From NCBI RefSeq assembly GCF_024521635.1, contig NW_026250430.1, positions 310,001-374,000 of the forward strand: a DNA stretch of 64,000 nt. Reading direction: 5' to 3'. Below, one piece after another: positions 1-64,000 of this stretch; the first letter of the stretch is position 1; each line of letters starts with the position of its first letter. The position numbers and the translations under genes are program-made. Under the pieces are notes generated by a model. That model saw nothing but the letters and a program-made list of their open reading frames with translations, was not told where the DNA came from and made no database searches. This DNA is from Tricharina praecox. Its lineage: Eukaryota.

Positions 1-843
1 AACCCACACATTACCACCACTTGCCGCAACCAGACTAATTGAGACGGTGAGACATGTGGTTGTGTAGACGCATTGACGCCTTCAAATCTGGATTCATGCA
101 CTGCAACAAATTTATAACCGCCCGGACATGTAGGGGATGTTACATACGAGGAAGCAACGAATCACGATGATACAAAAGAATGCCGCTACACCAAAAATGT
201 CCAGATCTCCCACAACCATAGCGGCTACTACCGGTATTCTGTCGGCAGTGCGCCAATTCACATACCGTTCCCACATTCTTCACGGCAAAACAAGCACGCT
301 CGACTCAAGCCCCGTTGCTTTGCTCGGCCTCCGCTCGAGCTCGTTGCGCAGCTTGAATCCTTGCGGCCCCCCGCCGTACCCCGTGGTTGTCATATGTACA
401 TGCCACCAGTATTGTCGCCTGATCCACCTACTCACCGAGTGACTGGTAGACGAAGCCATTCCCTCCTTGACCTCATATCCAGGTGTTTCAGTCATGTGGG
501 CGCGAGCATCTACCTACTCGATGCGGCCGAGGGTTGTGTAGAGTATCTAGAGCATGAACATGTTTTAGATATACCGAACCGGAATAGCGCAGCTTTGTCG
601 CCACCACAGCGCGTACGAGTAACCAGACTCGAGCAGAGTATTCCTGCTTGCCACCGCAAGGAAATGGACAGGAAGCGCCAGTGCGGGGAATACCCGTTTC
701 CCTCAAAACCGTATATAAAAACCTCCATCCTGCACCGCAGGGAAATTCACTCTCCCTAAGGTTCCCAACAACTATTACTACTTGCCATTTCACCAACTTT
801 TCAAACTCAAACCCTACGCCAGACTTCCCCCAATCCCGTTTAG

Positions 844-2200
844 ATGCAGAAATCCAAAGGTTCCGTGGCTCCGGTCAAAGCAGCTCCCAGTTCTGGGCCC
901 CCCATTCCCGCTCGAACCCTCCGAATCCCCAATATCCCACCGTCTGTCACCGAGCAGGATTTCAGGAAGTATTTGGGAGGAATACTTGGATACCCCGACT
1001 TCATGCTCTCGTATGTCCCCGATGAGACCAACATAACAGCCACTATTACTCCCACCAAGGGAGAACCCGCAAGCCTTGCAAGATGCATTCCGGGAAAAGA
1101 GATCGACCTGCCCTACCCCGGTACCAAGCACGGCCTATTGGTTGACTGTGACTTTTTCGGACTGACGCCGCTATACACTGCCAAGGAGCCCACGGTAGAG
1201 TAATGCACACTGTAGCAGCTCGACATGGTGGAAGTTTCCAGAAAGCTAACGGGATTTTTAGCATCGTCGTCGTCACGGGCCTTGCTGGCAACGCATATGG
1301 GTCTTGGGGATCACGCAGCCCACCCCAGATGTGGGTACGGGACTTTTTGCCATCGGATCTACGAGAGCGAGGGTGCCAGGTTAGGATTCTCACCTTTGGC
1401 TACGACACTGCTTTCCGTGATAAGACCATCACCCCCACCGTCCAGATCTTTGGGAGATGGCTTATGGAAAGTCTTAGCCGTCTACGCCCGGAAGGAAATG
1501 TATGTGTTCATGTGTAGAAGTTGTGCTGTCAACTCTGGTTAACATACAACGGCAGGCATCATCACGCCGTCCGATAATCTTCATGGGCCACAGCCTCGGT
1601 GGGTTGGTTATCAAACACGTACGCAATGCTCTTCTCTCCGTGTGTACTCTTCAAGATGCTAATTATCCACAGGCACTCGCGGATGCATCTCGGCCAGAAA
1701 GTCTCAAGAGCGAAAAGGCTATCTTGAGCTCGAGTGTTGGTCTCTTTTTCTTCGGAGTACCTAACCAAGGACTGGATGTTCAAAATTTCAGGACTTTGGT
1801 AGAGGACCAGAAGAACGCAAGATTCATCGAGAGCCTGGCAACAGGCTCAGAATCCTTAAGGGTTATCCATGACTCTTTCGTTCGAGGGGTTAACGTTGAG
1901 CTCAAGGGTTGTCAGATCTTCTCGTTCTACGAAAAAAAAGACACTCAAGCCGTGGTCATCAAACCGGATGGAACTTGGTCGCGAACGGGAAACATGATAC
2001 GACTCGTCACGCCGGAGTCGGCAACCGTCGCGTTTCCCAGCGCGCAAATGCAGCCGCAAATAGGAATCGATGCCGACCATTCGAACATGGTAAAATTCGC
2101 CGGAAAAAACGACCCATCCTACCAAATCGTACTGGCGAAAACAGTGGATTGTGTCAAGAACGCCCAAAAGATAGTCGATGCACGCAAGCGTCATGCATAA
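844..2200 (+). CDS. SesB-like alpha/beta-hydrolase (lipase/esterase fold) with N-terminal RRM-like module; stand-alone NLR-effector-type protein, ~394 aa, 4 exons
   Basis: Exons 844-1199, 1262-1499, 1556-1618 and 1673-2200 are joined by GT-AG introns into one open frame (1185 nt). Motifs DIVVVTGLAGNAYGSW, MWVRDFLP, RPIIFMGHSLGGLVIK (GxSxG nucleophile elbow), FFGVPNQG and IDADHSNMVKF are typical of SesB-like domains. Intron positions match the paralog at 25904-24509. Confidence 0.9.
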
Positions 2201-2820
2201 GGAAGGGAACCATGACGGTGGATTGACTAGTAATTGGTGAACGTGGAATGAGGGAGAGCGAGCTGAGCAGACCGGGATTATGAGGTTATGGGGTTATGAG
2301 GTTATGGGGTTGTGGGGCTGTGGGGTGATGGGTGACAGGTGATGTAGTGGCGAGGATGCGAAAAAGGCGGATTTTTGGAATACTGGACACAGAATGTACG
2401 TAGGGATGAGTAGGAGTAGGTAGTGGTCCGGGCAGCAGGAGGTCGAAGGCGAGCGAGGAATGAGAAGCACAATATTTCCGTCATCCTATCATATTAGTCT
2501 CTCGGTCCATTAGGCTGTTTTCATGCTTTCCTTTGCTTTGAGTTGTCATTGCTTCCGACGCCTTCGCTCAGGTGTCGGAGAGATGTGACCTCGCCTCTGC
2601 TGCTAGTTAGTCTCTTCGTGGTTGCCAGTTTTCTTCGGACGCGATCATGTCTCTTTGCATACTAACTACGGTACATTGTTTACACGTGTCACGGAGAACT
2701 AGAGGGAGCAGTCTACCGGTGTGTTATATACCAATGACGACGACGACGTTAAAACTCTCGTTGCTGTCGAACAGGACTTTACGTACGAGTACATGTTAGA
2801 GTACCGTATGTGTTGAGCAG

Positions 2821-5318
2821 CAACGGGGCTCGCTATACGGCTCGATGGCGTTCCAGCGGATATGTGCATACCTGATAGTCGTGAGTAGCCTCAAGGAAAA
2901 GGCCGCCCGGAGACTCTTGCCACCACCGAACAAGGTGCGAAGTTATGCATAGAACCCCGATACGCTTCGGCTCTCGCAGTGATGACTCCCATGCCTTGCC
3001 GGTAGGAGGGACTACAAGAATATCAGGACGGTTGGTCGGAACATGTCGGCGAAGCTGCCGTAGCAACTTATCCGGTGAGATCTTTGGAATTGAGAATGTA
3101 TGGCATTAGAGCCAAGTTGAATATAGGTACTACATAGTTACTGCCTGTGTTACAGCAGTTGAGCCACCGCCAATCATCGCCAGTCACTGCTGGTCTACGA
3201 CAGATGGTTGCCATAGAGTTATTAGCGCAAATAGGTAATTCTAGGTCGCGAGCAATCAGAGATCAAACAAATGAAGAATGTTGTCCGCCAGCCACTACGG
3301 TATCTTGGATTTCCACCACTTTAGTTGTGTGTGTGGGGGGGTGCCGCAAATACCTGTGTGACCTGGAGCGTTGGCATGTCTGCCGACTACGAGGCTGAGC
3401 ATTCCCCTTTTCCGCGGCGTCGAAGTGCTCTGTCGTTCGCAACGACAGTTCCTCCTTCGACTTCAGCCTTTCTGCGACTCACAACACGAGCGCCGACTTT
3501 CTCGAGTTCGAAGCTCATGCCAAAACAGCCGACACCCCGCCGGAATGCATCTAGACGGAGACGCGGAGCCTCTAGTATGGTCGCACACACGGCTGTACGG
3601 GTCCAAAAGAGCAGTTGGAGAGTGTCAAAGTGTGGTTGGACAGTTGCGCTAGCGGTGACTGGATCATGGTCGTCGATAATTTCGACAACTTTGACAGTCT
3701 TGACGGAGTCGACTGGCGTCCAGCTAGACACCTTCCAGTACAGCGCGGTGCGATCCTATTTACAACATGCAACGCAAATCCCGTCGAAAACCTTGCGTAT
3801 GTGCCACGTGGCGACGCTGGGGTGGAAGTCCACGTGATGAATGACGCGGAAGCATTGAAGATGCTCTCCAATCGCCGAGCCACCGATGGACTTGACGATG
3901 AGGAAGATGCTGTCGAGCTGCTGCAAAGGCTGGAGAAATTGTCCCTGGCAATCGCACAAGCGGTAGCATATATGCGAGAAACCGGAACGGGTATCACGGG
4001 CTATTTGAAGCTATTCAAAGAATGCGAGCGTAATCAGCAGCAGCTCATGAACGAAGCTTTACCAACTGCAATGGAAGACGGCAAAAGACCCGGATCGCGC
4101 GCGGTGATGACGACTTGGATACTCACAATCGACGAAATTCAGGAGAAGAGCCCCAAACCTGTGCAACTACTAGAGGCCATGAGCTTCCTCAACCCGGATG
4201 AAATACCGAAGGCACTATTGAGAGATATCCCTTTCCTTGGGGACGAAAGCGACATAGGATTCAACAAGGCGTTTGCACCGCTCCTCAACTTTTCTCTGAT
4301 CTATCAGCTCGAATCTTCAAATTATCGCTTGCACCGCCTTGTCGGGTTATGTATCCGGCAACAGATGGATCGGAAAGGCGGACGACGGAGACGGGACCTT
4401 TTGGAGGCAGTTTTTGCTTGATAAACGAAACTTTTCCGAACGATAGGCTTGCAAATCACCGTCAGTGTATGCACTTGACAGCACATGCAGCCACCGCACT
4501 GGGGCATGCTACCGATGGATCTCAGGCTACTGTGAACGGTTTGGGTCTACAATACAATTTAGGGATCATCCTGGGCCAAAATGGGAATATCGCAGGCTCC
4601 ATGTGGTTACAGCGGGCACTTAATGGCTATGAGAAGACCCTCGGGAAATATCATATCAGCACTCTCGATGCTGTCTACGGCACGGCCACAACCATTGAGA
4701 AGCGAGGGGATAATATCAAAGCGTATGTGGGGTTACAGCGGGCACTTGACGGCAATGAGGAGATCCTCGGAAAAGACCATCGCGGCACTCTCAATACTGT
4801 CCACGGCATGGCCGTCACTTTTCGTGTGCAAGGGGATTATCACACAGCGTTGGTGTCTTTTCAGCGGGCACTTGACGGCTATGAGACGACCCTCGGAAAG
4901 GACCATCGCGGCACTCTCAATGCTTTCCACGGCATGGCCGTTACTTTCTATTTGCAACGGGAGTATCACAAAGCGTTGGTGTCGTTTTAACGGGCACTTG
5001 ACGGCTATGAGAAGACCCTCGGAAAAGACCATCCCAAAACTCTCGATGCTCTCTACGGCATGGCCATAACGATTTGGGAGCAAGGGGCTTATCACAAAGC
5101 GTTGGTGTCGTTTCAGCGGGCGCTTGACGGCTATGAGAAGACCCTCGGAAAAGACCATCCCAAAACTCTCGATGCTCTCTACGGCATGGCCATAACGATT
5201 TGGGAGCAAGGGGCTTATCACAAAGCGTTAGGACCATCCGAGAACCTTCGCCGCCGCCGAACAAGTTGTGATTTCCCGCATAATCCACGGCTACCAATCG
5301 AGTATTTCAGCAATTTAG
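2821..5318 (+). pseudogene. Decayed NB-ARC-TPR half of a fungal NLR
   Basis: Degenerate Walker-A exon remnant at ~2821-2853 (CAACGG..CTATACGG-CTCGATGGCGTT vs CAACGG..CTATACGGACTCGGAGGAATT in the paralog) and next-exon remnant at ~2896-2935. Recognisable NB-ARC from ~3590 (WIMVVDNFD, GAILFTT, LAIAQAVAY, YRLHRLV). Frameshift at ~4415, premature TAA at 4988 replacing CAG of the repeat, and a deletion at ~5228 that shifts the C-terminal cap (DHPRTFAAAEQVVISRIIHGYQSSISAI*, ending 5318). Confidence 0.85.
4610..5228 (+). repeat. Five 126-bp (42-aa) TPR-coding tandem units, last one truncated
   Basis: Equivalent positions recur at 4610, 4736, 4862, 4988 and 5114; the last two units are almost identical. 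Confidence 0.9.
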
Positions 5319-6759
5319 GTGTGGGTGTATCGATGGATAGAAAGACAGACGATGTTGTGTTGATTTTCATGTTTCTCGTCGGGCCAGAGAGACCCTCTTT
5401 TTTAGACACGCTCGTGCAGTCCAAAACACAACACCCTTACGTACGTAGGAGATATCCACGCCCTTCGACTCCTGAAACGCGCACGGTCCGTCAAAGGTTC
5501 ATGTCATGTCCAACAGATCATACGGGGCCTTCGGGGCCGCGAGCCTTCCGAACGTCTAGCGATGTGCAAGACACTATCATCAACTTGAGTTCAGCCGAAT
5601 CGATCGTCATCGCCATACGAAACGTTGGATGTGTGGCGCGCTACGCTACGCTGCACCCTTCTGCTCTCAGATTCTGTGTTTTCCTTCGTGGCCATTTGCA
5701 CATGCTAGTTTCTTTCCGATACTGTGGCGGCGAGCATCGTTCTCTGGGTGGTGGGTTGTGGATGCGTCTTCATTAGATTGCGGAAGCACGGTGCGGGCGG
5801 AGGATCTTTGATGGGCTTGTGAGTGGATATGTAATCTAGCACGGCAGCGGTGATGCGCGGTGGTGGTCGGAAGAGGGGGGCGGTGCTGCTGTGGCTCGAG
5901 GGTCCGTGTGTCTATTATTAATCAAATGTTGAATCTCTTGGTGTCGAAGCTGTGATTGAATTTCAGTCAGGCGACTAGCCATGTGACCTGCGATCTTCGA
6001 CCTGCGGCTGGTAAGTGTTGGGGACGGGCTCATCCAAGAGAAGAGGCTGAAGTATGGCGAGAGCGTTGGCATGTCGTCTTGAGCACCGAACGATGAGCTT
6101 ATGTACCTATGGCATGGCATGAATTCGAAGTCTGTGCTTTCCATCGAATACACCTCTCTACACTGCCGCCGAGTGATCGTCATCATCGCCTCCATAACAT
6201 TCATTCTTGGCAGGTCCCGGTTGTACCATACATGTACCGAGCAGGGCTATCTATCCGACACATATCATGCCGTACTGGCAGCTGCTCGTTTATGCACAAG
6301 AAAAGCTTTTTTTGTTCCGACGTGGTGGTCCAGTCTGTCGGAGCCCGGAAAATCCGGATCGACAAGTACCGGCAGTCCCTAATACAACCCAGGGTACATA
6401 CTACAGCTTCCCCGCAATTCTGGAAACGCATGTGACGTGGAGTGGATAACGCCGTGTACCGGTACTCAGAACACACAAGATCGTGAGAACGATAGGGCTG
6501 TCCTACATTACGGATACATAGCTTGACTTGGGCACCATGAATCGAACACGAGTCTTCAATCTTCACACTGGCACTTATGCAGGTAGTTATTAGGTCTGAT
6601 CGGTCATGTTTGGGTTGTGGATTCGGCCTTCGGAGCGTGGTCACAAGGAATTTCTCTGAAACTTGGTATCCTAAGCACCGAAGGTGGCTTTCTGTTATAG
6701 CCACAAAGAATCGCAAGAAAGCAAACGAATAAAGAAAGGCGGCCCTCGCAGCAAGCAAT

Positions 6760-8363
6760 TTACTCCTCCGGCTTCCTTCCGTACGCCACGTAACTGCATA
6801 CCCACAATCAGCACTGCAACATCGGGTGGTTGGGATCAGGTGGTAACTTACTGCACAGTGTACAAATGCGATTTGCGCTCACGAGTAGCCTGGTACCCAT
6901 CTCTGCAGAGCTTCGCCGCCTCCTCGGAGTCCATTCCTAGCATTCTGGTGAAAGCGGCGAGGCCGTAGGAGGTGAATCCCTCCTCGGCCATGATCCAGAT
7001 CATGATTCCGGCTTCCTTGAGACGCTTGTCTTTTGCCCACGGGCCGAACGGTTGCTTGATGGCGTATGAGTGCACGTCGACCAGACCGGCCGCGGTAAGG
7101 CGGTCGCGGAGGTGCCTAGCGTCGCTGGGTGGTGGCCGGCCGGCCTTGGCCATCGCTTCAGTCATCGCTTCGCCCCAGCACTTGGCCGTGTTGTCTGGTA
7201 GCATGGTGCCGTCGTCGCAGTGGAAGGTTACTGTTGTGGTGTTAGAAGATGAAGAACCAATAGAAGGGGGACGGAGGCGGACCGCCGGTGTCGGAGAGCT
7301 CGATGTAGCCGCCAGGCTGCAGGCAGTGGTAGGCATCGTCGAGGACTTTGGGCCAGTTGCTGATCCCTTGGGCAAGATTCCGGATGTGGATGAAATCGAA
7401 GGAATCCTGCGTCTATCGGTTAGGTGGTATCAGGCGCGGCCATCGAACTGAAAGGTACCTTCTTGTACGCCCAGTCCTTCTCGGCATCGTCGACTTCAAA
7501 CTTGCTGGGGTAACGTTAGGTTATACTCTCAGTCGCTGGCACCGGGGGGGCGAACTTACCAGTTCGGTGGGACCCTATTATCCACTATCCGTAAGTACGA
7601 GTCGCTGTATCAGATTTTCGGGGAGGCATACCATTTCGGCTGGATGGGACTATAACACGCAGTCAGCTTCGGCACATCGGACTTTCCGAGGTAACAACAA
7701 ACCTAAGATCCATGCCCACCACCTCTGCCATCGGATACTGATCCGCCATATCGATAGCCCAGATACCCGTACCGGTCCCGACATCTAAGATCCGTTGCGG
7801 GTGATCGAGGGGAGCTTTGTGGAGTCTCCCATCGAACAGACGGATCAGGATCTCGTGGTGTAGATCGAGCCTGGGGGTTTCCATCACCATTAGCACCCTT
7901 AACCACCCTCCAAACTTCGTATCTGGAGTTCAATACCGATCTTGTTCCTTCTGTATTCATACATGGCAGTCAAAGACCTTTCTTCATCCACCGGGGAATG
8001 GCCACGAGACCGTACCTCATCCGTCGGCATCAAGTTCTTTTCGACTCCGAAATACGAGTGATAACGGCGGCCTTGACGCGATGACGTCAGTATCCATATG
8101 CGTCGGCCGAGGCGGTGATAAGCGGTGAGGGTATACCATTCTCGAAGACGTATTCGTTGATGGACGACGACAAGCTCGTGGTATCAGTATGGTAGCTGCA
8201 ACGGTTAACCACGGGGTGCCCACGCGACTCCTAGTCGGGATCACACAAACCTCGAGGCGTATTCGGGGTCCTTTCCATGTTATCAGAGACACTCCAACCC
8301 CATGAAGATAGGCATACGTACGGAACTAAGGTCAACTTCGATCTCGCTCTCCTGGCTTGACAT
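6760..8363 (-). CDS. LaeA-like class I SAM-dependent methyltransferase, ~12 exons
   Basis: Spliced reading [120 protein letters not shown]; canonical splice sites found at each junction. Confidence 0.92.
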
Positions 8364-9009
8364 GGCGGCGGTTGGTCGGCTGGATTGGCGGATGTGTAGT
8401 TTGAAGCCGAGACAACGTAAGGGCAGCCAAAGGTCTAACACTTCGGTGGAAAGGGAAAGACTTGGCCTTTATAATAGCCAGCTCTACATGCAAAGTCGTC
8501 GCCAGCCCTAATTCAATCCCTCGTGCATGGAGCCCAACCGTTCTCGGGGGAGGGGGGGTAGTTTGGCTCAGTGTCCACCCCACCTACGGTAACGGCAGTC
8601 GCTTGCAATCCTTGAACCGAAAGTCCCCCAGTCAGTCAATCAGTCCGGACCGATCCCGCAATCTCGCTTTGCGGAAGGAGGATGTAAACCTAGGTAGCGG
8701 CCGGGTCCCCCGTTTCTCCGGCCTCCCGCCAATCGCCTATTGAGATAGTCACCCGCCAAGCGAAATACGAGGGAACGGTGGGTAGGGTCTGCAGGTCACA
8801 GGCGCCGAAGTGGTTTCGGATTGGTCAAGCTGCGCTGCTGTCCTGATGCACATGCGCACATGCGCCGTGAGTGATGGAGCGTGACCCGCGCTCGGTAGTG
8901 GTTTTGGGAGGCCTCAGGGATATGGAGCCGAACTGCTTGCTCTAGTGCGGAATACGAGGCAGCCTGTGAGGGTAAACGGATACTTTGGGAACTGCAAAAT
9001 GCCTAAATA

Positions 9010-9204
9010 CAGTAGCAAAAAGTAGGGTGTGGTTGATACGGGGTGAATACCGCAGTCATTTGAATACCGTAGAACTACTAGCTTTTACTTAAAAACCTGG
9101 TAGTTCTTCGGTATTCCAACTTAAAAACCTGGTAGTTCTTCGGTATTCAAATGACTATGTACAGTATTCACCCCGTATCAATCGCACCCTACTTTTTGCT
9201 ACTG
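9010..9204. mobile_element. MITE, Tc1/mariner-type, 195 bp, TA target-site duplication
   Basis: TA|CAGTAGCAAAAAGTAGGGTG...CACCCTACTTTTTGCTACTG|TA. Imperfect inverted symmetry extends over most of the element, with an internal ~30-bp tandem duplication (ACTTAAAAACCTGGTAGTTCTTCGGTATTC x2) and no coding capacity. Confidence 0.88.
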
Positions 9205-10223
9205 TACACGGGTGTAAGGGTAAGTGCTGCCTCACCAGTTCTTCCCCCATACAACTTAGTCACAGCCACTCACTCATCTCATTGTATCTGGCTTAGTGCA
9301 CTCCTATTATAGACTAGTGCTTATAATTCGTAATGGTGGTGAAGCACCACTTATTGGCAGCTCCTAGTACATACACACACAAGGTCCTTACCGGTATCTA
9401 GCTGCGAGACGAACCATGATATGTACGGGCGAGCGTCCGGCAGGCGCGGGAGGGGCGTGGTATCCATGCGGAGAAACCAAGCGAGACACCGGAGGTCCTG
9501 ACGTGTCGTCCAAACTATTCCGGAATAGTCGGAGGATTTCCCCCCGGCTCCAGAGCCCGCAATCACCCCCCTCATCGTCGATACAAGATACGTGTACCCA
9601 CGGGAGCTGAAGAATTTGTGAAATCCTCAAGATTTTGTAAGGGTTTTTGCTGCCCGCTTAGCGCGCAGCTGTCGAGTTGTCAAGTTTAGGTTCCTACACC
9701 TAGACCTAGTACGGTGGAAACATGGGTAATCCTTGTATCAACCTACGCACATAGTGGCTCTTGTTCCCTGCATTCGATGGGAGAGGTGGCTGGGGGTGGC
9801 TGAGGGCCGGCACTCTTCCTGGGTAGTTTCTATCCTACACAACCGTCGTAAATAGTTTCGACGATTCTTACAACAATTCCCGAGCCCCCTGCATCACCAC
9901 CGTCCAGTCCAGCCTCGATTGTCTCCACGGAAAAAGAAGAAGACAGTTGACGGCGATTTTCGTTCGATTTGCTCGTTTTCGCATGCATCGCATATGCGAT
10001 GCAAGTGCAAGTGCAACCATAAACTGACAAGTCATTTTGATAATCCGTCTGTATGTAGTCCGCAAGCCGATGCTGAGGTGACTCTCAACGTATGTAGATA
10101 GGTGCCGGAACTAAGCAAATTGATGAGACTCGAGAGACACAAACGTGATTCAAAGCCGTATTTACATTGTAGAGGACCATTCATCAAAACCAGGCACCAG
10201 AAGTACATAACTAAACCCCATCC

Positions 10224-12037
10224 TCATATTTTTCGCACTTCAAGGTTACTGCGCACTGGTTTTCGGCCATAGACGATGTAACTGTGGTCCACCCAGGTCA
10301 ACCCACGGTCTTTTCAAGATTCATAGGGGATCGGGGGCGTTTACTGCAAACCATACATATGGGTATTCTTATTCATCGTAGCCTGATACCCATCGTGACA
10401 AATCTTCCGGGCAACCTCATGGTCCATGCCCAAAACCCTCGTGAGTGCCGCCATCCCATACGACAAGAACGCCGCTTCGGATTGCAGGAGCGTCAGCATT
10501 CCGACCTCCTTCAGTCGGCGCTCTTTCGCCCAGGGACCTGTATTCTTGTCAGCGAGTGGTGAGGAGGGGGAGGATGAGGGGGCAGGAGCGAACCAAATGG
10601 CTGCTTCATGGGATACACTTTGATATCCACGAAACCAGCCTTCGTCAGCCGTGCGCTCAGCAAATCGCCGCTGACCGACTCCCGTCCGCTGCGTGCCATC
10701 GCCTCCAATAGCAGTTCGCAGAATAAATTGACTGGATTGTCGGGCCACATGGAGCCATCGTCACAGTATACTGCCACTGCGGGGGATCAGTTGCTGTCTG
10801 AGAGAGGGAGGGGGGCATGGGCATGTACGGCCAGTATCGGCAAGCTCGACGTATCCGCCCGGTTGGAGACATCTGTATGTTTCGGAAAGTACGTGCGACC
10901 AGTTTGAGATTCCGAGCGCAAGATTGCGGAAGTGGACGAAGTCGAGGGTATCCTGTGCGTCGCTGTGAGCTGGAGATTCGCCAGTGGCGACGCTCCTAGG
11001 CGGCAACTTACCGAATTTATCGTCCACTCCAACTCCGCGTCGTCCACCAGAAATTTACTAGCCGATTATCAGTCCTACACTCTCAATTGATCAAGACAGC
11101 TCTGTACTCACCAGTTGGCTGGAACCCTATAATCCCCTCCACTGTCAATACATAGAGTCCTTCCTCTCATTCCCGCACCCGAGTATCGACATACCACTTC
11201 GGCTGAATCGGACTGCTCACCAATGCCATCAGCAACCCTCGTTCCCTCCTCTCTGCCCTCGACCCACCACCACATACCTCAGATCAATCCCCGTAACCTT
11301 CGCATTCGGATGCTGATCCGCCATATCGATAGCCCATATGCCGGTTCCAGTGCCCACATCCAAAATCTGCTTTGGGTTCCTCAGTGGCGCCTTATGTAGC
11401 CCGCCCTCGAGGAGGCGCATAAATATCTCATGGTTGATATCCAATCTGCCGCGATCAGTCGTCGGCCTCTCTCGGAAGCACCGTTGGGGTATCCCGGGTG
11501 TACGGTCGGTATCTACCGTTCTTGTTCCATCTGCGCCGGTTAGCAAGGAGGGCTAAATGGGAGGTGGATATCATATAGTACATGCCTCGTCCGTAGGCAT
11601 CAGGTTCTTCTCGACACCGTAGTATGCGTGGTATCGCCTTCCTACACACGCATCACCATCGTCATCAGCCCATCTCTTTTCGCCTCTTCTCTTCTCTTCT
11701 CTGCTCCATCCTCCCCCTCCGCCCGTCTGTCAACACGTACCGTTCTCGTAAATATACTCCGCCGCCGCCGCGGCTAAGCTCTTCGTCGAGGTCGCATAGC
11801 TATCGGGGCATCAGCAACCTCCCCTCCGCTCGCCCCTGCCCTCTCGCGTCCCGGTGAAGCAGCATACCCGGAAGACTCATAATCCTTATCAAGTGGATTC
11901 TCCGCCTGCCATTTCCCGTATCAGCCATCAGTATAACACAGCACGCGCCTCCCCCATCTCGACATCATCTACCTGGGGTTGGAGTAACATACCAGCGTAG
12001 GATCAACCTCGATCGCGCATCCACGTCCGTGAGGCAT
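10224..12037 (-). CDS. LaeA-like SAM-dependent methyltransferase, tandem paralog, ~13 exons
   Basis: Spliced reading [108 protein letters not shown]..*; needs one GC-AG intron (donor at 11585). Confidence 0.88.
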
Positions 12038-12110
12038 CGTCGTGAGCCGTCGTGAGCCGTCGTGAACTATCGTGAGCTGTCGCAAGCTGTCTCGAGCTGT
12101 CGCTTAGCTA
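12038..12110. repeat. Degenerate 10-bp tandem repeat (CGTGAGCCGT-like, ~7 units) abutting the methyltransferase start codon
   Basis: cgtgagccgt cgtgagccgt cgtgaactat cgtgagctgt cgcaagctgt ctcgagctgt cgcttagcta. Confidence 0.7.
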
Positions 12111-12888
12111 TCGCTGGGATGAGCTGGAGGATCACACAACACGGAAAATAAAATAATAATCGGACGCGTCCGGGGGTCCCGGGGGTGCGAGGGGGGGATG
12201 GCAGGGCATTTATCGAACGTGAACTGGACGCCTGCGGACTGCTCCACCTCCCACCTCCCCGGACGCCCCCCGGCAAGCGTATGGAAGGTTCCGTGTACTC
12301 TACACACGTAGGCACGTACATCGGGTTTTGGTTTTGGTTTTGCTTCTTCTTGTTCTTCGTCTTCTTGCCATTGGCTGTGCATAAAATCTCGGAATCTAAG
12401 TGCGATGCCGAGCTGGGCCACCAATTGGCGTAGGAGTAGGTAGTAGATCATTGCAGCTGTTGGCATTTGTCGAGGAACCGATTTGTAGCTGGTTATCTCG
12501 TGCAGTTTTAGCTTCGTCCACCGGGGGATGTCCGATGGATGGCACGTCAACGGTCAATCCCGCTATCATTGTCCCGACGCAACCCCGGGCTTTCCCAACT
12601 ATCACCGCGTGCGCAAAAGTCCATTGAACGGAACGAAACGAACTGAATTGGGATGGCCTTTTTTCTCATTAACCACCTGGGCAAGCAATCATAATCATGA
12701 CCCTCCCTCTTCCCTCTACAGACTACAGCTAACTAGCCTCCCACGCGAATGAATCACAAAGCAATAACCAAAGCAACCCAAAAAGCAGCCTAGCACCTCA
12801 ACGCCTCTAACCAACCTGCGCGCAGAAAGCACACCTACCTACACGCACAACTTCCCAAAACTTCCCACCACTTCCCACCACCAACCAA

Positions 12889-15800
12889 CTACCTGGGTAA
12901 ACACGCACAACCACAACCCACAGCCGGACACCTCTCCATGCCCTCCTCACGCTCTGCATCCTCGCCGACGAACCAGCCCCTCAGACAGCCCTCGCACCCG
13001 CCATGGCCACAGACACCACACACGGTCCAGCGCCGCTCCTTCCCGAGCTCGCCACAGATTACACACGCCGCGCCTCCGCGGCCCGCACATTTCATGCACC
13101 AGCCACCGCCGCGGCCACCCACGGCGCGCCCGCACTCGCCGCAGCTAAGATCGACGTCGACGTTGAACTGTCCGGACATGCGGACAACCTCGGAGGGCGC
13201 GAGCTTGCGGACGAGAGCTGCGACCGAGAAGTAGCGCATCTGCGTGAGCAGCGAAAGGTAGCCGTCGAGGACTTCTTCAACAATGTGCGCCGAGAACAGC
13301 ATCCGTCGGTGGAGCAGGAGGATTAGTACCGCCGCTGTCTGGACGTCGCCGGTTTCGGTGGAGTACGCGAGGAATTGCTCGACCATGTGCCGTGATGACC
13401 AGGGCTTCTCGTCGTCTGCGGTGGAAACGCTGGTCTGAGTACTGGGGACTGGCATGCGCAGTTGAGGGACAGACTGCGGTTGCTGAGCCGAGTAAGGAGA
13501 GAGGATCGTGGATGCGTTCATTTCCTCGGTGATAGGTGGGAGAGAGTTGTTAGAGATGTTTGGATGGGTGGTATTGGCGTGATTCGGTGACTCCGAGTCT
13601 GACATGTCGCTACGTGTCGATTCGAGGACACCGTAGCTGCTCGATGTCTGCTCACTCACGAGCGAGAACTGCCGCTGCAAGCTTTGTGAGCCGTTGAACG
13701 AAGTATCGGTGTGGGTCGTGGCCGAGTAAGGGTGTGAAGTTGACTGATCGTTTTTGCCGTTGCTCTTGGCGTTGGCGGGGTTGTTGATGTCGACGTGAGC
13801 AGTTCCTTTCTGCGCAGGGCTGTGAACACCGAGAGGGTCGGAGCGCTCAGAGGTCGCAGTGAATAGGGGAAGGTTGTGATTTTCGTCGATAGAGTGGTGG
13901 GCGCTGCCGTTGGCATTGGCCTTTGATTCACCACCGGGCTGCGCTGAAGTGCCCATGTCATGGGCTTTTGTGTGGTTGCTGGCGCCAGTATCAACAGTAA
14001 GGTTTGGTCGAACTTTACTGCTGCTCGGACTGACATTTGGAGCGTCGCTGTCAGGGTGGATTGGAGCCAACGCCGGGACAACTTTCTCAGTCACTGCATA
14101 TTCTTCACCATCGGTGGAGATAGTGGAGCTGGAAGGGCTTCTCCCAAACGCCGAAGGAGGAAGCCGAAGAAGCTGTTCGCCCATCGACTCGTGCTTCGCA
14201 GGTGTTGGTGTAGGAGCACTCGCCGGTGATGGTGGTGCCAATGGTGTGGCGCCTCCAGACGCACTCGCCGAGTTGTCACCGCCGAGACCGAGCGCCCTCC
14301 TCGCGACCAAACCGGTAGGATGCTGGGCCGAGGAAACACTTTCAGCCCGTTGGAATTTCCTTTTTTCAGCTGCTTCCTCGTCCTCCGAAGCGATAATCTT
14401 CTGTATCATCTTCCACGTTGTTGCTGTACGATGATTCTGTGCCCGGAATGCCACCCGCGCGTTCCAATCGCAAGCCTGGAGGAGCGTCATCTTCTTTCCT
14501 CCCGCGACGCCGTCGAGATCGATGATGTATTTTTCCGCGAAATAAACAAACGCCTCTTTATCGAACAGGCTCGGAATCGAGACCCGTGCGGCAGACTGAG
14601 ATGGCATGAATTTATCGAGTGTTGTGTCGAATACGTTGAGCGCATTTAGCGAAGGTCGAGACGACCTGAACGAGCTACTGCGACCATGACTTCGGCGGTC
14701 CTCCCGTAATGTATCCTCGTCGAAGTCGGCTCGCCCCCCAACTGTGTGGAATCGACTCCTTGCCCGCCGCTGTCCCGCAAACGTGAATTCCCCGTCCGGA
14801 GCCCACGATATGGCACTGTGTGTCAGAGAATCGATGGGCTGTGGCGCAGAAGGAACATAGGTCTGGACCAAGGTACAGTCCTTGGCGCAAGACCATAATA
14901 TATCCTCATCCTTCCACAATATCCCCGTAGTCGCATTGTCGTGTACGTCCATGATTCTGGAGGGAATATAGGGCCGCTTGAAGTCCCACAATTGCATCCG
15001 GTGATCATTATTGATGGCACAAGTAGCCAGCTGTGTCGTGTCGTTCTTGTTATTTCGCGATGGTCTCCATGCGATGCGACTCACGGATGCCATCGTAGTG
15101 AGCTCGTGCTTCGGTTTCCGCCGTGGATCAGCATTGAAGTCCCATATCTTTACTGTGCGATCTCTTCCGCCACTTGCGCAGTGCCTTCCGTCGGGATGCC
15201 AGTCGACCGTAAATGCCGGTCCGTTATGCGCATTGATCTTGCGCTCGTATATCGATTCCTTCCTGTAATCCCAACGCTGTTTTGCGTGTCAGCTCACACA
15301 CGTCACGCCGGAACTGGCCATATCCGGGTCACCAACCTGTATGGCACCACTATCGAAAGCGGCTGCAAACTCGGTAGCATTCGCAGCATTAAACTGGACA
15401 TCCCTCACAGCGTCCGACTTCCCCACAAATGTAAATCTGCTCTTGTTCTCCCTGAGGTCCCACAACTTGATGGTCCCATCCTGGCTCGCGCTGAGCAGCA
15501 GATTTCCATTCGCCTGGTTGAACGCTAGCCGATGGACCTGCCGAACATGTTCCCTGAGCATGCGATCCAGCTTCCCCTGCTTGACATCGTATAGACAGAT
15601 AGTGCCGTTTGTCCCCGCCGTCGCAATGATGTTCTTCTGGTGGATCGTCCCCCACTTGACGTCATACTGGAAATGTCGTTTTTGTTCGCCGGGGAGTCGG
15701 AGGTTCGCCTCTTCGGTGATCTCGTTGGTGCCGACGCGGAGGACGCGTAGGATCTCGCGACCGGCTACTACGATGCGGTCTTCGTCGTTGGTGGAGAGCG

Positions 15801-16170
15801 CTAGGATCGCCGAGCCGAGGTTGTAGCGTAGGTTGCGGGGTACCGTAAGGTTCCTGGGGGACGGGATGTTAGTATCCGCTTCCCCGCTTCCCCGCGCCGG
15901 TGATGGCGGCGAGGTCTGCGCGGGGGGAAGGGATGGGAAGGGGGGGGAGACGTACGGAGCATTCGTCACACTCGTGGGGCCACTACCACCGCCCGCGCCC
16001 GTAAGCCCGCTGTTGTTCCCCGAGGAGCTAGGCGGGCGACTGGTGCCGACGAAGGGCTGGGTGAGTCGAGCGAAGACGGCGCGACGTGACTGGTGCTGCT
16101 GCTGCGGGGGTTGGCTCGAGTTGGCGGACAGCAGAGCGTGTTCGTACTGCGCGTAGTGGCTGTCGGCCAT
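12889..16170 (-). CDS. RTC1: SEACAT/GATOR2 subunit Sea2/Rtc1 (WDR24 ortholog), ~1073 aa, 2 exons
   Basis: One 60-nt intron (15336-15277) joins the two ORFs. N-terminal WD40 repeats (EHVRQVHRLAFN..LLLSASQDGTIKLWDLR, AHNGPAFTVDWHPDG, WDFKRPYIP), CDWNARVA and GDVQTA motifs, and a C-terminal Zn-finger/RING ending CPAVGCGCAC. Confidence 0.9.
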
Positions 16171-16946
16171 CGGGGATTGTCATTCGAAGGATGAGGGCGT
16201 GGATATGGCTTGTCGGCGGAGGCGGAGAGCTTCCATAGATTCCCTATGTACGTAAGCTGCGGCGGCGGCGCGGCGGGGGCGTTTTTCTGGCTGATCGTGG
16301 TGGATGCGCTTTTTTAATTTTTAACGGGGGATTGGGCTGTTACTATCGGTAGTCGATGACACTAGCGAATGGGACCTACCTATGGGTGCGATAGCTAATC
16401 GGTGTGCTTCCTGTTGGCGGTGATGATTGCCGAATGAGCCCTGATGAAGGGTAGGGCAGATAACGGAGCGATAGATGGAGTGAGGCTGAAGATCATCACC
16501 ATGGGACGGTCGGAGCGATCGTTGTCTGTGGGAGGCCGCGGCCCGCGGGTACTATCGACCAGATTAGCGATGATCGATATGATATGATCGATTGATTGAT
16601 AACCAAAGCATCCGACGTTGCACGGGAGCGTTATGGTGACACAGCACCGCACAGCAAAACAAAAACCTGTGCAGCTGGCAGCAAACAAAAGTAAACGGAT
16701 CGCATACTGCAGAGAAGGTGCAGGTCCGCCATCAAATATCTGCATAGTACGATGAATATAGGTGTCTAGATCGATCTTGAAATTGCCACACTATAATTGA
16801 CGAATCGAAGAGAAAGAGGAGGGTATTTTAGGTACAAAGTATGAAGCTTGAGTGTGAAATGAGTTTCCTCCGATCCGCACCGAAAAATAATCAAGCGACG
16901 AAGACACAACCAGATCTGTCGTGCACAAGCAGACCGAGCCAAGAAG

Positions 16947-17519
16947 CTAGACTTCCATCACCAGCTGCCAGATGGCCTTCCCATAGATCTACTTCGCCAG
17001 CACTCTCAAGCGCATCGGCATGATATCGTCCTTGTAATGCTCCCGCACATCACTCTTCTGGATAGGAACGTGGATACTGCCCCGGCCGCTCATCTCAGAG
17101 ACTCGCTTCACGCACTCCTCCTTCTTCTCCGTGTTCCACCACTTCGGCAGGACACACTTTCCTCGGCCAACCTCAAGAACTCCACAAAGCACTCCACTGG
17201 ATCCTCGCCAGCATACAGCCACATCAAGTTTTTAGCCTAACATGACTCATCCTCAAATCGCATCCTGTAGCAGTCGATGATGCGCTCATAGAGTTTGTCC
17301 TGCGAGAGCTTGTGTAGCGTGTCATCGTCGAAGAGTGACTTAAAAATAGGTATCAAGGTCACGGAGAGGCACACCGCACGTGTTCTTGTGAGTCTTCCAA
17401 CCGGCCTCCTGGCACTCACGGGAGCAGCAGGACGTGACCTGACAGGCTGGGCAGGGTTTGAGGTCGGAGGAGGTCTTGCTGCAATTCACGCAGACGGAGT
17501 CGGAGTCGGACGACGACAT
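16947..17519 (-). pseudogene. MYND zinc-finger protein pseudogene (fungal MYND-domain family)
   Basis: CVNC..CPAC..CCSRECQEAGWKTHKNTC, then family motifs IDCYRMRFEDE, LPKWW and EHYKDDIMPMRLRVLA spread over different frames; two frameshifts (~17342, ~17160) and two in-frame TAG stops (17237, 16989). Confidence 0.8.
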
Positions 17520-17702
17520 GGCTGCTGGAAGACGCGTATTGTATTTCCTCTCTTCACGACGGGGCTCTGCCTCATGGAAGATATTATACACAACCCATCA
17601 CTTCACCCGCCTGTACAACCCATGGCGTCCGGGAGTATCTACAAAGATCAGCCAGCGGCCCAGCCAAAGGCTATCGAAACAGATCCCACCATTGCTCGCA
17701 TC

Positions 17703-18107
17703 TTAAACTTGCTTCCTTGGTCGTTTCCTCGGCCTCTCTTTCTCCATTGACACACGGTCCTCCACCTGCACCACCTCCTTCTGCTTGCCCTTTCCTTTCT
17801 CCACTGCCGCCACCGGCGCGCTCACTTTCACGCTCGCCTTAATCACCGCCGGCATTCCCCGTGCCTCTTCGATAAACCTCAACTTCACCGCCGAGCTATC
17901 GTACCGCTCTACCTCTACCTCGGGATCTCGGCCGGCGATAAGGAGGACTTCGTGTGTGGGTGCGGCAACGGTCACGTATTCGACGTTGGGGCCGGAAGAT
18001 GCGGGCTTCGGTTTCGAATCCGTGCTGATGGGGCGCCGTGGCTTTCTGGTCGCTGTGAACGCGGTGGAGGTGGAGGGGAGGTTGTGGAGTGCGCTTGTGG
18101 TAGACAT
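17703..18107 (-). CDS. Hypothetical 134-aa protein with basic C-terminus (possible NLS)
   Basis: ATG in GCCATG context, protein-like composition, C-terminal RPRKRPRK; no recognised domain. Confidence 0.45.
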   Translation of the reverse strand: MSTTSALHNLPSTSTAFTATRKPRRPISTDSKPKPASSGPNVEYVTVAAPTHEVLLIAGRDPEVEVERYDSSAVKLRFIEEARGMPAVIKASVKVSAPVAAVEKGKGKQKEVVQVEDRVSMEKERPRKRPRKQV

Positions 18108-18863
18108 GGCTTGGGGTGGTGGTGCGTAGGTGAGTATGGCACGCGCGTGAATGGGGGAACGCGAATGGACGCGTTAAGTGTTGTAGGGATGACGTCAGCA
18201 AGGTGAGTGAGGAGGGGTGCGTACTCATGATCTGTGACTCGCGGCCGAAATTACATTGCTTTTTGTAGAAGTTCTGTCGAATGACGGCATGCAGTCAATG
18301 ATGAACAGGCTAAGGTGTCGTCACCATATCGTATGCTTCGTTCTCAGAAGATGCATACGAGTGAATCGGGTATACACGCGATATCACTCGCATCGAACTT
18401 TATGGAAGACTTTATTGGCAGATTTTCATCGCAGTACACTACATGACAGTGATGTGGAACCGGAGTCTGTATTGATATATTGCCATGATCTAGTTAGCTC
18501 GCAAGCAATTAACAGTTAAACAAAAAAATTCTTCGCAGTACGAGGACCGGGGTAGACCTTTGATTCTCTCCTTGCAGTTTGTCATGATAATTGGCGACTT
18601 CCGTCTGTTGAAGTCTCGGGATATCAAGCCAAAACTCTCCCTCCAAGCTAATAATTCGACCTATTTAGCTTCCGCCTAGCGTATATCCACAAAAGCATCA
18701 GGATTCAACTACAAGAAGCTCGCAAGTTAGATGTTACAATTCTCTTTACTAAGTACAACAACAGCATTACCCAGCCGAAGGCGGTGACTCCCCGACGGAG
18801 GCGAAACCTCCCCCCTCCCAACTTTTCAACTCCTACCTTTTACTATATCTTTCACCCGACAAC

Positions 18864-19370
18864 ATGCAAGTCTACGGCCGAAAGAGCCGCCTCCTCTACC
18901 CTCCGCAGTCAGTCTCCGGCACGCCGACGCCATCCGCGCCGCGAGGCGGTGGGGGCCGCAGTCTCGATTTGGGCTTTGGCCAGCACCTCCGGCGGGCCAG
19001 CAGCTCTCGGCGGCGCCAAACACCTCCGGCGGACTTCTTCCACGCCGCCAACCCACTATTCCTTCCCGACGAATTCTCCGTACCCCGGCACATCACCTTC
19101 GGCCCCGTCAAGAAAAAGCGCAACACCTCCGGCCTCCCCCTTCTCCAACACTGCCAGAACGGCCCGCACCCGGACTGGATCCTCACGCCCGACGAGGAGG
19201 AGCACACGAGACTTACCGGAATGCTCCCTGACCCCAGGATGAGTCCCGTGCTGCTCAAGCTTAAGCTGAAGCGCCTGAAGCTTTGTGCGCTCAGTGTCGA
19301 GGGTGCGCATGGCGTCGCCGATGGCGTGGCTGAGATGGGAGAGAAGGTCAGGAGGCATGTTAGGTGGTAG
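18864..19370 (+). CDS. Hypothetical 168-aa basic protein
   Basis: ATG in ACAACATG context, C-ending codon bias, G-rich trailer; no recognised domain. Confidence 0.35.
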   Translation: MQVYGRKSRLLYPPQSVSGTPTPSAPRGGGGRSLDLGFGQHLRRASSSRRRQTPPADFFHAANPLFLPDEFSVPRHITFGPVKKKRNTSGLPLLQHCQNGPHPDWILTPDEEEHTRLTGMLPDPRMSPVLLKLKLKRLKLCALSVEGAHGVADGVAEMGEKVRRHVRW

Positions 19371-20542
19371 AGAGACGGGTGGTGCCGAAAAGGAATAACT
19401 TGCTGGAATGAGGAAGTATTTTAAAGGCGGTAATCCGGATGCGTGGGGTGGGGGGTTTCGTTGATGCATTCCTTGGATGGCACCAGTGGGAGAGGTTCTG
19501 GGGGGTTATTCTAGAGATAACTGATAGCGTTTTAATGAAATTCCTCCCTTGATTGAAATTTTGTGTGTTGAATACCGGATATGAGAGTGCCGAGGATTAA
19601 TGCTTGCTGTCATTCGACCTTGAGTGGGTGGCCGATTAAAAGTTGAGAGCAGCGAACTCAGAAGGATCGTTCTTTCACCTCCAACCAGAACCACACACGT
19701 GACACATTCAGTGATAGAGCACACGGGTTCAAGGATCGGGTAAGTTACAATTCAGAAGAGCAGTGATCAGTCAACAAGAGAGACTGGGCGCTGAGAGAGC
19801 CGGTTATTCTTGGGTAGACCTAATCTGCGACCAGTCCATCCTTACGGCTTATAGGACCGCAGGCTCATGTAAGGACGACGCGGCAAGCGGCGAGCCGTTC
19901 GGGCTCAAATTATTCACGTTGCGGTGACGGCAGCATAAGCCGCAGTTGTTCGGCGGAGCAATGTAGGCGTACCAATCTCCTTCGGTGGCAGCTGCTCGAC
20001 GTTTGCTCTTATATCCATCATCTCACCAGCACTCCATCCTCCAAGTGAATACATACATGAAGCAGACAGTCTCTATCAATGCCTGCCCGAGACCACTTGG
20101 TCCACCCCTCCCCTCCCCTTACGATTGTGATTTGCTCTTGCTCGCCTCGGCGGAGCTGAAAAATAATAATGTAAATGTGAGCCATTCATAACCTCCGTTC
20201 CCACTCCGCCCTGCTTTCCCCATCTCCCCGCCTATTCGAGAAAGTTTTGTATCTGATCGGTACGAAGCACCAACCACCCGGCATTACAGCCCCGCCTCCC
20301 TATCGCCATTTCCACACCCGCAGCCGCTTCTCCGTAGACCGAATCCCTCCAGTAACTCAAAACTTGACCCTCCACAGCACCTGCACTTCGAAGTCAAGAC
20401 CGCATATCCAACCGTCGGAGAAGGGAAACAGAGAACTCGATGCCGAAAGGTGTACGGAGGCAGGATCGTAGACCCGTCTCATGTTCGAGCATTCAATGGG
20501 CGACAAGGACTGGCACAACATCGATTCATCCAAACTCCATCG

Positions 20543-23500
20543 CTACACTACGCTCGATTGCTGGCCGGCGAGAAGTCGGCGGGCATTCGCAACATCGCTG
20601 GCGGCGTTGAGAGCATTAAGGTGGTATTCTCCATATAACTTCTCATAGTCATCAAGTGCCCGCCGGTACAACGTCAAGGCCTTATCCAGATCCCCTTGCT
20701 GCTGAAAACAGAGGGCCATGTTGTGAACCGTGCCGAGAGTGTCAGGGTGGCCTTCACCGAAGATCTTCTCATAGCCATCAAGCGCCCGCCGGTACAACGT
20801 CAAGGCCTTATCCAGATCCCCTTGCTGCTGAAAACAGATGGCCATGTTGTGAACCGTGCCGAGAGTGTCAGGGTGGCCTTCACCGAAGATCTTCTCACAG
20901 CCATCAAGCGCCCGCTGGTTCCACGTCAAGGCCTTATCCAGATCCCCTTGCTCCTGAAAACAGAGGGCCATGTTGTGAACCGTGCGGAGAGTGTCAGGGT
21001 GGCCTTCACCGAAGATCTTCTCACGACCATCAAGTGCCCGCTGGTTCCACGTCAAGGCCTTATCCAGATCCCCTTGCTGCTGAAAACAGAGGGCCATGTT
21101 GTGAACCGTGCCGAGAGTGTCAGGGTGGCCTTCACCGAAGATCTTCTCATAGCCATCAAGCGCCCGCCGGTACAACGTCAAGGCCTTATCCAGATCCCCT
21201 TGCTGCTGAAAACAGAGGGCCATGCTGTGAACCGTGCGGAGAGTGTCAGGGTGGCCTTCACCGAAGATCTTCTCACGACCATCAAGTGCCCGCTGGTTCC
21301 ACGTCAAGGCCTTATCCAGATCCCCTTGCTCCTGAAAACAGACGGCCATGCTGTGAACCGTGCGGAGAGTGTCAGGGTGGCCTTCACCGAAGATCTTCTC
21401 ACGACCATCAAGCGCCCGCTGGTTCCACGTCAAGGCCTTATCCAGATCCCCTTGCTGCCGAAAACAGACGGCCATGCTGTGAACCGTGCGGAGAGTGTCA
21501 GGGTGGCCTTCACCGAAGATCTTCTCACGACCATCAAGCGCCCGCTGGTTCCACGTCAAGGCCTTATCCAGATCCCCTTGCTGCCGAAAACAGACGGCCA
21601 TGCTGTGAACCGTGTGGAGAGTGTCAGGGTGGCCTTCACCGAAGATCTTCTCATAGCCATCAAGCGCCCGCTGGTTCCACGTCAAGGCCTTATCCAGATC
21701 CCCTTGCTCCTGAAAACAGAGGGCCATGCTGTGAACCGTGCGGAGAGTGTCAGGGTGGCCTTCACCGAAGATCTTCTCACGACCATCAAGTGCCCGCTGG
21801 TTCCACGTCAAGGCCTTATCCAGATCCCCTTGCTCCTGAAAACAGACGGCCATGCTGTTAACCGTGCGGAGAGTGTCAGGGTGGCCTTCACCGAAGATCT
21901 TCTCACGACCATCAAGTGCCCGCTGGTTCCACGTCAAGGCCTTATCCAGATCCCCTTGCTCCTGAAAACAGACGGCCATGCTGTGAACCGTGCGGAGACT
22001 GTCAGGGTGGCCTTCACCGAAGATCTTCTCACAGCCATCAAGTGCCCGCTGGTTCCACGTCAAGGCCTTATCCAGATCCCCTTGCTGCTGAAAACAGAGG
22101 GCCATGTTGTGAACCGTGCCGAGAGTGTCAGGGTGGCCTTCACCGAAGATCTTCTCATAGCCATCAAGCGCCCGCCGGTACAACGTCAAGGCCTTATCCA
22201 GATCCCCTTGCTGCTGAAAACAGATGGCCATGTTGTGAACCGTGCCGAGAGTGTCAGGGTGGCCTTCACCGAAGATCTTCTCACAGCCATCAAGCGCCCG
22301 CTGGTTCCACGTCAAGGCCTTATCCAGATCCCCTTGCTGCTGAAAACAGAGGGCCATGTTGTGAACCGTGCCGAGAGTGTCAGGGTGGCCTTCACCGAAG
22401 ATCTTCTCATAGCCATCAAGCGCCCGCCGGTACAACGTCAAGGCCTTATCCAGATCCCCTTGCTGCTGAAAACAGAGGGCCATGTTGTGAACCGTGCCGA
22501 GAGTGTCAGGGTGGCCTTCACCGAAGATCTTCTCATAGCCATCAAGTGCCCGCCGGTACCACTGCATAGCACCTGCGCCATCCTTGTTATTTTGCAGAAC
22601 CCTTCCCAACTGTTCCTGTAGTCGTAGACCAGAACGCATATGGTGGTAATCATTCGGGGTGTGCCCCAGTGCGGTGACTGCATGCGCCGCTAGGCGCATA
22701 CATTGGCGGTGATTCGCAAGGCGGTCGACTGGGAAACTATCATCTAACAAACTCAAAACTGTCTCCAAAACGGTTTTTCTTCGTTGCGTGTCTTCCGAGT
22801 CCATCTGCGTCCGGACCCAGAACCCAACGAGACGGTGTAAGCGATAATCCGAAGATTCGAGTTTATAGAGTAGGGAAAAGCTAAGAAGTGGTGCAATGGT
22901 TTTCTTGAATAGTACTGGGCTTTTATTGTCAAGGAACGGGACATGTTCCAAGATGGCTTTTGGTATCTCATCCGGGCTGAGGAAGCTCATGACTTCAAGC
23001 AGCTGCACAGCGGCAGGGTTGTCGCGCTGGATTTCGTCGATGGTGAGTTTCCACGTCGTCATCACCGCGCGTGAGCCGTGTCTGTCGCCGTCTTCGGTTG
23101 AAACTGGCAAAGCTGCGCTCATGAGCTCCTGTTGGTTGCGCTCGCATTCTTTGAACATCTTCAAGTAATCTGGAATTTCCGTCTCGGTTTCTCGTATATA
23201 TGCTGCTGCCTGTGCTATTGCTAACGGCAGTTTGTCCAGCAGATTCAACAGCTCGAGAACATCTAGCGTGTGGATCGGAACGGTGACGTCACTGGCCAAA
23301 AGCTTTGAGAACATCTCTGCTGCGTCGGAGTCGCCCATTTCGTGGATGCCCACGCCAGCGCTGGGCGGCACATATGCAGGGTTTCCGACGAGTCTTCGAT
23401 CGCGTGTTGTAAACAAGATGGCACCGCGCTTTACCGGAAGGTATTTCGCCACGTACAAGTCGACCTCATCGAAATTGTCGATGATCAAATTCCAGTCACC

Positions 23501-25904
23501 GCTAGCAGGACTGTCCAACCATTTCTTGACACCCTTTAGCTGCCCCTCCTCGTCCATGCCACCGTTACCCAGGAGACCGGCTTCGCTTCCCAGTTCCAGG
23601 TAACTGCTGTTGAAGCTTTCATGCGAGTTGCCATGTATCCAGAAGGCGTGGGTCCGTGGCCGCGCTTTCTTCGTTCGGTGACACAGTTCGACGGCAATGG
23701 CTGTTTTCCTAAACCGAGTCAAATCATCCTTAGTGACGTACTGGAACGTTGGAGGGACTGCCAGCTAGCGAACACAGACGTTACGTGAAGCCCGATTAAG
23801 GAAGTTGCACGTCACTGAACCTTAGCCGAATTGGCCAGGGCAGGCACTGGACGTCTGTGTTCGCTGGACACCTGACGGCTCGATGAAGAGTCTTACCCAA
23901 TTCCTCCGAGTCCGTATAGAGCGGCTCGCCGTTGGCTGTCACCCCCGGGGCTTACTAGCAACGTCTCGAGTTGGCGAAATTTCTCCTCGCGTCCGACAAA
24001 AACCGGATTTTGATAGGTAGGTACCATGAATAAAGGCTCTATATCCGAGTTGGAAACTAGAATATTTCATCAGCACACCGCAATATACAACACGTGGACT
24101 ACTCCGACTCGGGTTCTCCAAAACAACACCCGAAAAATGACATCCCGTCCAACAAAAGACCAGCAAAGCCAAGAGACCTGCAGAGGGAACGTTGCCGTAC
24201 CGGCGGCGGATGTACGCGGCTCGGCTTCTCACATCAACCCGGACTCACCGGGTTGTATGGGCGGGCTCGGGTGCGGGGTCGGAAACCAAAAAATGAACCG
24301 AAGAAAAAACGAAAAGCACGTAACACCCCCCAAGAGCCCGGGGGAGAGGTGCGACGGAAGAATTGATAAACCCCCGCTCAGTGCATATTTCCATCCCCGC
24401 CTTCTGTCGCTTATAATCCTGTCCTCCCTCGCTCCATTTTGCTCGTCGACCTTCCTCGCCCCGCCTCCACCAGAACAGTCCGCAGTCGGGCCAGAACATA
24501 GCACCAGACTACACACCTTCATGTTTTGTCCCTGCTACCCCACCGGCTTCAGTGATGCGCGGTGCGTTCTTGACACACTCTGACAGTCTATCCCTTACTG
24601 TCGTGTAGTCACTATCGGTGGGGTCGGTGAATTTTACCATGTTGGAGTGGTCGGCATTGATCCCCAGTTGCATATGGATGGACTCAGTGGGAAGAGAGTA
24701 GGTTGCCGATTCCCGTGTCACTACCCGTATCATCTCACCACTTCTTGACCAGCTCCCGTCGCGGATGACGACAGATTGAGTGTCTCGGAGTTCGAAAAAC
24801 GATGTGATCCGGCACTTTTGCAGTTCGACTCCGTGCAAGAAACGTTGATGGGATTGTCTCAAGAGCTCCGAGTCGACTCGTAGGTCGTTGATGAAGTATT
24901 CGTTCTTCTGGTCCTTCACCAAAGTCCTCAAATTCTCGATATTGAGTCCTCGGTTGGGGACGCCGAAGAAAAAGAGAGCAGCACATGAGCCTAGGAGAGC
25001 TTGATCCTTTTCGAACTTGTCGTTTTGATGGGATGCATCCGCGAGTGCCTTCGGATAATCAGAATCAATAGTGCCATGAGAAGCGCAACGCTGCCTACCT
25101 GTTTGATGACTAACCCACCGAGGCTATGGCCGATAAAGATGATCGGACGATGCACTTCCTGCATTATCTGTTAACCGAAGCTCGCAACAAATATATCTAC
25201 TGCATACATTCTCGCCTTGACGTTCGCTGCTCAGACTGTCGAAGAGCGATCTCGCAAAGACTTGGATGGAAGGCGAAAACGCGTCGTCGTTGAGAGCCGA
25301 GCCATAGCCAAAGGTGAGAACCCTCACTTTATAGCCTTGGCCTTCCAGATCCCGTGGCAAGAAGTCCCTCAACCACATCCGGGGCCGATTGCGCGACTTC
25401 CACGATCCATACGCATGACCAGCAAGGCCTGTAACGGCGACAATGCTACAAGTTCGGTTAGCTTTCAGTCGGAATCACCACACGCACGGAGGGGGAGCAC
25501 TACTCCACTGTCGGCTCGTCCGCACTGTATAATGGGGTTATACCGAGAAAGTCGCAGTCCACGACCAGTTCGACTCCAGTTTCCCGGTAGCACTTGTAGA
25601 CTTTTTTGCACGGAGCGCATCCCAGAAGAGCTGCGGGATCTGGTTCCTCCGTCGTGGGAGTAACAGTCGCCACCGCATAGTGCTTCGAACGGACTAGCGA
25701 GAATATGAAACCATCGTATCCGAGTAGTTCTTTCAGATAGGCCCCGAACTCCTCCTTCGTGGCACATAGCGGGATACCGGAAATCCGGAGCGTACGAGGT
25801 CGCGTCTGTGGCCGCGACACAGGTTCCGCCGGTTGTGTGGTGGTACTGGCGTAGGGAGGCCTCCGGGATGCCCGGAGTCGGCGGGGTTGCGGCTCTCTTG
25901 GCAT
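20543..25904 (-). CDS. Fungal NLR: RRM-like + SesB-like hydrolase / NB-ARC / 15 TPR, ~1518 aa, 6 exons
   Basis: Exons 25904-25504, 25445-25208, 25158-25099, 25048-24517, 24056-23897 and 23708-20543 total 4557 nt in one open frame. Motifs GHSLGG and INADHSNMVKF (hydrolase); NPVFVGRE; Walker A YGLGGIG|KT split by an intron; Walker B WNLIIDNFD; LPLAIAQAAAYI; YRLHRLV; then 42-aa TPRs. The exon 4-5 junction (460-nt phase-1 intron) is inferred. Confidence 0.85.
20669..22558 (-). repeat. 15 near-identical 126-bp TPR-coding tandem units
   Basis: Unit consensus xxRALDGxEKIFGEGHPDTLxTVHxMAxCFxxQGDLDKALTx; 15 x 126 = 1890 bp exactly. Confidence 0.97.
23767..23865. repeat. Perfect 15-bp inverted repeat (69-nt spacer) inside the Walker-A intron of the NLR
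   Basis: AGCGAACACAGACGT (23767-23781) and ACGTCTGTGTTCGCT (23851-23865). Confidence 0.85.
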
Positions 25905-27336
25905 AGGAGGTTTTGGGACCGAAAGAGAAATCGTGGCTAGGAACGATAGAGCGAAATCTCCTTCGGTGGATTCGAATCGTGAAAGAGGGGTCATTCTCAG
26001 CCTCACAGTCCGCTCAGCATATGTGCCAACGCACTGCGAGGAGCGCTTGGTGTACCAGTAGGTAACAAGGGTATTCGCGACAGCTCATCCGATTCGTTCG
26101 GACACGCCTCTGACGCGCAACAGGATTGGCCGACTCGGCCGTGCAGGAAAGTAGATACATACAGACTAGAAAACTGACCGCGCTCAAAGTCGTTGCGTGC
26201 GTTGAATTATGCGCAGCCTCAATACCCAGGTACCTATCGAGAGACCCTCGATGGGTACGAGCAAATGAAGAATGTGAATCAATTGAAGAACAAGAAAAGA
26301 GGTCTATGGCATTTTGGGAATATCGGTGTGTTGATGTCTGATTATTGATGTGTTGAACAAGAGACCGACGGATGAGACGAGCAGAAAAGCAACAACAGCC
26401 TCTCTCCAGCACTCAACGATGACGTCAAGCCGCCTCTGCCCCCGTGCCCCTCACTACTCTACTCTAGAGTATTGTACATATCTACATGATATCTACATAT
26501 CTCGCTTCGTTCCCACGTGGCGGTGGAGGTAGAGTACATGTGGCTAAACCCGAACGCCACAATCCGTGTGGCAAGTAAGTGAACCAGATACCTATGTATG
26601 CTTGTTTTCTGTTATGCCCAAGGGAAAGAAGCCTCCCCATTTCTCTAATTAATAGTGGTCTTGGGGTGTGTTTAAATACCTGTGAGGTACTGGACTCCAG
26701 TTTCGGTTTTGCCAGGAAATTCAATTCGTTGCTCGGGCACCGGATTTCGCGAAACTTCGGTTTCTGTATACGTGAAAAAACCAAGGTGCATTCTTGTTCT
26801 CGCCCCAGACTAAGTGGTTGCTCTCAAAGCATGAAGCTCCATGTGGGTTTGCCGTGGAATGGAGGTGGGTTGCTTCTATTGGTTTGAGGAATGCTATTTC
26901 ACTAGGTACTTATTGGTGGCTTCATCGTGTAAGCAGAGGAGCAATATCCCGTCATCTCCGCAGGATCACGGTGCTTGATGAAGAGCCGGAAGATCGTGGA
27001 ACAGAGTGGCTACACTTCGGGGAGCCGTCCTTGGTGACAAGGACCGAAACGCCGCTGTCATCGCCGCCTACCTATCCGGCCCCGACAGGAAAGATGGCCG
27101 GGAAAGATGTACTTGGAGAAGCTACATACCTATTCCATCAGGATTCAGGAGTAGGAATCAAAATCTTAAACAGCTGGTGCCGCTCATTCACGCCTCGAGA
27201 GTTGACCGAATACATTTTATTAATATTAACAGGGCCAACACATTATATAAAAATAGCCCACAATCTCCACCACCATCCATCACTTACCCCCACAACTTCC
27301 CTCCCCCCCTTCCTCCCCTTTCTCCGTAATCCAAGC

Positions 27337-27639
27337 CTAATAGACCTTGTAGCTAGCGTACTGCCCGGTGGGCACATTATTGACGCCCTTCTTCCCCTTG
27401 TATCCCAAGTCGTGGCATCTCTCATCGTGGAAGAGCTCGAACGTATCCGCCAGCGACGAGCCCTCAAAATGGACGTTGTTCACGTCCGCGTCCGACTTTT
27501 TGAACTTGGTGCAGCCGCTGTTGGTGTGTCCATTGAAGTGCAGCGTGGTCCCGTCGTCGTAGGAGACGTCGAACTTCCAGGCCACAGCAAGCCCCGCGTA
27601 GGCGGAAAGGAGGAGAGCGAGAGGGAGCGCGGTGTGCAT
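27337..27639 (-). CDS. Small secreted protein, 100 aa, 2 Cys, possibly beta/gamma-crystallin-like
   Basis: Signal-peptide-like MHTALPLALLLSAYAGLAVA, strong codon bias, pattern SGC..FELFxDxxC..SYKVY; the fold call is an inference. Confidence 0.8.
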   Translation of the reverse strand: MHTALPLALLLSAYAGLAVAWKFDVSYDDGTTLHFNGHTNSGCTKFKKSDADVNNVHFEGSSLADTFELFHDERCHDLGYKGKKGVNNVPTGQYASYKVY

Positions 27640-28768
27640 CGTTTCCGGTGGGTAGATGTGTGCTAAGTGAGAAAGGAGCGCTCGGACGGTTGTGTCGGTC
27701 GGTCGGTCGGTGTGGATGGACTAGACGGACTCGATGGAAGCGATAGGATCGCGAGGCGGAAGTCGAGTAGGTACTTGGTTTAGAGGATCTGGAAAGACTC
27801 GATGGATGGATCAGAAGTGTGGAACTGAGGAGCGGTCTATCGTTGGGCGGGATGTGGAGGGTATTTATCCTCTCTGTCGTAACTATGGATGGGACTCTCG
27901 TCACCCAGAGCATTCCGAATGATATCACGACGGAGCGGTGCACTCGACCACTTAGTGGTCTCGCCCTTCCCCCGATTCACGAAACCATGACGCCTAGATA
28001 TCTATTATGTCGATACATACGCGCGCACGCCCGTGTTCACACACCGTCGCTATATAGACTACCTATTACACTCCACCGACACTATCATTCGCAGCCCCGT
28101 ATGCGCTCTATGCGCCCTATGCGCCCTGTGCGCGACACCACAACGCTCGTCTGAGGAATTTCAACTGGCCCGAGCGCTAAACTACCCGCACGAGCTCAAT
28201 CGAAATGTGAAAGAATGACAGAAGTCCTCATCGCTCCTGACCGGCTCTGCCACCACCACCACAAGGTGATGTCACTTGATCGTCTTCAAGTTCTTTCGTA
28301 TACTTCGATAGAAATAGACTTACTCGAGCAAGAACATACAATGGGGAGACATATTTTCGGGCTGATTTAGTGTCCGGTCGAGAGTGAACAGAGGCTTCGA
28401 GGGCTTGGTTTTCTGACTGGCCGGATATCACGAAAGGTCACTCGCAGTGTTTTTTGTAGAAGCTCGGTCAAATCACATCACTTTGCACAGGAGAGAGACC
28501 ACATTTGCGAAACATTTTGTCGAGTGAAAACACCAAGTACGAGCTGTCCCGACCGCGATTAAAATGCAAGAGAAGAGTATGACCAAACTAGTACTCCCCC
28601 CAGCCCAGTTTGAAAAAGAAAAGAGAACGAACGAGACCTTCTCGAACGTCAAATTCTCGAGAAGAAAGAAGAAAGCAATCCAACACCCAAACTAGCCAGC
28701 TCGTACAGGAAGGAATGAAGCAGGAAACATTACTTCCGCGATATCACTCCGACACCGTGTGACTTGGT

Positions 28769-30001
28769 CTATTTACCAGTCTGAACGTTACCAGCCTGGA
28801 CGTTACCAGCTTGGGCACCAGTCTGGGCACCACCACCACCGTAGAGACGGCGGCCGGGCTCAGGCTGGAAGAGGACGACATGGATATTACCCTCCAGGCC
28901 AAAACCGGCCTCGTCGAGTGACTTCCTGGTGCCGCTCATGAACGACTGTCCAAGGAGGAAGCCGCCTTCAGTGTGGCGAAGAACCTGGATGCGAGCGCCG
29001 GGGGCTCCTCCCAGCTTCTTGATGAGATCGTCCACAGAAGAGTGCTTGGATAGGGTAGTGGTGTTGACGAAGTTGCAACTGGTGTCGCGGAGCGTGACCT
29101 TGATGGCAGTACCGAAGGCACGCCTCTTGTTGGACACACCGTTCCAAGCCGATGTGAATCCATTGTTTTCGTTGTTAGTACCAGCGATGCTGCCGTTCAC
29201 GGGTGACTCGCCGTAGACCTTTGGTGGCTGCTGCTGTGGCTGCTGCTGCTGATGCTGCTGATGCTGATGCTGTACCTGGTCGTGACAAACTTGGGCGTAC
29301 GTCTTTCTCGCGGGCCCGTAGTTTCCCCCAACCTTGTTGCCTCTGCCTCGGGGCGGATAGGCCGTGAGGAACTTCTGGTAGCCATGATGCGGCGGGTGAA
29401 TATTGTTCTTGTTGTAGTCCTCAACATAGGTCTCGTCGTTGCTGGGATTCTCCTCAAGGCTACCGACAGTCTGAGTATCCTGCTGACGCGACTCGATGTT
29501 CGGCTCGTAGCTCAACTCCCTGCCCGGCTCGTTGTTTGATTCGTTGCTTGACTCGTTGTTCTGCTGTTTAACGGCAGCGTCGCTCGAACCCTCAACCGAC
29601 AGAGTGGGGGCTAGGAACAGTTTGGCTCCGGGCATGACGAGGTCTGCCCAGAAGCGTTCCTTGACGATAGAACCGGACGCATCGAGGACCTGCCAATTTC
29701 CTTTTCCTGGAGCGGGAGACTTCCCCGACGGATTACGAAGACCCTCATCTGTGAGGAACTCGTTGGCGACTTCCTGGAAGTCCTGATGATAAAGTTAGTA
29801 TAGGCATCGTATGAGTAAAATTTGAGGGGTCGATTGGGGATTTACTTCGAAGGTGCGAACGTGGGCGAAGGGTACTGCGTATGGTCGCGACCAGGTAGAG
29901 ACATCGCCCTGGTAGAAGTGCAACTGGATTGGTGAAGACTTCAGTGCAGTGGCATCCCCAATATTGGTGGTATCCATCAGAGTCGTGTCGCTCGCTTCCA
30001 T
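28769..30001 (-). CDS. ~389-aa protein with probable ubiquitin-like N-terminal domain, Q/N/G-rich centre and C-terminal GxQxG repeats
   Basis: Exons 30001-29846 and 29782-28769 (GTAAAT..TACTAAC..CAG intron) are in frame. The N-terminal pattern YAVPFAHVRTFEDF..WQVLDASGSIVKERFWADLVMPG resembles fungal ubiquitin-like domains; there is a polyQ/H tract and the end reads GGGGAQTGAQAGNVQAGNVQTGK*. Confidence 0.8.
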
Positions 30002-31681
30002 TGTGGGTCGTTGCAAGTGAGCGCCTTGTGGAGATGTTTGATGCGGGAGGAGAGAGTGGAGGGAGGGAGGGACGAGTGAGGGAGGAGGGGGGTTGAAGGA
30101 GTAAAGAGGTAAGAGTGGTGGTGGTCTCTTTACAAAAGGTTCGGAGGGGGAGAGGGAGAAGGGAGGAGGACTGCGGGAGGGGGAAGGAAGAGGAAGGATG
30201 GAGGAGGTAGGAAGGAGGGGGAAGTAGTGGTGATGCGGCTCCAAGTATTTAGCTAGACCCGGGGCGGGGTGCGACTTGCGTGTTAGGGTACACGCAGCTT
30301 TTGTCGGCGTGAGTGGCCTTGATGTGAGTTTGAGTGATGCGGTATGAACGGGTCGAAGGGACAGAGGATCATGTAATTCTTTTGTGGAAAAGAGTCGAAC
30401 CTATCTTGATATTGGTGGCTGTTTATTTTTAGGTACATCGCAGAGCTTTGCTTCCCGAGTGTGTAGAAGGTGTGCGCATCAACACTCACTCATCAACGGG
30501 ATATTTTTTGGTTGAATCATTGATTTCGTACGACCTCTCTAGATCATAGCAATTTTCACACATACGCATTCCGTTTCCATGCCACTGTTCAACCCCCCCT
30601 TCATCGGACTACTCGATGTGGCTTCCCCTGAGCTCCGCCCCGACCTATCCCAGCGTCAGAAGTAGAGCGCATTAAGGAAATATCACTAAGGAAATACAGC
30701 TTCCGTTCCCTATCCCGCCTCGCCTCCTGCCTCTCCATCGGCAGACGCCATAAATGATGGTGATGAGTTTCTCAACATCAGCGCCTTCCCACCTCTCTCG
30801 CCTCAGCTCCGCCTCCTTTTCTTCCCGCTCCCTTATCTTCCACTTGGACACCTCGCTTGCCATCTTCCTCAGCGGCCTCCACGATTCGCCTACCCACATC
30901 AGTGGTGGCGGGAAAGCGCAAGATCTGCTAGCCGCACCGCTCGTCTGCGAAGAGGTCTGACGCGTGAGCAGAATACCCTCGTACGGGAGCCCGCGACAGC
31001 GCCCGAGTGATATCACATGATTCGTCGTATCAAGCCCACAAAAATTGCAACCGACAGAAAAGGGGGGTGAGCTAGAGCCAACCGTAGGCTATACTCACTC
31101 CTACCAAAGCGGTATTGCCCTCATTACATTTAGTGGGTGTACATTGGTGCTAGTCAGGTTTACCTCTATCGTTGATGGAACCGTTGTATTCCGTCTGCCT
31201 AGGGAAATGTCTCTGGTCCAGCGTTAGTTAATCACATTGAACGCCAGGCGGTAACTAAACCAAACTGCTGACATAAGCAGCTTGAGAAAGTTTCATGCCG
31301 TATGTTGGACTCTGTGATCTGTAACAAACGGGCCTTCCGAAACAGCAGCGCATGAGATAGGTACGTTAGGCCACCGGGGTTGTCTTGCGGAGGGAGGGGG
31401 GGAGGTGGGAGCGTGTCGCTCTCGTTTTCGTTTTCGTTTTCGTTCTTGCTGTCTTCATTCGGAGAGGACATTATGACGACGACGATAGGGTGTCACTGTG
31501 GTAAGGATTGCATTCCGACACCCATGACTAAAGACGGGATCCAACCACACTCTGACTTGTACAGTTGTACTTGGAAGGTATTGTCGTGAACACTGCTGCC
31601 TGAGTGCACCCCTCCCAACCCAGCAATGTGATACCGAGGGTATAAACCCGCTGTATTATATAAGTTCTTATCCAGCAACTA

Positions 31682-32041
31682 TCAACTGCGCATCCATACG
31701 GTAGCTAACCCTCCGTAGCCAACACGCGGCCAGCACCACCAGCACCACTGCCACAATGCGCAAGCGGATCCACGAACCACTGAAAGCAGCCGGTCAACAT
31801 GCACCTGAAGTAAACTCATCAGCCCCCGTACCCCCGCCAACCCCGGTGAGGAGGGGGTACCATACGCCTTCATGCTCGCTACGTACAGCTCCGAACAGTC
31901 CTCCCACGACTCTGTGATCCGGCAGAGCTCCGATCCGCGTATGCAGTGATCCGGGTTCGCGTTGTCGACGACCACGGCGGGCGCGGTGAAGGCCACCGCA
32001 GCGAGGGAGATGAGTAGTGAGACGGAGACGGAGACTTACAT
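31682..32041 (-). pseudogene. Possible inactivated small secreted protein gene
   Basis: ATG-TAA followed in frame by signal-peptide-like VSVSVSLLISLAAVAFTAPAVVV and a Cys-containing stretch (HCIRGSELCRITESWEDC); 3' end uncertain. Confidence 0.3.
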
Positions 32042-33075
32042 TGCTTGCGATAGTTGCGGCGAGAGGGTTGGCGCGACAACGCGGCTTTATATCCATCTAA
32101 GAGACGGGCTGTTTGTCCGCGCCGTGATGTTGGTTGCTGCTGGGGCGGGTGGGGGGTGCCACAGACCCTTTTCGAATACGGGAAACCCTGGATATATCAT
32201 AGTTACCGAGGTCGCGTCCGTGCCCGACCAGCCAGCTGTCGCTGTGGCTCGGAATTGCGGGGTGCAGGGTGTTTGCATCCGCTGATCACTCTATATCACA
32301 GCAAAAGAATCATCACCGCTGGCGTGTGCATCACTTTATACCTCTCGTATCGGAAGAATCATCAACACTTGCGAACATGCTGACACGGTGAGAAGTATTA
32401 GGATCGCACACCGCACAAAGGGCCTGAAGACGATTAACCTCTACCTCCTCTTTCACCTTGTGTATTCTACTTCTCTCGACCCGCCCTTTTCGGCCTGGAC
32501 TCTGAAGCGGCATTGGCGAAAGAGCCCTCGCAAAACTGGGGCTGTCAACTCGGCCGAAACACTGCGACCGCGGACCCCCGCAATGTTTCCTGCACCCTCC
32601 CCCATCCCAAAGTAATGGAGTCCGGCAATCGGATCTGCCTGTCACGGATAGCCACTGGCGGATGGCGGCACCACAGACTGTCCACCCCCTCCTTCCACTT
32701 GAGATACCTACCTACGTGACACATCGAACCGATGCCTTGATTTCCGAAACAAAGTGTCGGGTGAAGTGACTCGGGATCTCTCGCCGTCCTACGCAACTTC
32801 CTTGAGTCTGGAGGACCTCTGCATATTGGTAGCACGGGCCACGTATACGCCTTATGCCCAGCGATACGAATGAAATGAATTGTTTGTGTACGGTGCCAAT
32901 AATTACAGCTAAACTAAGTACGTAGAATACAAATAGTTCGTATCACCACCACCGCCGCCACCACTACCACCACCACCATTACCATGGCCACCACTGCCAC
33001 CACCGAACGTCGCCCTTTGTACATACCCCCCCCAGTTGCAAAGGTGAGAAAGTAAGAAAGCGATCCGACATCATC

Positions 33076-34768
33076 TTATACAGCCTTGCTGCCCGCGCCG
33101 GGGAACTTCTCCAGCATCTCCCCGTTCCAGTTCTGTATACCGGGACACTTCGGATTGAACAGGGGGAGCAGAGTCGTAGTCAGCAATTTGAGAGCCACAT
33201 TCAAGAGAGCGCCGAGGAGGCCACCCTGCAGCAGATCGGGCACGACAGCGAGCAGCGTGCGGAAGATGAAGCAGACGAGCATGTCGGGGTCGAGGAGATC
33301 GAACGAGTTATAGATACCGCCGGTGATGCCGCCCAGGTCGACACCGGCGAAGGAGTTGACCGTGCCCATGTTCCCGCCGACCTTGAGAATCGCCGGGTTG
33401 TAGGCGGCCATGCGCACGAGATCCACCGCGAACCGCGCGTTGCCGTACTCGCTGACGACGCCGCCCGCTGCCCGTCGGTGCCAGTTGTGCGGGATCCGCT
33501 CGTGCCCCCGCGTGTGCGTCAGCGTCCCCGTGCTCGTGTCTTCGTGCACCGCGAAGAAGGACTGAAGGATCTCTTTCGTCACCCGCCCGTTCGGCCACTG
33601 CGCCGAGTGGTTGCCCATCATCCCCGGGACGAAGCAGTGGCCGGCGTTGCTGACGAGCAGTCCGCTGACGGGGCCGAAGAAGAAGTAGGGGTTGGTGGAG
33701 ATGGAGTCCTGGAGCGTGTAGTTGCGGTGGATATTCCTGCATAGGTAGGTTGGGTTAGGTTGGACGCGAAAAACGAAGCTGGAAGGTGCGTGGAAACTAC
33801 ATACATCACGTCCAGAGTCCAGTTCGGAACCGCCGCGTTGGCCTGGAGGGACAACAGCTTCTTGAATTTCGGAAGCTGGACGGACTGCACACGTGAGTGA
33901 GCAACAACTCGAAGCGCCATCGTATATAAACAAGCGGAGAGACTCACGTTTACGTCTCCATTGAATAGATAAGAGTCACCATGCGTGACGCTCGCGTCGG
34001 TTTCATATCTGGTGTCAGGTTAGCCATCATGATCGATCGATCGCAGCGCACACACAAAAAAGCCTACTTGTTATGAGATCCACTCAGACCTTTTCCCGTG
34101 CCAAGGAGTCCAAGAAGAGTTCCACCGGTCGGCCCACCGATGCTCCACGATAGCGTCCTGGAGACCGATAAGTACATACATCATACCGCGCTTGATATGG
34201 CCCCGATATCGGTTGAATGGGATAGAATGGTTCGCTACGTACAGAATATTGCCCGACAGCAAGGTGGCGTATAGGCTCAGCGGCAGCGAAAGATCGATGC
34301 CAATACCTGCTCGGATACCATCTCAGCGTCTCACTCGAGGTCGAATGGGGGCGGCAATCAATCCCTACCGAAGATTTCATTCGTGACCGTTGCCGCAGAA
34401 AGCAAGCCGACGACTCCATTGCGCGGCAGATAGCCATGATTGGCGAGCGAGTTTAGCGCGGGACACGGACCCCGTCTTTGGCCGTGTTTAGCATCCGGCC
34501 TCAACATTCCACCTTCGGGGAGGGCTCACTTGTCATTCGGTCCGGGAGCTTTCCAAGCATGAGCGCCGGTAACTTCGATCCTTCTGTACGTGCCGGCGTC
34601 GCCAGCAGTTGTATTGTTGTCGTCTTGCCGTCTCCGCAGCCAGGAGCGGAACGAGCTCTCGCTCCGGAGCGCAGGCGCGCGGCTCAGGAAATTGGGGAGG
34701 CAGACGGTGGACTCGGGGAAGATCCCGAGCACGCTTAGAAATAACAGGAATGTTGCGACGCTCCTCAT
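33076..34768 (-). CDS. Secreted heme-thiolate peroxidase (chloroperoxidase/unspecific peroxygenase family), multi-exon
   Basis: Signal peptide; across exons RGPCPALNSLANHGYLPRNG (proximal Cys), GLSGSHNKYETDAS, SISTNPYFFF, GHERIPHNWHRR and GGNMGTVNSFAGVD. Confidence 0.92.
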
Positions 34769-37030
34769 CCCTTCTTCCCCTCTGCTGCGCCTGGGGGAGA
34801 TGCAATATGATATAGGGTGATGTCGATTCAGCGTACGACTGTGTGTATGTATGTGTGTGCAGTGGAAGGTGGAGGGACGGGGGAGAGGGTTCTAGACGTC
34901 CTCAAGCTTCGATAGATATTGAGTTGCTCCGTCGATGGGGAATATTTCGAGACGCGGCCTGGTTGTTAGGACTGGCTGACTGCGAGTATTGCAGGTGGCA
35001 GGGCAAAGGTATTGTTTGTTTCTGCGATTCGAATATCTACCTAGGTATGCTAGAATCCTACGGGAACAATTGGCCCTTTATGAGTTCGACCGAGGACGTG
35101 ATACTAACCAACCAACCAACTATCACGGTCACATTGGCGGGCGGGCAACCGCTTGAACCTTGAGGCTTGCTCATCGAGATCAGAAGAAACCCGACGAACC
35201 CAATGATCGATCCCGCAAGCACCACCGCACGGCTACAGATGCCAATCCGTCTCGAATGGAGCATCGTGATTACCTCTGTATCCCTGAGCGTCGTAATGAC
35301 GACGAAACGATGACAGCCTTGAAATATCGGTGTTGCCAGAAGATCATCAAGGTGGGTGCGCGGGGCGTGGCGGGGCTGCCGAACCCGAATATCAATATGC
35401 CAAATAGTATGTAGAAACAGGGACACCGCTGACTTCATCATCATCCAGGTGCAAGGTACGTAGGCCTACAAAGCGGCCGTCGGACCCACAGTCTCGGTAA
35501 ACGACCCGGCACTCTGTTTTTTATTATTTACGTTTACTCCCGAGTTCTCTGCCTAATGCCGTTGAGTGGAAAGTGTTGCAGATCGGTGTCCAACGTCCAC
35601 CTAGACTACATAGCCTCTAGGTAGTCCGACTGTCCGACTGTCTGTCCGACTGTCTGTCCGAGCCCACAAGTCACAGCAACAACATCCTGATCCCACGTTG
35701 CACACCGCCGGTTGCGCCGATGTACACGAAACCATGTGAGGGGGGAGAGGGGTACGTAGGAATCTACGAAATGGGGAAAACGGCCCCGATACGGGGAACG
35801 GGGCGCAACCGTGGATGGGAAAGCTGACGACTCTGATGATTATTATGATATGGATTTGTGGGGGAAGGGGGTGAGGAGGGGGCAGCTGTTGACGAGCGGA
35901 ATCCAGAAAGATGAATCTGATCGAGATCCCGAATGATTGCAATTCGCCTCCTAGATCGCGATCGATTTCGTTTCGCATGCAGCGGGCCAGCCCAGCCGAG
36001 TGACGAGTCACCCCAAAATAGGTCAGTGGTCACAGTGTGGAGAATCTGGAGATGCATAGCGTACAGCTGAGAATCGAGATATATAAGTATTCCCCGGCGT
36101 GTGGCTTCACCATGTCTCAAGGTGCGCATCTTACTACCTACCTAGGTAGATGGGATAGGGCTCGCTGAACCGGGCCGCCCGCTCACATGATGAGGGTTTC
36201 TAATCGTCGTGGCGAAGAAGGCAAAGTATGTATGCACCTACATAGATGATAGTTAACAGCATTCACATGGGCCATGACACGTCAGTCGCCTTCCGCTCCG
36301 TCACCTTCCGTGCAAGTACTCCTCATCCTCAACCCCCTCGAGTAACAATTCCTGGACCGTAGTAACGTCAGCAACCGCAACGCCGAGGCCGTTGGACTCA
36401 CACGATACGATACGATACGATACGAGATAATCTCACATAATCACCCTGGACTCCTGGAGCGTGGGGGATATCGAGTGGGCTATATGTAGTCTTAGCTGGC
36501 GGGTGCGGAGGAGAAGTGCTGCTCTCAATCCCGCTGATTTTTCTTTGCCTACCGACAGTCCGCGGTCTGCATCGTGGCACGGTGGACTACGGTAGAAGTC
36601 TGCGACGCGGAAAATAGCTCCAGCTGGTTCCCAGCGGGACGTCGGTTTGGAGGTGGGGGGGTGGTGGAGACGGAAGGAAGGACGGAGGAGAGCGCGGGGG
36701 AGGGCGCCCACCGCACATCATATCCAGTACCTAAAGGAAGGAATTTAGGTAGGAATGTACATCACAGCGTATCATCAGTCCCCCCCCCCCCCCCATGGGC
36801 CAGCACTGCAACGGTAATTACCGGCGAGGCAGCACCACTTCCCTTCCTCCCGTACCAGCGCCCGCACAGTTCACAGTTCACACGTTCATCTTCATCTTCA
36901 CCTTCACCGCGAGCGCGACTCACTTCCGGGGTATACCATATATGTCAGGTAGGTGAGTATGTATGTTATGAGGTACATACATGCCCAAAGTACCGTAGTT
37001 CCCGCATCCCCATCCGCCCTGCTACATAAT

Positions 37031-37105
37031 CCGCGAACCCGCGAACCCGCGAACCAGCGAACCTGCGAACCTGCGAACCTGCGAACCTGCGAACCTGCGA
37101 ACCTG
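37031..37105. repeat. 8-bp tandem repeat (CYGCGAAC) x9
   Basis: ccgcgaac x3, cagcgaac, ctgcgaac x5. Confidence 0.9.
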
Positions 37106-38250
37106 TGATCCGCGCATGGTACAAGTCGCAAGCACACCTCCGGTAGTAGTTACGGTACGGTACGGCTGCACGCCGCCTCCGGGGTAATCATAAACCGAGC
37201 GAGCGCGGGCGGGCTGACGTCTGCCGTTCCCCCCATATGTACCCAGCTACCAGTGCCCATGTTCATCTCTATGCCTATGCCTCGCAGTGCCCATGCATAT
37301 CTCCATGCCCATGCAAATCTCCATGCCCATGCCCATGCCAATCCCTATGCATATGCCCATGCCCATCCCCACACTATCACTTCCAACTAGGTAGCCGCAA
37401 AATTAATCCACCGACCCCGCCGGAAAGAAGGATATCCAGAGTCCGAGTCCAGACTCGAACTGAACGGACTCAAACGGAATGGGAACGGACTCAAACGGAA
37501 CAGGAAGAGGAAAGGGCAAAAACCGAAAATAAAAGACAAGAAAATAAACGAAACAAAAAGCACGGTGTGTGTGTTCGTGATCGACGCCCACCAGCTATCC
37601 AGCCGTTGCCAGGCCACTGTAACCGAGCTGCCAAATTCAAACGTTCCGCACATCCGTTTCCTGGGGTACCTTACTACCTACATAAGTGCCCAAGTACTGA
37701 ACAAGTAGGTAACAGTGCGCCTTGCAGCAGGCAGGCGCCTGCAGGCTGCAGCCCTGCCGACCGACCGGCCGGCAAGTGGTTTCGACTCCCGAGTCTCGGT
37801 TGGACAACGACATCGAGAAAGTCTATATGGGGATTTAATATGGGAATTCGAGGATGCGGGGTATCTTTGCCTGCTTGCCTCATTGCTTGATTGCTTGATT
37901 GCTTGCCTCATTGCTTGCTTGCCTCATTGCTTGGTTGCAGATGATCTCGTCTGGCGGCTTGCCTAGAAAGCTTGCACCTGCACCTGCACCTAGGTACATA
38001 CCTCATACATACCTGCGGTTCCCGGATTGCGCGAGCTACATGAATAGAGCTACATGATGGAGCGGTGCCCTTGCGAGGGTGCAGCTGCATCCCTCTCCCG
38101 AATGGGGAGTTGGTCCCTGATCGATGAGATTCTGCGATTTGGGGTTTGGCACTGGGCCGCACAGTCGCAGCTTCACAGCTTTACAGCTTCACAGCGGCTC
38201 ACGCGGACTTTGTGCGAGTGATATATTATGCTTATCATATTTCCAGCTAG

Positions 38251-39325
38251 TTAATGGCAAGTATGACCACCTGTTTGCGATCGCATCAGCATCCTTATCC
38301 AAAACCCTCCATGCATACTGGGTTCACGTACCATCAACGACATAATCCGCGCCGGTGACATAACTGCTCGCCTGGCTGGCCAGAAATACATAGACCCCCT
38401 TAAGTTCCCAGACCTTGCAGAACCTTCCGGCAGGGCAGTCCTTGAGCCAGTTCCCGACCTGGTCCGGATACTTCTCGATCATGATGTCGTTCATCTCCGT
38501 GTCGATATAGCCGGGCGACACCGCGTTTACCTGGATGTTGTACTCGGCCCATTCCACAGCCAGCGCACGCGTCAGGTGGCATACCGCCGCCTTGGACGCG
38601 CTGTAGATCGACTCCCGTTGCGGTCGCAGGATCATGTGCCCGCTGGGGGGTATTAGAAAGGGGAGCGGGGAGGAGGGAGGAAAGGCGCGGGGCGGCTCAC
38701 TTAATCGATGCGGTGAAGATTATCTTCCCCGGTGTTCCGTTCGCTCTCATGACCCTATATCCCATTTCCATCAGCCAGGCATCCTCCCATCCCCACCCCC
38801 TCGCCCACCCCATCTAGACATACCTCGCCGCCGCCTGCGCAGTATACAGCGCGCCGAAGTAATTAACAGCGGTAACCTTCTGCGCCTCCTCAGGCGCCAT
38901 ATCGAGGGCCTTCGCGTCCGAATACAACCCCGCATTGACAACGACCACATCCAGCCTTCCAAACTCGGCAGCAACACGGTTCGTCGTGGTCTCGATCGCG
39001 ACCGGATCCGACACGTCGCACGCGTACACGGCGACTTCGGTGCTCGGCCATGCTGCACGTAGCTCGTCGGCTCGCGCCTCGGCGATGGAGGAGGTTTTGG
39101 ACGAGGAGTGGATGATGGCCAGGCCGGCTGCGCCGGCCTCTGCGTAGCCTTGCGCGATTGCGTAACCGATGCCGCTGGGGGGGAGGGGGTTAGCGAGTAC
39201 ACGCAGAGGGGAGGGAGGGAGGGGAGGATGTACCGGTTCCCGCCAGTGATTAGGCAGACTTTGCCCTGCAGCGAGAACATGGCCGATAATGGCGTGGACT
39301 CGGTGGGTGCGGTGTGGAGGGACAT
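38251..39325 (-). CDS. Short-chain dehydrogenase/reductase (mannitol dehydrogenase / L-xylulose reductase-like), 5 exons
   Basis: FSLQGKVCLITGGNR|GIG (TGxxxGxG), VVNAG, YSASK (YxxxK), VNAVSPGYIDT, ELKGVYVFLASQASSYVTGADYVVD|GGHTCH*. Confidence 0.93.
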
Positions 39326-42300
39326 CGTGTGGTGAGATCTTTCGGCTGGGATGGGAATGGATTGGTTTGGAGTTTGTGGCGTTGGTCCGTTTGCTTTCGT
39401 GCTCGGGGATGGGGATGCGGATGAGGATGGGGAGGAGGTGGAGCAGGTCGGGGAGGAGGAAGAGGGAGCAATGCAGTGATATGTCTTTCTTTAGTCTTAT
39501 CTAAGTTTACTATGACAGTCGTGTGGTCACGTGCGTCCGTTTTGGAATGTACGAACGTATGCAGGCAGGCAGGCAAGAAGATGAGGAGAAGAGGAGGAGG
39601 GGGAGGTGGATGAGCTGTGTGGTGGGGGGGCAAGCAATCAACAAAAGTTGCAGCTCGAGCTCGAGCTCGAGTAACTGTCCGCAGGCGTGACAGTGACAGG
39701 CCTGACAGTTCTGCCAGTCCAGCTAGTCCAGCCAGCCCTGCAGCTTCGGCCGTCCTGACCGCAATCCGTGGCCGGCCACGCCACGCCGCCCCGACACCCC
39801 GACACGATATACATGCATGGGTGTGAGCGTGGGAGTGTTCAGACGTTCGTCTGATCTGAAGGTCGCATCAACGATGACGCTCATGCGCTTGCCCTGTCAG
39901 TACGTTTTAGTCAGTAGTCTGTAAGGCGTCGCCGGCCAGCCAGCCAGCCAGCCAGACTTTTGCAAACGCTTTGGTTGGTTCGCCCGCGCTATTCCTCGCC
40001 ATTCCGCGCTATTCCGGGCGGTGGTGGGGTGGAGGGGTGGGAGTACACACTCCACTCACCATGATAGTCTACGCATGACGATGCTGCACCGACCGCACAT
40101 ATGATAGTACATACAGACGGACATACAGGACGATGCATAGCATAGCAGTGCAGGATCAGTGCAGTGATCAGTGATAGGATCGACGCTTCGACAGCTTCGA
40201 ACGCTTCGAAGCTGTCACTTTGACACGCTACTATACAGGCTACAGGCTATGTATGACAGGCTACCTACATACAGGCTAGTTAGTGACATACAGCTCTCGT
40301 GGCCTGGGAGACAAAAAGGCAAAAAGACAAAAGACAAAACGTCGCCGTCAGCTTCCAGGATACATAGGACAGGATAGGACAGGGCGGGCAAGGAAGGGCA
40401 AGGAAGGGCAAGGGCAAGGGCATGGGCATGGGCAAGGTTCTCCACCTCCACCTCACGTCTCGGTTGCAGCGGCTGCTCACTTCACAGCTCACAGCTCACT
40501 GCTGACTGCTGACTGCTCACCGATCGCCGCTCAAAGCACAAAACTTCACCGAGCACCGACCGCCGCTCAAATCACCACAGCTTCACCGAGCACCACCGAA
40601 GCGGATCTCGGTTGAGTCCATCCGTTTTCCTCTCTCCCCTTCGCCAGTTCGTCTCGCCTCGCCTCGCCTCGCCCCTGCCTGCGCACCCACCACCCACCAA
40701 TTGCTGCAAACGCCGAATCTTTGTCGATGCAGGGATTTTTCTTTTTTTCTTTTTCCTTTTTCTTTTTTGGACTTGCTTTTTCCACCGTTCATCCCTGGTG
40801 AACTTTCTTTCCTTTTCTGACGTCGCCATGCAGTACACTGCAGCGTATCTTATCGAGCCCACGCACGCAACGCACGCACACAAAAGCCTAAAAAAAAACT
40901 GGTGGGAAGGTGGGGTATAGGATCGCTGCTATAGGGATTACTGCTGGTGCTGGTGGGTGCTGGTGCGGTGGGTGGTGGTGGGTGGTGGGGCTGACTGCGA
41001 GTTCGGATGGAAGGCAAGTCAGCGGCGAGTTACTACTAATCCTACCAGTAGTCCAGTCAGTAGAGTAGAATAGTGGTAGTGGGGCGAATCGAATCGATTG
41101 CACGCGACGACGATGCTGCAATAGTTACTGCATGGCGCGCGGGGTGTACGAGAGTACGAGACTCGAGAGTGTCGTCGTGAATGGATCGGCCGAGGCTTCC
41201 GTGCTAGCTAGCTAGCTAGCTGACTACTACTCTACGATACATACGTGGTTGGCACGCGTAGAGTACTGTACTGTAGCTATATACGTGCGCCTCGGATCAG
41301 CTCTTGCCGTTCGAACTTCGGAGGGTGGCTGCCGGAGGTGGACGGTGGTGGTGATCGTGGGAGGCGGAGGTAGGGGGAGGAGTGCTCACTATTCAATGCT
41401 CACTGCTGTAGGTTGTAGGTTGTAGGTTGTAGGTTGGAGTGCGGTCTGCGGTCTGCGGTCTGTGGTGTGCGGTGTGCGGTGTGCCCGCGCCGCTGAGTCG
41501 CTGTCTGTGAGCTGTCTGTAGAGTAGAAAGTTACATACCGCACTCTACGATCGATGCGTGTAGAGTAGGGTGGCGCGCAGCAAGGCTCGCGGCGTGGTGC
41601 GGAGTCGGCGGCGAGAGGGAGGCGTGCCGCGTGCAATCGGACTGTCGAGTGACGACTCCAGAGTCTCGAGTCTCGAGCGGCCTCCTGCGCAGTGCGCGTA
41701 GTTCGGTAGCTGGAGTGATTACTTGTCACATACTGTGGAGGCTCGGTGGCCGGAGCGATCACTCATCATACCGTAGTAGGCTATAGCTACAGACGGCGAA
41801 GGAGCGCGGCTACATTGCAGCCCCGCCCAGTGCCCACTACCCAGTGCCCAATGCTTCGGTTCGTGCCCACTGCTTTCCGCCCGTCTCCATCTCCGTCGCC
41901 CCCGCCCTCGCCCGCCCGTCCTCGTAACTCACCTATACCTCCACTCGTACCGCTATGCGCGCAACACGACGAGCGACGAGCGGCTGCCACGCAACACAGC
42001 CCATGGTCCGCAGACCGCGCAACAACCTCACCCACCCATCCAAAGCCCGAAACCCAAATCCCAAACTCCGAAGGCTGACAGACAGTGACACGCCTCCATG
42101 CTGGCCCTGCTGGCTGGGTGGCCATGGATCTGTGGCAAACCTAGTATATAGCAGCCAGCAGCTGCATAGAGCAAGGATGCGTGTACGAGTATCTTGGAGA
42201 GCGATTGTTGTCGGTCGATGCACGCATGGGCATGGGCGTGGGCATGGGTGAGGATCAACAGAAAGAAAAGGAAAAGAGAAAAAAGCAAAGGGTAGATCAT

Positions 42301-43011
42301 TTGGGGGGTGTGGGGTGGAGTATCGACAACAAGAGAGACAGAGAGAGTGTGTGTGTGTATGTGTGAGAGAGAGTGGGAGAGAGAGTGGCAGGGCAGAGGG
42401 ATGTTGCGATCGGGGTGTTGCGATCGGGATTCGGGGTTCGGGATTCGGGATAGTCGGAGCACGGAAATCGGCTTCTTTGTTGGCGGAGGGCCTCGAAGAT
42501 TGAATGCGGGGCTTCATTGCCGAGCTCATATGTAGCCTGTAGTCGCCCCGCTCGGCGGCGGCAATTCTCAGCCGCCGTCACAGCAAGCAAAAAATCGACT
42601 TCAAGTAGTAAAATCAGATTCAACTGTGTACAACGAGCACCTCTCGGCCCCTCACCGGCCACCGCCAGTCGTACCGTCCCGTACCCGACCCGTACCAAAC
42701 AAAAGAAAGAAAAGCAAAAGCAAAAGCAAATCGCACCAAATCGCACCAAATCGCAATCCACAAAAGACCGGCCATAGATATCGAACACGAGCACAAGCAC
42801 AAACACAAACACAAATCCATCCCAAGGTTACAAAAACGAAAGAGAGAAAGAAGAGGAAACAGCCACAGAAACAGAAACAGAAACAGAAGGAAACCTAGAG
42901 TCACAGAAAAAAGAAAGAAGAAAAGAAAAGAAAGCAAAACAAACGCCTTTATCCCGAGAGCGACGACATCATGTACAGGCAGGAAGGGGGCCTCTTCGAG
43001 CCGAGGCTTAG

Positions 43012-44262
43012 TTACTCCTGGCTCTCGGGCTCCTCAATGTCGCCGACGCAGATGGGCTTCTCGCACATGCTGGCGAGGCGGAACATATGTCGCTCCTTCT
43101 CGTAGACGCCATCGTAGTCGACAGTGGCGGTATCTGGATTTTGCATCAGCTTTCTATCCCCTACTCCTTCCTCTAGCGGGAATGAAAACTCACGGCAAGT
43201 GCTCCTATTATCGAACATGACGACGGTCCTTGGCTTCCACTGGAGACGGACCTGGAAGTCGTGGCCGCGCGAGATGTGGTCCATGAGGTACTTGAGCAGC
43301 CACTCGGTCTCGCTCTGCTTCCAGCCCTGGATGCCGGTGATCCACTCGTCGTTGACGAACAGCGACTTCTCGCCCGTCACCGGATGCACCCGCACGATCG
43401 GGTGCAGCGACTTGACCGGGTCCTTGCGGCACAGTCCGCCGTTGTTGCGCGCGAAGTCGCAGATCCGCTGCGATGAGTGTGTTGCCTTCAGGCCGTCGAG
43501 CATCTCGCGGAAGCCGGGGGAGAGGCGTCTAGACGGGGTGTTAGTGAAAAGTAAAGGTAATGGGGAGGGGGGAATGTACTTGTAAGCCTCGGTCATGCTA
43601 GCAACGACGGTATCGCCTCCGACCTCTGGGCACTGCAGCATGCACAGGAGGACGTAACCCGGAGGCTGGCGCTCGTAGGAGACGTCGTGGTGCCAGATGT
43701 TCGCGGTCGACTTCTGCTCGAAGAAGCGCTCAATCTCGGCCTGGTTGCCGTCGCGGTAGATGATGTGGAACCCGGGGTAGCCGGGGATGGCGCCGGTGAC
43801 GGGCTGGTAGTGGCGCTTGCCGAAGTAGTCGCTGAAGTTCTGCTGCGCCTCGGGGCCGATGTCGGCAAAGTCCTGGTCGCGGAGGACCACCACCTTGCGC
43901 TCGCTGATGAGCAGCGCGAGCTCGTCGCGCTGCTGCGATGTGAGCGTGGAGAGCTGTACGCCTTGCAGCTCAGTGCCCATCTTGGGCGAGATGTCGGTTG
44001 CCGTCACCGAGGGTGTCAGAAGCGCCCGCTTCTTGGGGTCCGCCCGCAGCGCGGGGTCGTCGTATGTGAACGGCTGGATCGGTGGGAAGGACACTTCCTC
44101 CCATGCCGGAAGGTACTCCGGGTATGGCGTTGCCGGCTGCTTGGTAAAGTTGCCCGACTTCTTGTAGGGGACGTTGATGTCGTAGACTTCTCCATCGTCA
44201 CTGGCTACCGAGGAGGCGGAGGACGAGAGGGGAGGGGACGGGGGAGACACATGGGGAGCCAT
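43012..44262 (-). CDS. TauD/TfdA-family Fe(II)/2-oxoglutarate dioxygenase (sulfonate dioxygenase, Jlp1-like), 3 exons
   Basis: WHHDVSYERQPPG (HxD), GGDT, HPIVRVHPVTGEKSLFVN, FDNRST..H; two in-frame introns are read through in the ORF track; start at MAPHVSPP. Confidence 0.93.
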   Translation of the reverse strand: MAPHVSPPSPPLSSSASSVASDDGEVYDINVPYKKSGNFTKQPATPYPEYLPAWEEVSFPPIQPFTYDDPALRADPKKRALLTPSVTATDISPKMGTELQGVQLSTLTSQQRDELALLISERKVVVLRDQDFADIGPEAQQNFSDYFGKRHYQPVTGAIPGYPGFHIIYRDGNQAEIERFFEQKSTANIWHHDVSYERQPPGYVLLCMLQCPEVGGDTVVASMTEAYKYIPPSPLPLLFTNTPSRRLSPGFREMLDGLKATHSSQRICDFARNNGGLCRKDPVKSLHPIVRVHPVTGEKSLFVNDEWITGIQGWKQSETEWLLKYLMDHISRGHDFQVRLQWKPRTVVMFDNRSTCREFSFPLEEGVGDRKLMQNPDTATVDYDGVYEKERHMFRLASMCEKPICVGDIEEPESQE

Positions 44263-47200
44263 TGTGAATTGTGGAAGAGGATTGGACTGTGATCGAGGGA
44301 TTAGGATTGGGATTGGGATTGGGGGATTGAGGTCTGGTCTGGATACTGCAGGCTGTATTCGCTGATGTTGAAGATGTTGATGTTGATGGGGTGAGATAGT
44401 AGCTTCCAACCAGGAGGAGATGGTGGGTATAAATACTCGAATCTCGAGCTGAGCTTTGGGGGAGCCATGTACTATACAATACAAACAGCGTAGTGGGTGG
44501 GGTGGTAGGGATTTGGGATTGGGGAGTCTGGCCCGCCTCGGAAGCCCGCAACCGCAAACACGATAGAGTACTCTACTCTACTCTACTGTACTCTGTCGCA
44601 GCGAGAGAGACATCGCGCGTGCCTAGTTAGTTAGTAGTGGGTATAGTTGTCGTCATTGACATGTACCTCGTCTGCTGGCGAACTTCGCAACCGCTTCTGC
44701 TGAACCGGGGGTGGGTTGTGCGTGGCCAGGGCTCTCTGCTCGGTCTTGCAAACCACCCACCTTACCACCACGCGCTGCAGGCAAAGGCATTAATGCTGCA
44801 GCATCAGCTCCTGCGCCTGCGATTGGGCATAAAATCGGACCCGACGCCTTGGTTCCGGTAGGTTGCCATCAAGGGAAGGAAGGAAAATATTTACTTAGTA
44901 CAGTAAGTACCGTACTTGGTACTCACCACACAGCCAGGAGAGAAAGGGAAAAAAAAGGAAGAAAAAAAAGGAAAAGTCCCGCCCCAGCTACTGCAATCCG
45001 GTCAGTTCTACAGCAGCAAGGCCAGCTGTTGGAGGGTGGAGTGAAACACAAGGTGAGAGGCAGCTTCACGCACGGACGAACCACTACTACATCCTACCAC
45101 TAACCACTACTACATCCTACCACTAACCACTACTACTACTGCTACTAACTACTACTGACAGCTCCACCGTTCGTCCAGTCAGGAACAAGTATGTACGTAC
45201 ATACATGGGCACCGCGATAAGTATCAATGTTTCTATTGCTGCCCGCGTTTCGTCTGGGAGTGAGACTGAGTGGGGGAAAAGCGGGGCATCGTGAGATGAA
45301 AGCCTGAAAGGTCGACACGGCACATATCCTATCCTATCCTCCTTACACATACACACGCATAGGTACGGTAGGTATCCTATCATCCCCACACCCACCCACA
45401 CATCCACAACGAATCGACACCGGCACCGAAACGACACATACGCAATCAATCCCCACACGGAGTCCGATCCGCGGCGGCAACAATGATCTTGATATGCGAG
45501 CCTGCACGCCGCACGCAGCAACGTCAGACAGCCGGGTGTTGGATACGAGAGGAAACAAAAACAGCCGCGCTGGGTATCAATTGGCTGGCCCGAGAGCTAG
45601 TTTTCCACTGCTACTACCAAGAGTTCTCACATTCTCACAAACTCACATACTTTGCCTTAGCTACCCAGTTTGAGCAGTCCGGTGAGCGCTGCATACCGAC
45701 CGACCGACTGAGCTCTACATCCGTGCCTAGCTAGAGTAGAGTAGAGTAGAGTTCGACCCACGGCACATGAATCCATCCATCCATCCATCATCGCAAGGCT
45801 TTAGATTTGCGGTGTAGAGTACATGTACGCCCGAGTGGAAGCAGTAGGTAGGTACTGGGTAGGTACTAGGCGTGTAGGTAGATCTTTGTCGATTGCACCG
45901 TACTCCCGAACCAGAGACAGAGGCAAGAACAGCAGCTACATACCTGAATGCCTACGGAACCTACGGAGTTAACCACACACCGGTAGGGAATGGCGATCCG
46001 ATTCCGATTACACCGACCGCAAGACCGAGGTCGAGTCGAGGCGAGGCGGCAGTGTCGAGATAGTAGTTAGTTGGCAGAGTCAAGACTCAAGACAGCAATT
46101 GGGCGGGGCGGGGCGGGGGAAACGAGGTAGAGTAACAATTGCTTATTGTTTCGGATCTACGTTTCGAGCATTCGCCTTATGGATAGGATTATTAGATAGA
46201 CGCGAAGCAGCTCGCCGGGCGGATCCATGCTAGCTACTAATTAGTAGCATAGCTGGGGCTTCTTTCTCCCCTCGATCCACGCTAGCTACTCCCCTCCCTG
46301 AGTCCCCTCCCCCCACGTCCGTGGGTATCCATCCAGGAACATCACCAATGCCGGTTCAGCTATTGTACTAACCAGTACGAGACAACCAACTATGGCGTAT
46401 GAAACTTCTGCGTCGCCGTCGGAGGAGGAGGCACGACGACAGCCAGAGAGGCAGACAGGCGCCGCCCCAGTGCCGCAGTGCGTGCCCCACGTCCCAGGCA
46501 GGAGCGGACGAACGAGCGAACGGACGAACACGACACCAACGCCTAACTAGAGTCTATGTAGGATTCGTGTCGTGTCGTCCGTCCCCGCCTCCGTAGAGTA
46601 CCTCCCTCCCCACCTTAGCTACCGTACTCTACGTCTCAGTCAAGTCAAGTCAAGTCAAGTCCAAGTCCCCTCAACTCCGGTCCGGCCACTGGCCAGTTGT
46701 TTGCTCGCGAGAGGCCGAGAAAAAAACTAAAAAACCAAAAAAGAAAAGAAAAGAAAAGAAAAAAAGCGCGCATCCGTAACCGGAAAGGCGCGCGCGCGCG
46801 GGCTGGCTGGCTGGCTGGCTGGCAAACAAACGTCAGTGACGAAGAGGAAGATCAAGCGCGATCCCCCCGCTCCATCCCCGGAACGTACGGACGGAGGCGG
46901 GGACAGTGGGAGTGACAGCTCGCTCTGCCTCCGACGTCCCCGTGCAGTCCAGTGCAGTCCAGTCCAGTGCACGATGAATATTTTTGTGCTGTTGTTGCGG
47001 TCGTCGTTTAGTTTTTTCGTCTCTAGGGCTGCGGCGGTGATTGGCGGGAGAGAGAGCGTCGGAGACTCGGAGTCGCTTGCTGCTGGCCAAACACATTGAC
47101 TTCGAGTTTCGAGTTACGTTTCCCCGCCAGTTCGGTGGCAGCCCGCACGCAGCCCGCAGCCCAGAAATCTCTTACCACTGACTTCCCACGCGCGCGCGCA

Positions 47201-49327
47201 TACGAGAAAGAAAAGGAATATGAAAAAAAGCAGTACACAGAGTACGGTCCCCGGATGCTTCGTGCGTGCGTGCGTGCGTCGTGTGTGCGTGCCATCTCAT
47301 CCCAATCCCACGTAGAGACCACGCTGTTGATGTTGCTGTTGCTATTGCTGGTGGTATTGCTGTCGCTATTGCTGTTGCTATTGCTGGTGATATTGCTGTT
47401 GCTATTGCTGTTGCTTTTACTGTCGTTTTTGGCTCGGTCGGTCGTGGTTACCCCAAACCTAAACCCAAACCCAAGTCCCAAAGACCGAACGGAAACGAAA
47501 AGAGAAAAAGAGAACACCCACCACTTGACTTCACTGAATCTCACTCGCCAGCCCAGCCCAGTAGCAGCGGCCGCACGCATTGGCATTGGCATTGGCATTG
47601 ACGATTGATGATTGATCGGCTCTCTTGCCAACTTCCGGCGTGTAAGTATGCAAGTCACTGTAAGTAGCTATATGTAGCTGTACATAGCTCTCTCTGTCTT
47701 GTCTTTTCATCCCCCCCCCCCCCCCCCCCCCCACACACACACCCACAAGGCAAATCATGATTGCACTTGCATGCGTTCAGTTCGCCGCAAGTTAACGACA
47801 GAGTCGTCGGAGTGTGATCCCGCTGTGCTGTGCCCTGCTGTGCTGTATTATGGAGTGCTGTGGAGCTCGAGCTCGGTCAGCTCGATCCGGGAAGTCCACA
47901 CCGGTGGACATGTGTGTGCGGTGTGCGGGGGGAGGGGGGGGAGGTACTCTGCGTAGGGTTCAGGTACTCTACTCTAGGAGGTATTGCTGGATGTTGATGT
48001 CGCACCTGACGTCTGTCTCGTCTCAATTCCCTCCGTTCTCCATTCAGAATACCAGGTACCTAGAGTAGGTAGGGCAGGTAGAGTAGGCACGAAAGCAATC
48101 CCGATACCGGTGGTAGAGTACGTAGCGCGGCCGAGAGAACTCAGAAAGAGAGAGAGAGAGAAGTTCTCCAGCGATCGTAAGCAAAGCAAAGGCGGGCAGT
48201 ATGCAGGCAGGCAGGTTAGCCCGGCGCTAAAAGGACTTGCCTGATTGTTCACTAGGTATCTACCCCGATATCATATGTAGGCTCTGGAGGGCTTCCAGGC
48301 TTCGAGGCTTCAACGCAGGCATTGCCGGTCGGCGGTGATCCACTGCTGGGGAGTGCGGCTGCACATCAATCTGTCCCCGACGACAGACAGACATCTACAC
48401 ACGTACGGACACAGATTGCACAGCTTCCACACATGTCTGTACTCTACATACATCTTACCGGTACTGTACTCTACTCTACTCTAGAGTACCGCAACCGTAT
48501 GATGTATCCGACAGCGGCTGTAACCAGTATCTGGAGTATCTACACCGCAGTACCATCGGCGCTGCACGACGCGACGCGACATTGTGGGCACAGGCTCAGT
48601 CGAGCTCAGGGCACGTCCATGCATACATGCATACATGCATACCAGTACACATGCTTCGGCCCCAAGCTTTGTCTGGCAGGCCAGAGGCAAACGACAAACG
48701 GCGGAGTTGGAGACGCTCAGGGGTGGGGAGTAGGGGTTAGCTATGCGATCTGCTAGGCACTACTTGGCCACCTTATCGCACTGCGCTGCAGTGCATTGGC
48801 GTTCCGTGTATGTATGATGCATGTACTGATGTACTGATGTATGTATCGGTAATCATGAGCGACACTATCGCTTCGATCACGGCCCCGGCATGTAGTACGT
48901 TTGAATGTATGGATGTATGTAGCATACATGCTCACCGCCGCCGCTGCGGACATATCATTATGTAGGCGGGTATGATGGATAGATGTGTCGATACCCACAT
49001 TCATGCGATCTGCAGCCAGCGATCATGCAGCGATCCCCTTTACCGTCCGGCGTCCGGCGCGGAGCGGCGCAATGGCGCACGAGTAAGTGAGTGAGAGAGT
49101 CGCCGGTGGGTGCGTGGGTGCGGGACAGCAAAGAGCCGACGAACGAACGGACCGTCCCCGCGCTTCCGAGGATTGCATGAACTCACAACGAAGTACTTAG
49201 ACGCAAGCAGAGCTCACCGCATACCATAACCGACGACGACGACGACGACGACAGCGACGGCACAAAGCGAAGCGAGACAGAGCAAACAAACATCGACCGA
49301 CGACAGCTCCTCCCCTAGGCCAGCCGC

Positions 49328-49382
49328 AGACAAGACAAGACAAGACAAGACAAGACAAGACAAGACAAGACAAGACAAGACA
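49328..49382. repeat. (CAAGA)n microsatellite, ~11 units
   Basis: Perfect pentanucleotide run; one of many SSRs in 35.6-55 kb. Confidence 0.95.
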
Positions 49383-50131
49383 TTGATCATTGACCGAGCA
49401 TTGATGCCGTGCGATGCGATACCCAAGTAAGTCGAGGCTGGCCGGCTGGGTGGCTTGCCTGCTTGCTTGCTGCAAGCCCGCCCGCCACCACCGCCACCAC
49501 CGCCACCACCACGCGGGTGTTCGTCCGTTGTTCCTTTGCATTTGCCTTTGCCTTTGCCTTTGCCTTATGAAGTATGTATGTACCGTATGCGCATAATCTG
49601 GGTGGGTATGCAAACAGCACTGCACCACACCGCACTGCATTGTTGCGAATGTGAGTCGACTTTGACTTGACTTGCCGTGCCTAGAACCTGCCCCTCCCCT
49701 CCCCTCCCCCCCTCCCCCCCGCACCTCTACATACATCAAGTACATGAACTACCACCTCCCGCACAGAGGTACTCTAGTTGCTCTACTCTACGATATGTAC
49801 TGCTTGGCACCCGGCGCGGCAAACGCTCGCCGAAAGCTTAACCTGCCTTGTTTCTTTCTCCCCTTCGTAGTAGTTGAATTGCCAGTTGGATCGTATCGTA
49901 CCACATCTACTAAAAACTAACTTGGGTATTCAATGGGATTCCAACTCGCGCTGTATGGATCTGATCTAACTAGCCGGCTCGGGGGAGGATGGAAACATCC
50001 TGAAATAAAGCGGGAAAGAAAAAGAAAATGGAAAAAGAAACAGAACCGGAAAAAAGAAAAAGAACCGGGAAAAAAAAGGAAAAAACCCCCCTCAACGGGT
50101 AGCCCCGCGACACCACTCTCACTGGACTCGA

Positions 50132-52583
50132 CTATTTTGCGCACACCTTCCCGTCGGTAACGGTCCAGTCGTCACTGCCGACGCAGTTCCCGCAATACAG
50201 CAGTCCGGTGGGATCCACCTTATTTTTGATTTGCAGCAGCCGGTCGATGCTGCTTCCGAAGAAGGCCTGGTACTTGTTTTCCTCGTGCAGGTCGCACTAT
50301 CCGTCCAGGCACCGCCGCCGGTCAGTATATATCACCTATCACCTGCGCATGTTTCTCCCAAGCCAGACTCCGACGATCTGCCCAAGAGGGCGGATGGACG
50401 GATGGACGGAGGGAGAGACGTACCTCGTTAATGTAAGCTCCGGAGCCGGGACTGAGCTTCCGCAGACCGGAGGTTCTCTTGGCGAGGGCGAGGCGCTGCG
50501 CCTCGACGGCGGCGGGCTCGGCGCCGCTGCTCGTGGTCTCCAGCACGATCATGTGGGAGATCGCGTTCCTCCAGGCGGCATTCAGGGCGACGCTCAGGTT
50601 TGCGTTGCGCGCCACCTTGCCGCCCGCGACTAGGTGGCCGAGCAGCTGGGTCGCGCCGTTTGCTGCCGTCCTGAACGCCGCGAGGAAGGCGGCGGGGTCG
50701 TCGCTCATCGCCGATGCCGGAAGCAGGCGCGACGACATCAGGAAGCCGCCACCGGTAGACACCACCGCGGTGCCGTTATCCGCTGCGTACCCAGCAACCA
50801 GAGAGGCGTACGAGGTGGCCGAGACCGTGAGCGTAGATGTCAGCAAGCCAGTGCTGTTGGCGCTGGCGGAGATGGCCTGGAGCTTGGCCATCAGCGGGGC
50901 GAATGCTGCCCTGGTCTGCTCCGGCGTGACGTCAAAGTGGTAGATGGTGAAGCTGAAGGACTTGATGCTGGGGGTGGTGTAGTAGTAGCCCATGACGCCC
51001 GCCTCCGAAAGCTGGCCCAGAGCTTCGTTGACAGCTCCAATGCCGCTCCACCATGTGTCCGCCACCCCAGAAAGATCCGTCGTCGACAGCAACAGCGATC
51101 CAACGACTATCTTCTCCGGAATGGGATACGTCTTGATGGTGACGCTGGTCACCACCGCAAACGTTCCGCCGCCACCACCACGGAGTGCCCAGAACAGATC
51201 CGGATTGGTACATTCGTTGATGGTGATAATCTTTCCGTCCAGACCCACCGCCTCGAACTCCAGAACCTGGTCTGCGGCCATCCCGTAATGGGCGCCCCAC
51301 GGTGAATGTCCACCGCCCTGAATATCTGCCGAAGGGACGAAAAAAAAGAAACTAATTAGCCAACAGATACTCCTCACTCGCATCCCAAAAGCCGAAAGGG
51401 GATTGCAAGAGCAGATTTGGGTTTTTCATCGATAAGGATAACGTACAACCACCCACGGAGCCGACAGACTGGAAACATATCATTGGCGCGAATTAGCCTC
51501 TCTTTCTCTCTCCACATTCATTTAAATCCTTCATCCGACTCGCTGCCTCGCCGCCTGGTCGAGAGGGCGCTCAAGCACGATAGAGTGAACTTACCGCACT
51601 TGCACCGCCGACAACCAACCTTCCAGCGGCGAGAGCTTCTGAGTAGGTGTCCTTCCATTGGTTCCCGCCCGTGATCTTGCCGGCATATTGCGCCTTCGAC
51701 CCGGGACAGGACGTCTTGAAGTCGGAGAAGAATTCGCTCCCTTTCCATTCGTGCAGCCAGATGCTTAGGCTGCCCCGCGCGATGCTCCTGTACGAACACA
51801 CCGTCACATTTATCTTAACTTATCTGCTCCCCACGTAGACTACTATGGAGCCAGCTGGGAATTGATTGCAAACGGGAAGCTGGTTCGCTGCTACTGCTGC
51901 TGCTGCGCGTATGCAGGAATGGGGGGAAGAACATACCTCCCAATGAAGTCCTGTGAGCCGCGATGGTTAGCATCAAATGATTGCGGGGTGATCGTAGAGT
52001 GATCACTGAGGACTCGGGTGATGCGGGGGTGGGGGGAAGCCCGGGAAAAAAAAGCAAGCAAAAAACACACACACGCGCAACTCGGGGGTGCGGCCGTGGC
52101 GCTTAAAGCAGAGCAACTTACATGGCCGGTATTCTTAATATTAAGTCTTAAATTCCTCTTCTTTGCAAACCTGACGACCGCGGCGATATCCCTCCTATTC
52201 TTTGCTTGGAGCACATACTCAGGATAGTAGCCCTGTGTGCACGGCGCGCCTACCGCCACCGCCGGAGGATTGCACGTGTTGTTTGTGTATGTCGTCGCGC
52301 GCACAAGCCCCGGATCCGCCTGCACCAGCGCCTGCGTCACCCACTTGCTGCGCACGGAAGCGCACCCCGCGGCGTCGTACTGAGAGCTGGTGGAGGAGCA
52401 TACGCTCCCCAAAGGTACGTACGCAAAGAGGTTGCCGCCCACGGTCCGGTTCAGTGTGCGCCAGTCGGCTAAGGAGGGCCAGCCGGCGTCGCCAGGGTAC
52501 GTCTTGCAGTGGGATGGGCTGGGCGAAGAGGCCCCAGGGCGCGCCAGCAGGAGGAGCGTCGTGGTGAGGAGACTGAGTATCAT
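50132..52583 (-). CDS. Secreted FAD-linked oxidoreductase (berberine-bridge-enzyme / isoamyl alcohol oxidase-like), multi-exon
   Basis: Signal peptide; CKTYPGDAGWPS; IKNTGH|DFIGR|S (flavinylation His motif, 14-nt micro-exon); QGGGHSP; DLFWALRGGGGGTFAVVTS; GAYINE; IKNKVDPTGLLYCGNCVGSDDW. Confidence 0.92.
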
Positions 52584-55068
52584 GGTTGCTACTTGTTACT
52601 TGCTGGCGGGCTGGCTGGCTGGCTTCGGTGCGGTTGTGAATACTGGTTCCCGACAGCTCGAAAGCGCACAAGACTCTCGCAGTATTATACCAAGTTACCA
52701 AGTTACCAACGATAGGTATAGTGGATCATCCACGGTTGAGGGACTGACTGACTGTCGCTGACCTTGCCACATACCGTAGGCACCGTAGGCTGTGGATCCT
52801 CCTCAGCCTGTTGTAGGCATGATAAGCCTGGCCACCACCGCCACCGACAAGCGCTATATACCTTCCCTTCCTTCCTTCCTTGCTGGCCATAAACGAATGT
52901 CGAAGGTGGATACTCAGACGAGGAAATTGCATGTTAATGCGAAAGGAAGCCTTGTAGGCTACCTAGTATGTAGGTCCTAAATAGACGCGGAGCGGTCCGC
53001 CGTCCGCTAAGTATGTCGGCAGAGTACGATCCACAACCGTTGCTCCGACTCCCGTCTTGTCTATCCACCATATCTACCCACCTGATCTACCAATCTATCT
53101 ATCGGCTTCGGCTCTGCCAGCTACCTGCTAACTGCCCATAGGTAAGTTCGCCTCTCTTAAGGGGCACTCAATCTGCCGCGCTGACAGTGGACAGTGCCCA
53201 CCCCCAGTGCCCACCAGCCACCAGCCACCAGCCATCTTGTTGTGCCTGTGCCTGTGCCGCGTACCTGCGTGTGTATATCATTATCATATCTGGAGGATTT
53301 ATTTACCCGAACCGGGTATCTACAATCTAGAATCCACCAACGACCCACGTTTTATTTACTATTACTACCATGTAACCAGTTGAGCCTCAAACCCCGACCC
53401 CCGACCCCCGACCCAGACGAAACCTACTATTAGTTACGCGGACGCGGCCCCTCTGATTGATTAATTTCATAACCGCAGCCTCCACTCCGTAACCGGCGGG
53501 GATAGTTACCGCCGAAGTTTTTTTCCGAGGCGAGCTTGTCGCTCACTCGCTCGCTTCACTGCGCTGAGGTCGCACGGAATGTATATGGGCCGATACCGGA
53601 CTAACGAAGGTAGGAAGTCGGTAGGTACTAGGTAGGTAGGTTATAGGTTGTCGAAAGTTGAGGAGTCTACTGGGTATATCTTGATCGATCCGAGTCTCCG
53701 AGAGAGATAGATGGAGAGAGACATGTATAGGGGGGAGAGAGAGAGGCCTAGATGAAAAGAACATCAATACAGCCTTTCTGCTCTCCTCTAGATACTCTAC
53801 CTAGACTATGGCGAACTGTAGCTACCGTATGTACCAACCTGCTGCTCCCTGCCCGTCCTGTAGATACTAGACTGTAGTACAGCCTATAGGGCCCGGGTGG
53901 GGATCCAATTCCGAGTTTTTCTGGGTCTTCATTGATCATTGATCATTGCGGGTCCGATTCTGATCCCGATTCCAAGAGAGAGAGGGGGTGGGAGAGAACA
54001 TCGATTTATCGCCGCATACGGCCCGTCTTAATTACGGCGACCTTCCTGCCATCTGATCCGACTCCGCGTGAAAAGATCCGGCTGCGAGTGATGACCCATG
54101 TGCAGTGCCAATAGGTACTCTATTCTAAGGGCTGGGGCGGGTGCGCTCCCACAGTCGGACAGCCTGCCCGCCGTCAGTAGTCACTCATGTAATCAATCGC
54201 CACACGTATTTTTAGTTCCCCAGTCCCAGTGTCTCACAGCCAATCTCTCCTATCCTTCGCTTACACCAGCCCCTGTGGAACCAGACAGCCGCGCCCGCCT
54301 CAGGCCGCCCACTGCCCAGTGGCCAGCTTCCGGATGTTCGGCTCGTGATATTGCCTGCCCCAGCTTGTGTATGGTATGGTACGGATGCTGTACATGCGGT
54401 TATGGCGCTTTGGCTGTTTGTCGGCAATGGTGGCTCGCAAAGACTACATAAGATGTATGTAGGTTAGGTAGGTACTCTATGATCTGACTAGCTAACTTCC
54501 TAACCTGGAGGCTGGAGATCTTTACCTACTGCACCTACACGTGTGGCCTGTGGCCACTGGCCAGTAACTACCGTACGGCGTTCATGGTGGGGATTTTTGT
54601 GGAAGGCTCGAACTCGCCGTTGCGATACTGCAGTACATACTTCAGAAGGAAGAGCCTTAAACGGATACGGAAACGGAAATGGAAATGGAAACTGACAGGT
54701 TTGCACGGCGTCGGAGTTGCAAGTTCTGGTAATCGTGCGTATGTAAAGGTTGGTCTGTAGTGTGCAGTGTACCTACCGAAGTAACCCTAAAGGAACACTC
54801 GAGGGCGAGGGATACGGTAGTAGCCGCTCTCGGGCCGGCGCGGGGTGCTGCATGCTGTGGCGGACACTGAGCGGTCACTCGCCCGCGCCACACCACTGGC
54901 ACAATATATCACTCGGCTTAGAATACCGAGCGATCACTCGGAGTCGGCGGCGGCAGCGGCGACGGGAATTCGAGAGCCCTCCGCTGCCTCTTTCCCTCCC
55001 TTCCTTCCTTCCTCCCTCTTATCTTCCTTTACCACTCAACTAACCCGACACCGCACAGCCACAGCATA

Positions 55069-55356
55069 ATGGGATGTCCACTATCCTGTCCATCCACCAG
55101 TCGCAAGACCACCACCTCCAACTCCACCACGACCACCACGACCACCGACCGCTTCGTCACTGGAATCAGCGCAGAGCCAAAAGCGCTCAGGCCTGCCACT
55201 GGGAACAACATCACTGTCACCACGAACATCACCGTTGCTGTCGCCAGCGTCGCCGTCGAGCCGCCCGCCGGTAGGAACGTCAACAAGCCAGCCCGCGAGA
55301 CCGTGGTGCCTAATAACTGGGGGAAGGGGTTCGCCAGGTACAATCTGAGAGGCTAA
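55069..55356 (+). CDS. Hypothetical 95-aa Thr-rich protein with N-terminal MGC (possible lipidation) motif
   Basis: Pyrimidine-rich leader, ATAATGG context, C-ending codon bias; no domain recognised. Confidence 0.4.
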   Translation: MGCPLSCPSTSRKTTTSNSTTTTTTTDRFVTGISAEPKALRPATGNNITVTTNITVAVASVAVEPPAGRNVNKPARETVVPNNWGKGFARYNLRG

Positions 55357-55630
55357 AGAGGGAGAGGTGGAGGATGATTAATGGGAGAGTGGGAAGATGT
55401 TAACAACGGAGGAATGAAAATGGAGTCGACAGTTGGCGCTGCGGAGATCTCTTTGGTTTTATGTGTTCGAGGCGTGGACGAGGTACCTACATCGGTACAT
55501 ATTCCCGTGATATTATTTGCGATGTAGGTCCATGATATTTGGAACTCCTGGCAGTAAACAAAGTACACACACTCATCATCTCTCGATACCACACCTCTGC
55601 ACTCCAGAATCACACATACGGGTTTCCAAC

Positions 55631-55700
55631 CAGGGAAAGCAACATAACTAGGGAAAGCAACAAAATTAGGGAAAGCAACAAACTAGGGAAAGCAACAAAA
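55631..55700. repeat. ~17-18-bp tandem repeat (TAGGGAAAGCAACAAAA) x4
   Basis: Four copies of AGGGAAAGCAACA just downstream of the gene ending at 55739. Confidence 0.85.
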
Positions 55701-55738
55701 CCGCAAGCTTGAAACCAAACCATCCACAGATACCCCCA

Positions 55739-56466
55739 TCAGTCCCAGTCCCTGATATCAGGCATCGGCTTCGCCCTCCAGTTTTCCTCGTATTCCTTAT
55801 CGGTACCTCTATGGCAGCAAGTCGGGAAAAAAGCCTGTCTGTCGCATTAGCCCCGGTCTCGCCAGCCACAAGAGTGATACATACCATCATCGCCGCCAGA
55901 TTCCCATCATCAGTTCTCACATAACCACCTTTCACCTTACTATCAGCCAAGTTCTCCCTCCAGCCCGCACCTCCAGCCCACACTCATAGGTACATACCAT
56001 GAATCTTTCCCACCGCGTCCTGATGTTTCTTCCGGATGGTGCACCTCCAGAGCACCTCGCCGAGCATACTCTTGCACAGCTTCGAGTCGATCCAGGTTCC
56101 GCGGTGGCGCGCCACGAAGCTGACCTGGATGTGCGTGGCGTAGCCCTTCGTCGGCAGCGGGACGCTGATCACCAACGTGCCGCCCTTGGCCACCCATCGC
56201 GGATGCCCAGAGTACCCAAACAGGGCGCCGCATCCAAGATTGATCGATCCCTCCATCCCAGTGGTCCACCCCCATGACGCCGTGTGCTTGTAGTTGTTCG
56301 TGTGGCAGCTGAGGGAGTTCCAGCGCTTTGTGAGGGGAGGAGCGGGAGCATCGGGGAGAGGATTAGCCACTGTGGGGCATGCGAGGAGGAAAGTGGTGAG
56401 AAACTGGGCTGCTGTTAGTTGATATCGTTGGGTAGATGGAGTGCTTCCCACCTTGAGGAGAAGCAT
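55739..56466 (-). CDS. Small secreted Cys-containing protein with Kex2 (KR) site, ~4 exons
   Basis: MLLLK|FLTTFLLACPTVA signal after removing a 48-nt intron; LTKR|W; LCKSMLGEVLWRC..GG pattern; the last two exons are inferred from GTATGT..AG introns. Confidence 0.7.
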
Positions 56467-57155
56467 TGCTTCGGAATGTAGTCGCTGTAGACCTATGGCG
56501 TTCGGTATCGATACGTCTAGCTATCGCCCAACAGGTTGCAAGTTGCGAACCCACGCATTTATAGAAGCCTCGAGAGCGTACGCCTCCCACTCTCACGCGC
56601 CCATTACATCCGACAGGATGCATAACCTGCGGTCGCCGAATGACGTCGAGCGTAGACGGGAAGCCGCTTGGAATTTGCCGCGTTCGGTGATACATACTAG
56701 CCGGGCGACACAACAATGGTTTGACGTTTCAAGAGAGAGAGAGAGAGAGAGATGCATAATGCACCGCCACTGCTGCTGCAGCCCGTCCATCAGCTCGAGT
56801 TTGTTTTTGGTTTTTTGGTTTAAACCCTGTCAGCTGGAGTGCCAAACAGGGAAATTCCGAAAAGCCTGAAAATCCACGCCCACGACGGAGTCCGGACCGA
56901 AACAACGGTGCACTTGCACTCGTACCAAGGGCAAGAGTTTTTTTTTTTTGCAATGGATCACCGGAGTCGTTAGTAGTTAGTAGTTAGTAGTTGTGTACGC
57001 AACACGAAGCGGTGCAAGCCCGCAGCTCGTGCTGAATACAGCAGAGTGAGTATGTACCTATACCCCCTGTCTCACCTGCGGAAGTTACACATGCTCATCG
57101 CTGAAGATGAGGAGGTTGTTACGATGATTGAGCTTCTCAAGGTCAGGAATTGAAC

Positions 57156-58050
57156 TTAAAACCGCGCTAGCCTATACGCCATATCAGCCTGGTGCTGATG
57201 ATGGCCGCCGTTCATCCCAGGTTGGGCCCTGCGAGCGGCGGAGGGGTCGGCATTGGCGGCTGCCATCCTCACGGGCGGAGCCGGGCGAGGTTCCCCGTTC
57301 GGCTGATGACTGCCTTTCATCACGAGTTGGGACCCGTGAGCGGCAAAGGGGTCGTCAGTGGCGGCAAAGGGGTCGTCAGTGGCGGCTGCCACTCCCGCAG
57401 GTAGAGCCAGGCGAGATTCGCTGTCCGGCTGAGGCCTCATGTTTGCCTGGGCAAAGGTAAGAAGGTTCACCATCTCGGCAAGGCTCAACGGCCGGTTATG
57501 CTTCTGGAGGAACGTGTCATAGAAAAGGACCGCCCCTTCGAGACGAGCTACCTCCTGTCGGTGCATCTCGGTGGCTTCTTTTACAAGGCGTAACTGGTCG
57601 ACGTGGGTGCATCACATGCGTTTGAGGGTCCACATCTACGCAGGCTGGTTAGCTTGTCACTCTAAGATCGGTGGGGCCGCCGATATCACCTCTACGTCGC
57701 GCTCTTAATTCATTATCCGGACTTCGAGGAACCAGCCGGTCACCTGCACATAGAGATCCCAGGACACGTTGTTCATAAGCCTGAGCTGATTTGGGGGCGG
57801 GAGGTACTCGCTTATGTTGGGGGTCGCTCGTTGGGTTCGTTTCTGGTGATTGAGAGGCTTCGGGGCAGAGCGGCGGGTGTTGTCGGTTTCCTGTATAAAA
57901 AAAAGTTGACAATGAAGAGCAGATATTGGCATATTAGTTTTGCGGGGGCCTTGTTATTAAACGAGGGAGTTCGAAACTTTGGTTGCCTTTCAAGGTTTTG
58001 GAACTCCGCGTCTATCTTAACTTTCACGACTATGAGGAGTTCAGCTTAAG
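57156..58050 (-). pseudogene. Degenerate coding remnant with internal duplications
   Basis: 136-aa ORF with AATDDPF x2 (21-bp duplication) and a diverged ~100-bp duplication, preceded by short stop-interrupted ORF fragments; no family recognised. Confidence 0.3.
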
Positions 58051-60826
58051 TGTATGCGGCTGGCGCTATCTGTATCGGAATTCGGGGAACGTCGTATTTG
58101 AGTTTTCTTTCACCTCTTAGGTCGAGGCCCAGTTCCGCAGCCAGTACAAAGTCAAGGCACGTCACTAACCATTATAGTGTTTTATCGCCTCGCAATCAGT
58201 TATCTGCGTTCTCCTAATGCTATCACGATGGATTTTATGTGAGAGATCGCAAAATCATGCCTCTCGGAGAGATATCACCTGTAACCAACGTGCCACTTTA
58301 ATACCCTCACGGCGGGCCTTCTGACGTTGTCTCGACTTCACGCTGCCGATGCCGTTCCACCGCCACCAAACCAAGACGGTGGACACGCATAGTAGCTTTT
58401 GTACCACACCAGTTATGTTTAAGGACAGCGAAATGTGGCAAATAACCTGTAGCAGTACTAAATAAGAGTCATTAGCTGGAGGCTTCTGGAAATAAGATTC
58501 AGGCTCTGAAACACTATATCTCACTCGTGGTTGAGCACCCATACGCCGAAGATCATCTACCATCTGAACGATAGTAGGTAGCGTGCACGTGGAGCCGAGA
58601 TGACAGAGCTTTCTCTCTACCCCGCGGAGCTGACAGGAAGGGTCGGGAAGTTGGTGGTCGCCGTAGTTTAGTAAGGCCGCACGCGAAAATACATTAAGGG
58701 CAAACGCCTATAATGCCATAATTTTTTTGACTACAGGCGTTCGCCGATAAATCAATGTTTTCTCTCTCTCTCATGGCTCACTTGAAGCAAATTCTCCAGG
58801 TGGTGGAGGGTGCCCGAAATAGAATGGTTGGTTGTTGGGGTTGATAGCTGTGTTTTTCACACGCTTCAGGGGAATATAGTTTAACAGAACGTACATCTGT
58901 CAGGGAAAGCATGATACGTGCGAGTCAAACCTTAGCCTAATACCTAAATGCTATGTATGTGTCCAGAACGTCACCAATGCAAGATATTGTGGCATGCAAC
59001 TGTGGCTGTGGCTTGTCCATAGCGCCTTTGTAGGTTTGTAGCGGGGATGAGAACACCATCTTCGCTATATTGTGAATCACAACATACCAGGCGGCGGTGG
59101 GCAGCGGGCAGCGAGCCATTGTGCAAGACATCGTTCAAACCTTTCACGTAAGTTGACGTACATACGGAGCGCGGCGGTCGACCTTGTCAAGATCACACCC
59201 ACCAAATCCCACACTCACAATCTCCTATCCGTCCCTGTACCGTGCTGACTGCAATCTCAATAGCCCGCGAGATAAACCGATTCACTCCCCTCCAACTGGC
59301 TCGTTTCCGACGTGAACGGACGCGGCAGCTGGTCTCGGCGGCGAAGTACCCACCCTCGGCCCCCCGGCACACGTGTCTCGAATGCAGTGGTTCGAAGTTC
59401 AAACTTCTGTCGACTCAGTAGAAGGGGATAGGAACAAGAAGGAACAGATTGCCTGTGACCCTCCGTGTCCATATAGTCTGTCAGGTGACTCAGGTCTGTC
59501 ATACATATCACCTCACCCGTCGTAGCAGCCGCATGCGGACGGTTCTAGATCCTTCTATGGTAGATCCTTCTTTAACAGATCCTTCTCGATCCTTCCAAAG
59601 TAGATCATTCTCTATACCACCACACGTGGCCTCAAAGAGTTGACTTCTCGAAGGATGTTCTCCTAATCTGGTCCGGCTATTGAGGACATATACGATCACT
59701 CGGTTTCGATCGATAATCGTGGTTTTTCCAGCTCAGTGCTGAGAGGCACCGGCCGTTCAGCCACTTTGGGGGGAGGGCCTTAAGCTTCTATACGGACGAA
59801 GGTTGAAAACGTGCTGGCTGTAGCAGATATGGTGCTGAAAGATTCGGTGCAGACGGGTATGTGCACTCATGTAAAACGTTGAAGCAGGATGAACCCGCGG
59901 CTACCCACGCCGGGGCCAGCACCCGCAACCGCAACTGCAACCTCGCAACCCCGCATAGCTTTCAGGCGACTACCCGCCCCATGGCGCGTACGCGCTCGAG
60001 TCCTGTCACTATTATGCATCCGCCATCTCGTCGTGGGTCTTGTGATGTCGTCATCGTGGGTAACAATACTGGATGCGACGCTGGGCTCTGGAAAGAGTCG
60101 GGACCTGGGGGTTGCTCTGCTGCGGTACTACGTACTATGAATAAGACGTGGGGAACGTGTTGAATATATGAGGTAGATAAACATGACAATAGTATTCGAT
60201 ACCGCAGCAACATCGTGAGCAGCGAGCTCTCTCTATACCTATACAAGCTTCATAGACTAGGAAATCCCTGTATCAATCCCTTCAGGAGGTCGGTGCTCCA
60301 TCACCCGTCACCCATCACCTGTGCTCAGATACCCCACTGGAGTACACTAGGGACATCGTCATCTCCGGACGTCCCATATTCTGACAGAACGTGGGGAACG
60401 TGGAGAAGATGCCGACGACACCCTGCATAGATCGAGCACTCGATCTATCCAAGGCATTACAGCTGGAGGAATATATCCTCGCATCGTGACGTGCATACCA
60501 AGTATGCAACCGTCGGATCGAATCTCCGTCTGCCAGCCGTGATCTACGTGGTTACGGTTTACCGATCTCTATGGTTCTATGGCGCTCGAGTGAGTCTCCT
60601 CGCATGTGCACGTGCGTCGTGAGTTGGAAGATCATTTAGATTCGTCCTACCTCGTATATCTTACTAATGAACATCTTATCCCATGTTTAATCCATATTCA
60701 CAAATCTTTTCCCCTTTTCCCTTATCCCACAAAAAAAACAAAAAACAAAACGCCCCCCAAAACAAAACAAAAAACTATATATCCCCGCCCATCCCCCCTC
60801 CCCCTCCCCACCGCAGACCGCCGCGA

Positions 60827-63360
60827 TCAATCATAATACCCCTTCGGGAAAACCTCCATCATCTCCAAGTCCTCGCCGATATCCAGATGGTGCACGGTAC
60901 CGCCTGTGGAGCTTCGGACTCCATAGCTCATCTTCATCGGGAACGACGCAGCGATCTCCTCGCCGCTTGCGGCACAGCCGGAGGGGCCTAGGCGCTCGAC
61001 GATTGCTATGCGGTGTTAGCCGGGTGTCATGAAACAAGAGTTAGGGGGCGACTTACGTCTCAGCAGTCTTGCGGTCGAGAGGGGCGAGTCTTGTTTGCAA
61101 AAGACCGAGTTCGCGCGGAAGCAGACGAGGAGGGCGAGGATGGCGTGGCCGCCGAGGATTATGCTGAGGCAGAGGTAGACGTAGCGCCAGACTACGAGCA
61201 GCCGCACGCCGGCGTTGAGTCGCATTCCGATCACTTCGACACGAGGATTGTGTCGGTCCATGTTGGCAAGGCTGCCGGCTGTGAAGAGTCCTATCACTGA
61301 CGCCATCATGTCGGCATTGCCGCCCATGTATTGGCCCCATTCCGTGCTGGAGGGCGGTTAGTGTGTGCCGAGAAAGTGGGAGTGAGGGTGTGTATGGTGT
61401 GCCTACGCGTTGTTGTACAGGAAGCTCTGATATAGTTCAATTTTTGTATAATTCACGGGAGTGTACGAGAAGCCGCTCAGGCCGATGGCCGCAGCTGCAC
61501 GCACCGCCGTATTGTCAGGGAGTTCGTGCTCGGGGAGTGTGGCGCCCGTGACTTTCGAGACCGAAACGGTGCAGTTGTAAAAATCGCCTTCTCGGAGCGG
61601 AATATCCTGGTCATCGGTGGGGGACATCTGGAAGACTAGTATCTCTGCGCAGCGCTCGCCGCAGTGGTTTCCCGTATACACGTAGGTGCTGCGGACGTTA
61701 GGTTGACAAAACGAGTGACCGATGTGCTGCGTGACTTACGTTCCCTCTGATCCCACCTGCAGTTAAGTTAGTCACCGCCAGATTAGGAAATAGGTAGGTG
61801 TGACGTACATTATGTAGCCATGTCATATCCTCTCTGGTCTTATTGGAAAACTCGACGGTAATCCGTTCGGCGAGCCCATCCTGTCCTTCGACGATGGCAC
61901 TTCTCGTGCAAGCGGAATCGATCGTGACGGTGCGTTGGGTTACGAAATTGTGAGAGGTGTATTGCCCCGAATACCTTGTCCAATCACTGTACTGCAGTCG
62001 GCCGAGAGAAACCGTGTCAGCCCAGCCAAGGCCTCGTGTAACTAGGTGGTCCACCAATGCTCACCCGATACTTCCAGCCGGTGTAGCCCGACTCGGAGAG
62101 AGTGTTTTCGTCGAGAGGTGAGATGGATGCATCCTCAATCGTCCCGATCGTGTTGATCGTCCCGCCGGCTTGTTTCGCCGTCTCGTTACCGGTGATATAC
62201 GCGAATATCACTACGCGAGCGGATCAGCATCCCCGCGATCAAGCCTTAGTAGAGAGGAAGGAGGTAGTCATCGTACTGTCGCCGTACAGATGCGCCACAT
62301 AGTCCTCCTGCCACGCCGCCGGTGGCGTTGCCTTCGCAGTGTCGGGGTAGTAGTGGTCAAGCATCGTCACGTTTACCTTGCCCGACAGGGTGAATTCGGC
62401 GTCTTCGCTTTCGTGGTTGAATGTCAGACCGAGGATTGCGACGGTGACTTGTGCTCCCTGCGAACCGGATGAGCACCATAACATGCATGAAAGACCGGAG
62501 CCGCCCAGCTTACAAGGCCCAAACAAATCCAGTTCGTCAGGATGAATACCCGCTTGGGATTTCTCTTCCATAGTCCGAGTAGCTTGACCGCCTTCTGATA
62601 ACTCGAGATACTGAGAAGTAGATCCATCTGGGAGGGGGAAGCGCACATCATCCATCAGTTGCCGCATCGAGATATTCCGGATCGAGGCTTCGACCCACCT
62701 CTCGTGCAGTCCATTTCCCCCGCGCCAGAATACTCCATTTCATCATATCGGCCATCGATTTCAACGCATTCTAGTAAACGAGTAAGTACCGTCGTCAGCA
62801 TCACTAAAACACACACACCACCCGTCACCGGGGCAACCACGTACCACCATATTCATACTGATAAATAGCGACAAGCCCAGAAACAACCCGTTGAAAATCC
62901 TCTTCTCGAACTGGGTCAAGATGCCATCGGCCTCGTAATACTTGAACATGACGACCATCAGCGAGCAAAAGAGGAAATTGAGGACCCATCGGGCGATCAG
63001 GCGCTGTGCGAGCTTCCGCAGCTGCTTTAGCGGGCGATAGTTGTGCCCGAGCTTCTTCTGCCCGGGCCGGGCTATGGTCGAGTAGCGCGTCTGCAGTGTT
63101 GCGTGCGCGAACGACGCAATCGGGCCGTCCGCGTCCAACGCTACCGTGTCCACGGTGTGCGGCCCCTTTTCGAGGCCTTCGGGATCGGGCCCGCGAGAGA
63201 TTGATGCGTACGCTGCTTGTCGTGATGCGCTGTTGTTGTTCTCGATTTCGTCGTCGGATTCGGAGGCCGACGAGTAGTGCGGCGGGATGTGCGGTGCGTT
63301 CTCGAAGTGTATCTCTGCTGCATTTGCGCCTTGCACAGGGTGGTACTCGTTGTGCGACAT
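60827..63360 (-). CDS. Multi-exon fungal membrane protein of unknown function
   Basis: MSHNEYHPV start; N-terminal TM segments (EKRIFNGLFLGLSLFISMN); Cys-containing luminal region (CGERCAEI, FYNCTVSVS); C-terminal TM followed by DSPLSTARLLR|PIVERLG..FPKGYYD*; canonical introns at the junctions read. Confidence 0.82.

Positions 63361-64000: not shown

Follow-up and report, generated by a model that had tools for sequence, protein, structure and literature searches.

Gene structure and domain content

Within the window (the whole analysed stretch of 64,000 nucleotides of Tricharina praecox DNA), a minus-strand locus is a single six-exon gene, the spliced coding sequence of which comprises 4557 nt and encodes 1518 amino acids plus a stop codon. 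Its product is predicted to join an alpha/beta-hydrolase of lipase type to a putative NB-ARC-type NOD and an array of TPR repeats. A first-pass annotation had proposed an NLR whose hydrolase ends at a long intron with an immediate in-frame stop, and recomputation from the sequence gave the same coordinates and numbers (stop at 24511-24509 and 412 amino acids when read through; 1518 amino acids when spliced). RNA data were contigs of two public runs (called X1 and X2, from separate studies and with different organism codes). Exon 1 (25504..25904; positions are those of the window, and all exons and introns lie on the minus strand) begins with an ATG at 25904, codes for an N-terminal beta-alpha-beta subdomain plus the first part of the hydrolase, and is covered by an RNA contig (25504-26001). 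Because a second in-frame ATG at 25994, 30 codons upstream of 25904, falls within this contig, which starts at 26001, the products may alternatively be 442 and 1548 amino acids long. Intron 1 (25446..25503; 58 nt, phase 2, GTAGTG..TAG) has its joint at 25445|25504 in both runs and reaches a stop after one codon if read through. Exon 2 (25208..25445), defined by RNA contigs and the spliced frame, is followed by intron 2 (25159..25207; 49 nt, phase 0; joint 25157|25207, cut +1, in X1 and X2) and by exon 3 (25099..25158), which contains the nucleophile elbow GHSLGG. Intron 3 (25049..25098; 50 nt, phase 0) was taken from the gene model, with no joint recorded; the contigs had solely loose ends there, at 25050 and 25098, each reading into the opposite exon, and this intron, together with positions 26068-26150 (both runs), belongs to the uncovered parts that were not counted as evidence.

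Exon 4 (24517..25048) encodes the C-terminal half of the hydrolase, including the histidine of ADHS and the final helix, and ends in CAT GAA G; its homologues were 39-68% identical. Beyond the junction intron (intron 4, 24057..24516), exon 5 (23897..24056) encodes a linker and the conserved FMVP..FVGRE motif, as well as GLGGIG, the initial half of the P-loop. Intron 5 (23709..23896; 188 nt, phase 2; joint 23707|23896, cut +1, depth 263.4 in X1 and 181.4 in X2) splits the Walker A codons (GLGGIG|KT), a position conserved in NB-ARC-type relatives. The remainder of the NOD (KT of Walker A, LIIDNFD, ILFTTRD, KLPLAI and DUF7779) is encoded by exon 6 (20543..23708), together with the TPR array (20639..22562; 15.3 copies of a 126-nt unit with 95% matches) and the stop codon of the full-length gene (20545-20543). 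The window's own NLR was absent from the protein collection, where the best identities were 68% (hydrolase exon) and 60% (NOD).

Of the parts of the product, the hydrolase carries the GxSxG nucleophile in GHSLGG (exon 3) and a histidine in ADHS (exon 4); in alignment A2, H355 was invariant and S211 nearly so. Single hydrolase exons matched 0 Pfam families, and full-length relatives gave weak Abhydrolase_6/DUF676 matches, one of them above the cut-off (P0007, DUF676, 24.3 bits); a profile search of PDB sequences returned weak matches only, at the nucleophile elbow (best E 0.016). Fold evidence came from P0005, a 46-54% identical paralogue within the window, used in place of the window's spliced protein: its AF2 model (pLDDT 87.8, pTM 0.89) has a long terminal helix at the end, and its best PDB folds were lipases, thioesterases and a phospholipase (E about 1e-7). 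The window hydrolase is accordingly modelled, by way of this paralogue, as a lipase-like alpha/beta-hydrolase fold. The spliced translation contains GLGGIG|KT, LIIDNFD, ILFTTRD and KLPLAI, which we take to be P-loop NTPase/NOD motifs. In Pfam, exon-6 residues 1-336 matched DUF7779 alone (E 6.9e-11), with no PF00931 at E <= 0.01, and the nearest NOD homologues (P0158 and P0161, 56-58% identity) carried precomputed PF00931. The repeats matched TPR_12 (E 4.1e-219) and TPR_10 (E 2.8e-143).

The junction intron and its two RNA forms

Intron 4 (460 nt, GT..AG, phase 1) lies exactly between the hydrolase domain and the NB-ARC-like/TPR part; its donor end (from 24516) reads GTGTGTAG and its acceptor end (to 24057) GTGCTGATGAAATATTCTAG, with a branch-like CTGAT that precedes the TAG acceptor by 15 nt. 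When it is retained, the frame continues GGT GTG TAG, the TAG (24509..24511) occupying donor positions +6..+8, and closes two codons in, leaving a complete hydrolase-only frame of 412 amino acids, the same length as natural stand-alone relatives, which end at the equal place. Such an instant in-frame stop is not peculiar to intron 4, as introns 1, 4 and 5 (three of five) stop within one to two codons; taken alone, it is not more than chance. In a comparison of 13 NB-ARC-type junction introns, intron 4 exceeded all the others, the 12 in relatives measuring 60-240 nt. The contrast drawn earlier with other introns of about 50-65 nt stands for three of the four (58, 49 and 50 nt) but not for the 188-nt intron, and of the T-rich, 3'UTR-like tracts one T-rich stretch was found, near 24323-24287, the intron lacking AATAAA/ATTAAA-type hexamers and any run of five or more A. 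Pfam matched 0 families in two minus-strand frames of intron 4; Rfam, searched at E <= 1, had no match between 23600 and 24700, and thus no known intron-hosted RNA. The intron sequence had no match among 80 related loci or elsewhere in the window, and its RNA fold did not improve on that of shuffles (z -0.01).

The X1 and X2 contigs contained GT..AG minus-strand joints at four introns (24056|24517, 23707|23896, 25157|25207 and 25445|25504), and both runs therefore hold cDNA; their library type is not on record, and depths are given as mean word depth of contigs, a poor measure. The spliced joint of intron 4, 24056|24517, was present in both runs (depth 127 in X1 and 107.3 in X2; shorter side 28 letters). 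Beside it, a retained contig (24029-24546) contained the whole of intron 4 and 28-30 letters of either flanking exon, at a depth of 165.4 (X1, the copy having 0 other letters) and 77.3 (X2); these arms into the exons are shorter than the 31-letter bridging rule, and the contigs are unstranded. Two RNA forms exist at the junction, with intron 4 removed or kept, at depths of the same order, as the first-pass annotation had anticipated, and its opposite case of a single transcript form therefore fails. Exon 4 is joined to exon 5 (24517|24056) and exon 5 to exon 6 (23896|23707), which places all three NLR parts on one transcript, with the caveat that the shorter side of the former joint is only 28 letters; the proposal of one gene spliced at the predicted sites is thereby borne out.

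Together, the spliced and retained arms amounted to 292 in X1, against flanks of 285.1 (upstream) and 263.4 (downstream), and to 185 in X2, against 218.8 and 181.4, respectively. The 3' part of exon 4 was deeper (415.8 in X1 and 291.1 in X2) than either flank, which a two-form model leaves unexplained; in X2, another transcript shares part of this region. Introns 1 and 2, across which contigs join, had no cover in X1 or X2, and bin depths in their region equalled exon depth multiplied by the exonic share, whereas intron 5 had a cover of 50.5 in X1 and 0 in X2. Intronic polyadenylation, suggested as a source of the short product, found no backing: besides the missing hexamer, there were no loose contig ends within intron 4, although contigs are unable to reveal 3' ends. 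Three soil metatranscriptome runs contained next to no words of the region.

The hydrolase/NOD joint among relatives

The family set comprised 80 related metagenome loci, grouped into 55 clusters, with splice sites placed by simple scoring, without RNA. In 32 clusters a NOD lay behind an interrupted frame and in one behind a continuous frame, while no NB-ARC start without a preceding hydrolase was seen among the related loci. The joint intron was in phase 1 in 30 of 33 cases (window included), whether the partner was NB-ARC or NACHT. In the hydrolase tree the NOD class changes at least three times, and a single NACHT-partner clade was rejected by the AU test (p 0.0009; the tested group was named after the tree had been seen). 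These observations agree, indirectly, with the modular intron that had been proposed to ease effector exchange. Candidate junction introns of 889-1013 nt in five NACHT-type loci were rejected, every gap containing an open frame of a degenerate NACHT-like module (174 amino acids in L066 and 265-311 in the other four, range 174-311); donors of these loci were used and lengths dropped. The gaps of L050/L052 (481/483 nt) and L024 (240 nt) are unsure, with a late start of the NOD match, and acceptor positions in NACHT loci are approximate because several inferred acceptors (L030, L042, L047, L059 and L072) produce a stop codon right at the joint.

Of 24 distinct junction donors, 16 had an in-frame stop at +6..+8, compared with nine of 54 control introns (Fisher 3.5e-5) and a background of 15.4% among 1256 donor-like hexamers. 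Junction donors were biased towards A at +7 and a purine at +8, position +7 carrying 0.82 bit, against 0.02 bit in the controls drawn from the same genes. Among junction donors with TA at +6/+7, 15 of 18 continued with a purine at +8; the controls had seven of 13, a non-significant difference (p 0.11). The expectation of a conserved donor-proximal stop thus held as enrichment across the family but not as strict conservation: within the clade to which the window belongs, four loci have it (the window, L002, L010 and L013) and seven lack it (L004, L008, L011, L017, L003, L009 and L015), and on the tree the state is scattered (eight changes against a shuffled mean of 8.6). On these sequence comparisons, the enrichment suggests that selection may see translation of the unspliced RNA.

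Relatives occur both as hydrolase-only and as NLR-fused proteins, in keeping with the earlier statement to that effect, and one of each lies within the window, where P0005 is the stand-alone paralogue, its NOD partner having decayed. Some stand-alone annotations may need care, since gene callers can close such models at the read-through stop: the P0006 'stand-alone hydrolase' model ends in ...GCM, which is a translated GTATGTAR donor.

Readings of the retained form and their meaning

The reading we put foremost, with about an even chance of being right, is that of a six-exon NLR gene in which retention of a long, weak-donor intron acts as a throttle on the receptor, and in which the junction is a recombination joint. 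An old phase-1 intron at the effector/NOD boundary would here have grown to 460 nt with a weak GTGTGT donor, and its retention would follow from slow recognition of such an intron. Retention would chiefly limit the amount of full-length receptor, and any translation of the retained RNA would, owing to the family-enriched donor-proximal stop, probably yield a clean, complete hydrolase with no junk tail. The same intron would be the likely joint at which the hydrolase module is recombined with different NOD classes. The retained RNA should be an NMD substrate, because it would have a 3'UTR of about 4 kb with a further intron; a plant parallel for NMD of retained NLR RNA has been described (PMC8116057).

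A regulated switch, whereby retention or intronic polyadenylation releases a functional free hydrolase beside or instead of the integrated receptor, is conceivable but doubtful. The pair of RNA forms, similarly deep in both runs, a truncated frame matching natural stand-alone hydrolases, a stop enriched across the family in a way that tree clustering does not explain, the presence in the same window of P0005 with its decayed NOD partner, and functional intron-retention isoforms in plant NLRs (PMC8116057) all point in its direction. On the other hand, AATAAA/ATTAAA is missing from intron 4; the arm depths sum, roughly, to the depth of the downstream exon, leaving little room for RNAs that end inside the intron; a retained RNA that lacks proximal polyadenylation should be NMD-prone; and the immediate stop is often missing in the closest relatives. 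Splicing noise, that is, slow removal with the retained RNA a roleless nuclear pre-mRNA or NMD substrate and the stops a general NMD safeguard, is in our judgement unlikely, even though GTGTGT is rare in the family (two of 24 distinct donors), 460 nt is the longest of its class, the 188-nt intron also has some X1 cover and instant stops occur in three of the five introns of the gene. In Yarrowia, too, retention at intron boundaries almost always creates a premature stop, and loss of UPF1/UPF2 raises unspliced RNA (PMC2911113). In X2, however, the 188-nt intron had a cover of 0 while the 460-nt intron stood at 77.3 (107.3 spliced), and retention is thus far above the general pre-mRNA background; moreover, an NMD safeguard would be satisfied by any in-frame stop, +6..+8 not being required, and control introns of the same genes lack the +7 A / +8 purine bias.

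That some other transcript covers intron 4, either an antisense RNA or a separate NB-ARC-TPR gene with an intronic promoter starting at the FMVP ATG (24027, exon 5, shortly behind the acceptor), is very improbable. The contigs are unstranded and extend fewer than 31 letters into the exons, an antisense open frame of 188 amino acids spans 24017-24583, the Met of FMVP is conserved directly behind the acceptor, and the T. praecox protein P0161 is annotated from 12 amino acids before FMVP. Opposed to this are the spliced joint in X1 and X2, relatives annotated as fused with the same joint (P0002, P0004, P0158 and P0159), the 30 exon-4 letters upstream of the donor in the retained contig, and six ATGs in the intron before 24027, all out-of-frame or dead-end; the antisense frame itself is hit by a 1-nt insertion at 24287 in X2 and matches 0 Pfam families. 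Carry-over of genomic DNA into the libraries is hardly credible as the source of the intron cover: the RNA nature of the runs is a guess, but DNA would cover every intron alike, and introns 1 and 2 are uncovered in both runs, as is intron 5 in X2.

Among described systems, the gene resembles fungal sesB-like/NB-ARC/TPR NLRs such as Podospora anserina Pa_2_10340 (Dyrka et al. 2014, PMC4986451) in having a predicted lipase/esterase N-terminal domain, an NB-ARC-type NOD and highly similar TPR repeats, and its hydrolase is a candidate member of the sesB-like class. N-terminal domains of fungal NLRs are swapped between NODs (PMC4986451), and the sesB-like domain pairs with all NB classes (PMC12258605). 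What sets the present gene apart from these descriptions is a phase-1 junction intron that is conserved and is found retained, together with the stop close to its donor: the main text of PMC4986451 is without the word 'intron', and PMC12258605 mentions introns, in the text consulted, solely for gene-model repair. A literature search returned no report of intron retention in fungal NLRs, titles and abstracts gave no fungal NLR splicing work on NACHT and intron retention, and the papers found on exon shuffling and fungal NACHT described no junction intron. In a Pezizales fungus, a 2012 study (cited via PMC4986451 and PMC13449251) found that alternative splicing diversifies the repeat (sensor) end of NLR-like genes; alternative splicing is common to both cases, whereas here the choice concerns a single intron, retained or spliced out, at the effector/NOD joint.

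The retention of the junction intron resembles the intron-retention isoforms of plant NLRs. Plant TNL genes (RPS4, RPP4 and others) produce retention or premature-termination isoforms, the balance of which matters for immunity (PMC8116057); in both systems retention brings an early stop and the truncated RNA encodes the N-terminal domain only. The plant genes belong to another kingdom and carry TIR instead of a lipase-like hydrolase, and their function and proximal polyadenylation were experimentally shown, whereas the window gene is known from its two RNA forms. In Yarrowia lipolytica, retention likewise creates a premature stop through splice-site sequence and phase, and boundary stops feed NMD, but there the stop follows from a GTAAGT/GTGAGT consensus in phase 2 (PMC2911113), while the stop described here sits in phase-1 introns at +6..+8, beyond the core consensus, its enrichment being confined to the junction. 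Brown-algal NB-ARC-TPR genes undergo exon shuffling (Teng et al. 2023, cited via PMC12258605 and PMC13449251), and there, as here, module-border introns are proposed to ease NLR reshuffling; single TPR exons are shuffled in the algae, whereas the present gene has its TPR array in a single exon and the border intron parts effector from NOD.

A bolder interpretation, to which we attach a low probability, makes the joint dual-purpose: a conserved phase-1 border intron, repeated recombination of the lipase onto NB-ARC and NACHT, a selected +6..+8 stop, and regulated retention that frees the lipase. It is similarly a long shot that the freed, complete lipase would then act as effector, primer or decoy, as a fungal counterpart of plant TIR-only isoforms.

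Fungal NLRs are numerous, and the control of their dosage and activation is little understood; the searched literature is also silent on the DNA-level route by which N-terminal domains are swapped. The phase-1 junction intron common to NB-ARC and NACHT partners offers a shuffling mechanism, recombination within the intron, and the stop enrichment lends itself to genome-wide counts wherever a Pezizales genome is annotated. At this locus one gene can yield two kinds of RNA, encoding either the entire receptor or just the hydrolase, and the retained form, situated at the exact effector/NOD border, provides a testable control point, which may set receptor dose or release free effector.

Gene model and domains of the encoded receptor

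The minus-strand NLR gene was modelled from the sequence as six exons (25904-25504, 25445-25208, 25158-25099, 25048-24517, 24056-23897 and 23708-20543) beginning with the ATG at 25904, and its introns 1 to 5 (58, 49, 50, 460 and 188 nt, respectively) are all GT..AG. Exon 4 ends with CAT GAA G, and intron 4 (24516..24057), at the junction of hydrolase and NOD, is in phase 1, starts with GTGTGTAG and ends with GTGCTGATGAAATATTCTAG. Read through, it gives GGT GTG TAG, with a stop at 24511-24509 and a product of 412 aa; spliced, it gives a CDS of 4557 nt and a product of 1518 aa, and all figures of the first-pass annotation were reproduced in this way. Introns 1, 4 and 5 each meet a stop within one to two codons on read-through, and the immediate stop of intron 4 is nothing special within its own gene. 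An alternative in-frame ATG at 25994 (-), 30 codons 5' of 25904, lies within an RNA contig beginning at 26001, and therefore the true N-terminus may be MTPLSRF..., adding 30 aa to both products (442 and 1548 aa).

GHSLGG and ADHS are present in the N-terminal 410 residues, the hydrolase part. Single hydrolase exons gave no Pfam match, and full-length hydrolase relatives gave weak matches to Abhydrolase_6/DUF676. The structural model of P0005, a paralogue encoded in the window (pLDDT 87.8), shows an alpha/beta-hydrolase with a small beta-alpha-beta subdomain in front of it and a long C-terminal helix at the junction; its closest PDB folds are lipases, thioesterases and one phospholipase, and the hydrolase part would fit the class termed 'sesB-like, lipase/esterase' by Dyrka et al. 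2014 (PMC4986451). The conserved subdomain, of ~90 aa ahead of the hydrolase (25504-25800 (-); P0005 residues 26-112; consensus T.RIS.IP...T, VATVTF), resembles an RRM/ferredoxin-like fold in the model and is absent from Pfam.

The NOD motifs GLGGIG|KT (with the 188-nt intron inside), LIIDNFD, ILFTTRD and KLPLAI are found in the translation. Because the only Pfam match of this segment was DUF7779, with PF00931 absent, and PF00931 is present in NOD homologues of 56-58% identity, the NOD is called NB-ARC-type by homology rather than by direct profile match. The phase-2 intron within the Walker A codons (23709-23896 (-)) is kept in NB-ARC-type relatives (metagenome loci L004, L015, L017, L023, L032, L055 and L058), also with an immediate stop on read-through (GG|GTAAG). 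The C-terminal exon matched TPR_12 (E 4e-219) and TPR_10 (E 3e-143), and its array (20639-22562 (-)) consists of tandem 126-nt units (15.3 copies, 95% matches). Repeats with such high internal conservation have been described in fungal NLRs; they are liable to recombine unequally and to be misassembled. Neighbours in the window are a TauD-family dioxygenase frame (43015-44577 (-), E 9e-46) and two WD40-repeat frames (12889-16179 (-)) split by one in-frame stop at 15289-15291.

Spliced and retained forms of the junction intron

The two best-matching public sequencing runs, X1 and X2, stem from separate studies with separate organism codes, and neither is recorded as RNA. X1 matches the window base for base; over 2.75 kb, X2 shows 8 substitutions and one inserted base. 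Contigs of both contain GT..AG joints at 25445|25504, 25157|25207, 24056|24517 and 23707|23896, and the sequence is therefore spliced and cDNA-derived. At the 460-nt intron both runs form a bubble of a spliced arm (depth at the joint 127 and 107.3 for X1 and X2) and a retained arm, a contig of 518/519 nt (24029-24546; depth 165.4 and 77.3, respectively) that holds the entire intron and 28-30 letters of each flanking exon; both arms extend into the exons by fewer than 31 letters, the bridging threshold. The arms sum to 292 in X1 (upstream exons 285.1, downstream 263.4) and 185 in X2 (218.8 and 181.4), close to the flanking-exon depth in both runs, the contigs being unstranded, depth a rough per-contig mean and 3' ends beyond the contig data. 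One gene, as had been proposed, thus gives both spliced and retained transcripts, and the retained form closes the frame after a complete hydrolase.

That DNA carry-over accounts for the cover of intron 4 is scarcely credible: introns 1 and 2, bridged by contigs, have zero cover in either run (bin depth equals exon depth times exonic share) and cover of the 188-nt intron is 50.5 in X1 and 0 in X2, so that neither carry-over nor a general pre-mRNA background is adequate. A different transcript running over intron 4 is very improbable. An antisense stop-free frame of 188 aa (24017-24583 (+)) spans the entire intron. Pfam gives no match to this frame and X2 carries a 1-nt insertion inside it, which rules it out as a conserved coding gene; the T-poor composition of that strand probably explains it. 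Within intron 4 there are no poly(A) hexamers (AATAAA/ATTAAA) or A-runs and no Rfam match; similarity searches against the rest of the window and 80 related loci found nothing, and its predicted fold showed no excess over shuffles (z -0.01).

The 3' part of exon 4 (24517-24974 (-)) is deeper than either flank (415.8 in X1 and 291.1 in X2), probably because a related transcript shares it; X2 has such contigs, of 90-95% similarity, and also a non-canonical skip of 135 nt (24746|24882, ends GA..GT). Long loose ends in X2 lie at 24687 and 23896-23934.

The junction in related genes

Relatives were encoded in 149 of 314 candidate metagenome stretches, the best 80 of which were kept as loci and grouped into 55 clusters at a nucleotide identity of at least 97%. 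Among these 55 clusters (best 80 of 149 loci), 32 have an interrupted frame with a NOD (12 NB-ARC, 20 NACHT) at most 2.5 kb behind it, one (L073) has a continuous hydrolase-NOD frame and 22 have no NOD match; since the sequence downstream is shorter than 1.5 kb in 9 of the 22, this leaves 13 that seem to be genuinely stand-alone or joined to other domains. With splice sites of relatives predicted from sequence rather than RNA, phase 1 was found in 30 of 33 junction introns from the same best 80 of 149 loci, window included, the 3 exceptions being weak predictions. The NB-ARC-type junction introns of the 12 relatives are 60-240 nt long, the 460 nt of the window being the longest, and FMVP..FVGR(E/D) directly 3' of the acceptor is conserved in relatives, as is the P-loop intron. 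Five gaps of 889-1013 nt in NACHT loci were rejected as junction introns because each contains a frame of 174-311 aa. This extra frame, about 900-1000 nt behind the hydrolase and ahead of the canonical NACHT (L042, L047, L057, L066 and L072), is conserved among the five loci, and its motifs (LWISGP..., IIIDGLD, ALLTS) suggest a second NACHT-like module in a degenerate state.

A donor-only scan at the domain end, scoring +3..+6 alone, gave 24 strong donors, 22 of them in phase 1, with TAA, TAG or TGA at +6..+8 in 15 of the 22 (16 of 23 when the window is counted). When duplicates were merged into distinct 16-mers (n=24), the stop was present in 16/24 junction donors versus 9/54 internal introns of the same genes (Fisher 3.5e-5), 9/32 internal introns with T at +6 only (p 0.006) and 15.4% of 1256 donor-like hexamers. 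Position +7 is A in 18/24 (0.82 bit, versus 0.02 in controls), and +9..+12 are nearly random. Given TA at +6/+7, a purine follows at +8 in 15/18 junction donors and 7/13 controls, which is no significant difference (p 0.11); a purine at +8 runs counter to the U1-pairing preference. On the hydrolase-exon tree the stop state changes 8 times (shuffled mean 8.6; 207 of 500 shuffles as low), so that common ancestry is not enough by itself to account for the excess. The donor-proximal stop, which the first-pass annotation proposed to look for in orthologues, is enriched but not strictly conserved, being present in 4 and absent in 7 members of the window's own clade.

Protein searches recovered hydrolase-NB-ARC-TPR fusions (P0001, P0002, P0004), a hydrolase-NACHT fusion (P0003) and stand-alone hydrolases of 370-464 aa (P0005-P0009), all from Pyronemataceae or other ascomycetes, in agreement with the earlier statement that the hydrolase occurs both NLR-fused and separately. 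Among 156 representatives, 56 end at most 45 aa past the domain, 49 have at least 300 aa behind it, 24 are intermediate and 27 are fragments. The C-terminus of P0006 (...GCM) is the translation of a GTATGTAR donor read through, and P0006, P0020, P0036, P0058 and P0060 end with CM, GM or SM just past the domain, matching such read-through, so some of the 'stand-alone' entries are likely to be NLR gene models that were cut short. P0005 (844-2197 (+), Tricharina praecox; 394 aa; 99-100% identity over exons 1 and 2) has its stop, RHA*, at 2198-2200 and no donor there, and is followed at about 2600-5800 (+) by an NB-ARC-TPR remnant with a destroyed P-loop and broken frame; fused and split states thus lie 20 kb apart in the window. 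The remnant retains PVFFGRD at 2625 and KTLVAVE at 2751, has in-frame stops and a frame shift near 4412-4418, and its P-loop glycines are replaced (…NDDDDV), G-to-D changes that look like RIP-type mutation.

The NOD class changes at least three times on the hydrolase-exon tree (for example, in the sister pair L047 (NACHT) and L024 (NB-ARC)), and a single clade of NACHT-partnered hydrolases was rejected by the AU test (p 0.0009, for a group chosen after the tree was seen). In P0164 (Sphaerosporella brunnea, 991 aa), a candidate N-terminal swap within the same NB-ARC clade, a short, different N-terminus (…NEFSRSIIHGNVIIGAS…) adjoins LFLVPF, and the NOD is 50% identical to that of the window. The available parts of two papers describe how fungal NLRs exchange their N-terminal domains (PMC4986451) and how the sesB-like domain is combined with every NB class (PMC12258605), with no mention there of a shared phase-1 intron at the effector/NOD joint.

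Possible consequences of intron retention

We give about even chances to the reading that the long intron 4, with its weak donor, would be removed inefficiently, that retention would throttle receptor output, and that the donor-proximal stop would let the retained RNA yield a clean hydrolase and no more. That a regulated switch releases a functional effector in free form is rather unlikely, and slightly less likely still is plain splicing noise, with NMD as the safeguard, of a kind described for Yarrowia in the accessible part of one report (PMC2911113).

Architecturally the gene fits an established fungal NLR class and shows nothing unusual. A Pezizales precedent, the microexons of Tuber nank genes, reportedly lies at the repeat end of the protein, whereas the retained intron here is at the effector/NOD junction. 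The literature searched held no report of a retention isoform in fungal NLRs; the isoform may be likened to that of plant TNLs such as RPS4, as presented in the available part of PMC8116057. The two RNA forms of the gene are solid; the family-wide junction pattern is new and open to test, and any function is putative.
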